In this document: positions 1 through 64,000 of the stretch, piece after piece
How the letters are laid out: every line of letters starts with the position of its first letter
Position numbering within the stretch: position 1 is the stretch's first letter
Assembly: GCF_016026235.1 (NCBI RefSeq)
Contig: NZ_CP065613.1
Reading direction: 5' to 3' (one strand)
Source: Escherichia coli
GTDB taxonomy: Bacteria > Pseudomonadota > Gammaproteobacteria > Enterobacterales > Enterobacteriaceae
Length of the DNA stretch: 64,000 nt
Program-made: the position numbers and the translations under genes
Notes under the pieces: model-generated
Seen by the model: the letters and a program-made list of their open reading frames with translations, nothing else
Databases searched by the model: none
Told to the model about the DNA's origin: nothing

Positions 1-468
1 CTCACCCGGGCGATGTCGGAAATCGGCCACTGCGCCGATTGCCGCACTTTCACCGAACAGGAAGTCTGTAACATCTGTTCGAATCCGCGTCGTCAGGAAA
101 ACGGTCAAATCTGTGTGGTGGAGAGTCCGGCGGACATCTACGCCATTGAGCAGACGGGGCAGTTTTCAGGCCGTTATTTTGTGTTGATGGGGCACCTGTC
201 ACCGCTGGACGGCATCGGTCCGGATGATATCGGCCTTGATCGTCTGGAACAGCGTCTGGCAGAGGAAAAAATCACTGAAGTGATCCTCGCCACCAATCCC
301 ACGGTTGAAGGTGAAGCTACCGCTAACTACATTGCCGAGCTTTGCGCGCAATATGACGTGGAAGCCAGCCGAATCGCTCATGGCGTACCGGTTGGCGGCG
401 AACTGGAAATGGTCGATGGCACCACGCTGTCACACTCCCTTGCTGGGCGTCATAAGATTCGTTTTTAA
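1..468 (+). CDS. recR: Recombination protein RecR, C-terminal part (5' end lies upstream of window)
   Basis: Frame 1 is open from base 1 to the stop at 466-468; translation contains the Cys4 zinc-finger and Toprim region of RecR; the N-terminus is missing at the window edge. Confidence 0.9.
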
Positions 469-497
469 GCAAACGAGAGCAGGATCACCTGCTCTCG

Positions 498-526
498 CTT
501 GAAATTATTCTCCCTTGTCCCCATCT
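498..526 (+). promoter_or_regulatory. Sigma-32 heat-shock promoter of htpG (CTTGAAA -35 at 498-504, 14-bp spacer, CCCCATCT -10 at 519-526)
   Basis: Match to the sigma-32 consensus (CTTGAAA / CCCCATNT) about 50 bp upstream of the htpG ATG. Confidence 0.7.
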
Positions 527-577
527 CTCCCTCATCCTGTTTTTAACCTTAAAATGGCATTATTGAGGTAGACCTAC

Positions 578-2452
578 ATGAAAGGACAAGAAACTCGTGG
601 TTTTCAGTCAGAAGTGAAACAGCTTCTGCACCTGATGATCCATTCTCTCTATTCCAATAAAGAAATCTTCCTGCGTGAGCTTATCTCTAACGCCTCCGAT
701 GCGGCGGACAAGCTGCGTTTCCGTGCGCTATCTAACCCGGACCTGTACGAAGGTGATGGCGAACTGCGCGTTCGTGTCTCTTGCGATAAAGACAAGCGCA
801 CGCTGACCATCTCCGATAACGGCGTGGGGATGACCCGCGACGAAGTGATTGACCATCTGGGGACTATCGCTAAATCCGGTACCAAATCATTCCTCGAATC
901 CCTGGGTTCTGACCAGGCGAAAGACAGCCAGCTGATCGGTCAGTTTGGTGTTGGTTTCTACTCTGCGTTTATCGTGGCCGACAAAGTGACCGTGCGTACT
1001 CGCGCGGCAGGCGAAAAACCAGAAAACGGCGTCTTCTGGGAATCGGCTGGCGAAGGTGAATATACCGTTGCCGACATCACCAAAGAAGATCGTGGTACTG
1101 AAATCACCCTGCATCTGCGTGAAGGCGAAGACGAGTTCCTCGATGACTGGCGCGTGCGTTCCATCATCAGCAAATACTCCGACCATATCGCGCTGCCGGT
1201 AGAGATCGAAAAACGCGAAGAGAAAGACGGCGAAACCGTTATCTCCTGGGAGAAAATCAACAAAGCGCAGGCGCTGTGGACTCGTAACAAGTCGGAAATC
1301 ACCGATGAAGAGTACAAAGAGTTCTACAAACACATCGCCCACGACTTTAATGATCCGCTGACCTGGAGCCACAACCGCGTTGAAGGTAAGCAGGAGTACA
1401 CCAGCCTGCTGTACATCCCGTCCCAGGCTCCGTGGGATATGTGGAACCGTGATCATAAACACGGCCTGAAACTGTACGTCCAGCGTGTGTTCATCATGGA
1501 CGACGCAGAACAGTTCATGCCGAACTATCTGCGCTTCGTGCGTGGTCTGATTGACTCCAGCGATCTGCCGCTGAACGTTTCCCGTGAAATCCTCCAGGAC
1601 AGCACGGTAACGCGTAACCTGCGCAATGCGCTGACCAAGCGTGTGCTGCAAATGCTGGAAAAACTGGCGAAAGACGACGCGGAAAAATACCAGACCTTCT
1701 GGCAACAGTTTGGCCTGGTACTGAAAGAAGGTCCGGCGGAAGATTTCGCTAACCAGGAAGCGATCGCCAAACTGCTGCGTTTTGCTTCTACTTATACCGA
1801 TTCTTCTGCGCAGACCGTGTCTCTGGAAGACTACGTTTCCCGCATGAAAGAAGGGCAGGAGAAAATCTACTACATCACTGCAGACAGCTATGCGGCAGCG
1901 AAGAGCAGCCCGCACCTGGAACTGCTGCGTAAGAAAGGCATCGAAGTTCTGCTGCTTTCCGACCGCATCGATGAGTGGATGATGAACTATCTGACTGAGT
2001 TCGACGGTAAACCGTTCCAGTCGGTGTCTAAAGTTGACGAGTCGCTTGAAAAACTGGCTGACGAAGTTGATGAGAGCGCGAAAGAAGCGGAGAAAGCACT
2101 GACTCCGTTCATCGACCGTGTGAAAGCCCTGCTCGGCGAGCGCGTGAAAGATGTCCGTCTGACTCACCGTCTGACCGATACGCCAGCGATCGTTTCGACC
2201 GACGCGGACGAAATGAGCACTCAGATGGCGAAACTGTTCGCTGCGGCGGGCCAGAAAGTGCCAGAAGTGAAATACATCTTCGAACTGAACCCGGATCACG
2301 TACTGGTGAAACGTGCGGCAGATACTGAAGATGAAGCGAAGTTCAGCGAGTGGGTAGAACTGCTGCTGGATCAGGCGCTGCTGGCAGAACGCGGCACGCT
2401 GGAAGATCCGAACCTGTTTATTCGTCGTATGAACCAGCTGCTGGTTTCCTGA
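578..2452 (+). CDS. htpG: Hsp90-family molecular chaperone HtpG
   Basis: 624-aa ORF with a GHKL ATPase N-terminal domain; sequence recognised as E. coli HtpG; heat-shock promoter upstream. Confidence 0.97.
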
Positions 2453-2456
2453 TGTC

Positions 2457-2495
2457 ATGCCGGATGACCTTTGTGTCATCCGGCATTTTTCTTTT
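2457..2495 (+). terminator. Rho-independent terminator of htpG
   Basis: Perfect 11-bp stem (atgccggatga / tcatccggcat) with an 8-nt loop, followed by TTTTTCTTTTC, 5 bp after the htpG stop. Confidence 0.8.
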
Positions 2496-2560
2496 CATCA
2501 TCTGCACTTTCCGCAAATTATCTCGCCATTAACCGTTTCAGCCTCAGGTGCCTTTCTTGA

Positions 2561-3277
<717 letters not shown>

Positions 3278-3298
3278 TTCGAAAGCGCGCACGGACAG

Positions 3299-3345
3299 TC
3301 CCCTCGCCCCCTCGGGGAGAGGGTTAGGGTGAGGGGAACAGGCCC
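3299..3345. repeat. GC-rich C-tract/G-tract element containing a G-quadruplex-type motif (GGGG-AGA-GGG-TTA-GGG-TGA-GGGG at 3314-3336)
   Basis: Read directly from the sequence; four G-runs of at least 3 separated by 3-nt loops, preceded by a complementary C-rich run. Confidence 0.5.
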
Positions 3346-3371
3346 GCACAAGCAAACTTATCAGCAATCTC

Positions 3372-3396
3372 AGGCCGGATATTCATTCGGCCTTTT
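3372..3396 (+). terminator. Hairpin (aggccg / cggcct) followed by a T-run, downstream of adk
   Basis: 6-bp GC stem with a 10-nt loop followed by TTTT. Confidence 0.5.
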
Positions 3397-3512
3397 ACAA
3401 AAACCTCAATCTGCGCTATTCCTTTTTCTGATTTGACCTCTCACAGCAATTAGTTCTTCTTCCTCACTTTTCCGCTACAATTATCAACAAGTTGAATCGA
3501 TAAGAGGCGGTA

Positions 3513-4475
3513 ATGCGTCAGACTAAAACCGGTATCCTGCTGGCAAACCTGGGTACGCCCGATGCCCCCACACCTGAAGCGGTAAAACGCTATCTGAAAC
3601 AATTTTTAAGCGACAGACGCGTGGTTGATACCCCACGGTTGTTATGGTGGCCGTTGCTGCGCGGCGTGATTTTGCCGCTGCGCTCGCCGCGTGTGGCGAA
3701 GCTGTACGCCTCGGTCTGGATGGAAGACGGCTCGCCGCTGATGGTTTACAGCCGCCAGCAACAGCAGGCGTTGGCACAACGTTTACCGGATACGCCCGTA
3801 GCGCTGGGCATGAGCTACGGCTCGCCATCACTGGAAAGCGCCGTCGATGAACTCCTGGCAGAGCATGTAGATCATATTGTGGTGCTGCCGCTTTATCCGC
3901 AATTCTCCTGTTCTACGGTCGGTGCGGTATGGGATGAACTGGCACGCATTCTGGCGCGCAAACGTAGCATTCCGGGGATATCGTTTATTCGTGATTACGC
4001 CGATAACCACGATTACATTAATGCACTGGCGAACAGCGTACGCGCTTCTTTTGCCAAACATGGCGAACCGGATCTGCTGCTGCTCTCTTATCATGGCATT
4101 CCCCAGCGTTATGCAGATGAAGGCGATGATTACCCGCAACGTTGCCGCACAACGACTCGTGAACTGGCTTCCGCATTGGGGATGGCACCGGAAAAAGTGA
4201 TGATGACCTTTCAGTCGCGCTTTGGTCGGGAACCCTGGCTGATGCCTTATACCGACGAAACGCTGAAAATGCTCGGAGAAAAAGGCGTAGGTCATATTCA
4301 GGTGATGTGCCCGGGCTTTGCTGCGGATTGTCTGGAGACGCTGGAAGAGATTGCCGAGCAAAACCGTGAGGTCTTCCTCGGTGCCGGCGGGAAAAAATAT
4401 GAATATATTCCGGCGCTTAATGCCACGCCGGAACATATCGAAATGATGGCTAATCTTGTTGCCGCGTATCGCTAA
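3513..4475 (+). CDS. hemH: Ferrochelatase
   Basis: 320-aa ORF recognised as E. coli HemH. Confidence 0.95.
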
Positions 4476-5431
4476 AGCTGAGCGGTAAAGAACTGAGCGC
4501 CGTCGCGAAGAGCCTCGTCGGCGGTTTTCATCATCCGTGAATAATGCAAAAAGGCGTGCAGCGTGCCTGGGTAGAGTTTGAACTCACAGGGCTGCTGATG
4601 CGCCGCTAACGTCTGGTAAAGCAGACGGCTGTCATCCAGCAGCGGATCGAACTCCGCCCCGGCAATAAAACAGGGCGGAACTTCGCGAGTGAGATCATTA
4701 TTAAACAGACAGTAATACGGCGACTCGCGGTCCGCGTCGTTGCTTAAATACGCCTCTTCATACATCTGCAAATCCTGTTGCGTTAAGCCATCCCAGACAC
4801 CGCCCAACAGACGACGAGTCACGGAATCCCGTAATCCGTAAAGCCCATACCACAGCAAAACACCCGCAATTTTACCGCAATCGATCTGTTTATCACGCAA
4901 CCACAACGCACTGGCGAGCGCCAGCATGGCACCTGCGGAATCACCGGCAAAGCCAATGCGGGACATATTGATTTGATAATCCTCCGCCTGTTGGTGGAAA
5001 TGACAACAAGCAGCCACAATTTCCTCTATCGCTTGCGGAAAACGTGCTTCAGGTGAAAGGGTGTAATCAATACCAATCACCGTACATTGGCTGTAGCTTG
5101 CCAGCAGGCGCATGATGCGATCGTGGGTATCGAGATTGCCGAGAATAAAACCGCCTCCATGCAAATAAAATAGCGTCGCTGGGCTATCTGGCTGCGGACA
5201 AAAGAGACGTGTTTCCACCTGCCCATATTTTGTTGGAACCATGTAAGCTCTGGTTGCCATTTCTGGAGCGCCCGCATTCCAGAATCGGCGCTCAAGCGTG
5301 TAATACTGTCGTTGCTCAGCAATCGTTCCCGTTGCGGGCCAGGGCGGTAAATCAGGCTGAAGAGTATTCACAACGGTCTTCATTTCAGCAGAAATAAGGT
5401 CCAGAACAGGTAATTTGTTTTCCGGCTTCAT
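4472..5431 (-). CDS. aes: Acetyl esterase (alpha/beta hydrolase, HSL family)
   Basis: 319-aa ORF with HGGG and GDSAG esterase motifs; its 3' end overlaps the hemH stop by 4 bp (convergent). Confidence 0.93.
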
Positions 5432-5582
5432 ACAAAAACTCCTTTCAAATTACGTCATTGTAAGGAACCACTGCCATGAAAATGCGATCCCGCCTGCTGA
5501 TATTGAAACTGGCTGCGTCTCGCGCGCTCCCGTCAGATTGTGTTAACATTCGCCGCTCAGTTAACCACCCGTAAAAACAACC

Positions 5583-6887
5583 ATGAAATTTCCCGGTAAA
5601 CGTAAATCCAAACATTACTTCCCCGTAAATGCACGCGATCCGCTGCTTCAGCAATTCCAGCCAGAAAACGAAACCAGCGCCGCCTGGGTCGTAGGTATTG
5701 ACCAGACGCTGGTCGATATTGAAGCGAAAGTGGATGATGAATTCATTGAGCGTTATGGATTAAGCGCCGGGCATTCACTGGTGATTGAGGATGACGTAGC
5801 CGAAGCGCTTTATCAGGAACTAAAACAGAAAAACCTGATTACCCATCAGTTTGCGGGTGGCACTATTGGTAACACCATGCACAACTACTCGGTGCTCGCG
5901 GACGACCGTTCGGTGCTGCTGGGCGTCATGTGCAGCAATATTGAAATTGGCAGCTATGCCTATCGTTACCTGTGTAACACCTCCAGCCGTACCGATCTTA
6001 ACTATCTACAAGGCGTGGATGGCCCGATTGGTCGTTGCTTTACGCTGATTGGCGAGTCCGGGGAACGTACCTTTGCTATCAGCCCTGGCCACATGAACCA
6101 GCTGCGGGCTGAAAGTATTCCGGAAGATGTGATTGCCGGAGCCTCGGCTCTGGTTCTCACCTCTTATCTGGTGCGTTGCAAGCCGGGTGAACCCATGCCG
6201 GAAGCAACCATGAAAGCCATTGAGTACGCGAAGAAATATAACGTACCGGTGGTGCTGACGCTGGGAACTAAGTTTGTCATTGCCGAGAATCCGCAGTGGT
6301 GGCAGCAATTCCTCAAAGACCACGTCTCTATCCTTGCGATGAACGAAGATGAAGCCGAAGCGTTGACCGGAGAAAGCGATCCGTTGTTAGCATCTGACAA
6401 GGCACTGGACTGGGTTGATCTGGTGCTGTGCACCGCAGGGCCAATCGGCTTGTATATGGCGGGCTTTACCGAAGACGAAGCGAAACGTAAAACCCAGCAT
6501 CCGCTGCTGCCGGGCGCTATAGCCGAATTCAACCAGTATGAGTTTAGCCGCGCCATGCGCCACAAGGATTGCCAGAATCCGCTGCGTGTCTATTCGCACA
6601 TTGCGCCGTACATGGGCGGGCCGGAAAAAATCATGAACACCAACGGAGCAGGGGATGGCGCACTGGCAGCGTTGCTGCATGACATTACCGCCAACAGCTA
6701 CCACCGTAGCAACGTACCAAACTCCAGCAAACATAAATTCACCTGGTTAACTTATTCATCGTTAGCCCAGGTATGTAAATATGCTAACCGTGTGAGCTAT
6801 CAGGTACTGAACCAGCATTCACCTCGTTTAACGCGCGGCTTGCCGGAGCGTGAAGACAGCCTGGAAGAGTCTTACTGGGATCGTTAA
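5583..6887 (+). CDS. gsk: Inosine-guanosine kinase
   Basis: 434-aa ORF recognised as Gsk (PfkB-type sugar kinase fold). Confidence 0.95.
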   Translation: MKFPGKRKSKHYFPVNARDPLLQQFQPENETSAAWVVGIDQTLVDIEAKVDDEFIERYGLSAGHSLVIEDDVAEALYQELKQKNLITHQFAGGTIGNTMHNYSVLADDRSVLLGVMCSNIEIGSYAYRYLCNTSSRTDLNYLQGVDGPIGRCFTLIGESGERTFAISPGHMNQLRAESIPEDVIAGASALVLTSYLVRCKPGEPMPEATMKAIEYAKKYNVPVVLTLGTKFVIAENPQWWQQFLKDHVSILAMNEDEAEALTGESDPLLASDKALDWVDLVLCTAGPIGLYMAGFTEDEAKRKTQHPLLPGAIAEFNQYEFSRAMRHKDCQNPLRVYSHIAPYMGGPEKIMNTNGAGDGALAALLHDITANSYHRSNVPNSSKHKFTWLTYSSLAQVCKYANRVSYQVLNQHSPRLTRGLPEREDSLEESYWDR

Positions 6888-6901
6888 GTTATCGTCGGTT
6901 C

Positions 6902-6985
6902 GTAGGCCAGCTAAGGCGTTCACGCCGCATCTGGCATTTTGCTCTCAATGCCTGATGCGACGCTGGCGCGTCTTATCAGGCCTAC
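6902..6985. repeat. REP/BIME palindromic units (two, opposite orientation)
   Basis: gcctgatgcgacgctggcgcgtcttatcaggcctac and a degenerate inverse copy between convergent gsk and ybaL. Confidence 0.85.
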
Positions 6986-7016
6986 ATATCCGCGCCTATT
7001 ATCCGGCAACCACCGT

Positions 7017-8693
7017 TTACCCCGTCACCACTTCACCCGCCGGTGGCGTTTCCAGCAGTTCCAGCATAGTACGGGCAATTTCACGCTCGCCCATCACTAC
7101 CTGATTCGCACCACGTTCGGTGATATACGCCACTTCATCGTCATAATGGGCGCGGGCAATAATCTCAATATCCGGATTTTTCGCGCGGGCAGATGCCACA
7201 ATCTCACCCGCTTCATAACCGTTGGGGATCGTCAGGATCAGCCATTTTGCACATTCCAGATGCGCCAGTTGCATAATTTCTTCGTTCGCTGCATTGCCCA
7301 ATACTGCGCGGACCCCGCGCTCTCGCAGCTCATCAACACGGGTTCGTGACGTCTCAATCACCACCAGCGGAATATCAGAGGCGAGCAATTTCTCCCCCAG
7401 CAGGCTGCCTACACGACCGTAACCCACCAATAGCGCATGGTTGCAAATATCCACTGGGATCTGCTTCTCTTCTTCGATTGCCTCTTCCAGCGTCTGCTCT
7501 TCCAGCGTTTCGGTCTTCGCCAGATATTTCTCCAGCAGCGCAAACAGGACCGGATTGAGCATAATCGACAAAATCGCACCTGCCAGTACCAGGTTCTGCC
7601 CGGCTTGCGGCAACAGATCCAGCGCCATGCCCAGTCCCGCCAGGATAAACGCGAACTCACCAATTTGCGCCAGGCTGGCGGCGATAGTTAATGCCGTACG
7701 TTGGGAGTGACCAAACAGTCGCACCAGGAAAAATGCGGCTAACGACTTACCAAACAGAATAATCGCCAGCGTCGCCAGCACTGCCAGCGGTTGCTGAATC
7801 AGAATTAACGGATCAAACAACATCCCGACGGAGACAAAAAACAGCACCGCAAACGCGTCGCGCAATGGCAGCGTATCGTGGGCGGCACGGTGACTCAGTT
7901 CAGACTCGTTCAGTACCATCCCGGCAAAGAACGCACCGAGTGCAAAGGAGACATCAAACAGCTCTACCGCACCAAAGGCAATCCCTAACGCCAGCGCCAG
8001 CACCGACAGGGTAAACAGCTCGCGAGAACCGGTTGCCGCGCTGCGTGCCATAATCCACGGCACCAGACGGCGACCTACCAGCATCATAATGGCGATAAAC
8101 GCGATCACTTTGCCGATGGTGATCCCCATATCGACTGCAAGAGTGGCAAAGCCCACATCGCCCTGTTCCATCATTCCTGCCACTGCGGGCAGCAACACCA
8201 GCGTCAGAACCATTACCAGGTCTTCCACAATCAACCAACCGATGGCGATTTGCCCACGCTGACTGTCAATTAATTGCCGTTCTTCAAGTGCGCGCAGTAA
8301 CACCACGGTACTGGCGGTGGAAAGACATAAACCGAACACGATACCGGTCATTAACGACCAGCCCAGCACGGCAGAGAGCGCCATACCCAGCAGCGTCGCC
8401 ACGGCTATCTGGGCGATCGCACCGGGAATGGCGATGGCCTTTACCGCCATCAAATCCTTCAGCGAAAAGTGCAGACCCACGCCAAACATCAACAGAATGA
8501 CGCCCAGTTCAGCCAGTTCCGGCGCAAGCTTGGTATCGGCAACAAAGCCCGGAGTGAATGGTCCTGCCAGCACACCCGCTAACAGATATCCCACCAGAGG
8601 AGAAATACGTAGTTTATTGGCCAGCATGCCGAGGATAAAGGCGAGCACAAGGCCGCCAACAATGGTGGTGATAAGCGGGGTGGCGTGATGCAT
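7017..8693 (-). CDS. ybaL: CPA2-family K+/H+ antiporter with C-terminal TrkA-N (RCK) domain
   Basis: 558-aa ORF, polytopic membrane N-terminus plus GxGxxG Rossmann C-terminus; recognised as YbaL (KefB-like). Confidence 0.9.
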   Translation of the reverse strand: MHHATPLITTIVGGLVLAFILGMLANKLRISPLVGYLLAGVLAGPFTPGFVADTKLAPELAELGVILLMFGVGLHFSLKDLMAVKAIAIPGAIAQIAVATLLGMALSAVLGWSLMTGIVFGLCLSTASTVVLLRALEERQLIDSQRGQIAIGWLIVEDLVMVLTLVLLPAVAGMMEQGDVGFATLAVDMGITIGKVIAFIAIMMLVGRRLVPWIMARSAATGSRELFTLSVLALALGIAFGAVELFDVSFALGAFFAGMVLNESELSHRAAHDTLPLRDAFAVLFFVSVGMLFDPLILIQQPLAVLATLAIILFGKSLAAFFLVRLFGHSQRTALTIAASLAQIGEFAFILAGLGMALDLLPQAGQNLVLAGAILSIMLNPVLFALLEKYLAKTETLEEQTLEEAIEEEKQIPVDICNHALLVGYGRVGSLLGEKLLASDIPLVVIETSRTRVDELRERGVRAVLGNAANEEIMQLAHLECAKWLILTIPNGYEAGEIVASARAKNPDIEIIARAHYDDEVAYITERGANQVVMGEREIARTMLELLETPPAGEVVTG

Positions 8694-8931
8694 TCCGTCT
8701 CCTTTTCCTGGTGGTTATTGTCCATTTTTGGCCGGGGAAACCAAAATTACAGGTAATAGTTTATGACAATTTCATTGATGATGTTCATGAATAATTATTG
8801 AATTTTGCAGAAAAATGGAATTAGCTGCAAAAAAAAGCACGGATCGGAAAACAGAAGGCGGTTTAACAGAGGAAAGGCTTATGGCGACTGTAAAACGATG
8901 CAGCCAAAGTTTGCCTTTGGCTGCAATGAAA

Positions 8932-10152
8932 TCAGTCTTTATGCCGGTTATCAGGCAGGAATATGGTCAACATCCCCAATAGTGGCAGGAAAGCACAGAT
9001 TTTATAGACTAACTCGATGCTGGTGTGATCGGCGATAAGCCCCAGAACTGCCGCTCCCAGACCTCCCATGCCAAAAGCAAAACCGAAAAAGAGTCCAGAA
9101 ACCATACCGATACGTCCTGGAAGCAGCTCCTGAGCGTAGACTAGAATGGCAGAGAATGCCGAAGCGAGGATAAATCCAATAATCACCGTTAAAACCCCCG
9201 TCCAGTGCAGGCTGGCGTAGGGTAAAATCAGCGTAAACGGCGCAACGCCGAGGATAGAGCCCCAAATCACATATTTCCGCCCAATTTTATCCCCTACAGG
9301 CCCGCCGATCACCGTACCTGCCGCAACGGCAAACAGGAAGGCAAACAGATGAAGCTGAGCATTCTGGATAGATAATCCGAATTTTTGCATCAGATAAAAG
9401 GTGTAATAGCTGCTGATGCTCGCCATATAGAAATATTTCGAGAAAATGAGGATTAACAGAATGCTGACCGCCAGTACAACTTTATTGCGCGGCAGTGGAT
9501 TGATAATCGTCGCTTTGGGTTTTCCTTTATTCATTCGGTGCTGTGCCGAGTACCAACGGCTGATTTGCGCCAACACCACGATCGCCAGCAGTGCCGCAAG
9601 CACAAACCAGGCAACGTTGCCTTTGCCATAAGGCGCGATAATCACCGCCGCCAGCAAGGGTCCCAGGGAACTGCCAAAGTTGCCGCCGACCTGAAAGATT
9701 GATTGCGCCAGGCCATGCCGCCCGCCGGACGCCATACGGGCCACGCGAGAAGATTCCGGATGAAAGACCGATGAACCGGTACCGACCAGCGCCGCCGCCA
9801 GCAGAACTGCGCCAAAACTGCCTGCCAGCGCAAGCAGCACCAGACCACTTAAGGTAAAGCACATGCCAATTGGCAACGACCACGGCATCGGATATTTATC
9901 GGTCCAGTAGCCGACCACTGGTTGCAGTAGCGAAGAGGCGAGCTGGAAGGTGAGGGTTATCATGCCAATCTGCATAAATGTCAGAGAAAATTCTGACTGA
10001 AGCAGCGGATAAATCGCCAGAATCAGCGATTGGATCATATCGTTCAGCAGATGTGAGAGGCTGATAGCACCTAAAATACCAAACGATGTTCGGGCCTTGG
10101 TCGTTGACGCAGCCGCGCCCGCCACAGGCTGGGTTTGTTCACTCATTGCCAT
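8932..10152 (-). CDS. fsr: MFS transporter, fosmidomycin resistance protein
   Basis: 406-aa 12-TM-type ORF recognised as Fsr. Confidence 0.9.
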   Translation of the reverse strand: MAMSEQTQPVAGAAASTTKARTSFGILGAISLSHLLNDMIQSLILAIYPLLQSEFSLTFMQIGMITLTFQLASSLLQPVVGYWTDKYPMPWSLPIGMCFTLSGLVLLALAGSFGAVLLAAALVGTGSSVFHPESSRVARMASGGRHGLAQSIFQVGGNFGSSLGPLLAAVIIAPYGKGNVAWFVLAALLAIVVLAQISRWYSAQHRMNKGKPKATIINPLPRNKVVLAVSILLILIFSKYFYMASISSYYTFYLMQKFGLSIQNAQLHLFAFLFAVAAGTVIGGPVGDKIGRKYVIWGSILGVAPFTLILPYASLHWTGVLTVIIGFILASAFSAILVYAQELLPGRIGMVSGLFFGFAFGMGGLGAAVLGLIADHTSIELVYKICAFLPLLGMLTIFLPDNRHKD

Positions 10153-10276
10153 AGGAAAGTCACTTTTTCAGGGTTGCGATGTAAAGAATGATCTTATTTG
10201 TGATTATTACCCGACTAACATACCTGTATGCGCCGCCTGAAGGAAGTCTCAACGCTGAATACAGAATTTCTAATCT

Positions 10277-10313
10277 GGATGCAGATTTATCTTCACCGGA
10301 CGCAGACTTGTCT
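10277..10313 (+). promoter_or_regulatory. Two 16-bp imperfect direct repeats (ggatgcagatttatct / ggacgcagacttgtct) 21 bp apart in the fsr-ushA divergent region
   Basis: 13/16 identity, two helical turns apart, abutting a TATGAT -10-like hexamer at 10313-10318 upstream of ushA. Confidence 0.35.
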
Positions 10314-10369
10314 ATGATGTCGCGTCATACTATTTTTCAACACGTTGAAATCAGGTCAGGGAGAGAAGT

Positions 10370-12022
10370 ATGAAATTATTGCAGCGGGGCGTGGCGTTAG
10401 CACTGTTAACCACATTTACACTGGCGAGTGAAGCTGCTCTGGCGTATGAGCAGGATAAAACCTACAAAATTACAGTTCTGCATACCAATGATCATCATGG
10501 GCATTTTTGGCGCAATGAATATGGCGAATATGGTCTGGCGGCGCAAAAAACGCTGGTGGATGGTATCCGCAAAGAGGTTGCGGCTGAAGGCGGTAGCGTG
10601 CTGCTACTTTCCGGTGGCGACATTAACACTGGCGTGCCCGAGTCTGACTTACAGGATGCCGAACCTGATTTTCGCGGTATGAATCTGGTGGGCTATGACG
10701 CGATGGCGATCGGTAATCATGAATTTGATAATCCGCTCACCGTATTACGCCAGCAGGAAAAGTGGGCCAAGTTCCCGTTGCTTTCCGCGAATATCTACCA
10801 GAAAAGTACTGGCGAGCGCCTGTTTAAACCGTGGGCGCTGTTTAAGCGTCAGGATCTGAAAATTGCCGTTATTGGTCTGACGACGGATGACACAGCGAAG
10901 TTAGGCAATCCAGAAAACTTCACCGATATTGAGTTCCGTAAGCCCGCCGATGAAGCGAAGCTGGTGATTCAGGAGCTGCAACAGACAGAAAAGCCAGACA
11001 TTATTATCGCGGCGACACATATGGGGCATTACGATAACGGCGATCACGGTTCTAACGCACCGGGCGATGTGGAGATGGCACGCGCGTTGCCTGCCGGATC
11101 GCTGGCGATGATTGTCGGCGGTCACTCGCAAGATCCAGTCTGTATGGCAGCGGAAAATAAAAAGCAGGTAGATTACGTTCCGGGTACGCCATGCAAACCG
11201 GATCAACAAAACGGCATCTGGATTGTACAGGCGCATGAGTGGGGCAAGTACGTTGGTCGGGCCGACTTTGAGTTTCGCAACGGCGAAATGAAAATGGTTA
11301 ACTACCAGCTGATTCCGGTGAACCTGAAGAAGAAAGTGACCTGGGAAGACGGGAAAAGCGAGCGCGTGCTGTACACCCCGGAAATCGCTGAAAACCAGCA
11401 AATGATCTCGCTGTTATCACCGTTCCAGAACAAAGGCAAAGCGCAGCTGGAAGTGAAAATAGGCGAAACCAATGGTCGTCTGGAAGGCGATCGTGACAAA
11501 GTGCGTTTTGTACAGACCAATATGGGGCGGTTGATTCTGGCAGCACAAATGGATCGCACTGGTGCCGACTTTGCGGTGATGAGCGGAGGAGGAATTCGTG
11601 ATTCTATCGAAGCTGGCGATATCAGCTATAAAAACGTGCTGAAAGTGCAGCCATTCGGCAATGTGGTGGTGTATGCCGACATGACCGGTAAAGAGGTGAT
11701 TGATTACCTGACAGCCGTCGCACAAATGAAGCCAGATTCAGGTGCCTACCCGCAATTTGCCAACGTTAGCTTTGTGGCGAAAGACGGCAAACTGAACGAC
11801 CTGAAAATCAAAGGCGAACCGGTCGATCCGGCGAAAACTTACCGTATGGCGACATTAAATTTCAATGCCACCGGCGGTGATGGCTATCCGCGCCTTGATA
11901 ACAAACCGGGCTATGTGAATACCGGCTTTATTGATGCCGAAGTGCTGAAAGCGTATATCCAGAAAAGCTCGCCGCTGGATGTGAGTATTTATGAACCGAA
12001 AGGTGAGGTGAGCTGGCAGTAA
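10370..12022 (+). CDS. ushA: Periplasmic UDP-sugar hydrolase / 5'-nucleotidase
   Basis: 550-aa ORF with N-terminal signal peptide and metallophosphatase motifs (DHH, GNHEF). Confidence 0.95.
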   Translation: MKLLQRGVALALLTTFTLASEAALAYEQDKTYKITVLHTNDHHGHFWRNEYGEYGLAAQKTLVDGIRKEVAAEGGSVLLLSGGDINTGVPESDLQDAEPDFRGMNLVGYDAMAIGNHEFDNPLTVLRQQEKWAKFPLLSANIYQKSTGERLFKPWALFKRQDLKIAVIGLTTDDTAKLGNPENFTDIEFRKPADEAKLVIQELQQTEKPDIIIAATHMGHYDNGDHGSNAPGDVEMARALPAGSLAMIVGGHSQDPVCMAAENKKQVDYVPGTPCKPDQQNGIWIVQAHEWGKYVGRADFEFRNGEMKMVNYQLIPVNLKKKVTWEDGKSERVLYTPEIAENQQMISLLSPFQNKGKAQLEVKIGETNGRLEGDRDKVRFVQTNMGRLILAAQMDRTGADFAVMSGGGIRDSIEAGDISYKNVLKVQPFGNVVVYADMTGKEVIDYLTAVAQMKPDSGAYPQFANVSFVAKDGKLNDLKIKGEPVDPAKTYRMATLNFNATGGDGYPRLDNKPGYVNTGFIDAEVLKAYIQKSSPLDVSIYEPKGEVSWQ

Positions 12023-12029
12023 TCCGAAA

Positions 12030-12053
12030 GTGCCGGATATTTGCATCCGGCAC
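12030..12053. terminator. Palindromic hairpin between convergent ushA and ybaK
   Basis: 9-bp stem gtgccggat / atccggcac with a 6-nt loop, immediately after the ushA stop and before the ybaK stop; no strong T-run. Confidence 0.45.
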
Positions 12054-12058
12054 AATGC

Positions 12059-12553
<495 letters not shown>

Positions 12554-12659
12554 TTAAACAAAAAAACGAAGCAAGCATACGCCTGATGGCGGTCCAAAAA
12601 AAAGAGTCATCTTGCCTAAGAGTATTGGCAGGATGGTGAGATTGAGCGACAATCGAGTT

Positions 12660-12743
12660 ACACCGTCGCTTAAAGTGACGGCATAATAATAAAAAAATGA
12701 AATTCCTCTTTGACGGGCCAATAGCGATATTGGCCATTTTTTT
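12660..12743 (+). ncRNA. chiX: ChiX (MicM/SroB) Hfq-dependent small RNA
   Basis: Sequence acaccgtcgcttaaagtgacggcataataat...gggccaatagcgatattggccattttttt matches my recollection of ChiX; TTGGCA-17bp-GACAAT promoter at 12625-12653; terminal hairpin plus T-run overlapping the ybaP stop. Confidence 0.8.
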
Positions 12744-13536
12744 AGCGCAACATTTGCGGTAAATTCCCTTCTCCATACAGGTGTAGTGCACCGACCGCGA
12801 CCACATATCGCCCCGGCGGCATGGCGCGTAATTTATCCCGCCAGGTGAGATTTCGCTGATGCATCAGCACATCGTACAGCGACTGACTGAACGTATTGGG
12901 CAGCGTTATTTCATTATTTTGCGGCGGCGCATTCAGCCACCAGCTCATCATTTGTTGCAGCAACCGTGCGTTGGTATGCCAGTGGGTCAGCGTATCGTCC
13001 AGCAGCGCCAGTCCTTTGTCAGGGAGCTGGAGCAACATGGCAATCTGGTTTTCAGCCCCTTCCAGTTCAATCACGGGTTTATGTTGTTGCTTCGCCGCCT
13101 GCAATAGCTGGTAATCGATACCGTATTCTGCCCGCAGCCCCAGTTTTTGCGCCTGCGTCGCCTGAAGAACCATCGCGATTTGCCACAGCGGTTGGGTAGA
13201 AAAGAGTGAGGGAGAAATGCCCATCTCCTGGCTAATGTGCTGCAGATTTTGGAGTTGCTCCTCGCTAATGCGCTCTTCCAGCGCCTCGCAGGCAGGCAAA
13301 TTAGCAAAAGGCGTATCGCTGGTGGAAACATCCGCCTCGACGATCAGCGCATCGGCGTTTTTGAGCTTTTTGAGCAAACGGGTGGGCAGGGGAGCCATAT
13401 CGTGGCTACCCATATGAATACTGCCAATCAGATGAAAATGGCGATTGCCGGGAAGGGTGATATCGATGGCAGGCCAGGTGTAATGATTACCGCGCAGCGC
13501 GGCCCAAAGCGTTTTTACCCGGTACAACAGATCCAT
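12742..13536 (-). CDS. ybaP: TraB-family protein
   Basis: 264-aa ORF recognised as YbaP. Confidence 0.85.
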   Translation of the reverse strand: MDLLYRVKTLWAALRGNHYTWPAIDITLPGNRHFHLIGSIHMGSHDMAPLPTRLLKKLKNADALIVEADVSTSDTPFANLPACEALEERISEEQLQNLQHISQEMGISPSLFSTQPLWQIAMVLQATQAQKLGLRAEYGIDYQLLQAAKQQHKPVIELEGAENQIAMLLQLPDKGLALLDDTLTHWHTNARLLQQMMSWWLNAPPQNNEITLPNTFSQSLYDVLMHQRNLTWRDKLRAMPPGRYVVAVGALHLYGEGNLPQMLR

Positions 13537-13673
13537 ACGACCTCCCTTTGTGAAATATCATGCTAGCGCGCGGTGAGGGATGGCGCAAATGGAGTTGGGG
13601 ACTTGTTTAATGTGTTTGTATGATTCAGTATGTTCTTGTATCGCTATTCACAGGGAAGCAACAGTTAAAAACT

Positions 13674-14015
13674 ATGAAACAGGCAACAAGAAAACCGACG
13701 ACACCCGGAGATATTCTTCTCTATGAATATCTGGAACCGCTCGCTTTGAAAATCAATGAGTTAGCAGAGTTGCTGCATGTTCATCGTAATAGCGTCAGTA
13801 CACTGATCAATAATAATCGTAAACTCACCACTGAAATGGCATTCCGTCTGGCGAAAGTTTTTGATACCACAGTCGATTTTTGGCTAAACCTTCAGGCGGC
13901 AGTTGATCTTTGGGAAGTTGAAAACAACATGCGCACCCAGGAAGAATTGGGACGGATTGAAACAGTGGCTGAATATTTGGCACGCCGTGAAGAGCGTGCA
14001 AAAAAGGTCGCGTAA
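13674..14015 (+). CDS. ybaQ: HigA-like XRE-family HTH DNA-binding protein (solitary antitoxin-like regulator)
   Basis: 113-aa ORF from MKQATRKP; helix-turn-helix with C-terminal HigA-type region; upstream in-frame ATG at 13620 is probably not used. Confidence 0.8.
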   Translation: MKQATRKPTTPGDILLYEYLEPLALKINELAELLHVHRNSVSTLINNNRKLTTEMAFRLAKVFDTTVDFWLNLQAAVDLWEVENNMRTQEELGRIETVAEYLARREERAKKVA

Positions 14016-14037
14016 GGCCAAAACATCGCTTCATCTC

Positions 14038-14275
<238 letters not shown>

Positions 14276-14330
14276 TCATGCGTCGATGCCAAATGCGCCA
14301 CCCTAAAGCAGCGCATCCGCAATGACATAC

Positions 14331-16835
14331 TTATTCCTTCGGTTTAAACCGCAGCAACCGGTTGGCGTTACTCACTACGGTAATCGACGAGAGCGCCATT
14401 GCCGCTCCGGCAACTACCGGGTTAAGCAGTGTTCCAGTAAACGGCCACAAAATACCGGCGGCGACCGGAATACCGATACTGTTGTAGATAAACGCGCCGA
14501 GCAGGTTCTGCTTCATGTTGCGCAGCGTTGCGCGGGAAATAGCGAGCGCATCCGCAACGCCCATCAGGCTATGGCGCATCAGGGTAATCGCCGCGGTTTC
14601 AATAGCAACATCACTGCCGCCACCCATCGCAATGCCGACATCCGCCTGAGCCAGCGCTGGCGCGTCGTTAATGCCGTCGCCCACCATTGCCACCTGACGT
14701 CCTTCACTTTGCAGGCGTTTAATCGCTTCGGCTTTACCGTCCGGCAGCACCCCGGCTATCACCTCATCAATCCCTGCTTCTTTGGCGATTGCATTGGCGG
14801 TGGTTGGGTTATCCCCGGTCAACATCACCAGACGATATCCCGCTTTATGCAGGCGTTGCAGCGCCGCCACGCTATCACTACGCAATGGATCGCGTACAGC
14901 CAGCAGGGCTACCGCTTTCCCGTCAACCGCCAGCAGCACAGGCGTTGCCCCTTGCGATGCCTGAGCAGTAATCTCCGCTTCGATAGCTTTGGTATCAACC
15001 TGTTGCTCATTTAACAACGCCTGATTACCCAGCAATAACGCATGACCTTCTGCTTCACCGCTCACGCCCAGCCCGCGCAATGTGCGGAAATCGTTGACCT
15101 GCGGCAGCTGCATATCGCCTGCTTTATCGAGGATCGCTCGTGCCAGCGGATGGCTGGAACCTTGCTCCAGCGCCGCCGCCAGACGCAATGCTTGCGCTTC
15201 ATCAACATCAGCAAATGTTTTTACTGCGACAACCTGCGGCTTCCCTTCGGTCAGCGTCCCGGTTTTATCGAACACTACGGTATCGAGTGTACTGGCGCGT
15301 TGCAGCGCGTCGGCGTCCCGCACCAGCACGCCAAACTCAGCCGCCCGCCCGACGCCGGAAATAATCGACATTGGCGTCGCCAGCCCCAGCGCACACGGAC
15401 AGGCAATAATCAGCACCGTGGTGGCTATCACCAGGGTATAGACAATCTGCGGTGCCGGACCAAAGAAATACCAGATTGCTGCACTGATCAGCGCAATCAC
15501 CACTACTACCGGCACAAATACGGCTGAGATTTTATCCGCCAGCTGACCGATTTCTGGCTTGCTGCTCTGGGCCTGGCGCACCATGCGAATGATCCGTGAC
15601 AGCGTGGTATGGCTGCCAACCGCACTGGCACGAAACAGCACACTGCCGTCCTGTACCACTGTCCCGGCATGGACGCTATCGCCTTCGCCTTTTTGCTGCG
15701 GGATTGGTTCGCCCGTCAGCATCGCTTCATCCAGCCATGCTTCGCCCTGGGTAATCTCACCATCTACCGGCACGCGATCGCCGGTCGTCAGGCGCAGTAA
15801 CATCCCAGGCTGAACTTCCGCCAGCGGCACGCTTTTTTCACCCTCTGCGGTGACCACTCGCGCCGTCGGTGGGGTTAAATCGAGTAATTTCTCCAGCGCC
15901 TTAGAAGAACGCTGACGCGCGCGCGCTTCCAGCATATGGCCGAGATTAATCAGACCGATAATCATCGCACTGGCTTCATAGTAAAGATGCCGCGCTTCCA
16001 TCGGGAACCACTGCGGCCACAGGTTGACGCTCATCGAATAGAGCCACGCCACACCCGTACCCAGCGCCACCAGCGTATCCATCGTCGCCGCACCGTTCAG
16101 CAGGCTTTTCCACGCGCTGCGGTAAAAATGGCCGCCGGCGAAAACCATTACCGCCAGGGTTATCAGGCCGATAACTAACCACAAGCTGCGGTTGTCAGCG
16201 GTGACCATCATGTTATCGCCGATCATCCCCCAGACCATTACCGGGATACCCACAGCCAGTGCAACAATTGCCTGCCAGCGGAAGCGCTTCATCGTAGCTA
16301 CGGCGGTTTCTTGCTGGCGCTCGCGGCGTTTAGCGTCATCTTCAATCGCTTCCGCACCGTAGCCCGCTTTTTCCACCGCCTGCACTAAATCTTGTGGGGA
16401 GGCACTGCCCATCACCAGCGCAGTACGCTCCGCCAGGTTTACCCGTGCCTGAGTGACGCCCGGTACGCTTTGCAGCGCATTTTGTACGCGGGTGACACAG
16501 CTGGCGCAGCTCATGCCGCTCAGCAGCAACTGCTGGCTGTCATCGTCATCGGCGGTCGCTGCCGGAAGCGCCTCAGAAACCGCTGTCAGTGCTTCCGACG
16601 GGATTGATGACTCCGCCAGCGGTTTAGCCTTTGGGTGGCTTACAGATGCGTCATAACCCGCTTGTTTGATGGTTTCGATCAGCTGTTCTGCACTGGCAGT
16701 CCCGGTAACGTGCGCTTCAGTGATAGACACATCCGCTTGTTCCACATCCGGGCGCTGTTCGAGACTTTCTTTCACGCGTTTAACGCAGTGACCGCAGGAC
16801 AGGCCGTCCAGGGTCAGGTCGATAGTTTGTGACAT
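14331..16835 (-). CDS. copA: Cu(I)-exporting P1B-type ATPase
   Basis: 834-aa ORF with two N-terminal GxxCxxC metal-binding domains, CPC, DKTGT and GDGxND motifs. Confidence 0.97.
16629..16635 (-). other. copA: Slippery heptamer C_CCA_AAG inside copA (programmed -1 frameshift site yielding the CopA(Z) chaperone)
   Basis: Heptamer at codons H-P-K about 69 codons into copA; a -1 shift reads CCC AAA GGC TAA, terminating immediately; matches the described copA frameshift as I recall it. Confidence 0.6.
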
Positions 16836-16874
16836 AAAACACTCCTTTAAGACAGTTTTGACTGGCTGTGATAA

Positions 16875-16905
16875 AGGTTAAACCTTCCAGCAAGGGGAAG
16901 GTCAA
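16875..16905 (-). promoter_or_regulatory. copA promoter with CueR (MerR-type) operator: TTGACC -35, 19-bp spacer containing CCTTCC-N7-GGAAGG, TAACCT -10
   Basis: Inverted repeat ccttccagcaaggggaagg at 16883-16901 sits inside a 19-bp spacer, the hallmark of MerR-family promoters; cueR is encoded nearby. Confidence 0.8.
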
Positions 16906-17096
16906 GAAATTAATAAACCAGGCGAGTAAAAGTCCGTAAAGATTAAAAAATTGGCTCAATTTGCATCAGGATTAGACATTTATCTCTTTGTTTTCCTGTA
17001 GTTAAGTTGCGGGTGCTAAGTTAAATCAGGATGCCTGAAAATCGGCACCGGGGTGAGGAATTACCTCCCGCATCTATAAAAAGGAGTTAACAAAAG

Positions 17097-18029
17097 ATGT
17101 TAGATGCAAACAAATTACAGCAGGCAGTGGATCAGGCTCACACCCAATTTCACTCACTTAACGGCGGACAAAATGCCGATTACATTCCCTTTCTGGCGAA
17201 TGTGCCTGGTCAACTGGCAGCAGTGGCTATCGTGACCAGCGATGGCAACGTCTATAGTGCGGGTGACAGTGATTACCGCTTTGCGCTGGAATCCATCTCG
17301 AAAGTCTGTACGTTAGCCCTTGCGTTAGAAGATGTCGGCCCGCAGGCGGTACAGGACAAAATTGGCGCTGACCCGACCGGATTGCCCTTTAACTCAGTTA
17401 TCGCCTTAGAGTTGCATGGCGGCAAACCGCTGTCGCCACTGGTAAATGCTGGCGCTATTGCCACCACCAGCCTGATTAACGCTGAAAATGCCGAACAACG
17501 CTGGCAGCGAATTTTACATATCCAACAGCAACTGGCTGGTGAGCTGGTAGCGCTCTCTGACGAAGTCAACCAGTCGGAACAAACAACCAACTTCCATAAC
17601 CGGGCCATTGCCTGGCTGCTGTACTCCGCCGGATATCTCTATTGTGATGCAATGGAAGCCTGTGACGTGTACACCCGTCAGTGCTCCACGCTCATCAATA
17701 CTGTTGAACTGGCAACGCTTGGCGCGACGCTGGCGGCGGGTGGTGTGAATCCGTTGACGCATAAACGCGTTCTTCAGGCCGACAACGTGCCGTACATTCT
17801 GGCCGAAATGATGATGGAAGGGCTGTATGGTCGCTCCGGTGACTGGGCGTATCGTGTTGGTTTACCGGGCAAAAGCGGTGTAGGTGGCGGTATTCTGGCG
17901 GTCGTCCCTGGAGTGATGGGAATTGCCGCGTTCTCACCACCGCTGGACGAAGAAGGCAACAGTGTTCGCGGTCAAAAAATGGTGGCATCGGTCGCTAAGC
18001 AACTCGGCTATAACGTGTTTAAGGGCTGA
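17097..18029 (+). CDS. glsA: Glutaminase 1
   Basis: 310-aa ORF recognised as GlsA/YbaS (serine-dependent glutaminase). Confidence 0.93.
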   Translation: MLDANKLQQAVDQAHTQFHSLNGGQNADYIPFLANVPGQLAAVAIVTSDGNVYSAGDSDYRFALESISKVCTLALALEDVGPQAVQDKIGADPTGLPFNSVIALELHGGKPLSPLVNAGAIATTSLINAENAEQRWQRILHIQQQLAGELVALSDEVNQSEQTTNFHNRAIAWLLYSAGYLYCDAMEACDVYTRQCSTLINTVELATLGATLAAGGVNPLTHKRVLQADNVPYILAEMMMEGLYGRSGDWAYRVGLPGKSGVGGGILAVVPGVMGIAAFSPPLDEEGNSVRGQKMVASVAKQLGYNVFKG

Positions 18030-18031
18030 TC

Positions 18032-19324
18032 ATGATGAACACGGAAGGTAATAACGGTAACAAACCCCTCGGTCTATGGAATGTCGTTTCCATCGGTATT
18101 GGGGCAATGGTGGGGGCGGGGATCTTCGCGCTGCTGGGGCAGGCTGCGTTGCTAATGGAAGCCTCGACCTGGGTCGCCTTTGCTTTTGGCGGTATTGTGG
18201 CGATGTTTTCCGGTTATGCCTATGCGCGTCTGGGGGCGAGCTATCCCAGCAATGGCGGCATTATCGACTTCTTTCGTCGCGGATTAGGCAACGGCGTCTT
18301 TTCGCTGGCGCTCTCGTTACTGTACCTGTTGACGCTGGCGGTGAGCATCGCCATGGTCGCCCGTGCTTTTGGCGCTTATGCCGTGCAGTTTTTGCATGAA
18401 GGCAGCCAGGAGGAGCACCTTATTTTGCTCTACGCGTTGGGGATCATTGCGGTGATGACGCTTTTCAACTCCTTAAGCAACCATGCGGTAGGGCGGCTGG
18501 AAGTGATCCTCGTCGGCATTAAAATGATGATCCTGTTATTGCTGATTATTGCCGGTGTCTGGTCGCTGCAACCGGCGCATATTTCCGTCTCTGCGCCCCC
18601 CAGCTCCGGTGCGTTCTTCTCCTGTATCGGGATAACCTTCCTTGCCTATGCGGGCTTTGGCATGATGGCGAACGCGGCGGATAAAGTGAAAGATCCGCAG
18701 GTCATTATGCCACGGGCGTTTCTGGTGGCGATTGGCGTTACCACGTTGCTTTACATCTCGCTGGCGCTGGTTTTGCTTAGCGATGTATCGGCATTAGAGT
18801 TAGAAAAATATGCCGATACCGCCGTAGCGCAGGCAGCTTCTCCGCTGCTCGGGCATGTGGGTTATGTGATCGTCGTCATCGGCGCTTTACTGGCGACGGC
18901 TTCAGCCATCAACGCGAACCTGTTCGCCGTGTTTAACATCATGGACAACATGGGCAGCGAACGCGAACTGCCGAAGCTAATGAATAAATCCCTGTGGCGG
19001 CAGAGTACCTGGGGCAACATCATTGTCGTGGTGTTGATTATGCTGATGACGGCGGCATTAAATTTAGGCTCACTCGCCAGCGTTGCCAGCGCCACCTTTT
19101 TGATTTGCTATCTGGCGGTGTTTGTGGTGGCGATCCGCCTGCGTCATGATATTCACGCCTCGTTGCCGATTCTTATCGTAGGTACGTTGGTGATGTTGTT
19201 GGTGATCGTTGGCTTTATCTACAGCCTGTGGTCCCAGGGCAGCCGTGCGTTGATATGGATTATTGGCGCAATCTTACTCAGCCTTATTGTGGCAATGGTC
19301 ATGAAGCGCAATAAAACCGTATAA
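18032..19324 (+). CDS. ybaT: APC-family amino-acid permease
   Basis: 430-aa polytopic ORF, 2 bp downstream of glsA (same operon). Confidence 0.9.
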   Translation: MMNTEGNNGNKPLGLWNVVSIGIGAMVGAGIFALLGQAALLMEASTWVAFAFGGIVAMFSGYAYARLGASYPSNGGIIDFFRRGLGNGVFSLALSLLYLLTLAVSIAMVARAFGAYAVQFLHEGSQEEHLILLYALGIIAVMTLFNSLSNHAVGRLEVILVGIKMMILLLLIIAGVWSLQPAHISVSAPPSSGAFFSCIGITFLAYAGFGMMANAADKVKDPQVIMPRAFLVAIGVTTLLYISLALVLLSDVSALELEKYADTAVAQAASPLLGHVGYVIVVIGALLATASAINANLFAVFNIMDNMGSERELPKLMNKSLWRQSTWGNIIVVVLIMLMTAALNLGSLASVASATFLICYLAVFVVAIRLRHDIHASLPILIVGTLVMLLVIVGFIYSLWSQGSRALIWIIGAILLSLIVAMVMKRNKTV

Positions 19325-19448
19325 CATCTCTCTGTGCGCAGTACTTCCTGTATTATTGTGGTGGCGGTCGATATTCGCACTGGCAAAAAAACGTGCTTGA
19401 ATATCTGTTGAAACCCTTTAACAAAGCACAGGAGGCGTTGCGCGAACG

Positions 19449-19856
19449 ATGAACATCAGCGATGTAGCAAAAATTACCGGCCTGACCAGCAAAGCCATTC
19501 GCTTCTATGAAGAGAAGGGGCTGGTGACGCCGCCGATGCGCAGCGAAAACGGTTATCGCACCTACACGCAGCAGCATCTCAACGAACTGACCTTACTGCG
19601 CCAGGCACGGCAGGTGGGCTTTAACCTGGAAGAGAGCGGCGAGCTGGTGAATCTGTTTAACGACCCGCAGCGGCACAGCGCCGACGTCAAACGGCGCACG
19701 CTGGAGAAGGTGGCGGAGATCGAACGACACATTGAGGAGCTGCAATCCATGCGCGACCAGCTGCTGGCACTGGCGAATGCCTGCCCTGGCGATGACAGCG
19801 CCGACTGCCCGATTATCGAAAATCTCTCCGGCTGCTGTCATCATCGGGCAGGGTGA
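19449..19856 (+). CDS. cueR: Cu-responsive MerR-family transcriptional regulator
   Basis: 135-aa ORF with N-terminal HTH and C-terminal CxxxxxxxC metal-binding loop. Confidence 0.95.
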
Positions 19857-20315
19857 TTAAGACGAGACGGCTCGGATATGTAGGGTTATCCCTTCTATCG
19901 CAATGACTTCAACATGCGTACCTGCACCGAGATCCTCGCTGGCGCTGACAGGCCATGAACTGTCACCGACGCGCATATGACCGCGCCCGTTGACCAGCGG
20001 AGATTCCAGCACAAAACGTCGGCCAATCAGCTGCTGCCCGCGCTGGTTTAAATGACTGTCGCTGTGCTTTTGTTCGCGCACCCGCCGCGACAACCATTTC
20101 CACCACAGCCAGGCGGCGAGCAGCGTCAGGACGGCAAACATCACCCCTTGCCACTCCCAACCCAGCGGCACCAGCCAGACCACCAGGCCGGTAATCACCG
20201 CTGCCACGCCACTCCACAACAAATAACCATTTCCGCCCAGCATCTCGGCTGCCAGCAGCAAACCGCCGAGACTGAGCCAGAAAATATGTGGATGAACGAC
20301 CATTAACTCCATCAT
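19857..20315 (-). CDS. ybbJ: NfeD-family membrane protein
   Basis: 152-aa ORF with a membrane N-terminus and OB-fold C-terminus; overlaps the qmcA stop by 4 bp. Confidence 0.85.
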
Positions 20316-21229
20316 GGCTGAGTCCGTTTGTTGGCGCTGTCTTTCACCAGCTCAGCAATCCCGGCAATCGACCCCATCAGGCTGCTGGCCTCTAATGGCA
20401 TCATCACCACTTTGCTGTTACTGGACGAACCGATCTGCTGTAACGCTTCGGTGTATTTCTGCGCTACGAAGTAGTTCACCGCCTGAATATCACCGGAGGC
20501 GATGGCTTCAGACACCATTTTGGTGGCGCGGGCTTCTGCTTCAGCGGAACGTTCACGCGCTTCAGCCTGTAAAAACGCCGACTGACGTTCGCCTTCCGCT
20601 TTCAGGATTTGCGACTGTTTTTCACCTTCGGCTTTGAGGATTTCCGCCTGACGGATCCCTTCCGCTTCAAGAATGTAAGCGCGTTTGGTACGTTCCGCTT
20701 TCATCTGCGCGTTCATTGAAGAGATAAGCTCTGCCGGTGGGCGCACGTCGCGAATTTCAATACGGGTGACTTTAATCCCCCACGGGTTAGTGGCTTCATC
20801 GACAATACGCAGCAGGCGTGAGTTGATGCTGTCGCGCTGAGAGAGCATTTCGTCAAGTTCCATTGAACCCAGCACGGTACGGATGTTAGTCATGGTCAGG
20901 TTGATGATCGCCAGCTCCAGATTGCTGACTTCATAAGCCGCGCGCGGCGCATCAATCACCTGAATAAAGCACACGGCGTCGATGGTAACGTTGGCGTTAT
21001 CTTTCGAGATAACTTCCTGGGAAGGGATATCGAGCACTTGCTCCATCATATTGATCTTGCGACCAATGCGATCCATAAACGGCACCACCAGACTGAGCCC
21101 CGGCTGTAACGTTTTGGTATAGCGACCAAAACGTTCTACCGTCCATTGATAGCCCTGCGGCACGATTTTGACGCCCGCGCCGACAATGACCAGCGCGACA
21201 AAAATGAGAATCGGGATAAAGATAAGCAT
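20312..21229 (-). CDS. qmcA: SPFH/stomatin-family membrane protease-modulator
   Basis: 305-aa ORF with an N-terminal TM segment and SPFH domain. Confidence 0.9.
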
Positions 21230-21374
21230 CGGAAAAACCTCCTGTTGTACCGTCCATAATCAGCAAAATTGCTGCTTGATTAAACAAATTATACCTGATT
21301 ACTGAAAGAGAGTTCCCCCTTATTCCTGCGAAGGATAAACTGTTTTTAGTAAAAATCAGAAAAAGGGAACAGCG

Positions 21375-22052
21375 ATGCAGGAAAATAGTCCTTTGCTTCA
21401 GCTACAAAACGTAGGATATCTGGCGGGTGATGCGAAGATTCTTAATAACATCAATTTTTCGCTGCGTGCTGGCGAATTTAAGTTAATTACCGGTCCTTCT
21501 GGTTGTGGCAAAAGTACGTTGCTAAAAATAGTTGCTTCATTGATCAGCCCAACCAGCGGAACGTTACTGTTTGAAGGTGAGGATGTCAGCACACTAAAGC
21601 CAGAAATCTACCGCCAGCAAGTTTCTTACTGCGCCCAGACGCCGACGCTGTTTGGCGATACGGTATACGATAACCTGATTTTTCCCTGGCAGATCCGTAA
21701 CCAGCAGCCTGACCCGGCCATTTTTCTCGATTTTCTCGAACGCTTCGCTTTGCCGGACAGCGTTTTGACGAAGAATATCGCCGAGCTATCTGGTGGTGAA
21801 AAACAACGCATCTCATTGATTCGTAACCTGCAATTTATGCCGAAGGTTTTATTGCTGGATGAAATAACCAGTGCGCTGGATGAAAGTAATAAACATAACG
21901 TCAATGAGATGATCCATCGTTATGTGCGCGAGCAAAATATTGCCGTGCTGTGGGTGACACACGATAAAGACGAAATTAATCATGCGGATAAAGTGATTAC
22001 ACTGCAACCGCATGCCGGAGAAATGCAGGAAGCACGCTATGAACTCGCATAA
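21375..22052 (+). CDS. fetA: ABC transporter ATP-binding protein (iron export)
   Basis: 225-aa ORF with Walker A GPSGCGKST and LSGGE signature. Confidence 0.85.
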   Translation: MQENSPLLQLQNVGYLAGDAKILNNINFSLRAGEFKLITGPSGCGKSTLLKIVASLISPTSGTLLFEGEDVSTLKPEIYRQQVSYCAQTPTLFGDTVYDNLIFPWQIRNQQPDPAIFLDFLERFALPDSVLTKNIAELSGGEKQRISLIRNLQFMPKVLLLDEITSALDESNKHNVNEMIHRYVREQNIAVLWVTHDKDEINHADKVITLQPHAGEMQEARYELA

Positions 22053-22818
22053 TATTACTAACGAATCATTAGCACTGGCATTAATGCTGGTGGTGGTGGC
22101 AATCTTAATTAGCCATAAAGAAAAACTGGCGCTGGAGAAAGATATTCTCTGGAGCGTCGGGCGAGCGATAATTCAGCTGATTATTGTCGGCTATGTGCTG
22201 AAGTATATTTTCAGCGTGGATGATGCCTGCCTGACATTATTGATGGTGTTATTTATCTGCTTTAATGCGGCGTGGAACGCGCAAAAACGCAGTAAATATA
22301 TTGCTAAAGCTTTTATCTCATCGTTTATTGCCATTACGGTCGGGGCGGGAATTACCCTGGCGGTGCTGATTCTCTCTGGGTCGATTGAATTTATCCCGAT
22401 GCAGGTGATCCCTATCGCCGGGATGATTGCCGGTAACGCCATGGTAGCGGTGGGGTTGTGTTACAACAATTTAGGGCAACGGGTCATTAGCGAACAGCAA
22501 CAGATTCAGGAGAAACTGAGTCTTGGTGCGACGCCGAAGCAGGCTTCAGCGATATTGATTCGCGACAGTATTCGCGCGGCTTTAATTCCGACGGTCGATT
22601 CAGCAAAAACGGTTGGCTTAGTGAGTTTACCTGGAATGATGTCCGGGCTGATATTTGCCGGGATTGATCCGGTGAAGGCGATTAAATATCAGATTATGGT
22701 GACCTTTATGCTGCTCTCAACCGCCAGCTTGTCGACCATTATTGCCTGCTATTTAACCTATCGTAAGTTTTATAATTCGCGCCACCAGTTGGTGGTGACG
22801 CAATTGAAGAAGAAATGA
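22039..22818 (+). CDS. fetB: ABC transporter permease (iron export)
   Basis: 259-aa polytopic ORF from the ATG at 22039, overlapping the fetA 3' end by 14 bp. Confidence 0.8.
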   Translation: MNSHNITNESLALALMLVVVAILISHKEKLALEKDILWSVGRAIIQLIIVGYVLKYIFSVDDACLTLLMVLFICFNAAWNAQKRSKYIAKAFISSFIAITVGAGITLAVLILSGSIEFIPMQVIPIAGMIAGNAMVAVGLCYNNLGQRVISEQQQIQEKLSLGATPKQASAILIRDSIRAALIPTVDSAKTVGLVSLPGMMSGLIFAGIDPVKAIKYQIMVTFMLLSTASLSTIIACYLTYRKFYNSRHQLVVTQLKKK

Positions 22819-22824
22819 TGCGAT

Positions 22825-22850
22825 GCCGGATGCGCAGCATCGCATCCGGC
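22825..22850. terminator. Palindromic hairpin between convergent fetB and cnoX
   Basis: 10-bp stem gccggatgcg / cgcatccggc with a 6-nt loop. Confidence 0.5.
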
Positions 22851-22880
22851 GTTGTGGTTCATGTGCCGATCAACGGAATA

Positions 22881-23777
<897 letters not shown>

Positions 23778-23795
23778 TTAAGCGCGCGCTTCAAC

Positions 23796-24605
23796 TCACC
23801 CCTGCAATATTTTGTCCATCACGCGCCCCGGCAGCAGGCGCTTAAGCACCATTACCGCCCAGGTCACCAGCGTCACCGGATAGCGCATCTTCGGCTTCTC
23901 GCTAATAAAAGCATGGCGTACTTTGTCCACCACCGCTTCCGGTCCCAACGTAAAGCGGGCGGCGATGCCGGGATTTTCGACTGGTTTATCACTTTGCGTC
24001 TGGTTGACGTTGTCGGTGAAGCGAGTACGAATGGGACCGGGTTCGATCAGGCTGACTTTAATTCCGCTGTGGCGCAGCTCCATGCGCAGTGCGTCTGACC
24101 ACGCCTCCAGCGCATATTTACTGGCCGCGTAAGCGCCACGACCCGGCGTGGAGATTAATCCCATCACCGATGATGTCATCACAATACGCCCTTCACCGTG
24201 CGGTAACATCGCGGGTAACAGGCGCATGGTGAGCTGGTGTGCGCCGAAAAAGTTGGCGGAAAACTGCTGTTCCATCTGCGCACGGCTGATGGTGGAAAGG
24301 GGGCCATACATGCCGAATCCGGCATTGTTAAAGATCCCATACAGACAATTATCGGTCAGGGCGATCACCTCGTCGGCTGCGCGATCAACACTTTCTGGTG
24401 AATCCAGATCGATCAACACGCCGGTAAATCCCATGCTGTTCATGCGCTCAACATCATCCGGTTTCCGGCAACCTGCCAGCACATGAAAACCCTGGCGTTT
24501 TAATTCGAGCGCGCTTTCCAGGCCAATTCCACTGGAACATCCGGTAATTAAGACCGATTTTTGCATAACTTTACCTGTCAGGATCTCCGTTGCTTTATGA
24601 GTCAT
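23796..24605 (-). CDS. ybbO: Short-chain dehydrogenase/reductase (NADP-dependent)
   Basis: 269-aa ORF with TGxxxGIG Rossmann motif and YxxxK catalytic motif. Confidence 0.85.
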   Translation of the reverse strand: MTHKATEILTGKVMQKSVLITGCSSGIGLESALELKRQGFHVLAGCRKPDDVERMNSMGFTGVLIDLDSPESVDRAADEVIALTDNCLYGIFNNAGFGMYGPLSTISRAQMEQQFSANFFGAHQLTMRLLPAMLPHGEGRIVMTSSVMGLISTPGRGAYAASKYALEAWSDALRMELRHSGIKVSLIEPGPIRTRFTDNVNQTQSDKPVENPGIAARFTLGPEAVVDKVRHAFISEKPKMRYPVTLVTWAVMVLKRLLPGRVMDKILQG

Positions 24606-25221
24606 GATTTACTAAAGGCTGCAACTGCTTCGCCATCCAGTCGGCAATAAACGGCTGGGCGTCGTGGTTGGGATGAATACCGTCATCCTGCATCCATTGT
24701 GGCTTGAGGTAGACCTCTTCCATAAAAAAGGGCAGCAGCGGAACATCAAACTCTTTGGCGAGTTTGGGGTAAATGGCGCTAAAGGCTTCATTATAACGGC
24801 GACCATAGTTTGCAGGCAGACGTATTTGCATTAACAATGGTTCAGCGTTGGCGGCTTTGACATCCTGCAAAATCTGGCGCAGCGTTTGCTCGGTTTGCTG
24901 TGGCTGAAAACCACGCAAACCGTCATTGCCGCCCAGTTCAACCAGCACCCAGCGCGGCTGATGCTGTTTCAGCAGAGCCGGAAGGCGCGCCAGCCCTTGT
25001 TGCGAAGTGTCGCCGCTGATGCTGGCATTAACTACCGACGTTTTACTCTGCCACTTATCATTCAACAAGGCAGGCCAGGCCGCGCTGGCAGACATTCGAT
25101 ACCCAGCGCTCAGGCTATCACCCAGAATCAATAACGTGTCCGCTGCGGCGGCACGGAAGGTTAACAGGACCAGGAACAGGAAGGGCAAATGCCAGCGGAA
25201 AACATTGTTGAAGTTCATCAT
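24595..25221 (-). CDS. tesA: Acyl-CoA thioesterase I / lysophospholipase L1 (SGNH hydrolase, periplasmic)
   Basis: 208-aa ORF from MMNFNN with signal peptide and GDSLS motif; overlaps the ybbO start region. Confidence 0.9.
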   Translation of the reverse strand: MMNFNNVFRWHLPFLFLVLLTFRAAAADTLLILGDSLSAGYRMSASAAWPALLNDKWQSKTSVVNASISGDTSQQGLARLPALLKQHQPRWVLVELGGNDGLRGFQPQQTEQTLRQILQDVKAANAEPLLMQIRLPANYGRRYNEAFSAIYPKLAKEFDVPLLPFFMEEVYLKPQWMQDDGIHPNHDAQPFIADWMAKQLQPLVNHDS

Positions 25222-25875
25222 CTTAAGAAGTCCGTCGGTCAGGGGGAGCATGAACTCTCCATCCTCACCGGAGTTGAGCTGGTTGTCAAACGTGGCGAGA
25301 CCATCGCACTGGTGGGCGAGTCGGGATCGGGTAAGTCAACCTTGCTGGCGATCCTCGCCGGGCTGGATGACGGCAGCAGTGGCGAAGTGAGTCTGGTGGG
25401 ACAACCGCTACATAATATGGACGAAGAAGCGCGGGCAAAGTTGCGCGCGAAGCACGTAGGCTTTGTTTTTCAGTCATTTATGTTAATTCCTACCCTTAAC
25501 GCGCTGGAAAACGTCGAGCTTCCGGCGCTGCTGCGCGGTGAGAGTAGCGCGGAAAGTCGTAACGGAGCGAAAGCGTTGCTCGAACAGTTAGGTCTGGGTA
25601 AACGTCTGGATCATCTTCCGGCACAGCTTTCCGGCGGTGAACAGCAACGAGTGGCGCTGGCACGAGCCTTTAACGGTCGACCTGATGTGCTGTTTGCCGA
25701 CGAACCCACCGGCAACCTTGACCGCCATACCGGCGATAAAATTGCCGACCTGCTGTTTTCCCTCAACCGTGAGCATGGCACCACGTTGATTATGGTGACC
25801 CACGACCTGCAACTGGCGGCACGCTGCGACCGCTGCTTACGGCTGGTGAACGGGCAGTTGCAGGAGGAAGCATGA
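25189..25875 (+). CDS. ybbA: ABC transporter ATP-binding protein (LolD-like)
   Basis: 228-aa ORF with Walker A GESGSGKST and LSGGEQQR signature. Confidence 0.85.
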   Translation: MPAENIVEVHHLKKSVGQGEHELSILTGVELVVKRGETIALVGESGSGKSTLLAILAGLDDGSSGEVSLVGQPLHNMDEEARAKLRAKHVGFVFQSFMLIPTLNALENVELPALLRGESSAESRNGAKALLEQLGLGKRLDHLPAQLSGGEQQRVALARAFNGRPDVLFADEPTGNLDRHTGDKIADLLFSLNREHGTTLIMVTHDLQLAARCDRCLRLVNGQLQEEA

Positions 25876-28286
25876 TTGCACGTTGGTTCTGGCGCGAATG
25901 GCGTTCGCCGTCGCTATTAATTGTCTGGCTGGCGCTAAGCCTGGCGGTGGCCTGCGTGCTGGCGCTGGGCAATATCAGCGATCGCATGGAGAAGGGCTTA
26001 AGCCAGCAAAGCCGTGAGTTTATGGCGGGCGATCGGGCGCTGCGCAGTTCGCGCGAAGTGCCGCAAGCGTGGCTGGAGGAAGCGCAAAAGCGCGGCCTGA
26101 AAGTCGGCAAGCAGCTGACTTTCGCCACCATGACATTTGCAGGCGACACACCGCAGCTGGCGAACGTTAAAGCGGTGGATGATATCTACCCGATGTATGG
26201 CGATCTGCAAACCAATCCCCCTGGCCTGAAACCGCAGGCGGGCAGCGTATTGCTGGCCCCACGCCTGATGGCACTGCTTAACCTGAAAACGGGCGACACC
26301 ATTGACGTGGGCGATGCCACCTTGCGGATTGCCGGAGAAGTGATTCAGGAACCGGATTCCGGTTTTAACCCCTTCCAGATGGCTCCGCGTCTGATGATGA
26401 ATCTGGCGGATGTCGATAAAACCGGAGCCGTGCAGCCGGGGAGTCGGGTCACCTGGCGCTATAAATTCGGCGGCAGCGAGAACCAGCTCGACAGCTATGA
26501 GAAATGGTTGTTACCTCAGCTTAAACCCGAACAACGCTGGTACGGTCTGGAACAGGACGAAGGCGCGCTGGGGCGATCGATGGAACGCTCGCAACAGTTC
26601 CTGCTGCTTTCGGCGCTTCTGACCTTGCTGCTGGCAGTGGCAGCGGTGGCGGTAGCGATGAATCATTACTGTCGCAGTCGCTACGATCTGGTGGCGATCC
26701 TCAAAACACTGGGGGCAGGGCGAGCGCAACTGCGTAAGCTAATCGTCGGTCAGTGGTTGATGGTGCTGACGCTTTCAGCCGTTACCGGTGGGGCGATAGG
26801 CCTGTTGTTCGAAAACGTGTTGATGGTGCTGCTCAAGCCCGTTCTGCCTGCTGCACTACCGCCAGCCAGCCTCTGGCCGTGGCTGTGGGCGCTTGGCACC
26901 ATGACGGTCATCTCGCTGCTGGTGGGGCTACGACCATACCGCTTGTTGCTGGCAACGCAGCCTTTACGCGTATTACGTAATGATGTGGTAGCGAACGTCT
27001 GGCCGCTGAAGTTTTATCTGCCGATTGTCAGTGTGGTGGTTGTGCTGCTGCTCGCCGGATTAATGGGTGGCAGCATGCTGCTTTGGGCGGTGCTGGCGGG
27101 CGCGGTAGTACTGGCTTTGCTGTGCGGTGTGCTGGGCTGGATGCAGCTGAATGTACTTCGCCGCATGACGCTGAAATCGCTACCTCTGCGCCTGGCGGTT
27201 AGCCGCCTGTTACGTCAGCCGTGGTCAACGTTAAGCCAGCTTTCGGCATTTTCGCTCTCCTTTATGCTGCTGGCGCTGTTGCTGGTATTGCGTGGCGATC
27301 TGCTCGACCGCTGGCAGCAGCAGCTACCGCCAGAAAGCCCGAACTACTTTTTAATTAACATCGCCACAGAACAGGTAGCACCGCTAAAAGCGTTCCTCGC
27401 GGAACATCATATAGTCCCGGAATCGTTTTATCCGGTGGTGCGGGCGAGACTGACGGCGATTAACGGCAAGCCGACAGAAGGCAATGAAGATGAGGCGCTC
27501 AATCGCGAACTCAATCTTACCTGGCAAAATACGCGGCCCGATCATAATCCGATTGTCGCCGGTAACTGGCCGCCAAAAGCCGATGAAGTATCGATGGAAG
27601 AGGGGCTGGCGAAACGCTTAAACGTTGCCCTCGGTGATACCGTGACTTTTATGGGCGATACCCAGGAGTTCCGCGCTAAAGTGACCAGCCTGCGCAAAGT
27701 GGACTGGGAAAGTCTGCGGCCTAATTTCTATTTTATTTTCCCTGAAGGGGCATTAGACGGGCAACCGCAGAGCTGGCTTACCAGTTTCCGCTGGGAGAAT
27801 GGCAACGGCATGTTGACGCAACTCAACCGCCAGTTCCCGACCATTAGCCTGTTAGACATTGGCGCGATTTTAAAACAGGTCGGCCAGGTGCTGGAGCAGG
27901 TAAGTCGGGCGCTGGAGGTGATGGTGGTGCTGGTCACCGCCTGCGGTATGTTGCTGTTGCTGGCACAGGTGCAGGTGGGAATGCGTCAGCGTCATCAGGA
28001 GCTGGTGGTGTGGCGCACACTCGGTGCGGGGAAAAAACTGCTGCGTACCACGTTGTGGTGTGAGTTCGCCATGCTTGGGTTTGTTTCTGGCCTGGTGGCC
28101 GCAATTGGTGCGGAAACGGCACTGGCAGTGTTGCAGGCGAAAGTGTTTGATTTTCCGTGGGAGCCAGACTGGCGATTGTGGATTGTTCTGCCGTGCAGCG
28201 GTGCGCTGCTGCTGTCGCTTTTCGGCGGCTGGCTGGGCGCGAGACTGGTTAAGGGTAAGGCGCTGTTCAGGCAGTTTGCGGGGTGA
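25872..28286 (+). CDS. ybbP: FtsX-like ABC transporter permease
   Basis: 804-aa polytopic ORF overlapping the ybbA stop by 4 bp. Confidence 0.85.
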   Translation: MIARWFWREWRSPSLLIVWLALSLAVACVLALGNISDRMEKGLSQQSREFMAGDRALRSSREVPQAWLEEAQKRGLKVGKQLTFATMTFAGDTPQLANVKAVDDIYPMYGDLQTNPPGLKPQAGSVLLAPRLMALLNLKTGDTIDVGDATLRIAGEVIQEPDSGFNPFQMAPRLMMNLADVDKTGAVQPGSRVTWRYKFGGSENQLDSYEKWLLPQLKPEQRWYGLEQDEGALGRSMERSQQFLLLSALLTLLLAVAAVAVAMNHYCRSRYDLVAILKTLGAGRAQLRKLIVGQWLMVLTLSAVTGGAIGLLFENVLMVLLKPVLPAALPPASLWPWLWALGTMTVISLLVGLRPYRLLLATQPLRVLRNDVVANVWPLKFYLPIVSVVVVLLLAGLMGGSMLLWAVLAGAVVLALLCGVLGWMQLNVLRRMTLKSLPLRLAVSRLLRQPWSTLSQLSAFSLSFMLLALLLVLRGDLLDRWQQQLPPESPNYFLINIATEQVAPLKAFLAEHHIVPESFYPVVRARLTAINGKPTEGNEDEALNRELNLTWQNTRPDHNPIVAGNWPPKADEVSMEEGLAKRLNVALGDTVTFMGDTQEFRAKVTSLRKVDWESLRPNFYFIFPEGALDGQPQSWLTSFRWENGNGMLTQLNRQFPTISLLDIGAILKQVGQVLEQVSRALEVMVVLVTACGMLLLLAQVQVGMRQRHQELVVWRTLGAGKKLLRTTLWCEFAMLGFVSGLVAAIGAETALAVLQAKVFDFPWEPDWRLWIVLPCSGALLLSLFGGWLGARLVKGKALFRQFAG

Positions 28287-28300
28287 TGACTGGTGTTAGA

Positions 28301-28603
<303 letters not shown>

Positions 28604-28632
28604 GAACAGTGTGCATTTTGGCAATAAATCTG

Positions 28633-28657
28633 AAACCAACTGTCATGTCGGTTTTTT
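28633..28657. repeat. 25-bp direct-repeat copy A (aaaccaactgtcatgtcggtttttt), 24/25 identical to copy B at 29109-29135
   Basis: Read directly from the sequence; the two copies bracket the small-ORF module. Confidence 0.7.
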
Positions 28658-28658
28658 A

Positions 28659-28687
28659 AAGGCCGAAGGTGGTAAACCTTCGGCCTT
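28659..28687 (-). terminator. Strong hairpin (11-bp stem aaggccgaagg / ccttcggcctt) 17 nt downstream of the small-ORF stop
   Basis: Perfect stem with a 7-nt loop; on the minus strand it is followed by a second weaker hairpin with a U-rich tail (copy A). Confidence 0.5.
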
Positions 28688-28703
28688 AGCTACGTTTCCT
28701 CAG

Positions 28704-28787
28704 TTATTCAATAAACTGACGGATCAGTTCCAGCAGCGCGATTAGCGCCTTAAGCACGATGAGAACTTTATCGAGAAAAGTTTTCAT
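28704..28787 (-). CDS. Candidate 27-aa type I toxin-like peptide (DinQ/TisB-like), MKTFLDKVLIVLKALIALLELIRQFIE
   Basis: ATG with a GGGAG RBS 8 nt upstream; amphipathic single-helix peptide; the LIALLELIR stretch matches my memory of E. coli DinQ; structured 3' end; candidate antisense RNA nearby. Confidence 0.45.
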   Translation of the reverse strand: MKTFLDKVLIVLKALIALLELIRQFIE

Positions 28788-29012
28788 CCGTTGCTCCCTT
28801 AAGGGAGAAAGACAATCACAGCTTACCCTTACGTTGCCTGTAACTATGATTTTCTTCATGTGCTAGATGAGGACTGCCTCTCTCCAAATTAGAGCACCAG
28901 AATCAGCACCACCTGTATCCTGACCAGGACTTAAAAGTACTTTTCCGCACTGCGGTAATCCCTTGAGGCAGTATCACTACTAGCGTCGGGATTGTATCGC
29001 CAACATAGCTGT

Positions 29013-29135
29013 TTGAATATGTAGGCATCCTGACTTATAATTCACTTGCTAGATGAGGACTGTTTCATTTCTGCCCGGAACCACCAAGTCTTGGGCGGAA
29101 AAAATAAAAAAACCGACTGTCATGTCGGTTTTTTT
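29013..29135 (+). ncRNA. Candidate small RNA: TTGAAT-17bp-TATAAT promoter (29013-29041), predicted start near 29048, terminator hairpin plus T7 at 29111-29135
   Basis: Near-consensus sigma-70 promoter and intrinsic terminator bracket about 88 nt with no ORF; the 5' end carries a 16-nt core (tgctagatgaggactg, 29047-29062) identical to 28861-28876 in the presumed leader of the toxin-like ORF. Confidence 0.35.
29109..29135. terminator. Bidirectional A-tract/hairpin/T-tract terminator (also terminates selU); direct-repeat copy B
   Basis: aaaaaaaccgac-tgtcat-gtcggttttttt; 63 nt downstream of the selU stop on the minus strand. Confidence 0.65.
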
Positions 29136-29198
29136 ATATCTGTATTCTGGTGCAACCATTCTGTTCTCACGACAATCGCCGTTTCAGAATACCGCCCA

Positions 29199-30308
<1,110 letters not shown>

Positions 30309-30361
30309 TCAAATCAGCTTGCGCGCTATTTTACGCGCCAACGCGCAAGGAAACTTGATTT

Positions 30362-31288
30362 TTAACTGCGTGGGTTGCCGAAAATTTCTAAAAATCCGCT
30401 GATTTCCGGCCTGCGCTGGGTAAACAAGGTCACAATATCTTCTACCGCTTTGCCGCTGCCAAATTTGCGCCATGCCAGACTCAATGGCGAAGGAGGGCGC
30501 ATCGTTGGGATTACCCGGCTGACCAGTTGTTGATTATCGATCATTGACTGGCAAAGCGATTTTGGCAAAAAACCAATGCCAACGCCCGCCAGATGGGCGG
30601 CGATTTTCGTTTCCATATCGGGAACAATAATCTCTTTTTGACCCGGCAATCGCCAGGCGACGCGTTTGGTTAAGGTGCGGGCGCTGTCTTCAATATTGAC
30701 CGCCGGAAAGCGCCGCAACTGCGCTTCTGTTAACGGCTCTTCAACGTTCGCCAGCGGATGATCCGCCGCCATGACAAATCGCCATTGCACCGATCCTAAG
30801 GGATCAAGACTAAAGGTATTTGCCAGCGCCTCAGTTCCCGTGACGCCGATAGCCAGCGAAAAACCTTCGTACAATAGCGAGTCCCAGACTCCCATATAGA
30901 TTTGTCGAGAGATGTGAAACTGGGTAAAGGGGTAACGTTCATTCAGCCACGCCAGCAACTGGGCGACGGCCTGGGGGTTGTAGAGCAGGTTGTTGATGAC
31001 AATATTCACCTGGCGTTCCACGCCATCATTCACCTGTTGCAGCTCGCTTGGCATACTTTCCAGCCAGCTCAGCCAGTCTCTGGCCTGGGAAAGTAGATGC
31101 TCGCCAGCCGCTGTCAACGTCACGCTACGAGTCGTGCGGAAAAACAGCGCTACTCCGGTATTCTCTTCCAGAAGTTTAATGCGATAACTGATCGTCGCCG
31201 TGGTTTTACATAATCGTTCTGCCGCTTTTGAAAAACTTCCTGTTTCAGCAACCGCAATGAAAGTCCGCAAGGTTTCTGGATCGAACAT
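30362..31288 (-). CDS. allS: LysR-family activator of allantoin catabolism
   Basis: 308-aa ORF with N-terminal HTH and LysR substrate-binding domain; divergent from allA. Confidence 0.9.
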
Positions 31289-31395
31289 CTTCAGGTATCC
31301 CCTTTTAAATCCGCAAGTTGCGTGATTTTCTTATCCTCTGATTTATCAGTATTTTTACATGATAACCCTGTTCAATTTGTGGACTAAATCTAGTT

Positions 31396-31412
31396 TTGGA
31401 AAAATATTCCAA
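31396..31412. promoter_or_regulatory. AllR-type operator TTGGAAAAATATTCCAA in the allS-allA intergenic region
   Basis: Imperfect palindrome with TTGGAA/TTCCAA arms, the same core as the site upstream of gcl. Confidence 0.65.
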
Positions 31413-31517
31413 CTTTTGTATTGATGTTGTTCTCTTAAGGTTTTAGATTGCCTGTTATTGAAACCAAGCTGACCGGTCGGCGGTGGTTGAACGGAATTAT
31501 GTTACAAGGACAAAAAG

Positions 31518-32000
31518 ATGAAACTTCAGGTATTACCGTTAAGTCAGGAAGCCTTTAGTGCTTATGGCGACGTAATCGAAACGCAGCAACGGGATTTTTT
31601 CCATATTAACAATGGCCTGGTGGAGCGTTACCACGATTTGGCGCTGGTTGAGATTCTTGAGCAAGACCGTACGCTTATCAGCATTAACCGCGCGCAACCG
31701 GCGAATCTGCCGCTGACCATTCACGAACTCGAACGTCATCCGCTGGGTACTCAGGCCTTTATCCCGATGAAAGGTGAGGTGTTTGTGGTGGTCGTGGCGT
31801 TAGGTGACGACAAACCAGACCTGTCAACCCTGCGGGCGTTTATTACCAACGGCGAACAGGGAGTGAATTACCATCGTAACGTCTGGCATCACCCACTTTT
31901 CGCCTGGCAGCGTGTCACCGATTTTCTGACCATCGATCGCGGCGGCAGTGACAACTGTGATGTTGAAAGTATTCCTGAACAGGAACTCTGTTTTGCGTGA
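31518..32000 (+). CDS. allA: Ureidoglycolate lyase
   Basis: 160-aa ORF recognised as AllA. Confidence 0.93.
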
Positions 32001-32077
32001 CGCCTGCAACCGACTTGCATAAGATAAACTAATTGTTCATTGTTTATGCTCACTTGTAGGTCGGAGTTAACGTAGGT

Positions 32078-32893
32078 ATGACGGAAGTTAGACGGCGCGG
32101 CAGGCCAGGACAGGCGGAGCCTGTGGCACAGAAGGGCGCACAGGCATTAGAGCGGGGAATTGCGATTCTGCAATATCTGGAAAAAAGTGGGGGAAGTTCG
32201 TCGGTTAGCGATATTTCTCTCAATCTGGATTTGCCGCTCTCCACGACCTTTCGCTTGCTGAAGGTTTTACAGGCAGCGGATTTTGTCTATCAGGACAGTC
32301 AGTTAGGCTGGTGGCATATAGGATTAGGTGTCTTTAACGTCGGTGCAGCGTACATCCATAACCGCGATGTCCTCTCCGTCGCCGGGCCGTTTATGCGCCG
32401 CCTGATGTTACTTTCCGGCGAAACGGTCAATGTCGCGATCCGTAACGGCAATGAAGCGGTATTAATTGGTCAGTTAGAGTGTAAATCGATGGTCAGGATG
32501 TGTGCTCCACTGGGCAGTCGTCTGCCACTGCATGCTTCCGGTGCGGGCAAAGCGCTGCTTTATCCGCTGGCGGAAGAGGAGTTGATGAGCATCATTCTGC
32601 AAACCGGTTTGCAGCAGTTTACGCCAACTACGCTTGTGGATATGCCCACTCTGCTGAAGGACCTGGAACAAGCGCGTGAACTGGGCTATACCGTAGATAA
32701 AGAAGAGCATGTTGTAGGTCTGAATTGCATAGCTTCAGCAATTTACGATGATGTAGGTAGCGTTGTTGCCGCTATCTCCATCTCCGGGCCTTCATCAAGA
32801 CTGACAGAAGATCGTTTTGTCAGTCAGGGTGAGCTGGTCAGAGACACCGCCCGCGATATCAGCACGGCGTTGGGACTGAAAGCACATCCATAG
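32078..32893 (+). CDS. allR: IclR-family repressor of the allantoin regulon
   Basis: 271-aa ORF with IclR-type HTH and effector domain. Confidence 0.93.
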
Positions 32894-32945
32894 TGTCTGT
32901 CGCATCCCGCTCTGCGGAGCGGGTTTTTTTGACAAAATTTGAAAG

Positions 32946-32962
32946 TTGGAAAATTTTTCCAA
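32946..32962. promoter_or_regulatory. AllR-type operator TTGGAAAATTTTTCCAA upstream of gcl
   Basis: Perfect 8-1-8 palindrome 21 bp upstream of the gcl ATG. Confidence 0.7.
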
Positions 32963-32982
32963 TTAATAGGGGTAGGAATAAA

Positions 32983-34764
32983 ATGGCAAAAATGAGAGCC
33001 GTTGACGCGGCAATGTATGTGCTGGAGAAAGAAGGTATCACCACCGCCTTCGGCGTTCCGGGAGCTGCAATCAATCCGTTCTACTCAGCGATGCGTAAGC
33101 ACGGCGGTATTCGTCACATTCTGGCGCGTCATGTGGAAGGTGCTTCGCACATGGCGGAAGGTTATACCCGCGCAACGGCAGGGAATATCGGCGTATGTCT
33201 GGGGACTTCCGGTCCTGCGGGCACGGACATGATCACCGCGCTCTATTCCGCTTCTGCTGATTCCATTCCTATTCTGTGCATTACCGGCCAGGCACCGCGC
33301 GCCCGTCTGCATAAAGAAGATTTTCAGGCTGTTGATATTGAAGCAATTGCTAAACCGGTCAGCAAAATGGCGATTACAGTACGTGAAGCGGCGCTGGTGC
33401 CTCGCGTGCTGCAACAGGCATTTCACCTGATGCGTTCTGGTCGTCCGGGTCCGGTACTGGTGGATTTACCGTTCGACGTTCAGGTTGCGGAAATCGAGTT
33501 TGATCCTGATATGTACGAACCGCTGCCGGTCTACAAACCTGCTGCCAGCCGTATGCAGATCGAAAAAGCTGTAGAAATGTTAATCCAGGCCAAACGTCCG
33601 GTGATTGTTGCCGGGGGCGGGGTAATTAATGCTGACGCAGCTGCACTGTTACAACAGTTTGCTGAACTGACCAGCGTTCCGGTGATCCCAACGCTGATGG
33701 GCTGGGGCTGTATCCCGGACGATCATGAACTGATGGCCGGGATGGTGGGTCTGCAAACCGCGCATCGTTACGGTAACGCAACGTTGCTGGCGTCCGACAT
33801 GGTGTTTGGTATCGGTAACCGTTTTGCTAACCGTCATACCGGTTCGGTAGAGAAATACACCGAAGGGCGCAAAATCGTTCATATCGATATTGAGCCGACG
33901 CAAATTGGTCGCGTGCTGTGTCCGGATCTCGGCATTGTCTCTGATGCTAAAGCGGCGCTGACACTGCTGGTTGAAGTGGCGCAGGAGATGCAAAAAGCGG
34001 GTCGTCTGCCGTGTCGTAAAGAATGGGTCGCCGACTGCCAGCAGCGTAAACGCACTTTGCTGCGCAAAACCCACTTCGACAACGTGCCGGTGAAACCGCA
34101 GCGCGTGTATGAAGAGATGAACAAAGCCTTTGGTCGCGATGTTTGTTATGTCACCACCATTGGTCTGTCACAAATCGCTGCGGCACAAATGCTGCATGTC
34201 TTTAAAGACCGCCACTGGATCAACTGTGGTCAGGCTGGTCCGTTAGGCTGGACGATTCCGGCTGCGCTAGGGGTTTGTGCCGCTGATCCGAAACGCAATG
34301 TGGTGGCGATTTCTGGCGACTTTGACTTCCAGTTCCTGATTGAAGAGTTAGCTGTTGGCGCGCAGTTCAACATTCCGTACATCCATGTGCTGGTCAACAA
34401 CGCTTATCTGGGGCTGATTCGCCAGTCGCAGCGCGCGTTTGATATGGACTACTGCGTGCAACTCGCTTTCGAGAATATCAACTCCAGCGAAGTGAACGGT
34501 TACGGCGTCGACCACGTAAAAGTAGCGGAAGGTTTAGGTTGTAAAGCGATTCGCGTCTTCAAACCGGAAGATATTGCGCCAGCCTTTGAACAGGCGAAAG
34601 CCTTAATGGCGCAATATCGGGTACCGGTAGTCGTGGAAGTTATTCTCGAGCGTGTGACCAATATTTCGATGGGCAGCGAACTGGATAACGTCATGGAATT
34701 TGAAGATATCGCCGATAACGCAGCGGACGCACCGACTGAAACCTGCTTCATGCACTATGAATAA
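32983..34764 (+). CDS. gcl: Glyoxylate carboligase (ThDP-dependent)
   Basis: 593-aa ORF from MAKMRAV; ThDP-enzyme fold; track start at 32893 is an upstream extension. Confidence 0.95.
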
Positions 34765-34776
34765 GGGAGATAAATA

Positions 34777-35553
34777 ATGTTACGTTTCTCTGCTAATTTA
34801 TCGATGTTATTTGGAGAATATGATTTTCTCGCCCGTTTTGAGAAAGCTGCGCAGTGTGGTTTTCGCGGCGTTGAATTTATGTTTCCTTATGACTACGACA
34901 TTGAAGAATTAAAACAGGTGCTGGCGAGTAATAAACTCGAACATACGCTGCACAATTTACCGGCGGGTGACTGGGCGGCGGGGGAGCGCGGTATTGCCTG
35001 TATTCCTGGCCGTGAAGAAGAGTTTCGGGATGGCGTAGCAGCAGCGATTCGTTATGCCCGTGCGCTGGGTAATAAAAAAATTAACTGTCTGGTCGGTAAA
35101 ACGCCGGCTGGTTTCAGCAGTGAACAGATTCACGCAACGCTTGTAGAAAACCTGCGTTATGCCGCGAATATGCTGATGAAAGAAGATATTTTATTACTGA
35201 TTGAACCTATTAACCATTTTGATATTCCTGGTTTCCATCTCACCGGAACTCGGCAGGCGCTGAAATTGATTGATGATGTTGGTTGCTGCAATTTGAAAAT
35301 TCAGTATGACATTTATCACATGCAGCGGATGGAAGGTGAATTAACCAACACCATGACTCAGTGGGCTGATAAAATTGGTCACCTGCAAATTGCCGATAAT
35401 CCGCATCGCGGCGAACCGGGAACCGGAGAAATTAATTATGATTATCTCTTTAAGGTAATCGAAAATTCTGACTACAACGGTTGGGTTGGGTGTGAATATA
35501 AACCCCAAACCACCACGGAAGCCGGTTTACGCTGGATGGATCCGTACCGTTAA
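34777..35553 (+). CDS. hyi: Hydroxypyruvate isomerase
   Basis: 258-aa ORF (xylose-isomerase-like TIM barrel). Confidence 0.93.
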   Translation: MLRFSANLSMLFGEYDFLARFEKAAQCGFRGVEFMFPYDYDIEELKQVLASNKLEHTLHNLPAGDWAAGERGIACIPGREEEFRDGVAAAIRYARALGNKKINCLVGKTPAGFSSEQIHATLVENLRYAANMLMKEDILLLIEPINHFDIPGFHLTGTRQALKLIDDVGCCNLKIQYDIYHMQRMEGELTNTMTQWADKIGHLQIADNPHRGEPGTGEINYDYLFKVIENSDYNGWVGCEYKPQTTTEAGLRWMDPYR

Positions 35554-35652
35554 AACGTAACGCTATTCAGACAATGCTTTTTTAGGCCGCTAAGTTGGCA
35601 GGGGATCGTGTTGTCTGAATTCAGGAAAAGCGAAATTTAAAAGAGGTTAATT

Positions 35653-36531
35653 ATGAAACTGGGATTTATTGGCTTAGGCATTATGGGTACACCGATGGCC
35701 ATTAATCTGGCGCGTGCCGGTCATCAATTACATGTCACGACCATTGGACCGGTTGCTGATGAATTACTGTCACTGGGTGCCGTCAGTGTTGAAACTGCTC
35801 GCCAGGTAACGGAAGCATCGGACATCATTTTTATTATGGTGCCGGACACACCTCAGGTTGAAGAAGTTCTGTTCGGTGAAAATGGTTGTACCAAAGCCTC
35901 GCTGAAGGGCAAAACCATTGTTGATATGAGCTCCATTTCCCCGATTGAAACTAAGCGTTTCGCTCGTCAGGTGAATGAACTGGGCGGCGATTATCTCGAT
36001 GCGCCAGTCTCCGGCGGTGAAATCGGTGCGCGTGAAGGGACGTTGTCGATTATGGTTGGCGGTGATGAAGCGGTATTTGAACGTGTTAAACCGCTGTTTG
36101 AACTGCTCGGTAAAAATATCACCCTCGTGGGCGGTAACGGCGATGGTCAAACCTGCAAAGTGGCAAATCAGATTATTGTGGCGCTCAATATTGAAGCGGT
36201 TTCTGAAGCCCTGCTATTTGCTTCAAAAGCCGGTGCAGACCCGGTACGTGTGCGCCAGGCGCTGATGGGCGGCTTTGCTTCCTCACGTATTCTGGAAGTT
36301 CACGGTGAGCGCATGATTAAACGCACCTTTAATCCAGGTTTCAAAATTGCGCTGCACCAGAAAGATCTCAACCTGGCACTGCAAAGTGCGAAAGCACTTG
36401 CGCTGAATCTGCCAAACACCGCGACCTGCCAGGAGTTATTTAATACCTGTGCGGCAAACGGTGGCAGCCAGTTGGATCACTCTGCGTTAGTGCAGGCGCT
36501 GGAATTAATGGCGAATCATAAACTGGCCTGA
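35653..36531 (+). CDS. glxR: Tartronate semialdehyde reductase
   Basis: 292-aa ORF with N-terminal GxGxxG (3-hydroxyisobutyrate dehydrogenase family). Confidence 0.93.
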   Translation: MKLGFIGLGIMGTPMAINLARAGHQLHVTTIGPVADELLSLGAVSVETARQVTEASDIIFIMVPDTPQVEEVLFGENGCTKASLKGKTIVDMSSISPIETKRFARQVNELGGDYLDAPVSGGEIGAREGTLSIMVGGDEAVFERVKPLFELLGKNITLVGGNGDGQTCKVANQIIVALNIEAVSEALLFASKAGADPVRVRQALMGGFASSRILEVHGERMIKRTFNPGFKIALHQKDLNLALQSAKALALNLPNTATCQELFNTCAANGGSQLDHSALVQALELMANHKLA

Positions 36532-36699
36532 TACCCGCAATAAAAATGGCCGATATCAGAATATGAATCGGCCAGCAATATTAAAAAAGAAAGCAGCCAA
36601 AGATGTTGCTTCAGTATTAAAAATAATATTTTTATTTTATTTGTTCCTCATAGCTAGATTAAAACAACGTTATTCGATACGTGAAATTAAGAGGGATTT

Positions 36700-38154
36700 A
36701 TGGAACATCAGAGAAAACTATTCCAGCAACGCGGCTATAGCGAAGATCTATTGCCGAAAACGCAAAGCCAGCGGACCTGGAAAACATTTAACTATTTTAC
36801 CTTATGGATGGGTTCGGTTCATAACGTTCCCAATTATGTGATGGTCGGCGGCTTTTTTATTCTCGGCTTGTCTACCTTTAGTATTATGCTGGCAATTATC
36901 CTCAGCGCCTTTTTCATTGCCGCGGTAATGGTATTAAACGGCGCTGCGGGCAGTAAATACGGCGTACCGTTTGCCATGATCCTGCGTGCTTCTTACGGCG
37001 TACGTGGCGCACTGTTTCCCGGATTATTAAGAGGCGGTATTGCTGCCATTATGTGGTTTGGCCTGCAATGTTACGCGGGGTCACTGGCCTGCTTGATTCT
37101 GATTGGCAAAATCTGGCCGGGATTTTTAACTCTCGGTGGTGATTTCACGCTGTTAGGGCTTTCTCTACCGGGCTTAATTACTTTCTTACTCTTCTGGCTG
37201 GTCAACGTTGGTATAGGTTTTGGCGGTGGCAAAGTTTTAAATAAATTCACTGCCATTCTTAACCCGTGCATCTATATCGTTTTCGGCGGTATGGCGATTT
37301 GGGCGATTTCGCTGGTCGGGCTCGGTCCAATCTTTGACTACATTCCGAGCGGTATTCAGAAAGCAGAAAACAGTGGCTTCCTGTTCCTGGTGGTGATAAA
37401 CGCGGTAGTTGCGGTCTGGGCGGCACCGGCGGTGAGCGCATCCGACTTTACGCAAAACGCCCACTCGTTTCGTGAGCAAGCGCTGGGGCAAACGCTGGGT
37501 TTAGTTGTGGCCTATATTCTGTTTGCGGTCGCGGGGGTATGTATTATTGCCGGAGCCAGTATTCATTACGGCGCTGATACCTGGAACGTGCTGGATATTG
37601 TTCAGCGTTGGGACAGCTTGTTCGCCTCGTTCTTTGCGGTACTGGTTATTCTGATGACGACTATCTCCACTAACGCCACCGGTAATATTATTCCTGCCGG
37701 TTATCAGATTGCCGCTATTGCACCGACGAAACTGACTTATAAAAACGGCGTACTGATTGCCAGTATTATCAGCCTGCTGATCTGCCCGTGGAAATTAATG
37801 GAAAATCAGGACAGTATTTATCTGTTCCTCGATATTATCGGCGGAATGCTTGGTCCGGTAATTGGTGTCATGATGGCGCATTATTTTGTGGTGATGCGTG
37901 GGAAAATTAATCTTGATGAACTGTATACCGCACCTGGCGATTATAAATATTACGATAACGGTTTTAACCTCACTGCGTTTTCAGTAACTCTGGTGGCCGT
38001 TATTTTATCTCTTGGCGGTAAGTTTATTCCCTTTATGGAACCGTTATCGCGTGTTTCATGGTTTGTCGGCGTCATCGTCGCCTTTGCGGCCTACGCCTTA
38101 TTAAAGAAACGTACAACAGCAGAAAAAACAGGAGAGCAAAAAACCATAGGTTAA
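36700..38154 (+). CDS. ybbW: NCS1-family putative allantoin permease
   Basis: 484-aa polytopic ORF within the allantoin cluster. Confidence 0.9.
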   Translation: MEHQRKLFQQRGYSEDLLPKTQSQRTWKTFNYFTLWMGSVHNVPNYVMVGGFFILGLSTFSIMLAIILSAFFIAAVMVLNGAAGSKYGVPFAMILRASYGVRGALFPGLLRGGIAAIMWFGLQCYAGSLACLILIGKIWPGFLTLGGDFTLLGLSLPGLITFLLFWLVNVGIGFGGGKVLNKFTAILNPCIYIVFGGMAIWAISLVGLGPIFDYIPSGIQKAENSGFLFLVVINAVVAVWAAPAVSASDFTQNAHSFREQALGQTLGLVVAYILFAVAGVCIIAGASIHYGADTWNVLDIVQRWDSLFASFFAVLVILMTTISTNATGNIIPAGYQIAAIAPTKLTYKNGVLIASIISLLICPWKLMENQDSIYLFLDIIGGMLGPVIGVMMAHYFVVMRGKINLDELYTAPGDYKYYDNGFNLTAFSVTLVAVILSLGGKFIPFMEPLSRVSWFVGVIVAFAAYALLKKRTTAEKTGEQKTIG

Positions 38155-38213
38155 TTAATCCCGATATTGAACATTGAGTTAAAAACCAATCTGTATTTTA
38201 CAAGGAGTTTGTT

Positions 38214-39575
38214 ATGTCTTTTGATTTAATCATTAAAAACGGCACCGTTATTTTAGAAAACGAAGCTCGCGTTGTAGATATCGCCGTTAAAGGCGGAAAA
38301 ATTGCTGCTATCGGTCAGGATCTGGGCGATGCAAAAGAAGTTATGGATGCGTCTGGTCTGGTGGTTTCGCCGGGCATGGTTGATGCGCACACCCATATTT
38401 CTGAACCGGGTCGTAGCCACTGGGAAGGTTATGAAACCGGTACTCGCGCAGCGGCAAAAGGTGGTATCACCACCATGATCGAAATGCCGCTCAACCAGCT
38501 GCCTGCAACGGTTGACCGCGCTTCAATTGAACTGAAGTTCGATGCCGCTAAAGGCAAGCTGACTATCGATGCGGCACAACTCGGTGGCCTGGTGTCTTAC
38601 AACATCGACCGTCTGCATGAGCTGGATGAAGTGGGCGTTGTCGGCTTCAAATGCTTCGTTGCGACCTGTGGCGATCGCGGTATCGACAACGACTTCCGTG
38701 ATGTAAACGACTGGCAGTTCTTCAAAGGTGCGCAGAAGCTGGGCGAACTGGGGCAGCCGGTGTTGGTGCACTGCGAAAACGCGCTGATCTGTGACGCACT
38801 GGGCGAAGAAGCGAAACGTGAAGGTCGCGTAACTGCCCATGACTATGTGGCTTCGCGTCCGGTATTTACCGAAGTGGAAGCGATTCGCCGCGTGCTGTAT
38901 CTGGCGAAAGTTGCCGGTTGCCGTCTGCACGTTTGCCATATCAGCAGCCCGGAAGGTGTTGAAGAAGTGACTCGTGCACGTCAGGAAGGTCAGGATGTTA
39001 CCTGTGAATCCTGCCCGCATTACTTTGTACTGGATACCGATCAGTTCGAAGAAATCGGCACTCTGGCGAAGTGTTCACCGCCGATCCGCGATCTGGAAAA
39101 CCAGAAAGGCATGTGGGAAAAACTGTTTAACGGTGAAATCGACTGCCTGGTTTCCGACCACTCACCATGCCCTCCGGAAATGAAAGCCGGCAACATCATG
39201 GAAGCATGGGGCGGTATTGCCGGTCTGCAAAACTGTATGGACGTGATGTTCGATGAAGCGGTACAGAAACGCGGAATGTCTCTGCCAATGTTCGGCAAAT
39301 TAATGGCGACTAACGCAGCAGATATTTTCGGTCTGCAGCAAAAAGGCCGTATCGCCCCAGGAAAAGATGCCGACTTCGTCTTCATTCAGCCGAATAGCAG
39401 CTATGTTCTTACCAATGACGATCTGGAATATCGCCACAAAGTCAGCCCGTATGTTGGCCGTACCATTGGCGCGCGTATCACGAAAACCATCTTACGTGGT
39501 GATGTGATTTACGACATCGAACAGGGCTTCCCTGTTGCGCCGAAAGGTCAATTTATCCTTAAACATCAGCAGTAA
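38214..39575 (+). CDS. allB: Allantoinase
   Basis: 453-aa ORF (cyclic amidohydrolase with metal-binding His residues). Confidence 0.95.
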
Positions 39576-39631
39576 TCTGGCCCCTGCAATGCCCGTCCTT
39601 GCGGCGGGCATTCTCCGGTTAAGGTGTGTTT

Positions 39632-40933
39632 ATGTTCAATTTTGCAGTCAGCCGCGAAAGCCTGTTATCAGGATTTCAGTGGTTTTTCTTTATTTTTTGC
39701 AACACGGTTGTGGTTCCTCCTACGCTACTTTCTGCTTTTCAGTTGCCGCAAAGTAGCCTGCTTACACTCACACAATATGCTTTTCTTGCTACCGCACTGG
39801 CCTGCTTCGCTCAGGCGTTCTGTGGCCATCGTCGCGCTATTATGGAAGGGCCGGGGGGCCTGTGGTGGGGAACCATCCTAACTATCACCCTTGGCGAAGC
39901 ATCGCGCGGGACACCGATCAACGATATCGCCACCAGCCTGGCAGTGGGGATTGCGCTCTCCGGCGTGCTGACGATGTTGATTGGTTTTAGCGGATTAGGC
40001 CATCGCCTGGCACGGTTATTTACGCCGTCGGTGATGGTCTTGTTTATGTTGATGCTGGGCGCACAGCTGACCACTATCTTTTTCAAAGGTATGCTCGGGC
40101 TGCCGTTTGGCATAGCCGACCCAAATTTTAAAATTCAGTTACCACCGTTCGCGCTCTCGGTGGCGGTGATGTGCCTGGTACTGGCGATGATTATTTTCCT
40201 GCCGCAACGTTTTGCCCGTTATGGCCTGCTGGTCGGTACGATAACCGGCTGGTTGTTGTGGTACTTTTGCTTTCCTTCTTCGCATTCGCTCTCCGGTGAG
40301 TTGCACTGGCAGTGGTTTCCGCTCGGCAGTGGCGGTGCTTTGTCGCCGGGAATTATTCTGACGGCGGTGATTACAGGTCTGGTAAATATCAGCAATACCT
40401 ACGGTGCGATTCGGGGCACGGATGTTTTTTATCCGCAGCAGGGCGCGGGGAATACGCGTTATCGTCGTAGCTTTGTGGCGACCGGATTTATGACACTGAT
40501 AACCATACCGCTGGCGGTAATTCCATTTTCACCGTTTGTTTCATCCATTGGTTTATTAACCCAGACTGGCGATTACACGCGGCGTTCGTTTATTTATGGC
40601 AGCGTTATTTGCCTGCTGGTGGCGCTGGTTCCTGCACTCACGCGACTGTTTTGCAGTATCCCTTTACCCGTGAGTAGTGCGGTCATGCTGGTTTCTTATC
40701 TGCCTTTACTCTTTTCCGCGCTGGTGTTTAGCCAGCAAATAACGTTTACCGCTCGCAATATTTATCGACTCGCATTGCCGTTATTTGTCGGCATATTTTT
40801 AATGGCATTACCGCCTGTGTATCTGCAAGACCTTCCATTAACGCTTCGTCCTCTGCTCAGTAACGGCTTATTGGTCGGGATTTTACTGGCTGTTCTTATG
40901 GATAACCTTATTCCGTGGGAACGCATCGAATAA
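39632..40933 (+). CDS. ybbY: NCS2-family putative purine/xanthine permease
   Basis: 433-aa polytopic ORF from the ATG at 39632 (AAGG RBS 7 nt upstream); the track start at 39626 is a GTG two codons earlier. Confidence 0.85.
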   Translation: MFNFAVSRESLLSGFQWFFFIFCNTVVVPPTLLSAFQLPQSSLLTLTQYAFLATALACFAQAFCGHRRAIMEGPGGLWWGTILTITLGEASRGTPINDIATSLAVGIALSGVLTMLIGFSGLGHRLARLFTPSVMVLFMLMLGAQLTTIFFKGMLGLPFGIADPNFKIQLPPFALSVAVMCLVLAMIIFLPQRFARYGLLVGTITGWLLWYFCFPSSHSLSGELHWQWFPLGSGGALSPGIILTAVITGLVNISNTYGAIRGTDVFYPQQGAGNTRYRRSFVATGFMTLITIPLAVIPFSPFVSSIGLLTQTGDYTRRSFIYGSVICLLVALVPALTRLFCSIPLPVSSAVMLVSYLPLLFSALVFSQQITFTARNIYRLALPLFVGIFLMALPPVYLQDLPLTLRPLLSNGLLVGILLAVLMDNLIPWERIE

Positions 40934-40954
40934 TTTGTTGAAAAAGGATTGATA

Positions 40955-42100
40955 ATGAAGATTGTCATTGCGCCAGACTCTTTTAAAGAGAGCTTAAGTG
41001 CAGAAAAATGTTGTCAGGCAATTAAAGCCGGGTTTTCGACCCTCTTTCCCGATGCGCACTATATCTGTTTACCGATAGCGGATGGCGGCGAAGGGACAGT
41101 GGATGCGATGGTCGCCGCGACGGGCGGCAACATCGTGACACTTGAAGTCTGCGGGCCGATGGGCGAAAAAGTGAATGCTTTTTATGGCCTTACCGGCGAC
41201 GGGAAAACGGCGGTGATTGAGATGGCGGCAGCAAGTGGCCTGATGCTGGTCGCACCTGAAAAGCGTAATCCGTTGCTGGCCTCCAGTTTTGGTACGGGGG
41301 AGTTAATTCGTCATGCGCTGGATAACGGCATTCGCCATATTATTCTCGGCATTGGCGGCAGTGCGACGGTCGACGGCGGTATGGGCATGGCGCAGGCGCT
41401 TGGTGTGCGTTTTCTCGATGCCGACGGTCAGGTGCTGGCAGCTAACGGCGGCAATTTAGCGCGCGTGGCAAGCATTGAGATGGAGGAATGCGATCCGCGT
41501 CTGGCGAACTGCCATATTGAAGTAGCATGTGACGTTGATAACCCGCTGGTAGGGGCACGCGGCGCGGCGGCGGTGTTTGGCCCGCAAAAAGGGGCAACGC
41601 CGGAGATGGTCGAAGAGCTGGAACAGGGGCTGCAAAATTACGCCCGTGTTTTACAACAGCAAACTGAAATTAATGTCTGTCAGATGGCGGGCGGCGGCGC
41701 TGCGGGCGGTATGGGTATTGCGGCGGCGGTATTCCTCAATGCGGATATTAAACCGGGTATTGAGATTGTACTGCGGGCGGTCAACCTGGAGCAGGCGGTG
41801 CAGGGCGCAGCACTGGTGATCACAGGGGAAGGGCGCATCGACTCGCAAACGGCAGGCGGTAAAGCGCCGCTGGGCGTTGCGTCGGTGGCGAAGCAGTTTA
41901 ATGTACCGGTGATTGGGATTGCTGGCGTATTGGGTGATGGCGTGGAAGTGGTACACCAGTACGGCATTGATGCGGTATTCAGCATTTTGCCACGTCTGGC
42001 ACCTTTAGCCGAAGTGCTCGCCAGCGGTGAAACCAATCTCTTCAACAGCGCGCGAAATATTGCCTGCGCCATTAAAATAGGTCAGGGAATTAAAAACTGA
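40955..42100 (+). CDS. glxK: Glycerate kinase
   Basis: 381-aa ORF from [11 protein letters not shown] (AAGGA RBS). Confidence 0.93.
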
Positions 42101-42117
42101 CCCTTACCTTTAAAGCG

Positions 42118-42144
42118 GATGCGATTTATTTCGCATCTTTTTTT
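42118..42144 (+). terminator. Rho-independent terminator of glxK
   Basis: Stem gatgcga / tcgcatc with loop tttatt, followed by 7 T. Confidence 0.75.
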
Positions 42145-42147
42145 ACC

Positions 42148-42156
42148 TGAATTTAC
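42148..42156. repeat. Target-site duplication TGAATTTAC (left) of the IS1 insertion
   Basis: Identical 9-mer at 42925-42933 directly flanking the other IS1 end. Confidence 0.9.
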
Positions 42157-42211
42157 GGTAATGCTGCCAACTTACTGATTTAGTGTATGATGGTGATTTT
42201 AAGGTGCTTGC

Positions 42212-42487
42212 GTGGCTTCCATTTCCATCAGATGTCCTTCCTGCTCCGCTACTGAAGGCGTGGTGCGTAACGGCAAAAGCACTGCCGGACATCAGCGCTA
42301 TCTCTGCTCTCATTGCCGTAAAACATGGCAACTACAGTTCACTTACACCGCCTCTCAGCCCGGTACGCACCAGAAAATCATTGATATGGCCATGAATGGC
42401 GTCGGATGTCGCGCCAGTGCACGCATTATGGGCGTTGGCCTCAACACGGTTTTACGTCACTTAAAAAACTCAGGCCGCAGTCGGTAA
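42212..42487 (+). CDS. insA: IS1 InsA (transposition inhibitor / N-terminal part of transposase)
   Basis: 91-aa ORF, GTG start, zinc-finger CxxC...CxxC and HTH; recognised as InsA with several substitutions relative to the K-12 copies as I recall them. Confidence 0.9.
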
Positions 42488-42909
42488 CCTCGCGCATACA
42501 GCCGGGCAGTGACGTCATCGTCTGCGCTGAAATGGACGAACAGTGGGGCTACGTCGGTGCTAAATCACGTCAGCGCTGGCTGTTTTACGCGTATGACAGG
42601 ATACGGAGGACGGTTGTGGCGCACGTCTTCGGTGAACGCACTCTGGCCACACTGGAGCGTCTTCTGAGCCTGCTGTCGGCCTTTGAGGTCGTGGTATAGA
42701 TGACGGATGGCTGGCCGCTGTATGAATCACGCCTGAAGGGAAAGCTGCACGTTATCAGCAAGCGTTACACTCAGCGCATTGAGCGACATAATCTGAATCT
42801 GAGACAACATCTGGCAAGGCTGGGACGGAAGTTACTGTCGTTCTCAAAATCGGTGGAGTTGCATGACAAGGTCATCGGGCATTATCTGAACATAAAACAC
42901 TATCAGTAA
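42406..42909 (+). pseudogene. insB: IS1 insB frame interrupted by an in-frame amber codon (TAG at 42697-42699)
   Basis: The -1 frame relative to insA is open from 42406 but stops at TAG 42697-42699 (...AFEVVV* then MTDGW...); canonical IS1 has TGG (Trp) there as I recall. Confidence 0.7.
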
Positions 42910-42924
42910 GTTGGAGTCATTACC

Positions 42925-42933
42925 TGAATTTAC
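42925..42933. repeat. Target-site duplication TGAATTTAC (right) of the IS1 insertion
   Basis: Identical to 42148-42156. Confidence 0.9.
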
Positions 42934-42936
42934 TAC

Positions 42937-42963
42937 AAAAAAAGCCACGGTATAAACCGTGGC
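42937..42963 (-). terminator. Rho-independent terminator of allE
   Basis: On the minus strand: stem gccacgg / ccgtggc with loop, followed by 7 T (A-run at 42937-42943 on plus). Confidence 0.7.
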
Positions 42964-43005
42964 AAAATCCAACATAGCTAAAAATAATCAGGCGAGTGGT
43001 ATGAC

Positions 43006-43791
43006 TTAAATCTCTACGTCGCGGTTGCAATCTTTCGAGTAAATATAGCTGAACGCTTCACCACGCCCTACGCCATAACCAGCCTGTAAAGAATAAGCGC
43101 CCATAAAGATGTAATCGCCTTTTTTCACCGGGATCCAGTTATTGTCGAGGTTATAAACCCCCTGACCGGAAAGAATATAGGCACCGTGTTCCTGAACGTG
43201 TGTTTCGATATAACCATGGCTGGCACTTGGTGCAAAAGAGAGGATATGCATGTTCATATCAAAACCTAACTCTTTGGGCAGAAAATCCAGCAGGATCACA
43301 TCATCCATACCTTCATAGTGAATGCGTTCCAGTTCGCTGGCATTGCCAGAAACCAGCCACGGTGCATGGCCTTCTACCGGAACATAGCGGCGCTTATATA
43401 AAAAGATTTGGCTGTCTTCGGACTGGGCGTTAACAAACGTCATTAAGGAGCCTGGCGGGCAATAAAGATAGCCACCTTCGCTTAAGGCAAATGTTTTGCC
43501 TTCGGCTTTGGCAGTGATATTTCCAGAGATCACATACAGGAACGTTTCAATGCCTTCGCCACCGAAGCCCTGTTGGTTGCCACCGTTTTGATGCAGTGTG
43601 ACCAGATAATCAACAAAAGAGGCACCCAGCTTTGGCGTGGAGAGGATTGTCGCGTCACAATTTTCAAAGCCCGGAATAATATTTTTTACCAGACCGTCTG
43701 GTGTTAACAGTGCGAAATTACCGTGTTTCACAATCGCACGGTTAGCCAGTAAATCATCGCGGTAACCGGTGACGTTATTTAAATATCCCAT
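43006..43791 (-). CDS. allE: (S)-ureidoglycine aminohydrolase (bicupin)
   Basis: 261-aa ORF recognised as YlbA/AllE. Confidence 0.9.
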   Translation of the reverse strand: MGYLNNVTGYRDDLLANRAIVKHGNFALLTPDGLVKNIIPGFENCDATILSTPKLGASFVDYLVTLHQNGGNQQGFGGEGIETFLYVISGNITAKAEGKTFALSEGGYLYCPPGSLMTFVNAQSEDSQIFLYKRRYVPVEGHAPWLVSGNASELERIHYEGMDDVILLDFLPKELGFDMNMHILSFAPSASHGYIETHVQEHGAYILSGQGVYNLDNNWIPVKKGDYIFMGAYSLQAGYGVGRGEAFSYIYSKDCNRDVEI

Positions 43792-43801
43792 TTATGACTC
43801 C

Positions 43802-45037
43802 TTATTTCTGCCAGGCAAGTTGATAAAGCATGAGTGCCAACGTTTTGACCCCTTCGGCAAGGTCGGTAATATTGGTGCGTTCCGCCGGGTTATGGCTGAT
43901 CCCGTTGATGCTGGGGATAAAAATCATGCAGGTTGGTACGCGAGGCGCGAAAATTTGCGCGTCGTGCCCGGCACCACTGTGCATCACCCGGTAATTCAGT
44001 TTTTCACTTTCACACAATTCTGTCAGGGTGGCGACCAGGTCCTTATTCATCGGCACGGGTTCTTCGTCCATCCATAAATCGATATCAATACCAATGTCCA
44101 TTTCATCGCAAATCGCCCGCATGTCGTTTTCTAACTGTTGGGTGAAATCATGCAGCACGGCGGCGTCGGTATGACGACAATCAATGGTGAACGTGGTTTT
44201 ACCCGGCACCACATTCACCGTATTCGGGCGCGGCTCTACTTTCCCAAAGGTCAGAACCAGCGGATCGCCCATCTTTTTCGCTTTTTCGATCGATTGATGG
44301 CAAATGCGACTGAAAGCGTAAACCGTATCACGACGATAACCCATCGGCGTGGTGCCTGCATGGTTTGATTCGCCGTTCAGCGTCACCGTATAGCGACGTT
44401 GCCCGACAATTGCATTCACCACGCCAATTGATTGCCCATTACTTTCCAGCACACAGCCCTGTTCGATATGCAGTTCGACAAAGGCTTTAATATCCTGACG
44501 CGGAGTTAGCGGGGCGTCCGGCAGAGTAAATCCGCAAGCCTTCATCGCATCGACAAAACTATTTCCTTTGGCATCACAGATATTCCGCACGTCGTCAGGA
44601 TTCGCCAGTCCAAAGATATTTTTACTGCCCCAGAAAACATACGGGAAGCGGCTGCCTTCTTCTTCCGCCATCGCCACCACTTCAACCGTACGCAGCGGTG
44701 CGCCGTATTGAGTTTTCAGCCAGTCAATTGCCAGCCACGCCGCCAGCGCGCCGAATTGCCCGTCGAGGTTACCGCCGTTAACCACGGTATCGATATGCGA
44801 ACCGCTCAGAACCACTTCCTGTGGATATTCGGTGCCATTCAGGCGACCGTATAAATTCCCCACTTCATCGAAACGTGTTTCCAGCCCGCTTGCTGCCATT
44901 CTTTTTTTAAATTGCTGCTGGGTTTCCAGCCATTCCGGCGAATAAAGTAAACGGGTCATCCCACCCGTTGGGTCAGCGCCAAATGAGGAAAGCCAGGGCA
45001 GCGCTTCTTCTATGGCTTGACGAAAATGTGTAATCAT
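43802..45037 (-). CDS. allC: Allantoate amidohydrolase (M20 peptidase family)
   Basis: 411-aa ORF from the ATG at 45037 (AGGA RBS); the track start at 45055 is an upstream TTG. Confidence 0.9.
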   Translation of the reverse strand: MITHFRQAIEEALPWLSSFGADPTGGMTRLLYSPEWLETQQQFKKRMAASGLETRFDEVGNLYGRLNGTEYPQEVVLSGSHIDTVVNGGNLDGQFGALAAWLAIDWLKTQYGAPLRTVEVVAMAEEEGSRFPYVFWGSKNIFGLANPDDVRNICDAKGNSFVDAMKACGFTLPDAPLTPRQDIKAFVELHIEQGCVLESNGQSIGVVNAIVGQRRYTVTLNGESNHAGTTPMGYRRDTVYAFSRICHQSIEKAKKMGDPLVLTFGKVEPRPNTVNVVPGKTTFTIDCRHTDAAVLHDFTQQLENDMRAICDEMDIGIDIDLWMDEEPVPMNKDLVATLTELCESEKLNYRVMHSGAGHDAQIFAPRVPTCMIFIPSINGISHNPAERTNITDLAEGVKTLALMLYQLAWQK

Positions 45038-45058
45038 AAGAAAGTCCTGTCTCAATAA

Positions 45059-46108
45059 TTATTGCGCAAAGGGATTTTTCGTTTCGTATGACGTGTTATA
45101 AAGCGCGTCGGAAATTAAATACTGGTAAATATCATCAACAATTTCGATGCCTTCGACGGCGGCTTTGCGTTGTTTAATATCCTGATCCTGTCCGGGATAA
45201 TAAACCTGATTAAAACCGGGCGCGGGGGTAATGGCATTTAATTCGCGCATGGTCTGGCTAAGATGTTGACGGAATAATTCGCTGGAGGAGAAAAAGTTCG
45301 GGTTAATAACTACATGTAATTGCCCCAAATTACGCCCGGCGTGTAAATCGTCATACATCGAACTAACCTGTCGCCCGAACGGTAAGCCGAGTAAGACGCC
45401 TGAGAGGACGTCAATCATCATCATCAGGCCATACCCTTTCGGCCCGGCTGCGGGGAGCAGAGCATGTACCGCGAACGGATCGGTTGTTGGTGCACCGTTT
45501 TTATCGACCGCCCAGGTATCCGGGATAGACATATTACGCGAGCGGGCGTCGAGCACTTTTCCCCATGCCTGTACGGTAGTCGCCATATCAAAGGTAAGGA
45601 TCTCGTCGCCTTCTCCCGGCGCGGCAAAGGCCAGTGGGTTAGTACCGTAGTAAATTTCCGCGCCGCCAAACGGCACCACCATTGGATCGGACTGGCACAT
45701 CGAAATGCCAATTAATCCGGCGCGGGCTGCCTGCTGCACAAAATAAGAGATTGCGCCGCTGTGACCCATCCGGCTGATACCGACCACCGCAACGCCATTT
45801 TGCTGGGCGGTTTCGATGGCATGTTCCATACCCATTTTCGCCGCGACCTGTCCGGCGGCATTGTCGGCATGTAAAATTGCCGAGCACGGCCCGGTTTCCT
45901 CAAGACGAAACTCCGGTTCGCGGTTGGTGCCGCCTTTTGAAATGCGTTCCGCGTAGTATTCCACGCGCACCGCGCCATGAGAGTGGATCCCTCTGGCATC
46001 GGCGTAAACCAATACTTCAGCCACGGTTGCAGCGTGCTCACGTTTTAACCCAGCCTGGCAGAGTTTATTCTCAATTAGCTGGTGGAGTGTTTCCCGACTG
46101 ATTTTCAT
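45059..46108 (-). CDS. allD: Ureidoglycolate dehydrogenase
   Basis: 349-aa ORF (Ldh2/malate-sulfolactate dehydrogenase family). Confidence 0.9.
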   Translation of the reverse strand: MKISRETLHQLIENKLCQAGLKREHAATVAEVLVYADARGIHSHGAVRVEYYAERISKGGTNREPEFRLEETGPCSAILHADNAAGQVAAKMGMEHAIETAQQNGVAVVGISRMGHSGAISYFVQQAARAGLIGISMCQSDPMVVPFGGAEIYYGTNPLAFAAPGEGDEILTFDMATTVQAWGKVLDARSRNMSIPDTWAVDKNGAPTTDPFAVHALLPAAGPKGYGLMMMIDVLSGVLLGLPFGRQVSSMYDDLHAGRNLGQLHVVINPNFFSSSELFRQHLSQTMRELNAITPAPGFNQVYYPGQDQDIKQRKAAVEGIEIVDDIYQYLISDALYNTSYETKNPFAQ

Positions 46109-46167
46109 CTGTCTTCCTTTTTAACGACGGTGTGAAGCATGACTGCAATTAACATACAGGGAAAATA

Positions 46168-46187
46168 TCTGGATTATGTGATCCAGA
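46168..46187. promoter_or_regulatory. Perfect palindrome TCTGGAT-N6-ATCCAGA in the allD-fdrA divergent intergenic region
   Basis: 7-bp arms with a 6-bp spacer, about 60 bp upstream of the allD start; candidate operator, for example for the LysR-type activator AllS. Confidence 0.4.
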
Positions 46188-46424
46188 CAGGCAAAAAAAT
46201 ATAGTTAGAATTTATTTGATAATCTTCGCGCTTTTAACCTGGTTTTTAAAACAACCATGCTTATTAAAAAATAACGCGTAATAGTCTGGCGGTTATTTGA
46301 ATTCTTTTGTTAATAATCCCTGTGTGATATTCATCACCTTATTTACCCGTTGTCATCGATACCGTAATCGCCACATTAACACTGCTCGTGCAATTGCCAT
46401 GGGTGCAATTTTTAAGGAGTTGTT

Positions 46425-48092
46425 ATGATCCACGCCTTTATTAAAAAAGGGTGTTTTCAGGATTCGGTCAGTTTAATGATTATTTCACGAAAACTCAGCG
46501 AATCAGAAAATGTTGATGATGTTTCCGTAATGATGGGTACGCCCGCCAATAAAGCGTTATTAGATACCACAGGTTTCTGGCATGACGATTTTAATAACGC
46601 CACGCCGAACGATATTTGCGTGGCAATTCGTAGCGAAGCGGCGGATGTGGGGATCGCGCAGGCGATTATGCAGCAGCTTGAAGAGGCGCTAAAACAACTG
46701 GCGCAGGGGTCAGGCAGCAGCCAGTCCTTGACGCAGGTGCGTCGCTGGGACAGTGTCTGTCAGAAATTACCCGATGCCAATCTGGCGCTGATTTCAGTGG
46801 CTGGCGAGTATGCGGCGGAGCTGGCGAATCAGGCGCTGGATCGCAACCTCAACGTGATGATGTTCTCCGATAACGTCACGCTGAAAGATGAAATCCAACT
46901 TAAAACCCGCGCGCGAGAAAAAGGCTTGCTGGTGATGGGGCCGGACTGCGGTACGTCGATGATTGCCGGCACGCCGCTGGCTTTTGCTAACGTGATGCCG
47001 GAAGGCAATATTGGCGTCATTGGCGCTTCCGGTACCGGGATTCAGGAGCTGTGCTCGCAGATTGCGCTGGCAGGGGAGGGAATTACTCACGCGATTGGCC
47101 TTGGCGGCCGCGACCTCAGCCGTGAAGTGGGCGGCATCAGTGCGCTAACAGCGCTGGAAATGCTCAGTGCAGACGAGAAAAGCGAAGTGCTGGCATTTGT
47201 TTCAAAACCACCTGCCGATGCTGTGCGTCTGAAAATTGTTAATGCCATGAAAGCAACCGGCAAACCGACGGTGGCGCTGTTTTTAGGTTATACCCCGGCG
47301 GTGGCCCGTGACGAGAATGTCTGGTTTGCCTCCTCGCTGGATGAGGCCGCACGCCTGGCTTGCCTGCTTTCACGCGTTACGGCGCGACGTAACGCGATAA
47401 CGCCAGCCAGCAGCGGATTTATTTGCGGTTTGTATACCGGCGGTACGCTGGCTGCCGAAGCGGCGGGATTACTTGCCGGACACCTTGGCGTGGAAGCCGA
47501 TGATGCCCATCATCACGGCATGATGCTCGACGCCGATGGTCACCAGATTATTGACCTCGGCGATGATTTCTACACAGTCGGGCGTCCCCATCCGATGATC
47601 GACCCAACCTTACGCAACCAGTTAATTGCCGATCTCGGCGCTAAACCGCAAGTGCGTGTGCTGCTGCTTGATGTCGTGATTGGCTTCGGTGCGACTGCCG
47701 ATCCTGCCGCCTCGCTGGTAAGCGCCTGGCAAAAAGCCTGTGCTGCGCGTTCAGACAATCAACCACTGTATGCCATTGCCACGGTGACAGGCACTGAACG
47801 TGACCCGCAATGCCGCTCGCAGCAAATCGCCACGCTGGAAGATGCGGGGATTGCGGTCGTGAGTTCGCTACCGGAAGCCACCTTGCTGGCGGCAGCGTTA
47901 ATTCATCCGCTCTCACCTGCCGCACAGCAACACACACCGTCATTACTGGAAAACGTCGCCGTGATTAACATCGGATTACGCAGTTTTGCGCTGGAGCTAC
48001 AAAGCGCCAGCAAACCGGTTGTGCATTACCAATGGTCGCCAGTCGCCGGCGGCAATAAAAAACTGGCTCGTTTATTAGAACGTTTGCAATAA
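46425..48092 (+). CDS. fdrA: FdrA (CoA-binding / succinyl-CoA synthetase alpha-like domain protein)
   Basis: 555-aa ORF recognised as FdrA. Confidence 0.85.
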   Translation: MIHAFIKKGCFQDSVSLMIISRKLSESENVDDVSVMMGTPANKALLDTTGFWHDDFNNATPNDICVAIRSEAADVGIAQAIMQQLEEALKQLAQGSGSSQSLTQVRRWDSVCQKLPDANLALISVAGEYAAELANQALDRNLNVMMFSDNVTLKDEIQLKTRAREKGLLVMGPDCGTSMIAGTPLAFANVMPEGNIGVIGASGTGIQELCSQIALAGEGITHAIGLGGRDLSREVGGISALTALEMLSADEKSEVLAFVSKPPADAVRLKIVNAMKATGKPTVALFLGYTPAVARDENVWFASSLDEAARLACLLSRVTARRNAITPASSGFICGLYTGGTLAAEAAGLLAGHLGVEADDAHHHGMMLDADGHQIIDLGDDFYTVGRPHPMIDPTLRNQLIADLGAKPQVRVLLLDVVIGFGATADPAASLVSAWQKACAARSDNQPLYAIATVTGTERDPQCRSQQIATLEDAGIAVVSSLPEATLLAAALIHPLSPAAQQHTPSLLENVAVINIGLRSFALELQSASKPVVHYQWSPVAGGNKKLARLLERLQ

Positions 48093-48101
48093 GGGGTTCC
48101 C

Positions 48102-49361
48102 ATGTTTACATCAGTGGCGCAAGCCAATGCTGCGGTTATCGAACAAATTCGTCGCGCTCGTCCACACTGGCTGGATGTGCAACTGGCTTCTTCACTTATC
48201 AGCGAACTACACCCGGGCAAAACACTGCTTCACGCCGGGCCGCCAATGCGCTGGCAGGAGATGACCGGACCCATGAAAGGGGCGTGCGTGGGCGCATGTC
48301 TGTTCGAAGGTTGGGCGAAAGATGAAGCGCAGGCGCTGGCAATACTGGAGCAGGGGGAAGTGAACTTCATTCCTTGTCACCATGTGAATGCCGTCGGGCC
48401 AATGGGCGGTATTACTTCTGCCAGTATGCCGATGCTGGTGGTCGAGAACGTGACCGACGGCAACCGGGCGTACTGCAACCTCAACGAAGGTATCGGCAAA
48501 GTGATGCGTTTTGGCGCTTACGGCGAAGATGTCCTGACTCGCCATCGCTGGATGCGCGATGTGTTAATGCCAGTATTAAGCGCGGCGCTGGGGCGCATGG
48601 AGCACGGTATCGATCTCACGGCGATGATGGCGCAGGGCATTACCATGGGCGATGAGTTCCATCAACGCAATATTGCTTCCTCAGCACTGTTAATGCGTGC
48701 GCTGGCCCCACAAATTGCTCGCCTCGATCATGATAAACAGCACATCGCGGAAGTGATGGATTTCCTCAGCGTGACCGATCAGTTCTTCCTCAACCTTGCG
48801 ATGGCTTACTGCAAGGCGGCGATGGATGCTGGCGCGATGATCCGCGCAGGCAGCATCGTCACGGCTATGACCCGCAACGGCAATATGTTCGGGATTCGGG
48901 TAAGCGGGCTGGGCGATCGCTGGTTTACTGCGCCTGTAAACACTCCGCAAGGTCTGTTTTTCACCGGCTTCTCGCAGGAGCAGGCGAACCCGGATATGGG
49001 CGATAGCGCGATTACCGAAACCTTTGGTATCGGAGGTGCGGCAATGATCGCAGCGCCTGGCGTAACGCGCTTTGTCGGTGCGGGTGGCATGGAAGCCGCC
49101 AGAACGGTATCTGAAGAGATGGCGGAAATTTACCTTGAACGCAATATGCAGTTGCAGATCCCTGGCTGGGATTTCCAGGGCGCGTGCCTGGGGCTGGACA
49201 TTCGTCGCGTGGTAGAAACCGGCATTACGCCACTCATCAATACCGGTATCGCCCATAAAGAGGCGGGGATCGGGCAGATTGGCGCAGGCACCGTGCGGGC
49301 ACCGCTGGCGTGTTTTGAACAGGCCCTGGAAGCACTGGCTGAAAGTATGGGGATTGGTTGA
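48102..49361 (+). CDS. ylbE: DUF1116-family protein YlbE (intact)
   Basis: Uninterrupted 419-aa ORF 9 bp after fdrA. Confidence 0.85.
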
Positions 49362-49371
49362 GGAACGCACA

Positions 49372-50187
49372 ATGACGATCATCCATCCTCTGCTTGCCAG
49401 TAGTAGCGCACCGAATTATCGCCAGTTCTGGCGGTTAGCGGGAGTGTGGCGGCGGGCGATTAACCTGATGACGGAAAGCGGCGAACTGTTAACGCTGCAT
49501 CGTCAGGGTAGTGGTTTCGGCCCCGGAGGATGGGTGCTTCGCCGCGCGCAATTCGATGCGTTATGCGGTGGATTATGCGGCAATGAACGACCACAGGTTG
49601 TGGCTCAAGGGATTCGCCTCGGACGTTTCACGGTTAAACAGCCACAGCGTTATTGTTTGCTGCGTATTACGCCGCCTGCGCATCCTCAACCGCTTGCAGC
49701 TGCATGGATGCAACGCGCGGAGGAAACCGGGCTTTTCGGGCCACTGGCGTTGGCGGCAAGCGATCCGCTGCCCGCTGAATTACGCCAGTTTCGTCACTGT
49801 TTTCAGGCCGCGCTCAATGGCGTTAAGACCGACTGGCGGCACTGGCTGGGTAAAGGCCCCGGATTAACGCCAAGTCATGATGACACGCTGAGCGGAATGC
49901 TGCTGGCGGCCTGGTATTATGGTGCTTTAGATGCGCACTCCGGTCGTCCGTTTTTTGCCTGTTCCGACAATCTTCAACTCGTTACCACAGCGGTGAGCGT
50001 CAGTTATTTACGTTATGCCGCGCAAGGATATTTCGCCTCGCCACTCCTGCATTTTGCTCATGCTCTGAGTTGCCCGAAACGTACCGCTGTTGCGATTGAT
50101 TCGCTGCTGGCGCTGGGGCATACGTCAGGGGCAGATACGCTGCTGGGGTTCTGGCTTGGTCAACAATTATTACAAGGAAAACCATGA
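49372..50187 (+). CDS. ylbF: YlbF (DUF2877-type) protein
   Basis: 271-aa ORF from MTIIHPLL (GAGGAA RBS); the track start at 49279 is an upstream extension overlapping ylbE. Confidence 0.85.
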
Positions 50188-51077
50188 AAACACTGGTTGT
50201 AGCTCTTGGGGGCAACGCCTTACTCCAGCGCGGTGAGGCGCTGACGGCGGAAAATCAATATCGCAATATCGCCAGTGCTGTCCCCGCGCTGGCGCGCCTG
50301 GCCCGTTCTTATCGGCTGGCGATTGTTCACGGCAACGGGCCGCAGGTGGGGCTGCTGGCATTACAGAATCTGGCGTGGAAAGAGGTAGAACCGTATCCGC
50401 TGGATGTGCTGGTAGCGGAAAGTCAGGGGATGATTGGCTATATGCTGGCGCAGAGTTTGAGCGCACAGCCGCAGATGCCGCCTGTCACGACGGTGCTGAC
50501 GCGCATTGAAGTTTCGCCTGATGATCCGGCGTTTTTGCAGCCAGAGAAGTTTATCGGTCCGGTTTATCAGCCAGAAGAACAAGAGACACTAGAAGCGGCT
50601 TACGGCTGGCAGATGAAACGTGATGGTAAATATTTACGCCGGGTGGTGGCGTCTCCGCAACCGCGTAAAATTCTCGACAGCGAAGCCATCGAGTTGTTGC
50701 TCAAAGAGGGGCATGTGGTGTTTTGCAGTGGCGGCGGCGGTGTGCCTGTGACGGATGACGGAGCAGGGAGTGAAGCAGTGATTGATAAAGATCTCGCCGC
50801 TGCGTTGCTCGCCGAGCAGATTAATGCCGATGGACTGGTGATCCTCACCGATGCTGATGCGGTATATGAAAACTGGGGAACGCCGCAGCAACGTGCCATT
50901 CGCCATGCCACACCGGATGAGTTAGCGCCATTTGCCAAAGCCGATGGTTCGATGGGGCCGAAGGTAACGGCGGTGAGTGGTTATGTCAGAAGCCGTGGTA
51001 AACCCGCGTGGATTGGGGCGTTATCGCGAATTGAAGAGACGCTGGCGGGCGAAGCGGGGACCTGTATTTCGCTGTAG
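50184..51077 (+). CDS. ybcF: Carbamate kinase-like protein
   Basis: 297-aa ORF of the amino-acid kinase family; overlaps the ylbF stop by 4 bp. Confidence 0.88.
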
Positions 51078-51085
51078 TGATGAGA

Positions 51086-51198
51086 GCATCCGGCAATCGG
51101 CGCACCATGCCTGATGCGACGCTTGACGCGTCTTATCAGGCCTACAATGGGTACCGGATCGGTGTAGGCCGGATAAGGCGTTCACGCCGCATCCGGCA
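51086..51198. repeat. REP/BIME units between convergent ybcF and purK
   Basis: gcctgatgcgacgcttgacgcgtcttatcaggcctac and gtaggccggataaggcgttcacgccgcatccggca. Confidence 0.9.
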
Positions 51199-51215
51199 AT
51201 CAAATGAGCACCAGG

Positions 51216-52283
51216 TTAACTGAACTTACTCTGTGCCCACATCACGCCGCTGGCATACTCCGGCGGCAGCAGCGGGATTAAGGCTTCCAGCGTCGCGGAC
51301 AGACGCGATGTGTCGCTGTCGGTCAAATTCAGATGCCCCACTTTACGGCCCGGACGGACTTCTTTGTCGTACCAGTGCAGATGCACCAGCGGCAGTTTCA
51401 GCCAGTCATAATTCACATCGCTACCAATCAGATTGATCATCACCGACGGATTATTCACCACTGGTTGCGGTAACGGCAGATCGGTAATCGCCCGCAGATG
51501 TAGCTCAAACTGGCTGATGCTGGCACCGTTTTGTGTCCAGTGACCGCTGTTATGCACACGCGGTGCCAGTTCGTTGATCAACAGACCTTGCGGGGTGACA
51601 AAACACTCCATTGCCATCACGCCTACATAGCCCAGCTCCTGCATAATCGCCGAAAGCATCTCTTCGGCTTGCGCTTGCTGCTGCGCATTGGCCTGCGGGA
51701 AAGCGACGCTGGTGCGCAAAATACCGTCCTGATGCAGGTTATGCGTCAGCGGATAAAACACGGTGCTGCCATCAAAGCCGCGCGCGCCAACCAGCGACAC
51801 TTCACCAGAGAAGTTTATGCCCTGCTCGACAATACATTCGCCGTAGCATTCAGCCGGTAACTGTTCGGTTTCATCGGCGCGTAAACGCCATTGACCGCGT
51901 CCGTCATAGCCACCAGTGCGACGCTTAACAATCGCCAGCTCACCTAAACGATCAAACACCGCAGGCCACTCGCTGCGTTCGGCAAGTAACTGCCACGGTG
52001 CAGTCGGCAGGTGGAGCTTATCGAAAAGCTGCTTCTGAGTCAGACGGTCAGCAATAATCGGGAACACATCGCGGTTCACAAAGGCCGGATGGCGCGCCAG
52101 CTCGCGGGTTAATGCGGTTTCCGGCCAGCGTTCGATCTCAGCGGTAATCACGCTTTGTTGAAAAGGCACCGCCGCCGGTTCAGCGTCCAGCCCGACCGGC
52201 CAGACAGCAATGCCTAACGGTTCGCCGGCCTGGCGCAACATACGGCCTAACTGCCCGTTCCCGAGGACGCAAACCTGTTTCAT
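51216..52283 (-). CDS. purK: N5-carboxyaminoimidazole ribonucleotide synthase
   Basis: 355-aa ATP-grasp ORF recognised as PurK. Confidence 0.95.
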
Positions 52284-52789
52284 GCCGCACCTCGCGGGTC
52301 CGGGTTTTCCAGCACTTCGTCGGTCTGGGCTTTGCGCCAGTCATTCAGACGCTGGTGCAGTTCTTTATCATGAGTCGCAAGAATTTGTGCTGCCAGTAAC
52401 GCCGCGTTTGCCGCGCCAGCTTTACCAATCGCCAGCGTACCCACCGGAATGCCACGCGGCATTTGTACGATAGAGTAGAGGCTATCGACACCGCTCAGTG
52501 CGGCGCTCTGTACTGGCACGCCCAGCACTGGCACCAGCGTTTTGGCGGCAATCATGCCTGGCAGGTGCGCTGCGCCGCCTGCGCCCGCAATAATCACCTG
52601 ATAACCGTTCTCTTCGGCGCTTTCGGCGAAGCTGAACAGTTTATCGGGGGTGCGGTGAGCAGAAACCACTTCAACGTGGTGCGGGACATTCAGGATTTCG
52701 AAGATTTCGGCGGCGAACTGCATGGTAGCCCAGTCGCTTTTGGACCCCATCACGATGGCGACACGCGCCGGATTATTGCGGGAAGACAT
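52280..52789 (-). CDS. purE: N5-CAIR mutase
   Basis: 169-aa ORF from [16 protein letters not shown]; overlaps the purK start by 4 bp. Confidence 0.95.
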
Positions 52790-52860
52790 GCGTCTTAAAA
52801 CTCCTGTGGTGCACAACTCTCGGCTTTAGAGGGCACAGAGAATAGCACGGAAAGAGAGCA

Positions 52861-52876
52861 AGGAAAACGGTTGCGT
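52861..52876 (-). promoter_or_regulatory. PurR box (ACGCAACCGTTTTCCT on the coding strand) upstream of purEK
   Basis: Close match to the pur-operator consensus ACGCAAACGTTTTCGT, about 72-87 nt upstream of the purE start. Confidence 0.65.
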
Positions 52877-52906
52877 GGCTGTGAAATCAGCAAAGTTGCG
52901 GGTTTT

Positions 52907-53629
52907 TTAAAACGGAAAATGAATTAGCTCAACGTCATCCGCCGTGACTTTCACCATCGAACCTTCCGTATGCCAGGCACCCAGTACCACGCGAAAAGCA
53001 GGTTGCTGATTGGCGATAAGTTCATGCACCGCCGGGCGATGGGTATGCCCGTGGATCAGCCATTGCACCTGATGTTTTTCCATCGCACTGACTACCGCGT
53101 TTTGGTTAACGTCCATGATCGCCAGCGATTTACTGCTGTTGGCTTCTTTACTGTTCGCGCGCATTCGCGCGGCAATGCGTTTGCGCATAAACAACGGCAG
53201 AGCGAGGAATAGCGTTTGCAGCCAGGGTTTGTGGACTTTGGTGCGAAAAGCCTGATAACCCGCGTCATCGGTGCACAGCGTGTCGCCATGCATAATCAAC
53301 ACCCGACGACCATAAAGTTCGAGCACCTTTTCTTCCGGCAATAACGTCATGCCGCTTTCACGGGCAAAGCGTTTGCCGAGCAGAAAATCACGGTTGCCAT
53401 GAATGAAATAACAGGGAACGCCGGAATCGGACACCGCTTTGATCGCTGCCGCCATCTGGCGATGGAGTGGGTTGGGATCGTCGTCGCCAATCCACGCTTC
53501 AAACAGATCGCCAAGAATATACAGCGCGTCGGCCTTGCGAGCTTCCCCCGCTAAAAAACGCAGAAAACCGGCGGTGATCGCCGGTTCTTCCACGCAGAGA
53601 TGAAGATCTGCAATAAAGAGTGTCGCCAC
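52907..53629 (-). CDS. lpxH: UDP-2,3-diacylglucosamine pyrophosphatase
   Basis: 240-aa calcineurin-like metallophosphatase ORF. Confidence 0.93.
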
Positions 53630-53631
53630 GA

Positions 53632-54126
53632 TTACTCGCTAACGGTCACGCTTTCAATGATAACGTCTTCTTTTGGCACGTCCTGGTGCATACCGCTACG
53701 ACCGGTTGCAACACCTTTGATTTTGTCTACCACGTCCATGCCTTCAACCACTTCAGCAAACACGCAGTAGCCCCAACCTTGCAGGCTTTCGCCAGAGAAG
53801 TTCAGGAAGTCGTTATCAACCACGTTGATGAAGAACTGTGCAGTTGCAGAGTGCGGAGCCTGAGTACGGGCCATTGCCAGCGTACCACGGGTATTTTTCA
53901 GGCCGTTGTTGGCTTCGTTTTTGATCGGTTCTTTGGTGGCTTTTTGTTTCATGCCCGGTTCAAAACCGCCGCCCTGAATCATAAAGCCGTTGATAACACG
54001 GTGGAAAATGGTGTTGTTGTAAAAACCTTCGCGGCAGTAGTCCAGGAAGTTTTTAACTGTTTCAGGTGCTTTATCGTCAAAAGTTTTGATGACAATATCG
54101 CCGTGATTGGTGTGGAAAGTAACCAT
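53632..54126 (-). CDS. ppiB: Peptidyl-prolyl cis-trans isomerase B (cyclophilin)
   Basis: 164-aa cyclophilin ORF. Confidence 0.95.
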
Positions 54127-54299
54127 TTTTGCATCCTGTTCCGTTTGATTGGTGCTTCAACCCGGTTCGGGTCATATATAGGGTGGTGTTATAGCATAAC
54201 CGCACGATCGGATCATCACGCAATGTATGCTGATTCGCGCGGGAAATATGGGTATTATACGCAACTCAATTACCCACACATGTATAAACGGAATCTTCG

Positions 54300-55685
54300 A
54301 TGCTAAAAATCTTCAATACTCTGACACGCCAAAAAGAGGAATTTAAGCCTATTCACGCCGGGGAAGTCGGCATGTACGTGTGTGGAATCACCGTTTACGA
54401 TCTCTGTCATATCGGTCACGGGCGTACCTTTGTTGCTTTTGACGTGGTTGCGCGCTATCTGCGTTTCCTCGGCTATAAGCTGAAGTATGTGCGCAACATT
54501 ACCGATATCGACGACAAAATCATCAAACGCGCCAATGAAAATGGCGAAAGCTTTGTGGCGCTGGTGGATCGCATGATCGCCGAAATGCACAAAGATTTTG
54601 ATGCGTTGAACATTCTGCGCCCGGATATGGAGCCGCGCGCGACGCACCATATCGCAGAAATTATTGAACTCACTGAACAACTGATCGCCAAAGGTCACGC
54701 TTATGTGGCGGACAACGGCGACGTGATGTTCGACGTCCCGACCGATCCAACTTATGGCGTGCTGTCGCGTCAGGATCTCGACCAGTTGCAGGCTGGCGCG
54801 CGCGTTGACGTGGTTGATGACAAACGCAACCCGATGGACTTCGTTCTGTGGAAGATGTCGAAAGAGGGCGAACCGAGCTGGCCGTCTCCGTGGGGCGCGG
54901 GTCGTCCTGGCTGGCACATTGAATGTTCGGCAATGAACTGCAAGCAGCTGGGTAACCACTTTGATATCCACGGCGGCGGTTCTGACCTGATGTTCCCGCA
55001 CCACGAGAATGAAATCGCGCAGTCCACCTGTGCCCATGATGGTCAGTATGTGAACTACTGGATGCACTCCGGGATGGTGATGGTTGATCGCGAGAAGATG
55101 TCCAAATCGCTGGGTAACTTCTTCACCGTGCGTGATGTGCTGAAATACTACGACGCGGAAACCGTGCGTTACTTCCTGATGTCGGGCCACTATCGCAGCC
55201 AGCTGAACTATAGCGAAGAGAACCTGAAGCAGGCGCGTGCGGCGCTGGAGCGTCTCTACACTGCGCTGCGCGGCACAGATAAAACCGTTGCGCCTGCCGG
55301 TGGCGAAGCGTTTGAAGCGCGCTTTATTGAAGCGATGGACGACGATTTCAACACCCCGGAAGCCTATTCCGTGCTGTTTGATATGGCGCGTGAAGTGAAC
55401 CGTCTGAAAGCAGAAGATATGGCAGCGGCGAATGCAATGGCATCTCACCTGCGTAAACTTTCCGCTGTATTGGGCCTGCTGGAGCAAGAACCGGAAGCGT
55501 TCCTGCAAAGCGGCGCGCAGGCAGATGACAGCGAAGTGGCTGAGATTGAAGCGTTAATTCAACAGCGTCTGGATGCCCGTAAAGCGAAAGACTGGGCGGC
55601 GGCAGATGCGGCGCGTGACCGTCTTAACGAGATGGGGATCGTGCTGGAAGATGGCCCGCAAGGGACCACCTGGCGTCGTAAGTAA
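54300..55685 (+). CDS. cysS: Cysteine--tRNA ligase
   Basis: 461-aa class I aaRS ORF with HIGH and KMSKS motifs. Confidence 0.97.
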
Positions 55686-55696
55686 TTGCGCTGTTG

Positions 55697-55720
55697 CCGG
55701 ATGCGAGTTTTCGCATCCGG
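55697..55720. terminator. Palindromic hairpin between convergent cysS and ybcI
   Basis: 9-bp stem ccggatgcg / cgcatccgg with loop agtttt. Confidence 0.55.
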
Positions 55721-56242
55721 TTATCGTCTGCGCCACCACAACATTCCCATCAGTAGCATCCCCGGCAACCACACCCACATCAATTCAGAAATAATCACCT
55801 GATGCCCGTACGCTGTGGTGTAACGAGACAATGCAAACGGCGCGACTTTAATCACCTGCCAGGGAGCGAAAAAGCGTTCATCTGACCACGGCCACAGCCA
55901 GCCAACACCCTTACCGCCAGTGGTTACCGAATCCAGCATGCTGTGCGATAGCAACGAGACGGTTAAAAACAGCCAGCAGCGAATCAGCCCAGCCCTGAAC
56001 CATCGGCGTCCAATCAGCACACATAACAGCGGGACAACAAACGCAAACACCAGCGAATGGGTAAACCCGCGATGACCAAAAACATTGCCGTAAGCAACGC
56101 CAAATTTAAACGACAATACGTCGGCATCGGGCAGCATCGCCAGGATGATTCCGGCAAATAAAAGACGCGGAGGGATGACTTTCGAACCCAACCCTAAACC
56201 AATGCAAAGGGGAACGGCGGCGTGCGTAATAACGGTTGGCAT
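55721..56242 (-). CDS. ybcI: DUF457 membrane-bound metal-dependent hydrolase
   Basis: 173-aa polytopic ORF. Confidence 0.85.
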   Translation of the reverse strand: MPTVITHAAVPLCIGLGLGSKVIPPRLLFAGIILAMLPDADVLSFKFGVAYGNVFGHRGFTHSLVFAFVVPLLCVLIGRRWFRAGLIRCWLFLTVSLLSHSMLDSVTTGGKGVGWLWPWSDERFFAPWQVIKVAPFALSRYTTAYGHQVIISELMWVWLPGMLLMGMLWWRRR

Positions 56243-56349
56243 GATGGTCGCTTCGGCAAAATGTCGATGCTATCAGCATGGATGAACGGGGCGTAGAGGG
56301 CAAAAGTCTGAAAAGAGAACCGGCCTGTTGATACAGGCCGGGAAAGGGA

Positions 56350-56562
56350 TCAGGCAACAACCTGTACGCTGTGACCTGCAAAACTCACTGTCTGCCCGGC
56401 GACGATTTTGCAGCGTTTGCGCGTTTCAACCGCACCGTCGACTTTCACCTGGCCTTCGGCAATCGCGATTTTCGCCTGCGCGCCGCTTTCGCTCCAGCCT
56501 TCCAGTTTCAGCAAGTCGCACAGCTCAACGTGCGGATGTTTACCTAAAGAAAATGTCGCCAT
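56350..56562 (-). CDS. ybcJ: S4-domain RNA-binding protein
   Basis: 70-aa ORF from MATFSLGK, immediately after the folD stop; the track ORF is an 18-codon upstream extension into folD. Confidence 0.8.
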   Translation of the reverse strand: MATFSLGKHPHVELCDLLKLEGWSESGAQAKIAIAEGQVKVDGAVETRKRCKIVAGQTVSFAGHSVQVVA

Positions 56563-56563
56563 G

Positions 56564-57430
56564 TTACTCACCCTGTGGATCATGATATTCAACGCACGCC
56601 TGAAGCGTGTTTTCAATCAGCGTGGCAACCGTCATCGGGCCAACGCCGCCCGGAACAGGCGTAATGTATGAGGCGCGTTTAGCCGCGTCTTCAAACACGA
56701 CGTCGCCCACAACTTTGCCATTTTCCAGACGGTTGATGCCGACATCAATCACAATTGCGCCTTCTTTGATCCAGTCACCGGGAATAAAACCTGGCTTACC
56801 GACGGCAACGATCAACAGATCGGCATTTTCTACGTGATGACGCAGATTTTTAGTGAAGCGGTGAGTCACGGTAGTGGTGCAACCTGCGAGCAACAGTTCC
56901 ATGCTCATTGGACGACCGACGATATTCGATGCGCCAATCACCACTGCGTTGAGGCCGAAGGTATCAATGTTGTAACGCTCAAGCAGCGTGACAATACCGC
57001 GCGGGGTGCAGGGACGCAGACGCGGCGCGCGCTGGCACAGGCGACCGACGTTATAAGGATGGAAACCGTCCACGTCTTTGTCCGGATGAATACGTTCCAG
57101 CACTTTGACGTTATCAATACCCGCCGGTAACGGCAGTTGAACCAGAATGCCATCGATGGTGTTGTCGGCATTCAGCGCATCGATAAGCTCCAGCAGCTCC
57201 GCTTCGCTGGTGGTTTCCGGGAGGTCATAAGAGCGGGAGACGAACCCGACTTCTTCACAAGCCTTGCGTTTGCTTGCGACATAAATTTGCGATGCAGGGT
57301 TACTACCCACCAGCACAACGGCCAGTCCTGGTGCCCGCAGTCCGGCTGCAATACGCGCCTGAACTTTTTGAGCAACTTCAGAGCGCACCTGCTGCGCAAT
57401 CGTTTTACCGTCAATAATCTTTGCTGCCAT
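56564..57430 (-). CDS. folD: Bifunctional methylenetetrahydrofolate dehydrogenase / methenyl-THF cyclohydrolase
   Basis: 288-aa ORF recognised as FolD. Confidence 0.95.
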
Positions 57431-57900
57431 CAGAGAGAGGATTCCATCTGTTACGTTGGTCGAAGGGGATGCGCCTATTTTGTCAGAAGCGGGGCGCGCT
57501 GTCAGGTTTCGTTTCAGATTTATCGCGTGAAGCGACCTCTTGCGAAGGTGAGGCGCACTGTCGCTGAGATTGAAAGCTTCATTTTTCGTCCATGATGGCG
57601 TTGTAAATCTGGAACTGACTTATTTCCTTGTCAAAGGATTAAGATAATTTAAGAAATACCTGACAATATAAAAAGAATTTTCAGCCTGGTAATTTACCGC
57701 TTCAGGTCTATATTTGTGTTGAATATATTTTGCGCGGAAGTATTCATCTAACGGGGCTCTCTATTTTTTAGAATAGAGTGCATATTTTCAATTAAGACAT
57801 TCTTAGAGGATAAAAAGGAATTTACTACTATCAGTGTCTTAAATAAAGTAATCGGTTATATACGGATGTGGAGTCGATAAATGAGATTGAAGGAATATAT

Positions 57901-58443
57901 ATGAAATTAAGATTTATTTCGTCTGCGCTGGCTGCCGCACTATTCGCCGCTACGGGTAGTTATGCTGCCGTTGTAGATGGCGGTACAATTCACTTTGAAG
58001 GCGAACTGGTGAATGCTGCCTGTTCAGTGAATACTGACTCGGCAGACCAGGTTGTCACACTCGGTCAATATCGTACCGATATTTTCAATGCTGTTGGTAA
58101 TACCTCTGCATTAATTCCATTCACTATACAGTTGAACGACTGCGATCCTGTTGTTGCCGCTAATGCTGCCGTTGCATTTTCTGGTCAGGCTGATGCAATC
58201 AATGATAATTTATTGGCCATTGCATCCAGTACCAATACAACAACAGCAACGGGTGTCGGTATTGAAATACTTGATAATACATCCGCAATTCTCAAACCTG
58301 ATGGGAATAGCTTCTCAACCAACCAGAACTTGATCCCCGGGACCAACGTTCTTCATTTTTCTGCACGTTATAAAGGCACCGGTACAAGTGCATCAGCAGG
58401 GCAAGCAAATGCTGACGCGACTTTTATTATGAGATACGAATAA
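57901..58443 (+). CDS. sfmA: Type 1-like fimbrial major subunit
   Basis: 180-aa ORF from MKLRFISS with signal peptide and pilin fold (GAAGGAA RBS); the track start at 57868 is an upstream GTG. Confidence 0.85.
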
Positions 58444-58662
58444 TCAAAACCACGTTGTTTTGAATTATATATCACGTCTTATAACAAAGTAATGTACCGG
58501 TTGTCTGAAGCGGTATGGTGGCAATGTAAATCGAAATCATGTTCACTTTGTATCATGCCGCTTTATTAAATGAAAAGGGAATGATGTGTTGTAAGAAACC
58601 AAAGCAATCATTTCTTTATATTTCTTATTTTTGCCGTCAGGAATACACAAGGCGTATTAACT

Positions 58663-59355
58663 ATGATGACTAAAATAAAGTTATTGATGCTCATTATATT
58701 TTATTTAATCATTTCGGCCAGCGCCCATGCTGCCGGAGGGATCGCATTAGGTGCCACGCGTATTATTTATCCCGCTGATGCTAAACAGACTGCGGTATGG
58801 ATTAGAAATAGCCATACCAATGAGCGTTTTCTGGTCAATTCGTGGATTGAAAACAGCAGCGGTGTAAAAGAAAAGTCATTCATCATTACACCGCCACTAT
58901 TTGTTAGTGAACCCAAAAGCGAAAATACTTTGCGTATTATTTACACCGGTCCACCGCTGGCGGCAGATCGTGAGTCTCTGTTCTGGATGAATGTTAAGAC
59001 GATCCCTTCGGTAGATAAAAATGCATTGAACGGCAGGAATGTTTTGCAACTGGCGATTTTATCGCGCATGAAGTTATTTCTCCGTCCAATTCAATTACAA
59101 GAATTACCCGCAGAAGCGCCGGACACACTCAAGTTTTCGCGATCCGGTAACTATATCAATGTTCATAATCCATCACCTTTTTATGTCACCCTGGTTAACT
59201 TACAAGTGGGCAGCCAAAAGTTGGGGAATGCTATGGCTGCACCCAGAGTTAATTCACAAATTCCCTTACCCTCAGGAGTGCAGGGAAAGCTGAAATTTCA
59301 GACCGTTAATGATTATGGTTCAGTAACCCCGGTCAGAGAAGTGAACTTAAACTAA
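58663..59355 (+). CDS. sfmC: Periplasmic fimbrial chaperone (PapD-like)
   Basis: 230-aa ORF with signal peptide. Confidence 0.9.
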
Positions 59356-59385
59356 CCGAATCATCTGACAATATCAGAGCTAATT

Positions 59386-61995
59386 ATGAAAATACCCACT
59401 ACTACGGATATTCCGCAGAGGTATACCTGGTGTCTGGCCGGAATTTGTTATTCATCTCTTGCCATTTTACCCTCCTTTTTAAGCTATGCGGAAAGTTATT
59501 TCAACCCGGCATTTTTATTAGAGAATGGCACATCCGTTGCTGATTTATCGCGCTTTGAGAGAGGTAATCATCAACCTGCGGGCGTGTATCGGGTGGATCT
59601 CTGGCGTAATGATGAGTTCATTGGTTCACAGGATATCGTATTTGAATCGACAACAGAAAATACAGGTGATAAATCAGGTGGGTTAATGCCCTGTTTTAAC
59701 CAGGTACTCCTTGAACGAATTGGCCTTAATAGCAGTGCATTTCCCGAGTTAGCCCAGCAGCAAAATAATAAATGTATCGATTTACTGAAAGCTATACCTG
59801 ATGCCACAATTAACTTTGATTTTGCAGCGATGCGCCTGAACATCACTATTCCACAGATAGCGTTGCTGAGTAGCGCTCACGGTTACATTCCGCCTGAAGA
59901 GTGGGACGAGGGTATTCCTGCTTTACTCCTGAATTATAATTTCACCGGTAACAGAGGTAATGGTAACGATAGCTATTTTTTTAGTGAGCTCAGCGGGATT
60001 AATATTGGCCCGTGGCGTTTACGCAACAATGGTTCCTGGAACTATTTTCGCGGAAATGGATATCATTCAGAACAGTGGAATAATATTGGCACCTGGGCAC
60101 AGCGCGCCATTATTCCGCTGAAAAGTGAACTGGTAATGGGAGACGGCAATACAGGAAGTGATATTTTCGATGGTGTTGGATTTCGTGGTATACGGCTTTA
60201 CTCTTCCGATAATATGTATCCTGATAGCCAGCAAGGGTTTGCCCCAACGGTACGTGGGATTGCCCGTACGGCGGCCCAGCTAACGATTCGGCAAAATGGT
60301 TTTATTATCTATCAAAGCTATGTTTCCCCCGGCGCTTTTGAAATTACAGATTTGCACCCGACATCTTCAAATGGCGACCTGGACGTCACCATCGACGAGC
60401 GCGATGGTAATCAGCAGAATTACACAATTCCGTATTCAACAGTGCCAATTTTACAACGCGAAGGGCGTTTCAAATTTGACCTGACGGCGGGCGATTTTCG
60501 TAGCGGTAATAGTCAGCAATCATCGCCTTTCTTTTTTCAGGGCACGGCACTCGGCGGTTTACCACAGGAATTTACTGCCTACGGCGGGACGCAATTATCT
60601 GCCAATTACACCGCCTTTTTATTAGGGCTGGGGCGCAACCTCGGGAACTGGGGCGCAGTGTCGCTGGATGTGACCCATGCGCGCAGCCAGTTAGCCGACG
60701 ACAGTCGTCATGAGGGGGATTCCATTCGCTTCCTCTATGCGAAATCGATGAACACCTTCGGCACCAATTTTCAGTTAATGCGTTACCGCTATTCGACACA
60801 AGGTTTTTATACCCTTGATGATGTTGCGTATCGTCGAATGGAGGGGTACGAATATGATTACGATTACGACGGTGAGCATCGCGATGAACCGATAATCGTG
60901 AATTACCACAATTTACGCTTTAGCCGTAAAGACCGTTTGCAGTTAAATATTTCACAATCACTTAATGACTTTGGCTCGCTTTATATCTCTGGTACCCATC
61001 AAAAATACTGGAATACTTCGGATTCAGATACCTGGTATCAGGTGGGGTATACCAGCAGCTGGGTTGGCATCAGTTATTCACTCTCATTTTCGTGGAATGA
61101 ATCTGTAGGGATCCCCGATAACGAACGTATTGTCGGACTTAATGTTTCAGTGCCTTTCAATGTTCTGACCAAACGTCGCTACACCCGGGAAAATGCGCTC
61201 GACCGCGCTTATGCCTCCTTTAACGCCAACCGTAACAGCAACGGGCAAAATAGCTGGCTGGCAGGTGTAGGTGGGACCTTACTGGAAGGCCACAACCTGA
61301 GTTATCACGTAAGCCAGGGTGATACCTCGAATAATGGGTATACGGGCAGCGCCACGGCAAACTGGCAGGCCACTTACGGTACGCTGGGGGTCGGGTATAA
61401 CTACGACCGCGATCAACATGACGTTAACTGGCAGCTGTCTGGCGGTGTGGTCGGGCATGAAAATGGCATAACGCTGGGCCAGCCTTTAGGGGATACCAAT
61501 GTTTTGATTAAAGCGCCTGGCGCAGGCGGTGTACGCATTGAAAATCAAACTGGCATTTTAACCGACTGGCGCGGCTATGCGGTGATGCCGTATGCCACGG
61601 TTTATCGGTATAACCGTATCGCGCTTGATACCAATACGATGGGGAATTCCATCGATGTTGAAAAAAATATTAGCAGCGTTGTGCCGACGCAAGGCGCGTT
61701 GGTTCGTGCCAATTTTGATACCCGCATAGGCGTGCGGGCGCTCATTACCGTTACCCAGGGCGGAAAACCGGTGCCGTTTGGATCACTGGTACGGGAAAAC
61801 AGTACCGGAATAACCAGTATGGTGGGTGATGACGGGCAAGTTTATTTAAGTGGTGCGCCATTGTCTGGTGAATTACTGGTTCAGTGGGGAGACGGCGCGA
61901 ACTCACGCTGCATTGCGCACTATGTATTGCCGAAGCAAAGCTTACAGCAAGCCGTCACTGTTATTTCGGCAGTTTACACACATCCTGGCTCATAA
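59386..61995 (+). CDS. sfmD: Fimbrial outer-membrane usher
   Basis: 869-aa usher-family ORF. Confidence 0.9.
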
Positions 61996-62007
61996 AGGAA
62001 ATTATCA

Positions 62008-63015
62008 ATGAAGATAATCTGCAGATTATTATTGGCAATGGCATGTTTGTGTCTGGCAAACATATCCTGGGCTACTGTTTGTGCAAATAGTACTGGCGTA
62101 GCAGAAGATGAACACTATGATCTCTCAAATGTCTTTAATAGCACCAATAATCAGCCAGGGCAGATTGTTGTTTTACCGGAAAAATCCGGCTGGGTAGGTG
62201 TGTCAGCAATTTGTCCACCCGGCACGCTGGTGAATTATACATACCGTAGTTATGTCACCAACTTTATTGTTCAGGAAACTATCGATAATTATAAATATAT
62301 GCAATTAAATGATTATCTATTAGGTGCGATGAGTCTGGTTGATAGCGTGATGGATATTCAATTTCCCCCGCAAAATTATATTCGTATGGGAACAGATCCT
62401 AACGTTTCGCAAAACCTTCCGTTCGGGGTGATGGATTCTCGTTTGATATTTCGTTTAAAGGTTATTCGGCCCTTTATTAACATGGTGGAGATCCCCAGAC
62501 AGGTGATGTTTACCGTGTATGTGACATCAACGCCTTACGATCCGTTGGTTACACCTGTTTATACCATTAGTTTTGGTGGCCGGGTTGAAGTACCGCAAAA
62601 CTGCGAATTAAATGCCGGGCAGATTGTTGAATTTGATTTTGGTGATATCGGCGCATCGTTATTTAGTGCGGCAGGGCCGGGTAATCGACCTGCTGGTGTC
62701 ATGCCGCAAACCAAGAGCATTGCGGTCAAATGTACGAATGTTGCTGCGCAGGCTTATTTAACAATGCGTCTGGAAGCCAGTGCCGTTTCTGGTCAGGCGA
62801 TGGTGTCGGACAATCAGGATTTAGGTTTTATTGTCGCCGATCAGAACGATACGCCGATCACGCCTAACGATCTCAATAGCGTTATTCCTTTCCGTCTGGA
62901 TGCAGCTGCGGCAGCCAATGTCACACTTCGCGCCTGGCCTATCAGTATTACCGGTCAAAAACCGACCGAAGGGCCGTTTAGCGCGCTGGGGTATTTACGC
63001 GTCGATTATCAATGA
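62008..63015 (+). CDS. sfmH: Fimbrial adhesin-like subunit
   Basis: 335-aa ORF with signal peptide (FimH-like two-domain architecture). Confidence 0.85.
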   Translation: MKIICRLLLAMACLCLANISWATVCANSTGVAEDEHYDLSNVFNSTNNQPGQIVVLPEKSGWVGVSAICPPGTLVNYTYRSYVTNFIVQETIDNYKYMQLNDYLLGAMSLVDSVMDIQFPPQNYIRMGTDPNVSQNLPFGVMDSRLIFRLKVIRPFINMVEIPRQVMFTVYVTSTPYDPLVTPVYTISFGGRVEVPQNCELNAGQIVEFDFGDIGASLFSAAGPGNRPAGVMPQTKSIAVKCTNVAAQAYLTMRLEASAVSGQAMVSDNQDLGFIVADQNDTPITPNDLNSVIPFRLDAAAAANVTLRAWPISITGQKPTEGPFSALGYLRVDYQ

Positions 63016-63025
63016 GGTACGGAGA

Positions 63026-63541
63026 ATGAGAAGAGTACTCTTTAGCTGTTTCTGCGGGCTACTGTGGAGTTCCAGTGGATGGGCAGTTGACCCTTTAGGA
63101 ACGATTAATATCAATTTGCACGGTAACGTTGTTGATTTCTCCTGTACCGTAAACACAGCGGATATTGATAAGACGGTAGATTTAGGCAGATGGCCTACGA
63201 CACAATTACTGAACGCTGGCGATACCACGGCACTCGTCCCTTTTAGCCTGCGGCTGGAGGGATGTCCTCCGGGTTCAGTTGCGATTTTATTTACGGGAAC
63301 GCCGGCATCTGATGCCAACCTGCTGGTTCTGGATGATCCCGCAATGGCACAAACCGTTGCCATCGAATTACGTAATAGCGATCGCTCCCGGCTCGCACTG
63401 GGGGAGGCGAGCCCGACTGAGGAAGTAGATGCAAATGGCAATGTCACACTAAACTTTTTTGCCAATTATCGAGCGTTAGCCAGCGGTATTCGGCCAGGTG
63501 TGGCGAAAGCGGATGCGATATTTATGATCAATTATAATTAA
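63026..63541 (+). CDS. sfmF: Fimbrial minor subunit
   Basis: 171-aa ORF from MRRVLFSCF (GAGG RBS), 10 bp after the sfmH stop. Confidence 0.85.
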   Translation: MRRVLFSCFCGLLWSSSGWAVDPLGTININLHGNVVDFSCTVNTADIDKTVDLGRWPTTQLLNAGDTTALVPFSLRLEGCPPGSVAILFTGTPASDANLLVLDDPAMAQTVAIELRNSDRSRLALGEASPTEEVDANGNVTLNFFANYRALASGIRPGVAKADAIFMINYN

Positions 63542-63543
63542 TA

Positions 63544-64000
63544 TTATATTAATTCGTATAATTTGGCGTAGTCGATAAGCTCTACAATTGAATGCAAACC
63601 TAGCTTGCCATAAATATTAGATTTATGCGCACTAACTGTTTTATTGCTAAGTAATAACTTATCGGCAATTTCTTTATTAGATAATCCGCTGACCAGATAA
63701 CGTAATATCGTCACTTCACGATTAGATAGCACAGTGATCGTTGAACTATTCGTACTACATTTATTGCTTTTTATATAGTTGAGCGTTTCGCTGGGAAAAA
63801 AAGTGTATCCGGAGAGGATCATCTGAACGGCATGAAAAATATCATTCTGATCATTGCATTTACTGACAAAACCGTTAGCACCAGCTTGTATCGCTCTGCC
63901 AGCATAAAAGCATTCTGATTTCGATGATAAAAATAACACTTTCACTGTGCTCTGGATTTGTTTGATCCTTTTCAGGAAGGTAAAACCGTCTGTTCCGGGC
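63544..64000 (-). CDS. fimZ: LuxR/NarL-family response regulator FimZ, C-terminal part (5' end beyond window)
   Basis: Frame is open to the window edge; C-terminal LuxR-type HTH (…LSNREVTILRYLVSGLSNKEIADKL…); the N-terminal receiver domain lies past base 64000. Confidence 0.85.
   Translation of the reverse strand, partial: PGTDGFTFLKRIKQIQSTVKVLFLSSKSECFYAGRAIQAGANGFVSKCNDQNDIFHAVQMILSGYTFFPSETLNYIKSNKCSTNSSTITVLSNREVTILRYLVSGLSNKEIADKLLLSNKTVSAHKSNIYGKLGLHSIVELIDYAKLYELI

Follow-up and report, generated by a model that had tools for sequence, protein, structure and literature searches.

Peptide toxicity and its rescue by a base-pairing sRNA are known for DinQ/AgrB of Escherichia coli K-12 (PMC3567139) and for DqlB/agrB of pOXA-48 (PMC12365149). 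The dql genes, homologues of dinQ without SOS control, occur in Enterobacteriaceae on both chromosomes and plasmids, and each is paired with a cognate agrB-like RNA (PMC5066626; PMC12365149). Here, we describe a module located between ybbP and mnmH in a 64,000-nucleotide stretch of E. coli DNA (hereafter, the window), in which a small toxin gene and an sRNA gene lie beside and between two direct repeats of 25 bp. The sequence between the repeats is probably a chromosomal DinQ/AgrB (dql) type I toxin-antitoxin; we assign a probability of about 0.7 to this explanation as a whole, including the role that it gives to the repeats. The module belongs to a known family and adds modest new detail; it is no new mechanism or kind of element.

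The predicted toxin gene is an ORF of 27 amino acids on the minus strand (MKTFLDKVLIVLKALIALLELIRQFIE; positions 28704–28787). Its product matched the NCBIfam profile NF041472 (toxin_DinQ) with 40.9 bits against a cut-off of 30, K-12 DinQ giving 54.0 bits in the same run, and its score with the DqlB profile NF041473 was 24.5 bits, below the cut-off of 35. An identical ORF is annotated as dinQ by PGAP in NZ_CP065615. The peptide was identical across all lineages, and the three nucleotide changes of the divergent clade were all synonymous. A 51-residue ORF at 28704–28859 was rejected as an over-extension of the 27-residue ORF. On the same strand, a Shine-Dalgarno sequence (GGGAG, 28794–28798) was located 6 nt upstream of the ATG and aligned with the corresponding region of K-12 dinQ, and a putative −10 element of the toxin promoter (TACAAT, 28991–28996) aligned with the K-12 dinQ promoter region. 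The inverted repeat AAGGCCGAAGG...CCTTCGGCCTT (28659–28687, minus strand) was identified as the 3′ terminator hairpin of the toxin mRNA; it aligns with the terminators of K-12 dinQ and plasmid dqlB. No LexA box of the form CTG-N10-CAG was detected anywhere in 28616–29184, and in the alignment the K-12 box coincides with a 7-nt gap. Because the toxin promoter lacks a LexA box, SOS induction of the toxin appears unlikely despite its label of 'damage-inducible', and the annotation is corrected in this respect. Three relaxed matches to the box (5 of 6 positions) were dropped, as a base of the core half-site was missing in each. Two of them lie over the sRNA promoter and one lies after the right-hand 25-bp repeat; one varies among alleles.

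The candidate antitoxin is an sRNA of approximately 89 nt encoded on the plus strand (29049–29137), which matched the full-length Rfam AgrB model (RF02891) with 53.6 bits (gathering score 40). Its orthologues in a sister-clade allele (L023) and in the outgroup (L030) scored 54.9 and 47.9 bits, respectively. The first-pass annotation was right in viewing the stretch as a self-contained toxin/sRNA module. A promoter scan identified TTGAAT-17-TATAAT (29013–29041, plus strand; 10 of 12 matches) in front of the sRNA gene, and the −10 element and the sequence downstream of it were conserved in the outgroup. A direct repeat, 20 of 22 nt identical between 28855–28880 and 29041–29062, underlies the predicted pairing: the former is a target site in the toxin 5′ UTR (minus strand) to which the sRNA 5′ end is complementary. 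Nucleotides 1–24 of the sRNA are predicted to form a duplex of about 24 nt with the 5′ UTR of the toxin mRNA, upstream of the ribosome-binding site, and the duplex dG for nucleotides 1–40 was −55.5, against −26.8 ± 3.4 for shuffles. The 27-residue peptide, a putative membrane toxin, would be transcribed leftward and the AgrB-type sRNA, driven by a promoter of its own, rightward. If the module works like AgrB/dinQ and agrB/dqlB, pairing of the first ~24 nt of the sRNA with the toxin 5′ UTR would block translation of the toxin and trigger cleavage. We infer the toxin/antitoxin function of the ybbP–mnmH module from its likeness to the K-12 and pOXA-48 pairs.

The module aligned with K-12 dinQ-agrA from the toxin terminator through approximately 15 nt past the agr terminator. 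As in dinQ-agrAB of K-12 (Weel-Sneve 2013, PMC3567139; Kristiansen 2016, PMC5066626), the toxin and sRNA genes are divergent, the toxin is a hydrophobic peptide of 27 residues (with the core LIALLELIR in common), the sRNA matches the AgrB model and is complementary at its 5′ end to the toxin 5′ UTR, and the toxin terminator hairpin type and sRNA terminator stem are shared; the homology spans the whole unit. In contrast to the K-12 locus, the module has one sRNA gene instead of two, no LexA box, a toxin that starts with ATG and carries three additional N-terminal residues, and an extra terminator copy downstream of the toxin, and it is placed at ybbP–mnmH rather than at gor–arsR. Moreover, the module is variable, being present in 24% of genomes, whereas the canonical dinQ locus is near-universal (5,422 of 5,426). 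The canonical locus shows a related variation in copy number, in which direct repeats containing the agr terminator are gained or lost: agrA and agrB of K-12 are 231 bp apart, and in strain cM2a, with only one agr, the locus is 232 bp shorter. There, the repeated units are whole sRNA genes, placed one after another to one side of the toxin, whereas here the hairpin alone is repeated and brackets the toxin. The plasmid dql loci examined are laid out in the same way, and one of them shares the terminator stem; however, by profile score the module toxin is a DinQ rather than a DqlB. Phage records contained no match to the module, and plasmid records gave only distant dqlB/dinQ loci with 68–77% DNA identity, none of which has a hairpin copy downstream of the toxin. 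Three near-full matches among plasmid records include a 1.2-Mb record labelled as a plasmid (H96), which is probably chromosomal.

A repeat search of the window confirmed that two 25-bp sequences in the same orientation are identical at 24 of 25 positions, as first reported. Copy A (AAACCAACTGTCATGTCGGTTTTTT, plus strand) occupies 28633–28657, and copy B (AAACCGACTGTCATGTCGGTTTTTT, plus strand) occupies 29110–29134, one base to the right of the 29109–29133 originally assigned; the start-to-start spacing is 477 bp. With up to three mismatches, only these two copies were present in the 64-kb window. The 22-nt core of the 25-mer occurred at 3 loci among 100,044 species genomes (one genome per species), two of which are at ybbP–mnmH, and 11 loci were found in metagenome contigs. 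The core is thus not a common terminator; a common genome-wide terminator repeat was one of the findings that the first-pass annotation had named as speaking against its proposal.

Copy B forms the core of a hairpin (29104–29137) that also faces the 3′ end of mnmH (selU/ybbB; 29199–30293, minus strand, from the ORF list and the L006 annotation), with 61 nt (29138–29198) between the mnmH stop codon and the hairpin. The hairpin has a perfect 14-bp stem flanked by A7 and T7, its folding dG was −17.5 and −16.9 on the two strands, and both strands were terminator-like in a terminator scan. Rfam matches below threshold over copy B (STnc370, OrzO-P, RNAI, rimP) were disregarded as driven by the terminator. 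With its A-run and T-run between convergent genes, it has the features of a bidirectional intrinsic terminator. This agrees with the earlier description of copy B as a bidirectional terminator shared by selU and the candidate sRNA, termination being predicted; it would work as a terminator for the sRNA and, on the other strand, for mnmH. Copy B was unchanged in all full alleles examined, whose flanking genes were ~92–100% identical to the window, and in the outgroup its stem was kept and its loop was different. The stem AAAAAACCGAC/GTCGGTTTTTT is common to K-12 agrA, K-12 agrB, and both agr genes of an IncI1 plasmid. The tail of the module after the terminator (29135–29184, plus strand) contains in its first ~20 nt the family motif A(T/C)ATCTG..TTCTG, which is also found 3′ of the K-12 agrA/agrB and plasmid agr terminators, and it continues into orthologous sequence of the outgroup. 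Because the stem and the post-terminator motif are common to K-12 agrA/agrB and plasmid agrB, the 25-mer is, as judged from these alignments, an AgrB-family terminator that is part of the module rather than of selU, and copy B is by the same comparison the sRNA's own terminator.

Copy A starts one base beyond the toxin hairpin 28659–28687, in line with the earlier statement that it lies just past the toxin 3′ hairpin. It is an additional agr terminator hairpin, with a dG of −6.3 on the plus strand and −8.5 on the minus strand, and no counterpart was present at the K-12 dinQ locus or at four plasmid dinQ/dqlB loci. Its substitutions differ by lineage (A6 in E. coli; C16 and a broken T-run in the sister-clade alleles L019, L023, and L028), and the left 42 nt of the module diverged by 12%, compared with 3.3% in the rest of the module. 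Copy A evolves about as fast as neutral sequence and thus looks like a relic; that is its most likely nature because it is absent from the other family loci and has drifted approximately neutrally since the split of E. coli and its sister clades. The 17 nt to its left (28616–28632, plus strand) resemble weakly the sequence that directly precedes the agr terminator. The score of their local alignment with 29078–29109 was reached by 45 of 5000 shuffles in E. coli and by 163 of 5000 in L023, which is suggestive only of a possible remnant of a 5′-truncated agr unit. The edges of the repeat are sharp: the exact hairpin of 25–26 nt is shared, the left flanks are poorly related, and the right flanks are unrelated. 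A rolling-circle or concatemer origin was rejected, since the sequences after the two copies are unrelated and those before them are weakly similar. Copy A may be the relic of a duplicated agr unit or of a gene-conversion patch, and probably not a required part. The earlier suggestion that a terminator was duplicated and then incorporated into a regulatory RNA would have the direction reversed, the sRNA terminator being first and the extra copy its duplicate.

Alleles of the ybbP–mnmH spacer were surveyed in 5,426 complete E. coli genomes. The module was carried by 1,314–1,332 of them (~24%), always at one place per genome, and at least 585 had an empty site without any copy of the 25-mer; the presence/absence polymorphism that had been anticipated is therefore real. 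Comparison of full alleles (L005, L006, L016) with empty ones defined the variable segment as 569 bp (28616–29184), containing the whole module and both 25-mers. Empty alleles (L001–L004) read ...gtgca joined to cagaat..., that is, window position 28615 is joined directly to 29185, and neither duplication nor microhomology was found at this junction. The boundaries at 28616 and 29184 are 17 and 50 nt outside the repeats, respectively. Three REP/BIME copies (28300–28610; Rfam naRNA4 and ES036 matches) lie between the ybbP stop codon (28286) and the module, and their number ranged from 0 to 3 among alleles.

The predicted allele with one 25-mer and no module was found in two E. coli strains, PapM-32-1 and PapRG-04-4 (L008 and L009), and in one divergent Escherichia (L014). 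The two E. coli alleles are exactly 477 bp shorter and retain A6 and the left flank of copy A together with the right flank of copy B. Their nearest flanks are those of full-module O145:H28 alleles (1601 vs 1124 bp). Since the flanks of these two baboon-strain alleles differ by 1% and the nearest full allele is 99.1% identical, the deletion is not demonstrably recent. The L014 lineage is ~92–93% identical, and its single copy is the undamaged G6/T16 form. Because L014 is roughly equidistant from E. coli and the L019 clade, parsimony alone does not tell whether its ancestor had one or two copies. A pattern specific to the single-copy alleles gave no match in metagenome contigs. From these comparisons, deletion between the repeats is the best reading of the single-copy alleles, rather than a target before duplication. 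Direct repeats 477 bp apart would be a substrate for recombination or replication slippage, the product alleles being those observed; such an event would remove the toxin and antitoxin together and leave one hybrid hairpin. This resembles the formation of solo LTRs, in that the two- and one-copy alleles differ by the exact repeat spacing and the surviving copy joins the left flank of copy A to the right flank of copy B. Unlike LTRs, however, the repeats are 25 bp and not hundreds of base pairs long, are a duplicated terminator hairpin instead of the ends of a mobile element, and are not located at the ends of the presence/absence segment.

In the sister clade, whose flanks are 92–95% identical, the full module was found at the same site with 96% identity, and the outgroup, with flanks 83% identical, has an orphan agr adjoining mnmH. 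Because of this orphan agr, the agr locus at ybbP–mnmH is old, as far as the sequence comparison indicates. The spacer would be an old and hypervariable one from which the module was lost repeatedly via several different deletions. Two further MnmH contexts were alleles of the rhs- or HTH-gene type and thus uninformative, and the synteny in Citrobacter differs.

Two other readings of the hairpin pair concern its resemblance and its use. Terminators share the composition of A-run, GC stem, and T-run, and the same 25 nt were found behind a tRNA-Leu gene in an unrelated metagenome-assembled genome. However, the six loop bases match as well as the stem, two matches to the 25-mer were reached by none of 100 shuffles of the window, and 13 of the 14 loci in species genomes (3) and metagenome contigs (11) are at ybbP–mnmH; a chance likeness of two ordinary intrinsic terminators, or a common genome-wide motif, has in our view a negligible probability. 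Copy A might alternatively be functional, as a second 3′ hairpin on the toxin strand that completes termination or shields the toxin mRNA from 3′ exonucleases, and it could also insulate from ybbP read-through; its identity with copy B would then merely reflect its origin. The toxin terminator stem is followed by only three U, one base separates it from copy A, the tandem minus-strand fold has a dG of −29.2, and no full allele examined has lost copy A. In addition, A6 and C16, which are independent, each retain pairing on the minus strand, as G.U, while the plus strand has A.C instead; this could indicate that copy A is maintained as a 3′ hairpin for the toxin mRNA rather than being purely a relic. 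Nevertheless, the chance probability of such a strand bias for two transitions is ~0.25, and the sequence that follows the hairpin on the minus strand (UUUCAGAUUUAUU) makes a poor U-tract. Divergence in copy A and its left flank is about four times as fast as in the remaining module, and the K-12 dinQ and plasmid dqlB loci work without a copy A (PMC3567139, PMC12365149). We regard a functional copy A as a possible but rather unlikely case.

The remaining alternatives explain the pair by movement. The first-pass annotation proposed that the target was duplicated when a cassette inserted at the selU terminator: the cassette would have entered a pre-existing selU/mnmH hairpin, either through transposition that duplicated a 25-bp target or through homologous integration of a circle of ~477 bp, and the single-copy alleles would be unoccupied sites. 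Such alleles do occur in three genomes of two deep lineages, the sharp repeat edges coincide with the hairpin, the L014 copy is undamaged, and parsimony across three deep lineages is indecisive. However, the empty alleles have no hairpin at all, the repeats lie inside the indel, whose junction shows no duplication, and the hairpin and the next ~20 nt are of the AgrB family, so that the 'pre-existing site' would itself be an agr remnant. Target duplications of known transposases are usually 2–14 bp, a range that 25 bp far exceeds, and no transposase, inverted repeat, or integrase was found nearby in the ORF list of the region. Full modules on both sides of a deep split, an outgroup that already has agr at the site, a single place per genome, phage records without the module, and the lack of a metagenome match to the single-copy pattern also argue against insertion, which we consider improbable. 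An indel without target duplication or inverted repeats, whose two hairpins are subterminal (17 and 50 nt from its ends) and share one orientation, and which has REP elements directly to its left, would suit a non-autonomous element of the IS200/IS605 type (PATE-like) that a Y1 transposase, for example the REP-associated RayT, mobilizes in trans. This is very improbable, as the hairpin is an AgrB terminator that is also present at non-mobile loci, copy A decays freely, and more than 1,300 carriers, the sister clades, and the outgroup share a single genomic site, no second site having been found. Against the preferred explanation, sharp repeat edges would also be expected if a circle integrated by homology into a resident hairpin. 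Finally, the module could be a minimal mobile cassette with its own terminator hairpin as the attachment site, recombination between the hairpins freeing a circle of ~477 bp that could re-enter any resident agr-type hairpin, such as a single-copy allele or an orphan agr. We consider this a long shot; if true, type I toxin-antitoxin pairs could move from terminator to terminator with no recombinase dedicated to them.

Under the preferred reading, that of an old DinQ/AgrB-type module lost repeatedly from its site, the natural alleles at ybbP–mnmH would show how a chromosomal type I toxin-antitoxin is lost: by excision between hairpins, by small deletions of the toxin only, by loss of the whole segment, and, in the outgroup, with an orphan antitoxin remaining. 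The full, toxin-deleted, single-hairpin, and empty alleles would form a natural isogenic-like set for probing a second DinQ-family module in about a quarter of E. coli.

The two 25-mers, copy A (AAACCAACTGTCATGTCGGTTTTTT, 28633-28657), which has one stem substitution, and copy B (AAACCGACTGTCATGTCGGTTTTTT, 29110-29134), were identical at 24 of 25 positions, in the same orientation, with a spacing of 477 bp. The direct repeat reported in the first-pass annotation was thus confirmed, except that the coordinates of the second copy were off by one base. The two copies were the sole matches in the 64-kb window at three or fewer mismatches, and none of 100 shuffled windows yielded two 25-mer matches. 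Copy B makes up the central part of a perfect 14-bp hairpin (29104-29137) with A7 and T7 on its two sides; this hairpin gave a terminator score on both strands. Another, GC-rich hairpin (28659-28687) ends one base away from the start of copy A.

The toxin ORF (MKTFLDKVLIVLKALIALLELIRQFIE; 28704-28787, minus strand) scored 40.9 bits with NCBIfam toxin_DinQ (cut-off 30) and 24.5 bits with the DqlB profile, below the cut-off of 35; the identical ORF is annotated as dinQ in RefSeq for the near-identical strain FDAARGOS_943 (NZ_CP065615). On the plus strand, an AgrB sRNA (RF02891) was located at 29049-29137 with an Rfam score of 53.6 bits (gathering score 40), downstream of a promoter, TTGAAT-17-TATAAT (29013-29041). 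Alignment to K-12 dinQ-agrA spanned the whole unit, from the toxin terminator hairpin to approximately 15 nt beyond the sRNA terminator. The direct repeat 28855-28876/29041-29062 is the pattern expected of divergent genes with complementary RNAs. By computation, the toxin 5' UTR paired with the first ~24 nt of the sRNA, and the duplex of sRNA nt 1-40 with the toxin mRNA had a dG of -55.5, compared with -26.8 +/- 3.4 for shuffles. The profile matches, the K-12 alignment and the pairing indicate that the module belongs to the dinQ-like (dql) family (Kristiansen et al. 2016, PMC5066626) as a chromosomal representative; a plasmid representative, DqlB/agrB, was experimentally validated in 2025 (PMC12365149). 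Unlike dinQ proper of K-12, the module has a single sRNA gene, not two, a toxin with an ATG start and an N-terminus three residues longer, and no LexA box: CTG-N10-CAG was not found throughout the module, and the position of the K-12 box is an alignment gap. The pipeline name of the 28704-28787 toxin, "damage-inducible type I toxin DinQ", is given to a module without this box, and "damage-inducible" is probably misleading for the ybbP-mnmH paralogue.

The canonical dinQ-agrAB locus was identified in 5,422 of 5,426 complete E. coli genomes; therefore, module carriers hold two family members. The agr repeat copy number is variable at the canonical locus too; the gor-arsR spacer of cM2a has a single agr instead of agrA and agrB, and its locus is 232 bp shorter than that of K-12. 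The match of ST131 EC958 to the K-12 locus covers only 47%.

K-12 agrA and agrB, as well as the two agr genes of an IncI1 plasmid, share the terminator stem of the 25-mer, AAAAAACCGAC/GTCGGTTTTTT; their loops vary from locus to locus. Approximately 20 nt located 3' of copy B (ATATCTGTATTCTGGTGCAA) were also similar to the post-terminator sequence of those agr genes, e.g. ACATCTGTTGTTTCTGCAAA. These likenesses indicate that copy B belonged to the sRNA gene from the start, as opposed to having been taken over from selU (mnmH). No counterpart of copy A was found in K-12 or the four plasmid loci examined; in K-12, the dinQ terminator directly adjoins the gor stop codon. The 22-nt core was present at 3 loci in 100,044 species (one genome each), two of them at the ybbP-mnmH site, and all 11 loci in metagenome contigs were at the same site. 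Hence, it is not a general terminator, and the 25-mer, with two copies in the window, is not a common genome-wide repeat. In an uncultured Enterobacterales MAG (L015, 3433-3560), a tRNA-Leu(CAA) gene is followed by a terminator that matches the 25 nt (AACCGACTGTCATGTCGGTTTTTTT) exactly, in the loop as well. The contig is AT-rich and unrelated, the sequence after the 25-mer (ATGCCTGAATTC) is similar to the post-agr motif, and the chance expectation for such 22-mer matches is ~0.07.

Among the 5,426 genomes, 1,314-1,332 (~24%) carried the module, almost all of them at a single place in the genome (median 1, maximum 2). At least 585 had an empty allele, ...catgaacagcgtgca|cagaatccccc..., in which window 28615 is fused to 29185 with zero copies of the 25-mer; inspection of four such junctions (L001-L004, including ATCC 25922) found neither duplication nor microhomology. 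Therefore, both repeats fall within the 569-bp presence/absence segment, at distances of 17 and 50 nt from its ends. The other genomes mostly had unrelated content beside mnmH, such as the K-12 rhs element or DUF2931 genes. A synthetic junction query, consisting of the left flank, one 25-mer and the right flank, identified two genomes with the exact structure, both from Gambian baboons (PapM-32-1 and PapRG-04-4). Their alleles read ...aaatctgAAACCAACTGTCATGTCGGTTTTTTTatatctg... and are hybrids, with A6 and the left flank from copy A and the right flank from copy B. The closest flanks were those of O145:H28 alleles (1601 vs 1124 bp, a difference of exactly 477 bp), and the flanks of the two baboon alleles differ by 1%. 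A third single-copy allele (L014, labelled E. coli) has ybbP and mnmH ~92-94% identical to the window and is roughly equidistant from the other deep lineages. The first-pass annotation had proposed a cassette and predicted single-copy, module-free alleles; both held, and the two copies are not carried by all genomes.

The spacer is hypervariable, with an rhs element and ylbG remnants in the K-12 type and three DUF2931 genes in H105, and break points beside mnmH vary (window 29185, 29197 and 29208). Three tandem REP/BIME units, one of them partial, lie at 28300-28610 (Rfam naRNA4, 79 and 77 bits; ES036, 40.4 bits), where other alleles have 0, 1 or 2. The module was also found at 99.3% identity in a 1.2-Mb PLSDB record classed as an E. 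coli plasmid (CP061270.1, H96; 789023-789592), probably a mislabelled chromosome fragment. Between the window and Escherichia sp. E1V33 (compared over 28291-29203), identity is 99.65% in the module but falls to 94% in mnmH and to 98% at the 3' end of ybbP. The SNP density rises sharply between 29147 and 29203, close to the module's right end, which suggests a recombination breakpoint there or a recent module exchange.

In a divergent metagenome clade (L019, L023 and L028) with flanks 92-97% identical to the window, the full module occupies the same site at 96% identity, and the toxin peptide is identical, with only synonymous changes. Copy A of this clade is AAACCGACTGTCATGcCGGTTT(T)gTT, and copy B is as in the window. 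Copy A thus equalled copy B in the common ancestor, and each lineage has independently acquired substitutions in it since then. The leftmost 42 nt of the segment diverged by 12% and the remaining module by 3.3%. In the outgroup L030 (Logan SRR31919996, 1222-1404), whose mnmH and ybbP are 83% identical to the window, an agr gene (AgrB score 47.9 bits) starts straight after the ybbP stop codon, and the sequence is orthologous from agr on to mnmH. This agr has a -10 box, a 21-nt antisense 5' end identical to that of the window sRNA, and the same terminator stem with another loop. Neither toxin nor copy A is present in the L030 spacer; such an orphan agr implies a recent toxin loss or a target elsewhere in that genome. 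The agr-mnmH arrangement is thus old, and secondary deletion is a likelier explanation of the empty alleles than sites never occupied. The simplest reading of the single-copy alleles is deletion between the repeats, although the near-equidistance of L014 and the 1% flank difference of the baboon alleles make this direction no more than probable. Insertion with target duplication at the selU terminator, as proposed earlier, is not supported, given empty alleles that lack the 25-mer, junctions without duplication and the assignment of copy B to the sRNA gene.

Other deletions affect the toxin. A common 108-bp deletion (28768-28875) between the imperfect 10-bp repeats GATGAGAACT (28758-28767) and GATGAGGACT (28866-28875) takes away the SD and start codon of the toxin together with most of the sRNA target but spares the sRNA gene. 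It was found in L005 (1050-1075), L022 and L029, and its frequency, estimated from ranked samples, is very roughly 10-18% of module carriers. A human-gut metagenome contig (L027) has a 71-bp deletion (equivalent to window ~28656-28724) from the copy-A T-run into the toxin ORF, in which the final codons and the terminator hairpin of the toxin are lost and the sRNA gene is intact. This is a second toxin-disabling event, independent of the first.

The 17 nt left of copy A had only slight similarity to the stretch preceding copy B (45/5000 and 163/5000 shuffles reached the score), and the right neighbour of copy A is the toxin terminator; thus, the duplication is essentially of the hairpin only. 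A tandem duplication of the unit via its end T-runs, after which the left unit was largely lost, fits the data, as does an old agr remnant later patched from copy B by gene conversion. Circle integration at a resident hairpin would likewise produce sharp repeat edges, but an agr-derived hairpin must already have been in place. Both copy-A substitutions retain a G.U pair on the toxin strand (chance p ~0.25); copy A could thus, though less probably, serve the toxin mRNA as an additional 3' hairpin. Overall, the module belongs to a known toxin-antitoxin family, and its extra terminator copy is a probable deletion substrate.

Follow-up and report, generated by a model that had tools for sequence, protein, structure and literature searches.

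The locus described here lies within a 64,000-nucleotide stretch of Escherichia coli DNA (contig NZ_CP065613.1; hereafter, the window), between ybbP on the left (25872-28286, plus strand) and mnmH/selU on the right (29199-30293, minus strand). In K-12, the ybbP-mnmH interval spans ~7.3 kb and holds rhsD-ybbC-ylbH-ybbD-ylbI-ylbG; positions 28290 to 29196 of the window have nothing in common with K-12, which matches only ybbP and selU themselves. The original prediction had placed a short toxin-like ORF in the slot that carries rhsD in K-12, and it was right about the slot, as the gene sits between ybbP and mnmH. The 27-codon minus-strand ORF and its GGGAG Shine-Dalgarno (SD) sequence are likewise real at the level of sequence and translation: positions 28704 to 28787 read ATG...TAA (27 codons plus TAA) and encode MKTFLDKVLIVLKALIALLELIRQFIE, and GGGAG occupies 28798-28794. 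The spacer between GGGAG and the ATG is 6 nt long (CAACGG), not 8 nt as first given. An open frame of 51 codons (28704-28859, minus strand) takes in the ORF as its 3′ part. The surroundings had been described as an otherwise noncoding 0.9-kb region, which needs amending, for the same interval also holds an AgrB-like RNA gene (29049-29137, plus strand) and a REP array (about 28324-28630). Two copies of a 25-nt direct repeat on the plus strand, D3, flank the toxin and RNA genes and mark the edges of a cassette (left copy, 28633-28657; right copy, 29110-29134). The copies are 96% identical and 477 bp apart, and the left one is a degenerate copy of the terminator arm shared by the AgrB-like gene and mnmH.

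We compared the peptide with curated family models and the module with characterized loci. The NCBIfam DinQ model NF041472 scores the peptide at 40.9 bits (cutoff, 30; E = 1.8e-10), and the DqlB model NF041473 scores it at 24.5 bits, below its cutoff of 35. For calibration, genuine DinQ gives 54.0 bits with the DinQ model and 14.9 bits with the DqlB model, and plasmid DqlB gives 20 to 23 and 67 to 72 bits, respectively. The peptide is hydrophobic (GRAVY = 1.23) and contains the LELIR core; the match of LIALLELIR to DinQ in the original prediction is correct, the K-12 DinQ sequence being VIDKAIIVLGALIALLELIRFLLQLLN. Considered along its length, MKTFLDKVLIVLKALIALLELIRQFIE is a mosaic, with a DinQ-like center (DKVLIVLKALIALLELIR versus DKAIIVLGALIALLELIR in DinQ) and a DqlB-like C terminus (LELIRQFIE versus LELIRQFID), and by sequence it is intermediate between DinQ and DqlB. 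The surrounding DNA is homologous too: over ~480 to 500 bp, the module and the K-12 dinQ-agrA/B locus share ~70% DNA identity, and plasmid dqlB loci also align, with conserved blocks across the 5′ untranslated region (UTR) and compensatory changes in the terminator stems. [quoted passage not shown] PADLOC also gave no match. Judged by its peptide HMM score, 5′ UTR architecture, and AgrB-type partner, the gene is a member of the DinQ/Dql family in the broad sense, and the ORF at 28704-28787 very likely encodes the toxin of a type I toxin-antitoxin cassette of the DinQ/AgrB type, with toxicity and expression attributed to it by homology.

In more than 1,100 complete E. coli genomes, RefSeq already annotates this ORF (WP_349808740.1, "dinQ"), with the product name "damage-inducible type I toxin DinQ." The name, along with a score above the cutoff of NF041472, an "equivalog" model, would fit the SOS gene dinQ itself, repressed by LexA and induced by DNA damage. 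We regard that identity as decidedly improbable, because the canonical dinQ is a separate gene that occupies the gor-arsR interval in 5,422 of 5,426 complete E. coli genomes, whereas the copy described here is at ybbP-mnmH; given the near universality of the canonical gene, carriers of the ybbP-mnmH module have both copies. The peptide departs from the canonical ...LELIRFLLQLLN by ending in RQFIE rather than RFLLQLLN, and its 40.9 bits fall well short of the full-strength score of genuine DinQ. A scan of the locus for LexA operators found no CTGTN8ACAG site at ≤1 mismatch, a filter lenient enough to retain the K-12 box. Upstream of the toxin, the 20-mer closest to a LexA site matches at 11 of 20 positions and reads CTAC where the CTGT half-site would be; the dinQ LexA box of E. 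coli K-12 and E. albertii (TACTGTATGATTATCCAGTT) matches at 15 of 20. Since the locus has no LexA box, "damage-inducible" is probably a mislabel that RefSeq and its annotation pipeline PGAP took over from the model.

Judging from alignments with the dinQ transcript of K-12 and with dqlB loci, the toxin mRNA would be ~330 nt long (28656-28984, minus strand). The sequence G(T/C)T(A/G)G sits at the same 5′-end position in all 16 family loci compared, and in all 16 a −10 element lies 6 to 7 nt upstream of this conserved end (exactly 6 nt in 13). Here, the −10 element is TACAAT (28991-28996, minus strand), accompanied by a weak −35 element, TATTCA (29019-29014, minus strand). The promoter as a whole is an 8/12 match that a consensus scan did not pick up, and its −10 element (5/6) equals that of K-12 dinQ in quality. 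At the 3′ end, the hairpin first noticed at 28659-28687 (minus strand) is present in sequence and folds as GGCCGAAGGU-UUACC-ACCUUCGGCC followed by UUUAA, with a 10-bp GC-rich core (GGCCGAAGGT/ACCTTCGGCC) or 12 bp counting two flanking A-U pairs. The second hairpin proposed alongside it also exists, at 28654-28633, and is weaker. The dinQ and dqlB loci have a hairpin in the same position as the terminator, with compensatory changes in the stem.

The 5′ UTR contains counterparts of all four elements of the dinQ regulatory switch. The leader (28965-28984, minus strand) begins at a predicted +1 G28984 and comprises the segment a, GCUAG (28984-28980), and element 1, ACUGCCUC (28972-28965). Element 2 together with the AgrB-like target occupies 28862-28885 (minus strand), a position corresponding to G88-A119 in K-12. 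Its sequence GGAGAGAGGCAGUCCUCAUCUAG (28885-28863) includes the 14-nt perfect seed CAGUCCUCAUCUAG (28876-28863), and the segment a′, CUAGC (28866-28862), pairs with a in the leader. Element 3, GAUUGUCUUUCUCC (28803-28817, minus strand), can take either the SD sequence (closed state) or element 2 (open state) as its partner. In the closed state, elements 3 and 4 form an SD-sequestering hairpin, CUCCC-UUAA-GGGAG (28794-28807, minus strand), seen both in the sequence and in the folds; the K-12 counterpart is CUCCAU...AUGGAG (PMC5066626). The +1 G that we chose for K-12 dinQ reproduces the numbering in that paper (G5, U16-C28, G94-G106, U167-U178, and A182-G187). The equivalent of the K-12 +44 processing site, at which the transcript would be activated, falls near 28937 (minus strand).

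The energies of the alternative duplexes (1:2, −30.1; 2:3, −23.6; 3:4, −14.3 kcal/mol) are comparable to those of K-12 dinQ (−34.4, −20.3, and −12.2 kcal/mol, respectively). In the minimum free energy (MFE) fold of the full-length RNA, GCUAG (nucleotides 1 to 5) and ACUGCCUC (13 to 20) pair with GAGGCAGU...CUAGC, forming a long-range "lock" as in K-12. The end of the lock is GCUAG:CUAGC here and GUUAG:CUAAC in K-12, a compensatory difference. The SD sequence is paired in folds of the full-length RNA (probability of being unpaired, ≤0.05). RNAalifold analysis of 12 family members recovered SL2, SL4, and the 2:3 helix, with double compensatory changes in 15 of 30 pairs, and at alignment columns 118:193 the ybbP-mnmH locus supplies its own A:U pair in the 2:3 helix. 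Alignment across the family is poor over the first ~45 nt of the leader, a point also made by Kristiansen et al. (PMC5066626). When MFE and partition folds of full-length and 5′-processed RNAs were compared, the SD sequence did not open for the ybbP-mnmH locus or for K-12 dinQ alike, and for the processed K-12 dinQ mRNA opening is experimentally demonstrated; our reading of the switch accordingly uses the energies of the element pairs and the covariation among family members, not MFE folds.

The same features bear on which start codon is used. An exact-sequence look-up found 27-aa and 51-aa forms both public under the DinQ name, each on 1,000 or more contigs, and the reading frame is open to the ATG at 28859, so that the real product could in principle be the 51-aa protein that many database entries carry. 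This is hardly credible in view of the 5′ UTR: no SD sequence precedes 28859, which itself lies within the antisense target, and the N-terminal extension is unconserved, the upstream frames varying in length and sequence across the family. At the 27-aa start, in contrast, the arrangement GGAG(N5-7)RTG, and with it the SD spacing, is kept in 14 of 14 family members compared. The analogous 49-aa frame of K-12 dinQ is unused, the 27-aa form being the product (PMC3567139).

The AgrB-like RNA (29049-29137, plus strand; ~89 nt) is the putative antitoxin. Its gene lies 260 nt upstream of the toxin ORF on the opposite strand and matches the Rfam AgrB family RF02891 at 53.6 bits (gathering score, 40; E = 1.2e-7), a score near the low end of the family. 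It has the only sigma-70-like promoter returned by the regional scan (TTGAAT-17 nt-TATAAT; 29013-29041, plus strand; 10/12 match) and a terminator hairpin with a perfect 14-bp stem (29104-29137) that is bidirectional and common to mnmH. The toxin and AgrB-like −35 regions overlap on opposite strands (29013-29019), which suggests that the two promoters may compete. A 22-nt direct repeat, D4 (28855-28876 and 29041-29062), gives the 5′ end of the RNA, CUAGAUGAGGACUGUUUCAUUUC, its complementarity to the toxin 5′ UTR. The duplex contains 14 perfect base pairs, and 22 of the first 23 nt of the RNA are paired when 5 G-U pairs are counted. The first 45 nt of the RNA pair with the mRNA at −54.7 kcal/mol, compared with −28.7 ± 3.2 kcal/mol for 300 shuffled sequences (minimum, −41.6).

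AgrB-type RNAs adjoin most family members in other genera, and we computed a matrix that pairs 14 such RNAs with 10 toxin leaders. Every leader paired most strongly with its cognate RNA, noncognate duplexes being 6 to 23 kcal/mol weaker, as expected if RNA and mRNA coevolve. At −50.8 kcal/mol, the ybbP-mnmH pair is the weakest cognate duplex in the matrix (others, −51 to −69 kcal/mol), and from these sequence comparisons partial decay of the regulatory pair is conceivable.

We surveyed 5,426 complete E. coli genomes and found the module at ≥95% identity in 1,326 (~24%). All matches at this level are chromosomal, counting three megabase-sized records mislabeled as plasmids. A DNA search of plasmid records returned 1,659 matches, of which the true plasmids reach at most 71% identity; a tblastn search of plasmids with the 27-mer found none, probably because so short and low-complexity a query performs poorly, and a phage collection contained no match to the module. 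The SD sequence and start region are intact in 1,135 genomes, including ATCC 8739 and O145:H28 strains, and across these the SD, start codon, and ORF are nearly invariant. A second allele, found in 189 genomes, has a 108-bp deletion between GTCCTCATC and GTTCTCATC that takes out the antisense target seed, the SD sequence, and codons 1 to 7 but leaves the AgrB-like gene in place. Strain GF43 is the one genome without the 3′ end of the ORF and the terminator, and in one rhs-bearing strain, BS-01, part of the AgrB-like gene survives next to mnmH. At least two genomes, both from baboon isolates, have a precise empty site with a single copy of the repeat, matching a synthetic junction over 123 of 123 positions in one piece. 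Toxin-deleted, 3′-truncated, and empty alleles together indicate that the module is dispensable and under loss in some lineages. PGAP still calls a 5′-truncated remnant "dinQ" in some genomes.

Beyond E. coli, the ybbP-mnmH slot of Escherichia sp. E1V33 encodes an identical peptide between flanks that are 3 to 4% diverged. The Serratia oryzae homolog is VKTLIDKVLIVLKALVALLELIRQFID and has a strong AgrB partner; between it and the ORF in the window, the codon changes comprise 6 synonymous and 4 conservative nonsynonymous ones, a pattern typical of conserved coding sequence.

These data allow us to weigh whether the locus is a decaying relic, in which the toxin is neither expressed nor toxic and at most the AgrB-like RNA is active. 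Such a relic would account for the weakness of the cognate duplex, the low Rfam score, the weak toxin promoter, and the repeated loss seen as the 108-bp deletion (189 genomes), GF43, the empty sites, and the rhs replacement. We nevertheless consider it unlikely: the SD sequence, start codon, and ORF have stayed intact and nearly invariant in 1,135 genomes, the peptide is unchanged in E1V33 despite its diverged flanks, every switch element is intact, as are the two promoters and the two terminators, and the −10 element is no worse than that of K-12 dinQ. With good confidence, we interpret the cassette as a complete accessory module of the DinQ/AgrB type, a paralog of dinQ-agrAB that was inserted between ybbP and mnmH.

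If this putative toxin-antitoxin cassette operates as its relatives do, a weak sigma-70 promoter (−10 TACAAT, with no LexA box) would produce an mRNA of ~330 nt starting at G28984. In the primary transcript, the leader (GCUAG...ACUGCCUC) would pair with element 2 and a′ (GAGGCAGU...CUAGC), and element 3, thus left free, would hide the GGGAG SD sequence in a hairpin, making the mRNA stable and untranslatable. Removal of ~47 nt from the 5′ end would then let element 2 pair with element 3 and open the SD sequence. Translation would yield a 27-aa hydrophobic helix that would enter the inner membrane and be toxic on accumulation. The strongly promoted ~89-nt AgrB-like RNA would pair through its 5′ end with element 2, re-closing the SD hairpin, and the RNA-mRNA duplex would probably be a substrate of RNase III. 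By analogy with dinQ (PMC3567139, PMC5066626) and dqlB (PMC12365149), the transcript would probably start, end, and be processed and translated in this way, with a toxic product and with the RNA as its repressor.

The AgrB-like RNA might also act beyond its own toxin. Its 5′ end is similar to that of AgrA, an RNA of the canonical locus that is presumed to have no function, and this likeness, along with retention of the AgrB-like gene in the 189 toxin-deleted genomes, makes it conceivable that the RNAs cross-regulate both chromosomal toxins or an incoming plasmid dqlB (anti-addiction). Pairing energies speak against strong cross talk: AgrA pairs with the ybbP-mnmH toxin mRNA at −41.4 kcal/mol (cognate, −50.8), and the AgrB-like RNA pairs with plasmid dqlB mRNAs at −37 to −44 kcal/mol (their cognates, −51 to −59). 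We judge such a role unlikely. A fuller version, an SOS-independent DinQ paralog whose output is set not by LexA but by competition between the divergent promoters sharing a −35 region and whose AgrB-like RNA has a role of its own, strikes us as similarly doubtful.

The original prediction had implied that a toxin at this locus would be new. The RefSeq annotation and the dql family defined in 2016 (PMC5066626) both predate it, and given these, what we present is a correct identification rather than a discovery. In the searchable literature, we found no paper on the ybbP-mnmH copy specifically. Its status as a second copy, the missing LexA box, the intermediacy between DinQ and DqlB, the cassette structure, and the loss alleles are absent from the papers searched and are of modest interest. 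Roughly one in five E. coli strains, among them the laboratory strain ATCC 8739 and O145:H28 outbreak strains, have two chromosomal DinQ-type toxins, and studies of "dinQ" in non-K-12 strains should allow for the second copy. The ybbP-mnmH slot also offers a natural series for the gain and loss of a chromosomal type I module, with intact, orphan antitoxin, empty, and rhs-replaced states.

Among known systems, zorO-orzO and tisB-istR-1 are trans-encoded type I modules whose long 5′ UTRs require processing. They resemble the predicted module in that the primary transcript is inert, processing produces the active form, and a divergently encoded small RNA pairs in the 5′ UTR, but they have no detectable peptide or RNA homology to it. 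The likeness to K-12 dinQ-agrAB is far more specific: both loci have a 27-aa peptide sharing DK.(I/L)IVL.ALIALLELIR, an mRNA of ~330 nt with the ORF near its 3′ end, a 5′ UTR switch of four elements with the SD hairpin, SL2/SL4, and terminator, and a divergently transcribed AgrB-type RNA that pairs through its 5′ end with the element 2 region. For DinQ itself, toxicity, inner-membrane location, the +44 active form, and the action of AgrB and RNase III have been demonstrated (Weel-Sneve 2013; Kristiansen 2016; PMC3567139 and PMC5066626). The differences are nonetheless clear. K-12 dinQ is a core gene (99.9%) at gor-arsR, whereas the ybbP-mnmH copy is accessory (~24%) and has no LexA operator; K-12 has agrA and agrB in tandem, compared with one agr gene here; and, unlike in K-12, the divergent promoters overlap at −35. 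Relative to K-12 DinQ, the peptide in the window is 3 residues longer at its N terminus, lacks FLL, ends in RQFIE instead of RFLLQLLN, and has a lysine in mid-helix where DinQ has glycine. The antisense duplex is also shorter and weaker, with 22 of the first 23 nt paired (14 perfect bp) compared with 30 of 31 nt in K-12.

The dqlB-agrB modules of pOXA-48 (IncL) and pOXA-484 (IncX3) share with the ybbP-mnmH locus their mRNA architecture, the C-terminal LELIRQFI(D/E), an AgrB-type antitoxin that pairs with the 5′ UTR, and no established LexA control. Arabinose-induced toxicity of DqlB, rescue by agrB, and compensatory mutations were reported in 2025 (Nat Commun; PMC12365149, PMC12317039), and within the family DinQ and DqlB are the two peptides for which toxicity and inner-membrane localization have been shown. 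DqlB is longer than the 27-aa peptide described here (31 aa), has a different N-terminal half (MINLLIIVLRAVAALANA..., starting MINLLIIVLRAV...), and belongs to a plasmid-borne addiction module, whereas the ybbP-mnmH locus is chromosomal. In 2016, Kristiansen et al. defined chromosomal as well as plasmid dql genes, coresident with dinQ in some strains (PMC5066626), and the ybbP-mnmH gene may be among their 14 examples or belong to their "dqlA" group. Their description of the chromosomal genes, with sigma-70 promoters, terminators, and 5′ UTR elements, fits the ybbP-mnmH locus.

The cassette formed by the DinQ-type toxin ORF (28704-28787, minus strand) and the AgrB-like RNA gene (29049-29137, plus strand) is flanked by a 25-nt direct repeat, whose copies at 28633-28657 and 29110-29134 are 96% identical and lie 477 bp apart. 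An exact "empty site" with one repeat copy occurs in two baboon E. coli genomes, PapM-32-1 and PapRG-04-4. The right copy falls within the bidirectional terminator shared by mnmH and the AgrB-like gene. By analogy with the K-12 agrA/agrB tandem, the cassette may once have had a second agr gene, of which the left copy would be the remaining terminator. Between ybbP and the left copy, 3′ of ybbP, lies a REP/BIME array (28324-28630) made up of roughly three units of ∼100 bp each, with Rfam matches to naRNA4 (CssrE; two above the gathering score) and to ES036. Its unit number varies among strains: Escherichia sp. E1V33 has fewer units than the window, and PapM-32-1 retains a single REP element, with the two internal ∼100-bp units missing.

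In the rhs-bearing E. coli strain BS-01, part of the AgrB-like gene can still be recognized adjoining mnmH, together with the shared promoter region (L035 2300-2640). The rhs island of the BS-01 lineage therefore overwrote a cassette that was already in place; no AgrB-like remnant of this kind is found beside mnmH in K-12. Three PLSDB "plasmids" that carry the window locus (CP061270.1, NZ_CP141089.1, and NZ_CP134663.1) are 1.2 to 4.9 Mb in size and are evidently chromosomes or chromosome fragments under a wrong plasmid label.

A 108-bp deletion (window 28766-28873; loci L032 and L033) between the microhomologies GTCCTCATC and GTTCTCATC is common to 189 genomes. Missing from these alleles are the seed of the antisense target, the Shine-Dalgarno sequence, and codons 1 to 7 of the toxin; the AgrB-like gene remains and in these genomes is an orphan (predicted) antitoxin. 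The truncated ORF is named "dinQ" by PGAP in some of them and is unannotated in others.

The inferred start sites of the toxin and AgrB-like genes are 65 bp apart, and at 29013-29019 the −35 element of the strong AgrB-like promoter (TTGAAT, plus strand) overlaps the weak −35 element of the toxin promoter (TATTCA, minus strand), making competition between the two promoters possible. In K-12 dinQ-agr, the corresponding elements do not overlap.

At some loci of the plasmid DinQ-like toxin gene dqlB, AgrB-type genes stand in tandem, two or three to a locus (Citrobacter amalonaticus, L030 7078-7836; L005 1462-1795), just one of which per locus is predicted to pair strongly with the local toxin leader, paralleling K-12 agrA/agrB. 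On pEC6563-NDM5, dqlB-agrB has as its direct neighbor an antitoxin RNA of the sok type (L005 1827-1984; 113 bits in Rfam), so two type I systems are adjacent there. K-12 AgrA (L002 1564-1645) is held to be non-functional towards dinQ. Compared with window 29049-29090, its 5′ end (UUAGAUGAUGG) is nearer than that of K-12 AgrB to the AgrB-like RNA (CUAGAUGAGGA), and its predicted pairing with the window toxin leader (−41.4 kcal/mol) is better than that of K-12 AgrB (−35.9 kcal/mol) and weaker than that of the cognate AgrB-like RNA (−50.8 kcal/mol).

Follow-up and report, generated by a model that had tools for sequence, protein, structure and literature searches.

A candidate DinQ/AgrB-type (type I) toxin-antitoxin module between ybbP and mnmH of Escherichia coli

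As judged from its sequence, the spacer between ybbP and mnmH of E. coli is likely to carry all parts of a DinQ/AgrB (dql) type I toxin-antitoxin module. It was analysed in a 64-kb stretch of DNA (hereafter the window) with the gene order ybbA-ybbP, spacer, mnmH-allS. The initial annotation of this DNA had proposed a trans-encoded antisense small RNA (sRNA) whose gene lies upstream of a small toxin ORF and diverges from it, in the geometry of dinQ-agrB. This proposal is supported by homology: the RNA matches the Rfam AgrB family, the peptide matches the NCBIfam toxin_DinQ family, and K-12 dinQ-agrA can be aligned with the locus over its full length, through the ORF, the Shine-Dalgarno (SD) sequence, the leader, the divergent promoters, the sRNA and the terminator. 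We are highly confident that the sRNA gene is truly homologous to AgrB and has a DinQ-like toxin as its partner. The features of the locus are collected in Table 1.

Table 1. Features of the putative toxin-antitoxin module in the ybbP-mnmH spacer (window coordinates)
Feature	Position	Strand	Basis
sRNA promoter	29013-29041	+	consensus scan; hexamers, spacer length and distance to RNA start align with K-12 agrA and agrB promoters
Putative AgrB-family small RNA, ~88 nt	29048-29137	+	Rfam RF02891, fold, family alignment
Predicted sRNA pairing arm: 14-15 perfect pairs (29048/9-29062), then 9 positions	29048-29071	+	register comparison with leader copy, duplex prediction
Predicted toxin promoter: -10 TACAAT (28996-28991), weak -35 TATTCA (29019-29014)	28991-29019	-	alignment of nine leader regions
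Predicted 5' end of toxin mRNA, GCUAGUAGUGAUACUGCCUC	28965-28984	-	minimum-energy fold of predicted full-length mRNA
Predicted sRNA target in toxin 5' UTR, mRNA nt 100-123	28862-28885	-	exact repeat; register as in K-12
Shine-Dalgarno AAGGGAG, 6 nt before ATG	28794-28800	-	sequence, palindrome, fold
Toxin ORF, 27 aa, MKTFLDKVLIVLKALIALLELIRQFIE, DinQ-like hydrophobic peptide	28704-28787	-	NCBIfam NF041472; RefSeq dinQ
GC-rich hairpin, 12-bp stem, short U run	28659-28687	-	inverted repeat; just past toxin stop
25-nt copy (24/25) of sRNA terminator	28633-28657		direct repeat; terminator-like site on - strand

Results

A divergent AgrB-type sRNA gene upstream of the toxin ORF

Comparison with Rfam showed that positions 29049-29137 (+ strand) match the AgrB model (RF02891) over its whole length (model positions 1-84 of 84) with 53.6 bits (E 1.5e-7) at a gathering score of 40 bits. 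K-12 agrA and agrB reach 106 and 108 bits with the same model, so the window sRNA is a divergent member of this family. From 5' to 3', the predicted RNA comprises a pairing arm that is single-stranded, a central hairpin (29070-29099), a linker rich in A and the terminator hairpin (29104-29137). Its fold energy is -31.4 kcal/mol (z -4.7), and the family alignment revealed compensatory changes in the central stem. The RNA start would lie 261 nt upstream of the toxin ATG and on the other strand. The RefSeq records examined at the ybbP-mnmH locus annotate no ncRNA beside the toxin ORF.

The signals that were proposed to delimit the RNA were found at the expected places. The promoter is composed of TTGAAT (29013-29018), a 17-nt spacer and TATAAT (29036-29041) and agrees with the consensus in 10 of 12 positions; the intrinsic terminator has a perfect 14-bp stem (29104-29117 / 29124-29137) followed by a T-run. 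A consensus scan of positions 28300-29400 detected this promoter as the sole promoter-like site. Since a region of this length should contain about 1.2 such sites by chance, the hexamers by themselves prove nothing. However, -35 element, spacer, -10 element and start all align with those of K-12 agrA and agrB, for which the transcription starts have been mapped by primer extension (PMC3567139). It is quite likely that the sRNA gene is transcribed.

Two details of the RNA need adjustment. The start had been set near 29048, with the full 16-nt core inside the RNA; alignment with the annotated 5' ends of K-12 agrA and agrB places it at 29049 or at the G at 29048, and 14-15 of the 16 identical bases therefore lie within the RNA. 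Its description as an ORF-less RNA of ~88 nt is approximately right: an ATG at 29053 opens a frame which continues past the terminator, but this frame has neither a Shine-Dalgarno sequence nor a stop within the RNA. The suggestion of a second, cis-overlapping antisense promoter at TATGAT (28845-28850) is unsupported. Its best -35 element agrees in only 3 of 6 positions, it is absent from the calls of the consensus scan, and the leader alignment revealed no -10-like hexamer at the equivalent position in the 8 other loci.

zorO-orzO of E. coli O157:H7 had been named as a further system of this geometry. There, too, a divergent sRNA pairs with a long toxin 5' UTR that needs processing for activity, and a possible evolutionary link between the UTRs of zor and dinQ has been noted (PMC11264685). 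The likeness holds for the geometry only, since the window toxin belongs to the DinQ family and the + strand RNA has no match to OrzO-P (Rfam RF02083); the lone match of 24.1 bits, at a gathering score of 60, is on the opposite strand.

The toxin and its mRNA leader

The toxin peptide matched the NCBIfam model toxin_DinQ (NF041472) with 40.9 bits (cut-off 30), its residues 5-26 covering the full profile, and remained below the cut-off of the DqlB model (NF041473; 24.5 bits, cut-off 35). RefSeq and other databases already name it dinQ, 'damage-inducible type I toxin DinQ'.

An alignment of nine leader regions showed a conserved -10 element, followed seven bases on by G(T/C)TAG. In the window this element is TACAAT, and the weak -35 element TATTCA overlaps the -35 element of the sRNA on the other strand. 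Toxin transcription is accordingly predicted to start near 28984, which would give a 5' UTR of ~197 nt. GATACT (28975-28970) was also considered as the toxin -10 and was dropped, because the -10 conserved among the nine loci aligns with TACAAT. For K-12 dinQ the +1 was placed at L002:1483, where it agrees with all five published landmarks (U16-C28, G88, G94-G106, A119 and the SD at G184-G187; PMC5066626). Pairing of the sRNA with the leader had been proposed with the proviso that the leader starts upstream of 28876. By homology it should do so, since the TACAAT element aligns with the -10 elements of dinQ and the dql genes; with the predicted start, the repeated core would correspond to mRNA nt 109-124.

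In the minimum-energy fold of the predicted full-length toxin mRNA, nt 1-20 pair with nt 100-123 in a long-range 'locking' stem, and the K-12 dinQ control forms the same stem. These first 20 nt are a partial mimic of the sRNA 5' arm. The target segment includes GGAGAGAGG, the counterpart of dinQ 'sequence 2', the SD is part of a small palindromic hairpin, CCCUUAAGGG, and the GC-rich hairpin past the toxin stop is found at the position that matches the K-12 dinQ terminator. We examined the leader for the architecture described by Kristiansen 2016, in which four UTR elements form alternative 1:2, 2:3 and 3:4 pairings and the SD lies inside hairpin 3:4. The minimum-energy fold contained the long-range 1:2 stem (ACUGCCUC with GAGGCAGU, plus GCUAG with CUAGC) as well as the SD hairpin, and a 2:3 pairing of GGAGAGAG with CUUUCUCC is possible by eye. 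Modelled accessibility of the SD in full-length, truncated and target-blocked mRNA revealed no clear change. These models were kept out of the evidence, because the signal was weak even for the K-12 control.

Predicted pairing of the sRNA with the toxin leader

The 16-nt sequence TGCTAGATGAGGACTG occurs exactly twice in the window, at 28861-28876 and at 29047-29062, both times on the + strand. There is no third copy in the window at up to 2 mismatches, and the chance expectation is 0.05. The repeat as such is longer and comprises 22 nt with 2 mismatches (28855-28876 / 29041-29062). Its first copy lies, as had been described, 74-89 nt upstream of the small-ORF ATG (28787, - strand). The predicted contact with the leader is somewhat shorter than the 16 contiguous nucleotides originally suggested: 14-15 perfect pairs are followed by 9 positions past the core, of which four form Watson-Crick pairs, four form G·U pairs and one is a mismatch. 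The first base of the sRNA would pair at a distance of 76 nt from the start codon, on its upstream side, and the register is identical in K-12.

Duplex prediction between the candidate sRNA and the toxin 5' UTR, which the initial annotation had named as a check, gave -46.0 kcal/mol (z = -6.7 against shuffled arms). For comparison between loci, unrestricted prediction was replaced by a leader-restricted duplex search and a comparison of registers, as the former caught the agrA/agrB paralogue and long interior loops. In the leader-restricted search, K-12 AgrA/dinQ reached -44.4 kcal/mol, AgrB/dinQ -59.9 kcal/mol and the other loci -54 to -62 kcal/mol. Complementarity extends over 30-35 nt in the other loci, compared with the 14-15 perfect pairs and the 9-position extension of the window, and a GGCCAGAGC block that is paired in all of them has diverged in both window copies. 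When duplex energies were compared crosswise between sRNAs and leaders, the cognate sRNA was the best partner of every leader; for the window leader its margin over non-cognate sRNAs was only 3-6 kcal/mol. Duplexes of the window sRNA were also predicted with the dinQ leaders of K-12 (-41.9 kcal/mol) and E. albertii (-44.7 kcal/mol).

In K-12, AgrB represses dinQ (PMC3567139, PMC5066626) through a site at G88-A119 (PMC5066626), and AgrA gives no protection against DinQ (PMC3567139). For dqlB/agrB of pOXA-48, compensatory mutations proved that pairing is required, and the antitoxin function of AgrB was lost with four mismatches (PMC12365149). The mismatches of AgrA are scattered, with a longest perfect run of 9 nt, whereas the 14-15-nt run of the window sRNA is unbroken and located at its very 5' end.

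Co-variation of arm and target in related loci

A scan of one genome per species revealed 37 loci encoding DinQ-like peptides. In relatives of the window locus, Rfam AgrB matches are found ~270-350 nt upstream of the DinQ-like toxin start on the opposite strand. This arrangement was seen in Escherichia, Citrobacter, Pantoea, Serratia and Leminorella, at one Photorhabdus locus and at the dqlB locus of an IncI1 plasmid, the latter reached by a DNA search; tblastn with the 27-aa peptide had given no plasmid match, probably owing to the short query and the low-complexity filter. At 10 related loci, each sRNA has a 5' arm that matches the leader of its own toxin, and the target site is always 70-84 nt upstream of the start codon. 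The sequence of the arm varies between loci (K-12, GTTAGATAAGAACTCTCTCACTCC; plasmid, GTTAGTTGAAAAGAGACTTCCTCC; Pantoea, GTTAGACAGAGGCTGTTCCATTCC). Of the computational results, this co-variation argues most strongly for a functional pairing, and the window locus obeys the same pattern. Within E. coli, variation is too low for a covariation test, with at least 99% identity in most genomes.

The window locus resembles dinQ-agrA-agrB, situated in the arsR-gor spacer of K-12, in several respects. Both encode a 27-aa hydrophobic toxin with the shared motif ALIALLELIR; the predicted window leader resembles the dinQ leader in its length (~195 nt), its long-range 5' stem and the hairpin around the SD; and both have a divergent sRNA with homologous promoter, central hairpin and terminator, whose 5' arm is complementary to the UTR at the same position. 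In contrast to the K-12 locus, the window module lies between ybbP and mnmH and possesses one sRNA gene instead of two. Its start codon is ATG (GTG in dinQ) and its peptide is shifted by three residues, the predicted divergent starts are ~65 nt apart (81 nt in K-12) with overlapping -35 elements, and its 14-15 perfect pairs with a wobble-rich extension compare with 30/31 for K-12 AgrB. It also differs by the extra copy of the sRNA terminator behind the toxin and by the missing LexA box. A search for CTGT-N8-ACAG at up to 1 mismatch near the window locus revealed no such box; the best 20-mer had 11/20 matching positions with one core triplet, which is the background level. The dinQ genes of Escherichia and Citrobacter carry TACTGTATGATTATCCAGTT or a close variant over the -10 element (15/20, both CTG/CAG cores) at -205/-211. 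For lack of a LexA operator, the window locus fits the broader 'dql' class and not true dinQ. Because its promoter has no LexA box, the toxin is probably not SOS-induced either, and the database name 'damage-inducible' is probably wrong for this copy.

The plasmid systems dqlB-agrB (IncL pOXA-48 and IncI1; PMC5066626, PMC12365149) belong to the same family and share the single upstream AgrB-type sRNA; the IncI1 copy (L003) is also devoid of a LexA box. Unlike DqlB, the window peptide lacks the 7-residue insert. The window locus is chromosomal, and the plasmid pair has ~35 nt of complementarity at -61.5 kcal/mol. tisB-istR-1 is similar in that its toxin mRNA has a long 5' UTR, a divergent sRNA targets the processed, active form of this mRNA, and RNase III takes part (PMC5066626). 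However, tisB is LexA-controlled, IstR-1 blocks a ribosome standby site, and there is no sequence relationship to the window locus.

Distribution in E. coli

The sRNA region was detected in 1326 of 5426 complete E. coli genomes (~24%), ATCC 8739 being one of the carrier strains. It is always chromosomal, always at a single site and mostly at least 99% identical. The segment on the side of the toxin start (28772-28864) was present in only 1135 genomes, so that ~191 carriers have the sRNA but lack the toxin start. Two other genomes were examined and show a 108-nt deletion between the short repeats GATGAGAACT (28759-28768) and GATGAGGACT (28867-28876), which has removed the toxin start together with the SD and most of the target and has left the sRNA gene intact. 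The ~191 genomes indicate that retention of the sRNA is independent of a live toxin. Strain BS-01 has a degenerate sRNA remnant adjoining an rhs element, and K-12 has rhsD-ylbG at the same site, with no trace of the module. In Escherichia sp. E1V33, a locus of the window type is found alongside a canonical dinQ-agrB (L005, L038). Core and whole sRNA body are invariant across seven aligned E. coli alleles, which tells little because the diversity of the species is low.

A copy of the sRNA terminator behind the toxin gene

The copy of the sRNA terminator at 28633-28657 (chance expectation 0.00) is located just behind the toxin's own hairpin; on the - strand it would give the toxin transcript a further hairpin at its 3' end. 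It was absent in all other family loci tested. As a family feature it was therefore rejected, being seen at the ybbP-mnmH locus type only, and it is most simply explained as the scar of an earlier tandem arrangement. This 3' hairpin and the terminator hairpin of the sRNA are exactly complementary to each other, their 6-nt loops included. A kissing-loop contact is used by Fst/RNAII of the par locus of pAD1, and by analogy the terminator hairpins could provide a second contact of this kind between the two RNAs.

Discussion

Homology with dinQ/agrB and dqlB/agrB suggests how the module may work. The full-length toxin mRNA would be translationally inert, with its 5' end paired to the target segment and the SD held in a hairpin. 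Removal of the 5' end would free the target segment for pairing with the anti-SD element, whereby the ribosome-binding site would open. The sRNA would bind the freed segment, and no toxin would be made, because the SD hairpin would re-form and the duplex would present a substrate for RNase III. Since the predicted sRNA-mRNA duplex is weak for the family, repression of the toxin by the sRNA may be partial.

Whether the sRNA is an effective antitoxin was rated at an intermediate level, because the weak duplex has to be set against the uninterrupted perfect run at its 5' terminus; we lean towards such a function. In the opposing view the RNA is a decaying AgrA-like relic, transcribed and ineffective, and what keeps the toxin silent is chiefly the structure of its 5' UTR, together with a weak promoter. 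The predicted duplex energy is indeed like that of the ineffective K-12 AgrA, the cognate pair barely beats the non-cognate pairs, the segment that is paired in all other loci has diverged in both window copies, and the full-length mRNA is predicted to sequester target and SD unaided. The pattern of pairing argues against decay, as the interruptions of AgrA are scattered and the window run is continuous from the 5' end. The length of this run is also close to the roughly 18-21 nt that suffice for OrzO and IstR-1. The invariance of the sRNA in the seven alleles points in the same direction, a weak point given the low diversity. Altogether we consider a relic doubtful.

The carriers that have retained an intact sRNA gene after loss of toxin start, SD and most of the target would be compatible with an RNA that mainly acts on other targets (an 'orphan' regulator) or cross-talks with canonical dinQ, the neighbouring toxin being incidental. 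The predicted binding to the K-12 and E. albertii dinQ leaders, nearly as good as to its own leader, and the presence of both loci in E1V33 are in line with this, and antitoxin-only orz loci are documented in E. coli (PMC11264685). However, the deletion may simply be recent and the adjacent leader is still the best predicted partner, so that a main role on other targets or in cross-talk appears quite unlikely. A combined version, in which this copy has moved off the classical antitoxin role, the toxin is restrained mostly in cis, the sRNA is free-standing or cross-talks with canonical dinQ and a second kissing-loop contact possibly exists, also strikes us as unlikely. It could further be argued that there is no sRNA at all, that the hairpin 29104-29137 is just the (bidirectional) terminator of the convergent mnmH, and that hexamers and repeat have been left over from an old duplication. 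The hairpin is flanked symmetrically by an A-run and a T-run, lies 62 nt past the mnmH stop and is called as a terminator on the - strand too, and promoter-like sites occur at chance frequency. This explanation is nevertheless very improbable, given that the Rfam match covers the whole AgrB model and extends beyond the terminator, that promoter and start are positionally homologous to those of K-12 agrA/agrB with their mapped starts, and that the -10 element is a perfect TATAAT. An AgrB-type RNA acting on the adjacent toxin leader is the reading that we prefer.

dinQ/agrAB was characterised in 2013 (Weel-Sneve 2013; PMC3567139). 'dql' homologues (14 genes) in chromosomes and plasmids of Enterobacteriaceae followed in 2016, some of the strains also carrying dinQ (Kristiansen 2016; PMC5066626); T1TAdb predicted antisense RNAs for dql homologues (PMC8594479), and the plasmid pair dqlB/agrB was validated in 2025 (PMC12365149). 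Among the papers searched, none links dinQ with ybbP, mnmH or selU. The ybbP-mnmH module appears to be a new, or at least unannotated, member of the described DinQ/AgrB family.

The ybbP-mnmH locus reveals no new mechanism, and its specific traits, namely the missing SOS box, the minimal pairing and the deletion variants with an orphan sRNA, leave the picture of how such systems work unchanged. The intact module, the toxin-deleted form that has kept the sRNA and the rhs-disrupted remnant constitute a natural decay series, and the locus is a natural test of the minimal complementarity that an AgrB-type RNA needs. About a quarter of E. coli strains, including ATCC 8739, would carry a second chromosomal DinQ-type membrane toxin whose antitoxin RNA is unannotated in the RefSeq records examined.

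Organisation of the module and its surroundings

The sRNA promoter and the predicted toxin promoter of the window are arranged back to back, their -35 elements overlapping almost completely on opposite strands, and might compete for RNA polymerase. In the K-12 dinQ locus, the two lie about 10 bp apart.

Two gene models of the toxin are found in databases, including RefSeq records, one of 27 aa and one of 51 aa. The ATG of the longer model, located 2 nt downstream of the sRNA target, lacks a Shine-Dalgarno (SD) sequence. By analogy to DinQ, it is likely that only the 27-aa form is translated.

A 25-nt stretch of the sRNA terminator recurs as a direct repeat (24/25 identical nt) immediately beyond the 3' side of the toxin's terminator hairpin. 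The two copies, 477 nt apart, thus bracket the module. Among the family loci tested, this second copy is unique to the ybbP-mnmH locus type. It could represent the scar of a tandem array, or it could provide a second complementary contact, in this case between the 3' end of the toxin mRNA and the sRNA. A REP/BIME cluster separates the ybbP stop codon from the toxin module; it contains two full matches to naRNA4 (RF02564) above gathering score, a third partial one, and a match to ES036.

Coordinates of the described features
Feature	Sequence	Position	Strand
REP/BIME cluster	window	28290-28607	
Terminator copy	window	28633-28657	
Region of the 108-nt deletion, both direct repeats included	window equivalent	28759-28876	
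ATG of 51-aa model	window	28857-28859	-
-35 elements, sRNA (TTGAAT) and predicted toxin (TATTCA)	window	29013-29019	+ and -
Repeated part of sRNA terminator	window	29110-29134	
sRNA-gene remnant	E. coli BS-01 (L043)	1440-1600	
AgrA	K-12 dinQ locus (L002)	1564-1645	

Loss of the toxin start and possible displacement of the module

The segment with the toxin start, the SD sequence and most of the sRNA target is missing in about 191 of the 1326 carrier genomes. In both examined examples, EC488 (L042) and AGR6137 (L048), this is a 108-nt deletion between two short direct repeats, GATGAGAACT and GATGAGGACT. The AgrB-like sRNA gene is undamaged, which would leave an 'orphan' antitoxin. In E. coli BS-01, an rhs pseudogene and mnmH flank a degenerate sRNA-gene remnant. 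This remnant has retained its -35 element, its core is split by a 24-nt insertion and its terminator is mutated. It suggests that in some lineages the module was displaced or disrupted by the rhs element. At the equivalent site in K-12, no trace of the module is left.

Related loci and a possible origin of K-12 AgrA

The peptides closest to that of the window, which have the form ...IIVLKALIALLELIR..., are encoded at the DinQ-like toxin loci of Photorhabdus and Xenorhabdus (L006-L020, L022-L025, L030-L031). These loci revealed neither an Rfam AgrB match nor, within 650 nt upstream, a leader repeat longer than 10 nt. In five of these loci, a match to C4 antisense RNA (RF01695) above gathering score lies about 850 nt downstream.

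For K-12 AgrA, the predicted pairing with dinQ leaders is far stronger in the case of E. albertii (L032; -56.6 kcal/mol) and Citrobacter (L027; -54.0 kcal/mol) than for the K-12 leader itself (-44.4 kcal/mol). E. albertii possesses only one sRNA, which is located at the agrA position and has an AgrA-like arm. Based on these pairings and the single AgrA-like sRNA of E. albertii, AgrA may have kept the ancestral sequence, with the K-12 leader and AgrB having changed together, instead of AgrA having degenerated.

What the first reader, a model, noticed from the sequence alone, without database searches (positions are those of the whole stretch)
31396..31412. AllR-type operator in the allS-allA divergent region
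TTGGAAAAATATTCCAA has the same TTGGAA/TTCCAA arms as the site upstream of gcl, consistent with AllR repression of both divergent promoters.
Basis: partly seen in the sequence, partly recalled or inferred. Interest (0 to 1): 0.2.

Follow-up and report, generated by a model that had tools for sequence, protein, structure and literature searches.

The report
Known AllR operator between allS and allA

Summary
TTGGAAAAATATTCCAA is at 31396-31412, at the midpoint of the 229-bp gap between divergent allS and allA in an E. coli window. Only one other perfect TTGGAA-N5-TTCCAA occurs in 64 kb, upstream of gcl (0.01 expected by chance). With its flanking bases the site matches the published AllR box KTTGGAAWAWTWTTCCAAC at 19 of 19 positions. 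A 2026 paper quotes window 31386-31422 verbatim as "the AllR recognition site", citing Rintoul 2002.

I added an independent test. In 19 other enterobacterial species found through their AllR protein, each has exactly one such palindrome between allS and allA, one before gcl, and none elsewhere in 167 kb. The operator is the best-conserved block of the intergenic region. Across E. coli genomes, all five sampled variant genomes keep the 17-bp core unchanged.

The one open point is the exact promoter geometry, because the primary papers with mapped start sites were not readable. Sequence and conservation suggest the operator centre lies about 52 bp upstream of the allA start.

Verdict: already known; low interest.

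The parts
31396..31412 (.). AllR operator core, TTGGAAAAATATTCCAA (6-bp inverted arms, 5-bp A/T centre)
   Evidence: Scores 32.9 bits with a PWM built only from other species' sites. Highest-information 17-bp window of the intergenic alignment.
31395..31413 (.). 19-bp extended AllR box (published consensus KTTGGAAWAWTWTTCCAAC)
   Evidence: 19 of 19 match to the motif in PMC8222616 Table 1. The last base (31413 C) is G in O157:H7 and some other E. coli lineages.
31386..31422 (.). 37-bp stretch quoted in the literature as the AllR recognition site (attributed to Rintoul 2002). I infer, but could not verify, that this is the footprinted region.
   Evidence: Verbatim identity to AAATCTAGTTTTGGAAAAATATTCCAACTTTTGTATT in PMC13300388.
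32946..32962 (.). Second AllR operator, TTGGAAAATTTTTCCAA, upstream of gcl. It lies 11 bp downstream of a perfect TTGACA hexamer, and its centre is 29 bp from the gcl ATG.
   Evidence: Conserved in every orthologous locus.
30362..31288 (-). allS, LysR-type activator of the allD and allF operons; divergent target of the operator
   Evidence: NF007501 equivalog, 644 bits, full length. RefSeq annotation.
31518..32000 (+). allA, ureidoglycolate lyase; target of the operator
   Evidence: NF002948 equivalog, 364.7 bits.
32078..32893 (+). allR, the IclR-family repressor that recognises the operator
   Evidence: NF007548 equivalog, 619.3 bits, residues 1-271 of 271. Effector domain identical in family to PDB 1TF1.
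31421..31449 (+). Predicted allA core promoter: TTGATG, 17-bp spacer, TAGATT. This is inferred, not mapped.
   Evidence: Relaxed sigma-70 scan. Both hexamers sit in conserved blocks at a fixed distance from the operator across genera.
31339..31364 (.). Conserved block on the allS side (TGATTTATCAGTATTTTTACATGATA). It may hold the allS core promoter or another regulator's site; its role is not established.
   Evidence: Conservation profile. Minus-strand -10-like TATCAT at 31364-31359.

Best explanation
The palindrome is the single AllR operator of the divergent allS-allA control region in the E. coli allantoin regulon. AllR is an IclR-family winged-helix repressor encoded 666 bp downstream. One DNA-binding domain sits on each TTGGAA half-site. 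When glyoxylate is absent, and more so when allantoin is present, AllR occupies the site and holds down transcription leftward into allS and rightward into allA. The sister site does the same at gcl. When glyoxylate accumulates, AllR leaves the DNA. allA and the gcl operon are then expressed. allS is also derepressed, and AllS in turn activates the allD and allF operons.

Shown here: the sequence, its rarity, its exact match to the published box, that it is the only such site in the intergenic region, an intact cognate repressor gene, and strong cross-genus conservation of sequence and position.

Taken from the literature: AllR binding, glyoxylate release and repression of both genes.

Inferred: the allA promoter is TTGATG-17-TAGATT at 31421-31449. 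That puts the operator centre near -52, with the protected region reaching the -35 elements on both sides. Repression would then work by blocking RNA polymerase access to upstream promoter contacts, not by covering the -10.
For: The sequence is at the stated coordinates. There are 2 perfect matches in 64 kb against 0.01 expected. Gene identities are confirmed.

The site fits the published AllR motif at 19 of 19 positions. The 37-mer is quoted verbatim as the AllR recognition site from Rintoul 2002. Secondary literature states that AllR binds the allS-allA control region and gcl, that glyoxylate is the inducer, that allantoin is the corepressor, and that allS, allA and gcl are repressed.

Cross-species test, unbiased with respect to the motif: 19 enterobacterial species found by AllR protein similarity each have exactly one palindrome with at most 1 mismatch between allS and allA, one before gcl, and 0 elsewhere in 167,309 bases. 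AllR identity in these species is 66-91%.

Operator information content is 1.86 bits per position against 0.74 for the rest of the intergenic region, and it is the top-ranked 17-bp window. The distance from the operator centre to the allA ATG is 101-115 bp in all species.

A PWM built from the other species scores the two window sites at 32.9 and 33.2 bits. The next best hit in the window scores 11.8, and there is no second site in the intergenic region.

The 30-mer around the site is exact in 4750 of 5403 E. coli genomes, and all 5 sampled variant genomes keep the 17-bp core.
Against: Nothing contradicts the assignment, but there are limits. I could not read the primary binding and footprint papers, so binding and effector response rest on how later papers describe them.

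Transcription start sites are not known to me. A strict sigma-70 scan finds no promoter in the region. A relaxed scan allows an alternative in which TGn-extended -10-like hexamers lie inside the operator on both strands. That would mean classical -10 occlusion instead of upstream blocking.

The site also resembles the box of the paralogue IclR (TGGAAATNATTTCCA) at 11 of 14 specified positions, so sequence alone does not exclude some cross-recognition.
Confidence: 0.92

Rival explanations
1. The site is mainly or additionally an operator for the paralogous repressor IclR, whose box has the same TGGAA-N5-TTCCA geometry. The allantoin genes would then be cross-wired to the glyoxylate-shunt regulator.
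For: The published IclR box TGGAAATNATTTCCA matches window 31397-31411 at 11 of 14 specified positions, and matches the gcl site at 12 of 14. AllR and IclR are close paralogues: AllR scores 247.6 bits on the IclR model, and they form sister clades. Both respond to glyoxylate.
Against: The three mismatches lie in the central positions that distinguish the two motifs. The outer T and A of the AllR arms and the flanking K and C are conserved here across genera, yet they are not part of the IclR box. The site always sits next to allR itself. The papers read attribute regulation of these promoters to AllR only. Cross-binding was not tested.
Confidence: 0.03
2. The operator controls only one of the two divergent promoters. 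The apparent regulation of the other gene would be indirect.
For: Spacing to the allA ATG is tightly conserved at 101-115 bp, while spacing to the allS ATG ranges from 86 to 215 bp. Only the allA side shows a clear conserved -35/-10 pair at a fixed distance.
Against: Literature read here states that AllR represses both allS and allA through this control region, and that glyoxylate raises allS expression to the level seen in an allR deletion strain. There is no second AllR-like site that could serve allS separately. Conserved blocks on the allS side (TGTGG, AATCT, and 31339-31364) also keep register with the operator.
Confidence: 0.04
3. The palindrome is a chance or purely structural A/T-rich feature of a promoter region and has no repressor-binding role.
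For: The intergenic region is A/T-rich, and short A/T-rich palindromes are common in such DNA.
Against: 0.01 matches are expected by chance and 2 are found, both in front of AllR-regulon genes. The arms are essentially invariant across genera whose surrounding DNA is only about 52% identical. There are no other copies in 167 kb of orthologous loci.
Confidence: 0.01

Closest known systems
AllR box of the E. coli K-12 allS-allA intergenic region (Rintoul et al. 2002; Hasegawa et al. 2008; motif KTTGGAAWAWTWTTCCAAC)
   Same: It is the same element. The 37 bp around the site are identical to the sequence quoted from Rintoul 2002, in the same genes and the same position. By an offset taken from K-12-like genomes, it corresponds to about 532,329-532,345 in MG1655.
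   Different: Nothing in the operator itself differs. The window comes from a non-K-12 E. coli strain; the closest complete genome is 99.8% identical over 2.8 kb.
AllR operator upstream of gcl (window 32946-32962)
   Same: Same arms, same 5-bp A/T spacer, same repressor, and equal PWM score (33.2 against 32.9 bits).
   Different: The central bases differ (AATTT against AAATA). The gcl site sits immediately downstream of a perfect TTGACA and about 29 bp from the start codon, so it probably overlaps the core promoter or start site of a single promoter. The allS-allA site is about 115 bp from both start codons and serves two promoters.
IclR box at aceBAK and iclR (TGGAAATNATTTCCA)
   Same: Same family of repressor, the same TGGAA-N5-TTCCA half-site geometry, and glyoxylate as the releasing effector.
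   Different: The central bases differ: 3 mismatches at this site against the IclR consensus. The AllR box is 2-4 bp longer (outer T/A plus flanking K/C). It belongs to a different regulon.
TtgV-operator complex (PDB 2XRO), the solved IclR-family protein-DNA structure found here
   Same: It is a homologue of AllR with a solved DNA-bound form, and a tetrameric repressor in the same family. It serves as a structural model for how AllR may engage DNA.
   Different: Many IclR-family regulators use tandem palindromes 19-21 bp apart. No second AllR-like site exists next to this operator. No AllR-DNA structure appears among the solved structures; only the effector domain (1TF1) does.

Membership tests
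AllR operator (AllR box) | Match to the consensus KTTGGAAWAWTWTTCCAAC | tested here: met
   TTTGGAAAAATATTCCAAC at 31394-31413 contains the 19-mer with 19 of 19 positions matching.
AllR operator (AllR box) | Located in the control region of an AllR-regulon transcription unit (allS, allA or gcl) | tested here: met
   It lies at the centre of the allS-allA intergenic region.
AllR operator (AllR box) | Intact cognate allR gene in the genome | tested here: met
   A full-length 271-aa AllR is at 32078-32893, scoring 619 bits against a cutoff of 406.
AllR operator (AllR box) | Site conserved at the orthologous position in other genomes that carry allR | tested here: met
   19 of 19 species with the full locus have exactly one site in the allS-allA region and one before gcl, with none elsewhere. 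Information content is 1.86 bits per position against a background of 0.74.
AllR operator (AllR box) | Direct, glyoxylate-sensitive binding of AllR protein (EMSA or DNase I footprint) | not testable with these tools
   Papers read here report it as established and cite Rintoul 2002, Walker 2006 and Hasegawa 2008. The primary papers are not held.
AllR operator (AllR box) | Derepression of allS and allA in an allR mutant or with glyoxylate | not testable with these tools
   Reported in PMC12535856 and PMC6090065, citing Rintoul 2002.
IclR box | Match to TGGAAATNATTTCCA | tested here: inconclusive
   11 of 14 specified positions match. The three mismatches are in the central positions (my comparison with the consensus). 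No threshold for IclR binding is available here.
Tandem-palindrome IclR-family operator (two sites 19-21 bp apart) | A second recognisable palindrome one to two helical turns from the first | tested here: not met
   The PWM scan gives no score above 0 anywhere else in either intergenic region.

The most novel reading that the evidence does not exclude
The least ordinary reading still open concerns mechanism, not identity. If the allA promoter is TTGATG-17-TAGATT, as sequence and conservation suggest, and the allS promoter is arranged as its mirror image, then one palindrome centred near -52 of both promoters silences both without touching either -10. This could work through an extended AllR tetramer footprint that blocks the -35 and upstream contacts on each side. 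In addition, the natural flank variant 31413 C>G (O157:H7 and other lineages), which changes the last base of the published 19-bp box, might tune AllR affinity between E. coli lineages.
Probability: 0.25. Interest if true: 0.2.

Novelty: already known. Interest (0 to 1): 0.05.

Why it matters
It matters little as a discovery. The site is one of the two founding examples of the AllR box and has been in the literature since 2002. It has even been used as the DNA input for a 2026 AlphaFold3 model of the AllR-DNA complex.

Its value here is as a positive control. A reader working from raw sequence located and interpreted a real operator correctly, and an independent comparative test, in which loci were chosen by protein and not by motif, recovers it cleanly.

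The cross-genus data add a modest refinement. The 12 arm bases and the spacing to allA are under strong constraint from Escherichia to Providencia. The three W positions of the centre and the flanking bases vary.

Tried and rejected
1. Primary papers. Rintoul 2002, Hasegawa 2008, Cusa 1999 and a genome-wide TSS paper are not held. The mapped start sites and footprint limits could therefore not be checked. A term search for allSp/allAp returned mostly irrelevant papers.

2. Supplementary tables of the ChIP-seq compendium (PMC12059191) are not held as text. The AllR peak list could not be inspected, although the main text treats AllR as a highly specific factor with known sites.

3. The strict sigma-70 scan found no promoter in 31200-31600. 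I used a relaxed scan combined with conservation instead. This gives candidates, not proof.

4. I looked for a second, weaker AllR site 19-21 bp away, as expected for tetramer-binding IclR-family operators. None was found.

5. I looked for more sites in the window with up to 3 mismatches. Only the two known sites appeared. The best further PWM hit (18798-18818, 11.8 bits) lies inside ybaT and was dismissed as chance.

6. Megablast with the 37-mer seemed to lose about 520 genomes. This was a word-size artefact. Blastn with a 30-mer recovered 5403 genomes.

Full report
OBSERVATION. The 17-mer TTGGAAAAATATTCCAA is at window 31396-31412, as reported. It is a perfect inverted repeat of TTGGAA/TTCCAA around a 5-bp A/T centre. 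A pattern search for TTGGAANNNNNTTCCAA finds exactly two matches in the 64-kb window: this one, and TTGGAAAATTTTTCCAA at 32946-32962. Dinucleotide-preserving shuffles give a mean of 0.01 matches, and none of 100 shuffles reaches two. Allowing up to three mismatches adds no further site.

CONTEXT. The window is Escherichia coli. The 2.8 kb around the site matches 5404 of 5426 complete E. coli genomes, the best at 99.8% identity, and is annotated allS, allA, allR, gcl. The ORFs match the NCBIfam equivalog models over full length:
- AllS, 30362-31288, minus strand
- ureidoglycolate lyase AllA, 31518-32000
- AllR, 32078-32893
- glyoxylate carboligase, 32983-34764
- Hyi and GlxR downstream, and MnmH upstream

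The allS-allA intergenic region is 229 bp (31289-31517). The operator centre (31404) is 116 bp from the allS ATG and 114 bp from the allA ATG, essentially the midpoint. The second site lies in the 89-bp allR-gcl gap. Its centre is 29 bp from the gcl ATG, and it starts 11 bp downstream of a perfect TTGACA hexamer and just after the allR terminator hairpin.

WHAT IS ALREADY KNOWN. A comparative study of IclR-family regulators lists the AllR motif as KTTGGAAWAWTWTTCCAAC, citing Rintoul et al. 2002. With its flanks the window site is TTTGGAAAAATATTCCAAC, which fits at all 19 positions. A 2026 paper used 5'-AAATCTAGTTTTGGAAAAATATTCCAACTTTTGTATT-3' as "the AllR recognition site", again citing Rintoul 2002. 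That string is window 31386-31422, base for base.

Other papers I could read agree on the following:
- AllR binds the control region of divergent allS-allA and the gcl promoter.
- Glyoxylate is the inducer and allantoin a corepressor.
- allS, allA and the gcl operon are repressed by AllR.
- Glyoxylate raises allS expression to the level seen in an allR deletion strain.

A ChIP-seq compendium treats AllR as a highly specific factor with a few strong, known sites. The primary papers themselves are not in the library. Binding and effector response are therefore taken from how later papers describe them, not from data I examined.

INDEPENDENT TEST BY COMPARATIVE GENOMICS. I searched one genome per species for AllR relatives by protein similarity, so loci were chosen without reference to the DNA motif. 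This returned 22 enterobacterial loci with AllR identity of 66-100%. They come from Escherichia, Citrobacter, Klebsiella, Raoultella, Superficieibacter, Buttiauxella, Izhakiella, Atlantibacter and Providencia. There was also one unrelated firmicute hit.

In each of the 19 non-Escherichia loci that hold the whole region, there is exactly one TTGGAA-N5-TTCCAA with at most one arm mismatch between allS and allA. There is exactly one upstream of gcl, and none anywhere else in 167,309 bases.

In an alignment of the intergenic regions the operator has a mean information content of 1.86 bits per position (arms 1.93). The rest of the region has 0.74. It is the top-ranked 17-bp window, and identity to E. 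coli is 96% inside it against 52% outside. A position weight matrix built only from the other species' sites scores the two window sites at 32.9 and 33.2 bits. The next best position in 64 kb scores 11.8 and lies inside ybaT. Neither intergenic region has a second position scoring above zero.

This is the signature of a functional protein-binding site recognised by a conserved regulator. It also shows that the allS-allA region has a single operator.

VARIATION WITHIN E. COLI. The 30-mer 31390-31419 is exact in 4750 of 5403 genomes. It has one mismatch in 647 genomes and two in 6. Five variant genomes were fetched, and all keep the 17-bp core. The differences are:
- 31393 G>A
- 31413 C>G, seen in the one O157:H7 genome sampled and in two other strains
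- 31420 A>G
- a 1-bp deletion in the T-run at 31414-31417

The 31413 change alters the last base of the published 19-bp box. Whether it affects affinity is untested.

MECHANISM. The best-supported account is the established one. AllR, an IclR-family repressor encoded in the same cluster, binds the palindrome with one DNA-binding domain per half-site. In doing so it represses both divergent promoters. Glyoxylate releases it. Derepressed AllS then activates the allD and allF operons, which makes this operator the top of a small regulatory cascade.

What remains inferred is the geometry. A strict sigma-70 scan finds nothing. A relaxed scan combined with conservation points to TTGATG (31421-31426), a 17-bp spacer, and TAGATT (31444-31449) as the allA promoter. 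Both hexamers sit in conserved blocks at a fixed distance from the operator in most genera, and the distance from the operator to the allA ATG is held at 101-115 bp. That would place the operator centre near -52, with the quoted 37-bp stretch just reaching the -35.

A mirror-image candidate exists for allS: a -10-like TATCAT at 31364-31359, which is TATTAT-like in other genera. It again gives about -52. The allS side is less certain, however, and its spacing to the ATG varies from 86 to 215 bp. An alternative, also allowed by sequence, has TGn-extended -10-like hexamers inside the operator on both strands. In that case repression would be by direct -10 occlusion. At gcl the operator lies immediately downstream of a perfect -35 hexamer, so overlap with the core promoter is likely. 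Mapped start sites would settle this; they are reportedly in the 2002 paper, which I could not read.

RIVALS. The paralogue IclR has a box with the same geometry (TGGAAATNATTTCCA). The site matches it at 11 of 14 specified positions. Cross-recognition therefore cannot be excluded from sequence. However, the conserved outer and flanking bases are specific to the AllR box, the site always accompanies allR, and no paper read here attributes these promoters to IclR. I give this 0.03.

Control of only one promoter is contradicted by the reported repression of both genes and by the absence of a second site (0.04). A chance palindrome is effectively excluded by the statistics and the conservation (0.01).

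COMPARISON AND NOVELTY. This is not merely like a known element; it is that element. Every membership feature testable here was met: consensus match, location, presence of the cognate repressor, and orthologous conservation. The biochemical features are reported in the literature but cannot be tested with these tools. Among solved structures only the AllR effector domain (1TF1) appears. The related DNA-bound structure found in that search is TtgV (2XRO). Unlike many IclR-family operators, which come as tandem palindromes 19-21 bp apart, this one is solitary.

VERDICT. The finding is already known and its interest is low (0.05). The only open points are second-order: the exact promoter geometry, and whether the natural 31413 C>G flank variant has any effect.

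Noticed in passing
window 31339-31364 and 31379-31391: There are conserved non-coding blocks on the allS side of the operator: TGATTTATCAGTATTTTTACATGATA, then TGTGG and AATCT. They keep register with the operator across genera. Their role is unknown. They could be the allS core promoter, or a site for the unidentified nitrogen-limitation regulator of allS mentioned in PMC12535856.
   Followed up: partly
window 31413 (also 31393, 31420, 31414-31417): There are natural E. coli polymorphisms immediately flanking the operator. 31413 C>G, seen in an O157:H7 genome and two other sampled strains, changes the last base of the published 19-bp AllR box. The 17-bp core was unchanged in all five variant genomes sampled.
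   Followed up: partly
window 32696-32930: The Hfq-associated sRNA AllZ, from the allR 3'UTR, is at MG1655 533,629-533,863 according to PMC8175672. Using an offset from K-12-like genomes, it maps to this stretch. It ends at the terminator hairpin 32906-32923, only about 16 bp before the gcl AllR operator.
   Followed up: partly
window 32929-32962: A perfect -35 hexamer, TTGACA (32929-32934), lies 11 bp upstream of the gcl AllR operator and overlaps the T-run of the allR terminator. The gcl operator therefore probably covers the spacer and -10 region of the gcl promoter.
   Followed up: partly
L008 (CACSKA010000001.1, 312593-321396): An assembly labelled Chryseobacterium sp. 18061 carries an enterobacterial allS-allA-allR-gcl locus nearly identical to that of Citrobacter sp. 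18056 (L020), from the same study. The assembly is probably mislabelled or contaminated.
   Followed up: no
window 18798-18818: This is the best AllR-PWM hit outside the two operators: AGTTAGAAAAATATGCCGATA, 11.8 bits against about 33. It lies inside the ybaT coding region and is most likely chance.
   Followed up: partly
window about 28300-29198 (ybbP-mnmH gap) and 34764-34777: The closest complete genome (NZ_CP065615.1) annotates a DinQ-like type I toxin in the ybbP-mnmH gap, at about window 28704-28787. That genome also carries IS1 insertions within the gcl operon, which the window lacks: in the window, hyi starts 13 bp after gcl ends.
   Followed up: no
E. coli genome collection: 22 of 5426 complete E. 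coli genomes have no match to the allS-gcl segment. Two matches lie on plasmids instead of chromosomes.
   Followed up: no

Follow-up and report, generated by a model that had tools for sequence, protein, structure and literature searches.

In Escherichia coli K-12, the operator of the gcl operon has been described as a binding site of the repressor AllR (Rintoul et al. 2002 J Mol Biol 324:599), and the corresponding AllR recognition motif, KTTGGAAWAWTWTTCCAAC, is listed in Table 1 of PMC8222616, citing Rintoul 2002. PMC12535856 and PMC11323563 report that AllR binds the K-12 gcl promoter and that binding is relieved by glyoxylate; in these sources and in PMC10163214, glyoxylate is the inducer and allantoin a co-repressor. 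In PMC13300388, a K-12 Pgcl fragment of about 82 bp drives a lux reporter under repression by AllR; that paper also gives verbatim an "AllR recognition site" included in the allS-allA spacer. For tetrameric regulators of the IclR family, tandem palindromes 18 to 22 bp apart are typical (PMC8222616). Furthermore, PMC10163214, citing Hasegawa 2008, mentions a RutR site upstream of the gcl operon.

Here, we analyzed a short palindrome between allR and gcl in a 64-kb stretch of E. coli DNA (the whole of which is called the window). We are highly confident that it is the gcl-operon operator for the AllR protein encoded immediately upstream. This operator is already known from K-12; the copy in the window differs in carrying a common natural allele of the free central base and two nearby polymorphisms.

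Position of the palindrome and match to the AllR motif

The 17-mer TTGGAAAATTTTTCCAA is a perfect inverted repeat with 8-bp arms around a single central T at position 32954, at exactly the coordinates given in the initial annotation (Table 1). It is located in the 89-bp allR-gcl spacer, i.e., in the control region of an operon of the AllR regulon, and reads in context TTTGAAAG TTGGAAAATTTTTCCAA TTAATAGGGGTAGGAATAAA ATG. Its last base lies 21 bp ahead of the A of the gcl start codon (with 20 bases in between), as annotated, and its center 29 bp ahead. The placement between allR and gcl was also correct, with NCBIfam equivalogs identifying the flanking open reading frames as AllR and glyoxylate carboligase. 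The allR label agrees with the RefSeq annotation in matching E. coli genomes, and the encoded protein is 100% identical to AllR of K-12.

Table 1. Features of the allantoin locus in the window
Feature	Position	Strand	Remarks
allS	30362-31288	minus	Upstream of the gcl site
Second AllR operator (probable)	31396-31412	.	TTGGAAAAATATTCCAA; divergent allS-allA control region
allA	31518-32000		Upstream of the gcl site
allR	32078-32893	+	IclR-family repressor; NCBIfam equivalog NF007548, 619 bits (cutoff, 406)
allR intrinsic terminator	32906-32930	+	CCCGCTC-TGCG-GAGCGGG plus T-run; stem 32906-32923; terminator scan
gcl core promoter (putative)	32929-32957	+	Deduced from sequence and alignment
AllR operator of the gcl operon (highly probable)	32946-32962	.	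TTGGAAAA-T-TTTTCCAA; two 8-bp half-sites, free central base
gcl Shine-Dalgarno region	32969-32975	+	GGGGTAG in the window; GAGGTAG in K-12 and most genera
gcl	32983-34764	+	Glyoxylate carboligase, first gene of the repressed operon; TIGR01504, 1280 bits
hyi, glxR	Downstream of gcl		Equivalog matches

Palindromicity alone is not significant above chance in the 64-kb window. Perfect palindromes whose arms measure at least 8 bp, with 0 to 3 bases between them, numbered eight versus 5.2 ± 2.5 expected from 200 dinucleotide shuffles; for those with a gap of 1, the numbers were 3 observed versus 1.33 expected. The match to the AllR motif gave a different picture. With up to two mismatches, KTTGGAAWAWTWTTCCAAC occurs at two sites in the window, one before gcl and one between allS and allA, where 0.03 would be expected by chance. 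The allS-allA site matches the published motif at all 19 positions including the flanks, and the gcl site at 18 of 19, the sole mismatch being the 3' flanking C, which is T here. Scanning with TTGGAAAATTTTTCCAA itself and up to three mismatches yielded four strand-hits (0.42 expected; none of 100 shuffles reached four), and the only other site in the 64-kb window was again 31396-31412. A full-text literature search for the exact 17-mer gave no match.

Two further perfect palindromes were observed in this part of the window. One, the A/T palindrome TAAAAATAATATTTTTA at 36618-36634, is located between the end of glxR (36531) and an open reading frame (36700-38154) that is presumably the allantoin transporter gene. 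The other, CTGCAAACCGGTTTGCAG, is an 18-bp palindrome inside the allR coding sequence (32597-32614) with PurR-like GCAAAC half-sites whose spacing is 2 bp too wide. It is present in E. coli, including K-12, and disrupted in all other genera by synonymous as well as non-synonymous substitutions; it is therefore probably accidental, and we dismissed it as a functional site for lack of conservation. A scan for the RutR motif TTGACCANNTGGTCAA with up to three mismatches, covering 32800-33050 and the whole window, revealed no match near gcl.

Conservation across Enterobacterales and alleles in E. coli

Orthologous loci were collected by a scan based on the AllR protein, with one genome per species, so that the motif played no part in the selection. 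This yielded 22 loci, 20 of them complete, from about 10 genera, including Superficieibacter, Klebsiella, Raoultella, Citrobacter, Buttiauxella, Izhakiella, Atlantibacter, and Providencia, with AllR identities from 66% to 100%. Whole loci were scanned for TTGGAAWAWTWTTCCAA with up to three mismatches. Each of the 20 complete loci contained exactly two matches, all with at most one mismatch, located in the allS-allA spacer (where covered) and just before gcl; no further match was found in about 136 kb of loci. The allS-allA operator was kept in all 20 loci that cover the spacer, namely 19 complete ones (L002 lacks the spacer) and the truncated L023. The distance from the operator center to the gcl ATG ranged from 21 to 36 bp and was 27 to 30 bp in 16 of 21 sequences.

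Alignment of 21 sequences covering the 100 bp ahead of gcl gave a footprint of information per column. TTGGAA is invariant in all 21 sequences, and TTCCAA is invariant except for one C-to-T change in Izhakiella australiensis, so that 11 of these 12 positions reach 2.0 bits. The five central positions carry 1.0 to 1.7 bits, the center base being A in 12 and T in 9 sequences, and the flanks mostly have less than 1 bit. The only other conserved block named in the information profile is the allR terminator; a Shine-Dalgarno block 8 to 14 nt before the ATG is also conserved across genera in the alignment. Conservation together with allR across species supports the reading as an operator, as this is the behavior that would be expected of one. 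Thus, the published motif, K-12 orthology, and cross-genus conservation all speak for the AllR-type identity proposed in the initial annotation.

One record in the collection, L009 (CACSKA010000001.1, "Chryseobacterium sp. 18061"), holds a typical enterobacterial allS-allA-allR-gcl locus, and both its gene positions and its two operator sequences agree with L021 ("Citrobacter sp. 18056"), which stems from the same project. Mislabeling or contamination of the L009 record is probable.

The 5 kb around the site are 98.84% identical to K-12 MG1655, and the site region was matched in 5404 of 5426 complete E. coli genomes. In a gap-free alignment to NC_000913.3, the orthologous K-12 sequence is TTGGAAAAATTTTCCAA, identical at 16 of 17 positions. 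Since the two differ in the central base alone (A in K-12, T in the window), the window site is the exact reverse complement of that of K-12, and the two alleles would be equivalent to a two-fold symmetric dimer. Among eight E. coli alleles sampled, positions 32944, 32954 (the center), 32964, 32968, and 32970 were polymorphic, and the arms never. The central T is linked with T at 32964 (O157:H7, O111, and the window), the central A with A at 32964 (K-12); the former haplotype is frequent among E. coli strains (O157:H7, O111, and others). G at 32970 and the full 89-bp spacer are each shared with only 1 of the 5404 matching genomes, for the spacer NZ_CM149567.1.

In E. coli MS 198-1 (L030, NZ_CP146687.1; positions 1-60), unrelated DNA has replaced the sequence ahead of the allR terminator loop, and gcl has no annotated allR beside it. 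This points to an insertion or rearrangement by which the adjacent repressor gene was lost, with operator and gcl left intact.

Promoter geometry and proposed mode of repression

The allR terminator, whose stem and T-run are conserved across genera, forms the upstream limit of the gcl promoter. We infer a -35 element TTGACA (32929-32934), followed by a 17-bp spacer and a weak -10 element AATTTT (32952-32957) inside the operator, with a predicted transcription start near 32964. In most genera, the T-run ends in a TTG or TAGAC-like element, and position 32964 is A in 19 of 21 sequences; the window carries T at this predicted start, K-12 A. As the Shine-Dalgarno region must be transcribed, the start should lie upstream of about 32969. 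Only about 45 bp separate the terminator from the Shine-Dalgarno region, with the operator in the middle, so the operator would have to overlap the core promoter. The geometry thus argues well for the annotated overlap with the probable gcl promoter, the exact start position being a prediction. The K-12 Pgcl reporter fragment corresponds to about 32895-32976 of the window.

A consensus promoter scan did not call the TTGACA/AATTTT promoter, which it missed because the -10 element is weak. Its sole call, TTTCCA-17-TAAAAT, was rejected, since the -10 element overlaps the ATG and the start would lie in the coding sequence. The combination of TTGAAA (32939-44), an 18-bp spacer, and TTAATA (32963-68) was likewise discarded, as its start would fall 3' of the conserved Shine-Dalgarno region. 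Cappable-seq supplements listed no start in the region. Genome-wide transcription start sets contained none at the proximal gcl promoter and only one inside allR, as expected of a repressed promoter. In Kim et al. 2012, the only start assigned to gcl is located 284 nt upstream, inside allR (532856, version-2 coordinates), and it coincides with the 5' end of the small RNA AllZ. A literature text search for the gcl promoter gave no further start information. AllZ (b4831) originates from the 3' part of allR and spans 533629-533863 in K-12, which corresponds to 32696-32930 of the window (RefSeq; PMC8175672); in K-12, this RNA ends at the allR terminator, directly ahead of the gcl promoter.

By analogy with the K-12 gcl promoter, AllR would bind the window allele and be released from it by glyoxylate. 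A symmetric AllR dimer, possibly within a tetramer, is likely to place one helix-turn-helix on each TTGGAA half-site. The operator, spanning about -18 to -2, would lie between the -35 element and the start and probably cover the -10 element, so that, with these putative promoter elements, bound AllR would repress by occlusion, keeping RNA polymerase off. With AllR bound, gcl-hyi-glxR and the downstream genes would be silent. When glyoxylate builds up, it would bind AllR, which would then leave the DNA and allow transcription of the operon; for allantoin, the opposite effect has been reported, i.e., it would act as co-repressor. Through the near-identical allS-allA operator, this AllR switch would also control allA and allS, the latter encoding an activator.

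A second palindrome that would form a tandem pair was not detected in the spacer with up to three mismatches, the only other site being 1550 bp away. The pair spaced by 18 to 22 bp is absent from every genome examined; each control region has a single dimer-sized site, and the two sites are about 1.55 kb apart. An AllR tetramer could conceivably bridge the allS-allA and gcl operators, an idea to which we assign a low probability. If AllR binds DNA as a tetramer, bridging would loop out allA-allR and couple repression of three promoters. It is, separately, an equally tentative thought that the haplotypes differ in basal gcl expression: the central T and T32964 alter the third base of the deduced -10 element and the predicted start, and lineages might differ accordingly.

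The operator would serve as a switch by which the gcl operon is expressed according to the availability of glyoxylate and allantoin; in this respect, our analysis adds little, as a textbook operator was re-identified. AllR appears to read invariant TTGGAA/TTCCAA arms with a free central base at a fixed position about 29 bp before gcl. This site definition could aid annotation of AllR regulons in other Enterobacterales and the design of glyoxylate biosensors.

Alternative readings and comparison with known operators

The site might also, or instead, be an operator for IclR, the glyoxylate-sensing paralogue of AllR, which would then cross-regulate gcl. The two proteins are close paralogues, as AllR scores 248 bits on the IclR equivalog model, and the IclR consensus TGGAAATNATTTCCA (PMC8222616, Table 1) matches 32947-32961 with two mismatches. 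Both of these, however, fall on the symmetric positions next to the center (A/T for T/A), which are the specificity positions telling the two motifs apart, and at the center-adjacent position A is strongly kept in the gcl sites (18 to 19 of 21). Moreover, a two-mismatch match to the IclR box is not significant, since at least one turns up in 25 of 100 shuffles; all loci examined have the site together with allR, and our literature search found no report of IclR control of gcl. We therefore consider a role of IclR very unlikely.

Even less probable is a role of the inverted repeat as a hairpin in RNA, be it allR read-through transcripts or the gcl leader, with effects on termination, stability, or translation. 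A stem of 9 bp closing a 3-nt loop is indeed predicted for the RNA (-7.1 kcal/mol, z = -1.9 versus shuffles), and the sole arm substitution, C to T in Izhakiella australiensis, would keep a G-U pair. Yet the AU-rich stem is weak, with 4 of 200 shuffles folding equally well, and there are no compensatory double changes. Arms fixed in sequence next to freely variable positions beside the loop are the mark of recognition by a protein. The motif is, moreover, found again between the divergent allS and allA, where a shared RNA role does not exist. In addition, with a start near 32964, the repeat would be outside the gcl mRNA, and a strong terminator precedes it. A functionless A/T-rich intergenic palindrome would be compatible with the near-chance rate of such repeats (8 versus 5.2 ± 2.5) and with the unconserved, seemingly accidental palindrome in allR (32597-32614). 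This reading, too, has next to no probability: chance is excluded by recurrence of the AllR motif at a second regulon promoter (0.03 expected) and by its conservation in 20 of 20 orthologous loci from about 10 genera while neighboring bases diverge. AllR binding to the gcl promoter has, besides, been published (PMC12535856, PMC11323563). The same K-12 reports, of a gcl promoter bound by AllR and released by glyoxylate, bear out the initial annotation in treating an AllR operator in this region as established knowledge.

The site can be compared with three known operators. The IclR box (TGGAAATNATTTCCA) of the aceBAK and iclR promoters shares with it the regulator family, the inducer glyoxylate, the TGGAA/TTCCA core, and an odd-length palindrome, whereas the bases around the center are A-N-T in the AllR site and T-N-A in the IclR box, which belongs to another regulon and another protein. 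The allS-allA operator, in a spacer identical to that of K-12, has the TTGGAA...TTCCAA arms, the 17-bp length, and the regulator in common with the gcl site, and both are located in control regions of allantoin-regulon promoters. Its sequence is identical to the "AllR recognition site" of PMC13300388. It differs in its central five bases (AAATA, making it an imperfect palindrome, versus AATTT at gcl) and its flanks (T...C, the full 19-mer fit, versus G...T at gcl), and it serves two divergent promoters. The third is the K-12 gcl operator of Rintoul et al. (motif per PMC8222616), which occupies the same position in the allR-gcl spacer, with the same arms TTGGAAAA/TTTTCCAA, the center 29 bp before the gcl ATG, and the same flanking terminator and -35 element TTGACA. 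From it, the window differs by the central T for A, T for A at 32964, and G for A at 32970.

Follow-up and report, generated by a model that had tools for sequence, protein, structure and literature searches.

The hyi-glxR spacer and its hairpin

The DNA analysed here, referred to as the window, is a stretch of 64,000 nucleotides that covers the allantoin/glyoxylate cluster of Escherichia coli. The genes of interest are allR (32078-32893), gcl (32983-34764), hyi (34777-35553), which encodes hydroxypyruvate isomerase, glxR (35653-36531), which encodes tartronate semialdehyde reductase, allW (36700-38154) and allB (from 38214). The coding sequences of hyi and glxR, both on the + strand, were present in the open reading frame list, and all gene names and coordinates were checked against the RefSeq annotation of a record that was identical over a 401-base query (window 35400-35800). 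The genes gcl-hyi-glxR-allW-allB-ybbY-glxK form a seven-gene, AllR-controlled transcript, and a single operon has been reported for them (PMC10163214). This operon joins glyoxylate assimilation (gcl, hyi, glxR, glxK) to allantoin uptake and hydrolysis (allW, allB).

Between the hyi stop codon, TAA (35551-35553, + strand), and the start of glxR lies a spacer of 99 nt. A first-pass annotation of the sequence had reported an inverted repeat in this spacer, and we confirmed that its 10-nt arms, ATTCAGACAA (35565-35574) and TTGTCTGAAT (35611-35620), pair without a mismatch across a 36-nt gap. Under a first-order Markov model, a 64-kb sequence should contain ~2.7 perfect inverted repeats with arms of 10 bp or more and a loop of at most 50 nt, which makes the 10-bp match by itself weak evidence. 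By the same criterion the window contains 15 inverted repeats, most of which are terminators or REP elements. What takes the hyi-glxR repeat beyond chance is its extended fold, its location in a 99-nt intercistronic spacer and its compensatory conservation across Enterobacterales. A longer perfect inverted repeat of 12 bp, GATATTGCGCCA...TGGCGCAATATC, was observed inside the gcl coding sequence (34570-34618).

RNA folding of the region, which the first-pass annotation had proposed as a check, gave a hairpin of 56 nt (35565-35620, + strand) with 21 bp and a free energy of -23.2 kcal/mol (z = -3.6). None of 200 dinucleotide shuffles folded as well. The outer helix, P1, comprises 13 bp, two of which are G.U pairs, and the enclosed segment contributes 8 further pairs. 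In P1 the 5' arm AUUCAGACAAUGC (35565-35577) is paired with the G/U-rich 3' arm GUGUUGUCUGAAU (35608-35620), and these arms include the two originally reported 10-nt arms. A 2x2 internal loop separates P1 from the inner helix, P2, which is formed by the 5' strand UUUUAGGCCG (35580-35589) and the 3' strand UGGCAGGGGA (35596-35605). P2 is itself divided by an AG/AG internal loop into P2a, in which UUUU (35580-35583) pairs with GGGA (35602-35605) through three U.G pairs and one U-A pair, and P2b, in which GCCG (35586-35589) pairs with UGGC (35596-35599). In the P2 3' strand, all 19 orthologues keep G35603 and nearly all keep G35602. The sequence of the apical loop, CUAAGU (35590-35595), varies among orthologues.

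The stem begins 11 nt past the hyi stop codon. Directly 3' of it lies the single-stranded, A-rich segment UCAGGAAAAGCGA (35621-35633, + strand), which is conserved in the E. coli/Citrobacter/Superficieibacter group and is a partial repeat of the 5' arm. The glxR Shine-Dalgarno sequence, GAGG (35643-35646, + strand), is located 22 nt past the stem and outside the hairpin, and the GAGG column is conserved in the alignment of orthologues. RNase E prefers the single-stranded motif RN|WUU (PMC5222698). A loose form of this motif is matched by GA|AUU at the base of the stem (35616-35620) and again in the post-stem segment. Further repeats were seen around the 3' side of the stem. The 3' arm is overlapped by another palindrome, CTGAATTCAG (35615-35624), which is 10 bp long and includes an EcoRI site; its counterpart in Citrobacter werkmanii extends to 12 bp, CCTGAATTCAGG. 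The post-stem sequence ATTCAGGAAAAGC (35619-35631) repeats the 5' arm in direct orientation with 77% identity. On the chromosome of strain MG1655 (NC_000913.3) the hairpin occupies 536,498-536,553, and this record has no annotated feature between hyi and glxR.

Conservation, covariation and strand

To compare the spacer between genera, orthologous loci were found via the Hyi protein. A hairpin was present at the same place in the 80-100 nt hyi-glxR spacers of Salmonella, Citrobacter (two species), Superficieibacter, Klebsiella and Izhakiella. It was likewise present in Scandinavium, Buttiauxella, an Enterobacter-like contig, Budvicia and several metagenomic relatives. The first-pass annotation had named absence from orthologous operons, along with a lack of nearby transcript ends, as grounds for dismissing the structure, and the conservation found here removes the first of these objections. 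The arms have diverged between genera yet remain complementary, as in UUCAGACAA/UUGUCUGAA of E. coli, UUCGGGCAG/UUGCCUGAA of Salmonella and UUGGGCA/UGCCCAA of both Klebsiella and Izhakiella.

Covariation was quantified on alignment A2, in which 19 distinct orthologous spacers were aligned with MAFFT on sequence only. RNAalifold recovered a 9-bp core of P1 from this alignment, and six of the nine pairs showed compensatory changes. For the full 23-pair structure, 77.1% of the cells were paired, compared to 37-50% when the 3' partner was slid by 1-3 columns. Changes on both sides were found in 12 of the 23 pairs (31 cells). The covariation score was 0.287 against 0.10-0.15 for the slid controls, and none of 500 shuffles reached the observed values. 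When the alignment was fitted to the model, 84% of the P1 cells were paired and 10 of the 13 P1 pairs had changed on both sides. The number of predicted pairs per spacer was 15-23 in 17 of the 19 sequences, and 12 in the metagenomic P66 spacer. A search of the 64-kb window with the covariance model, R1, returned this hairpin as the sole significant match (77 bits, E = 5e-16), the next having E = 1.

We compared this conservation with the neutral background. At the four-fold degenerate sites of hyi and glxR, E. coli shares only 32-47% identity with six other genera (Salmonella, Citrobacter, Superficieibacter, Klebsiella, Izhakiella and the Enterobacter-like contig), which is near saturation. 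The retained pairing is therefore not a matter of simple inheritance. The length of the hairpin is also kept: across the 19 sequences its span, taken between the conserved C-G pair, is always 47-50 nt (sd 1.0). The part of the spacer 3' of the hairpin ranges from 17 to 38 nt. The U.G wobbles opposite the GG of the P2 3' strand remain wobbles in 10-14 of the 19 sequences.

To determine which strand carries the structure, the 410 pair cells of the alignment were classified. There were 228 Watson-Crick pairs, 88 G.U pairs and 15 A.C combinations, the last being the pattern expected if the other strand were folded. The + strand folded better in 16 of the 19 sequences, with a mean of -20.9 kcal/mol versus -15.9 kcal/mol, and the reverse strand of the window hairpin gave -15.8 kcal/mol. 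Because G.U pairs outnumber A.C combinations by 88 to 15 and the + strand is the better folder in most sequences, the selected structure is a sense-strand RNA. A minus-strand or antisense RNA structure was rejected on the same two grounds. The 3' arm of P1 is 62-92% identical between E. coli and the six orthologues and the 5' arm 38-69%. The 3' arm is the more conserved because the wobble asymmetry lets the 5' arm drift by transitions without loss of pairs. Collectively, the covariation, the excess of G.U over A.C and the conserved length bear out the earlier proposal of a long stem-loop in the sense-strand mRNA; the hairpin exists on this strand and is conserved with covariation across genera.

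Beyond these genera the hairpin was not found. An R1 search of 75 hyi loci from other (non-enteric) proteobacteria gave no homologous hairpin; in these bacteria the hyi-glxR order is kept and the spacer is mostly 10-50 nt. The hyi-glxR spacer of Serratia silvae is 10 nt long and lacks the hairpin. Since Serratia silvae and most non-enterics manage with such short spacers, the hairpin is dispensable for the pathway as such. Judging from the loci compared, it is a lineage-specific addition within Enterobacterales (Enterobacteriaceae together with Izhakiella and Budvicia). Two side observations were made in these searches. The long hyi-glxR spacers of Microbulbifer, a Burkholderiales MAG, Xanthobacter, Pseudorhodoferax and Modicisalibacter contain GC-rich palindromes unrelated to the hairpin (down to -118 kcal/mol, z down to -8.6), which are probably lineage-specific REP-like elements. 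On the Budvicia locus (L012, 4251-4320), just 3' of glxR, a weak R1 match (E = 0.1) corresponds to a simple 14-bp hairpin, UCUGGCGCUGAUA...UAUUAGCGCCAGA.

Within E. coli the 99-nt spacer was found in 5344 of 5426 complete genomes, at a median of one place per genome (5346 E. coli genomes, blastn in distant mode). Six aligned E. coli sequences (the window and five loci) differ by three substitutions within hairpin base pairs, two of A-U to G-U and one of C-G to U-G, and every pair is kept as a wobble. A divergent allele, 85% identical over the spacer, occurs in the 103 genomes of the 80-90% identity band. In this allele, represented by L3Cip3, both P1 arms are unchanged and the flanks and apex differ. 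The apex is remodelled such that the structure becomes a continuous, near-perfect helix of 25 bp with -30.5 kcal/mol. Rearranged loci were also encountered. Strain EC931 has an IS5 in place of the end of gcl, hyi and the spacer, strain SF10 has an IS1 after spacer nucleotide 77 and a deletion through to fdrA, and GCA_046506745.1 has a frameshifted hyi of 268 aa that reads into the hairpin.

Alternative explanations for the hairpin

We asked whether the hairpin belongs to a known family. Rfam 15 gave no match on the hairpin at E values up to 10 in the window, none at the gathering score, and none in five orthologous loci at E values up to 1. A dispersed repeat or mobile element was rejected, as the hairpin is single-copy per genome and R1 finds one site in the window. 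Membership of the REP/BIME family was likewise rejected, given the median of one place per genome and naRNA4 matches that lie elsewhere in the window only. The hairpin resembles REP/BIME elements (Rfam naRNA4) in being a palindrome outside genes, in a spacer whose neighbouring genes are convergent or co-directional. It differs from them in being single-copy and in having no sequence similarity to them, and naRNA4 is found at five other places in the window. AllR and RutR operators were searched for with an AllR box of the TTGGAAAAnnTTTTCCAA type and the RutR box TTGACCAnnTGGTCAA, which we take to be the consensus sequences. Both were rejected, with no match in the spacer at up to 3 mismatches to these assumed consensus sequences. 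The AllR-type scan did find boxes where they are expected, before gcl and in the allS-allA region. The AllR-type palindromic operator TTGGAAAATTTTTCCAA lies just upstream of gcl, and the boxes are at 32946-32962 and, for the related one in the allS-allA region, at 31395-31412. A mini-ORF running from a GUG or UUG start in the 3' arm to near the glxR start looked suggestive in E. coli, Salmonella and Citrobacter. As a leader peptide it was rejected, the frames, starts and stops not being conserved among the 19 orthologues.

Transcript data were examined for ends near the hairpin. Published Term-seq tables (LB and M63-glucose) list no 3' end within ~200 nt (MG1655 536,3xx-536,7xx), and the operon is nearly silent there, with 12-92 reads per 800 nt in the E. 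coli Term-seq media. In Salmonella the operon has 2-10 RPKM in the TIER-seq tables of an RNase E study. Because the operon is almost silent in those conditions, published transcript-end tables neither support nor refute an end at the hairpin. A bicyclomycin-sensitive Rho termination region, labelled hyi, has been reported at MG1655 535,744 (Adams et al. 2021, PMC7815308, supplementary file 2), with a Rho score of 6.8 and p = 2e-6 at low read counts (PMC7815308). This position corresponds to window ~34811 (NC_000913.3), at the gcl/hyi junction. It does not bear on the hairpin because it lies ~750 nt upstream. A consensus scan of the spacer found no terminator-like or promoter-like site, and no internal glxR promoter was predicted on either strand between 34700 and 36700.

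Neither a transcription terminator nor a DNA operator or mobile repeat is a likely identity for the hairpin. The first-pass annotation had suggested that the stem-loop modulates read-through into glxR, and a terminator or attenuator limiting hyi to glxR read-through would fit a strong hairpin placed where a coding sequence ends, in an operon for which a Rho termination region is reported, albeit far upstream. Intrinsic terminators do have a hairpin after the stop codon, but here the stem is long and AU/GU-rich and is not followed by a U-tract in E. coli (AAUUCAGGAAAA / AAUUCAGGAAAAG comes directly after it) or in any orthologue. The terminator scan was without a match, and the hairpin sits inside an operon whose distal genes, glxR and those downstream, lack separate promoter-like sites. 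For comparison, the end of allR carries a textbook intrinsic terminator (32906-32929, GC stem and T7). The read-through proposal was thus not upheld, the lack of a nearby Term-seq end being a weak argument in view of the near-silent operon, and we regard termination or attenuation as very unlikely. Just as little speaks for an operator or cruciform acting in the DNA itself, or for a functionless, fixed relic of a mobile palindrome (REP or MITE). The element is palindromic and is overlapped by a second palindrome, CTGAATTCAG, and REP-like GC-rich palindromes occur in the long hyi-glxR spacers of other proteobacteria. However, 28% of the paired cells are G.U, which are mismatches in DNA or on the other strand, the arms covary without a fixed motif, and no AllR or RutR box is present at 3 mismatches. 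A relic is further contradicted by the single copy, by the absence of an naRNA4 match at this site and by maintenance of the structure while neutral sites have become saturated. Both the DNA-level and the relic reading therefore seem highly improbable and are largely refuted by the wobble asymmetry. Least of all would a chance palindrome without function account for the element. Perfect 10-bp repeats with short loops are expected a few times in 64 kb, but conservation with compensatory change in at least seven genera, together with the z-score of the fold, leaves this a negligible probability, and the comparative sequences refute it.

The main rival to a role in mRNA processing is a specific binding site, because the conserved wobbles and invariant G residues could be read by a protein or ligand. 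The hairpin would then be bound by an RNA-binding protein (e.g. CsrA, ProQ or one specific to the pathway) or by a small ligand, and would control glxR translation or downstream expression. Conservation beyond the need for pairing speaks for such a site, as seen in the GGAAGGG/GGCAGGGG strand with its invariant G, in the wobbles retained by at least half of the orthologues and in the conserved helix length. GGA motifs are also present in the P2 3' strand and in the post-stem sequence AUUCAGGAAAAG. Yet the GGA of P2 is in the stem rather than in a loop, the apical loop is not conserved and several genera (Klebsiella, Izhakiella and the Enterobacter-like contig) lack the post-stem GGA. The near-continuous helix, fully paired in the L3Cip3 allele, offers no obvious ligand pocket and has no Rfam match, and we consider a site of this kind unlikely. 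A dedicated regulatory RNA of the glyoxylate/allantoin regulon, in which a protein or metabolite reads the helix length, the U.G run and the invariant G, is more doubtful. If it were true, binding would set Gcl and Hyi against GlxR and the allantoin enzymes by the state of the pathway, and the hairpin would represent a new class of cis-regulatory RNA inside an operon, not a passive decay signal. A similarly low probability is given to a structural insulator or standby for glxR translation, which would keep the ribosome-binding site open or position ribosomes. In all orthologues 17-38 nt separate the hairpin from the glxR start, with an A-rich single strand following the stem, and shuffling of the 5' arm in E. 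coli lowered the predicted probability of an unpaired ribosome-binding site from 0.74 to a mean of 0.63. In five other genera, however, wild type and shuffled sequences were within 0.02 of each other, in what is a weak, purely thermodynamic test, and of the element's dimensions the spacing to the start codon varies most. Insulation of the ribosome-binding site was rejected, since no consistent effect was predicted and none was seen in five of the six genera.

A possible role in mRNA processing and stability

In our preferred interpretation, the hairpin is a post-transcriptional processing or stability element that separates the fates of the gcl-hyi and glxR-to-glxK parts of the mRNA. We put the chances of this proposal at about even. 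The hairpin would uncouple the upstream gcl-hyi segment from the downstream glxR-to-glxK segment. We infer the link to RNA decay, and with it the identity of any nuclease, from the anatomy and position of the structure.

Within the processing or stability reading, cleavage by RNase III is a possibility that we advance tentatively. A helix of ~22 bp fits into RNase III, whose preferred cleavage sites are intergenic regions inside transcripts (PMC6212723). The 21-25 stacked pairs of the hairpin would present a double-stranded target of this size. For comparison with the helix size required (~20-22 bp or more, PMC6212723), the hairpin has 21 pairs over ~25 rungs, and the L3Cip3 allele has 25 pairs. 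It also resembles RNase III processing hairpins in being irregular, ~55-60 nt long and about two turns in length (21-25 bp), with small internal loops and a position between cistrons. Intercistronic hairpins of this type include the phage T7 R1.1-type signals and rpsO-pnp. As in these hairpins, the helix length is kept while the sequence drifts; the likeness here is one of size and position, and cleavage is only proposed. Other E. coli RNase III sites of the 'intergenic within transcript' kind have been mapped by Altuvia et al. 2018 (PMC6212723).

The larger share of the processing or stability reading falls to a 3' hairpin that would block exonucleases. After cleavage or Rho-dependent termination downstream, a hairpin left at the 3' end would stop 3'-to-5' exonucleases from entering the gcl-hyi mRNA. 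The first-pass annotation had suggested stabilisation of the upstream mRNA, and this is plausible in that it fits the anatomy of the hairpin. Intercistronic stabilisers that block 3' exonucleases are known from the malE-malF REP, Rhodobacter puf and E. coli pap. Like these, the hyi-glxR hairpin is a stable, conserved stem-loop just downstream of a cistron's stop codon inside a polycistronic mRNA, and the upstream enzyme (Gcl) is plausibly needed in larger amount. A terminating ribosome is estimated to cover ~9-10 nt past the stop codon, and the stem, beginning where it does, is just outside this estimated footprint. Unlike the REP stabilisers, the hairpin is single-copy, AU/GU-rich rather than GC-rich, longer than a block needs and constrained in length. 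The conserved length and the run of U.G pairs in P2 are not needed for a plain exonuclease block, which hints at something more specific.

Full-text searches of the literature found no description of this hairpin. It is a well-supported and previously undescribed case of a familiar kind, the conserved intercistronic mRNA hairpin. It is a clean structured element supported by covariation, and biologically an ordinary kind of feature that would not surprise a specialist. Standard transcriptome maps miss it because the operon is silent in laboratory media. The gcl operon is used in metabolic engineering for glycolate, ethylene glycol and C1 assimilation. If the hairpin sets the stability of proximal versus distal mRNA, it would be a hidden determinant of enzyme ratios that could be kept, removed or transplanted.

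Other structured elements were noted in the window. The glxR-allW spacer (36532-36699, 168 nt) folds better than its shuffles (z = -2.7) and contains hairpins at ~36547-36574 and 36591-36610, followed by a long A/U-rich tract. Rfam matches above the gathering score elsewhere in the window were five naRNA4 (REP-array) copies (6905-6982, 14041-14219 and 28370-28548), sroB (12660-12743), STnc480 in the allantoin cluster region (42933-42999), AgrB (29049-29137) and ES036 (28324-28366, - strand).
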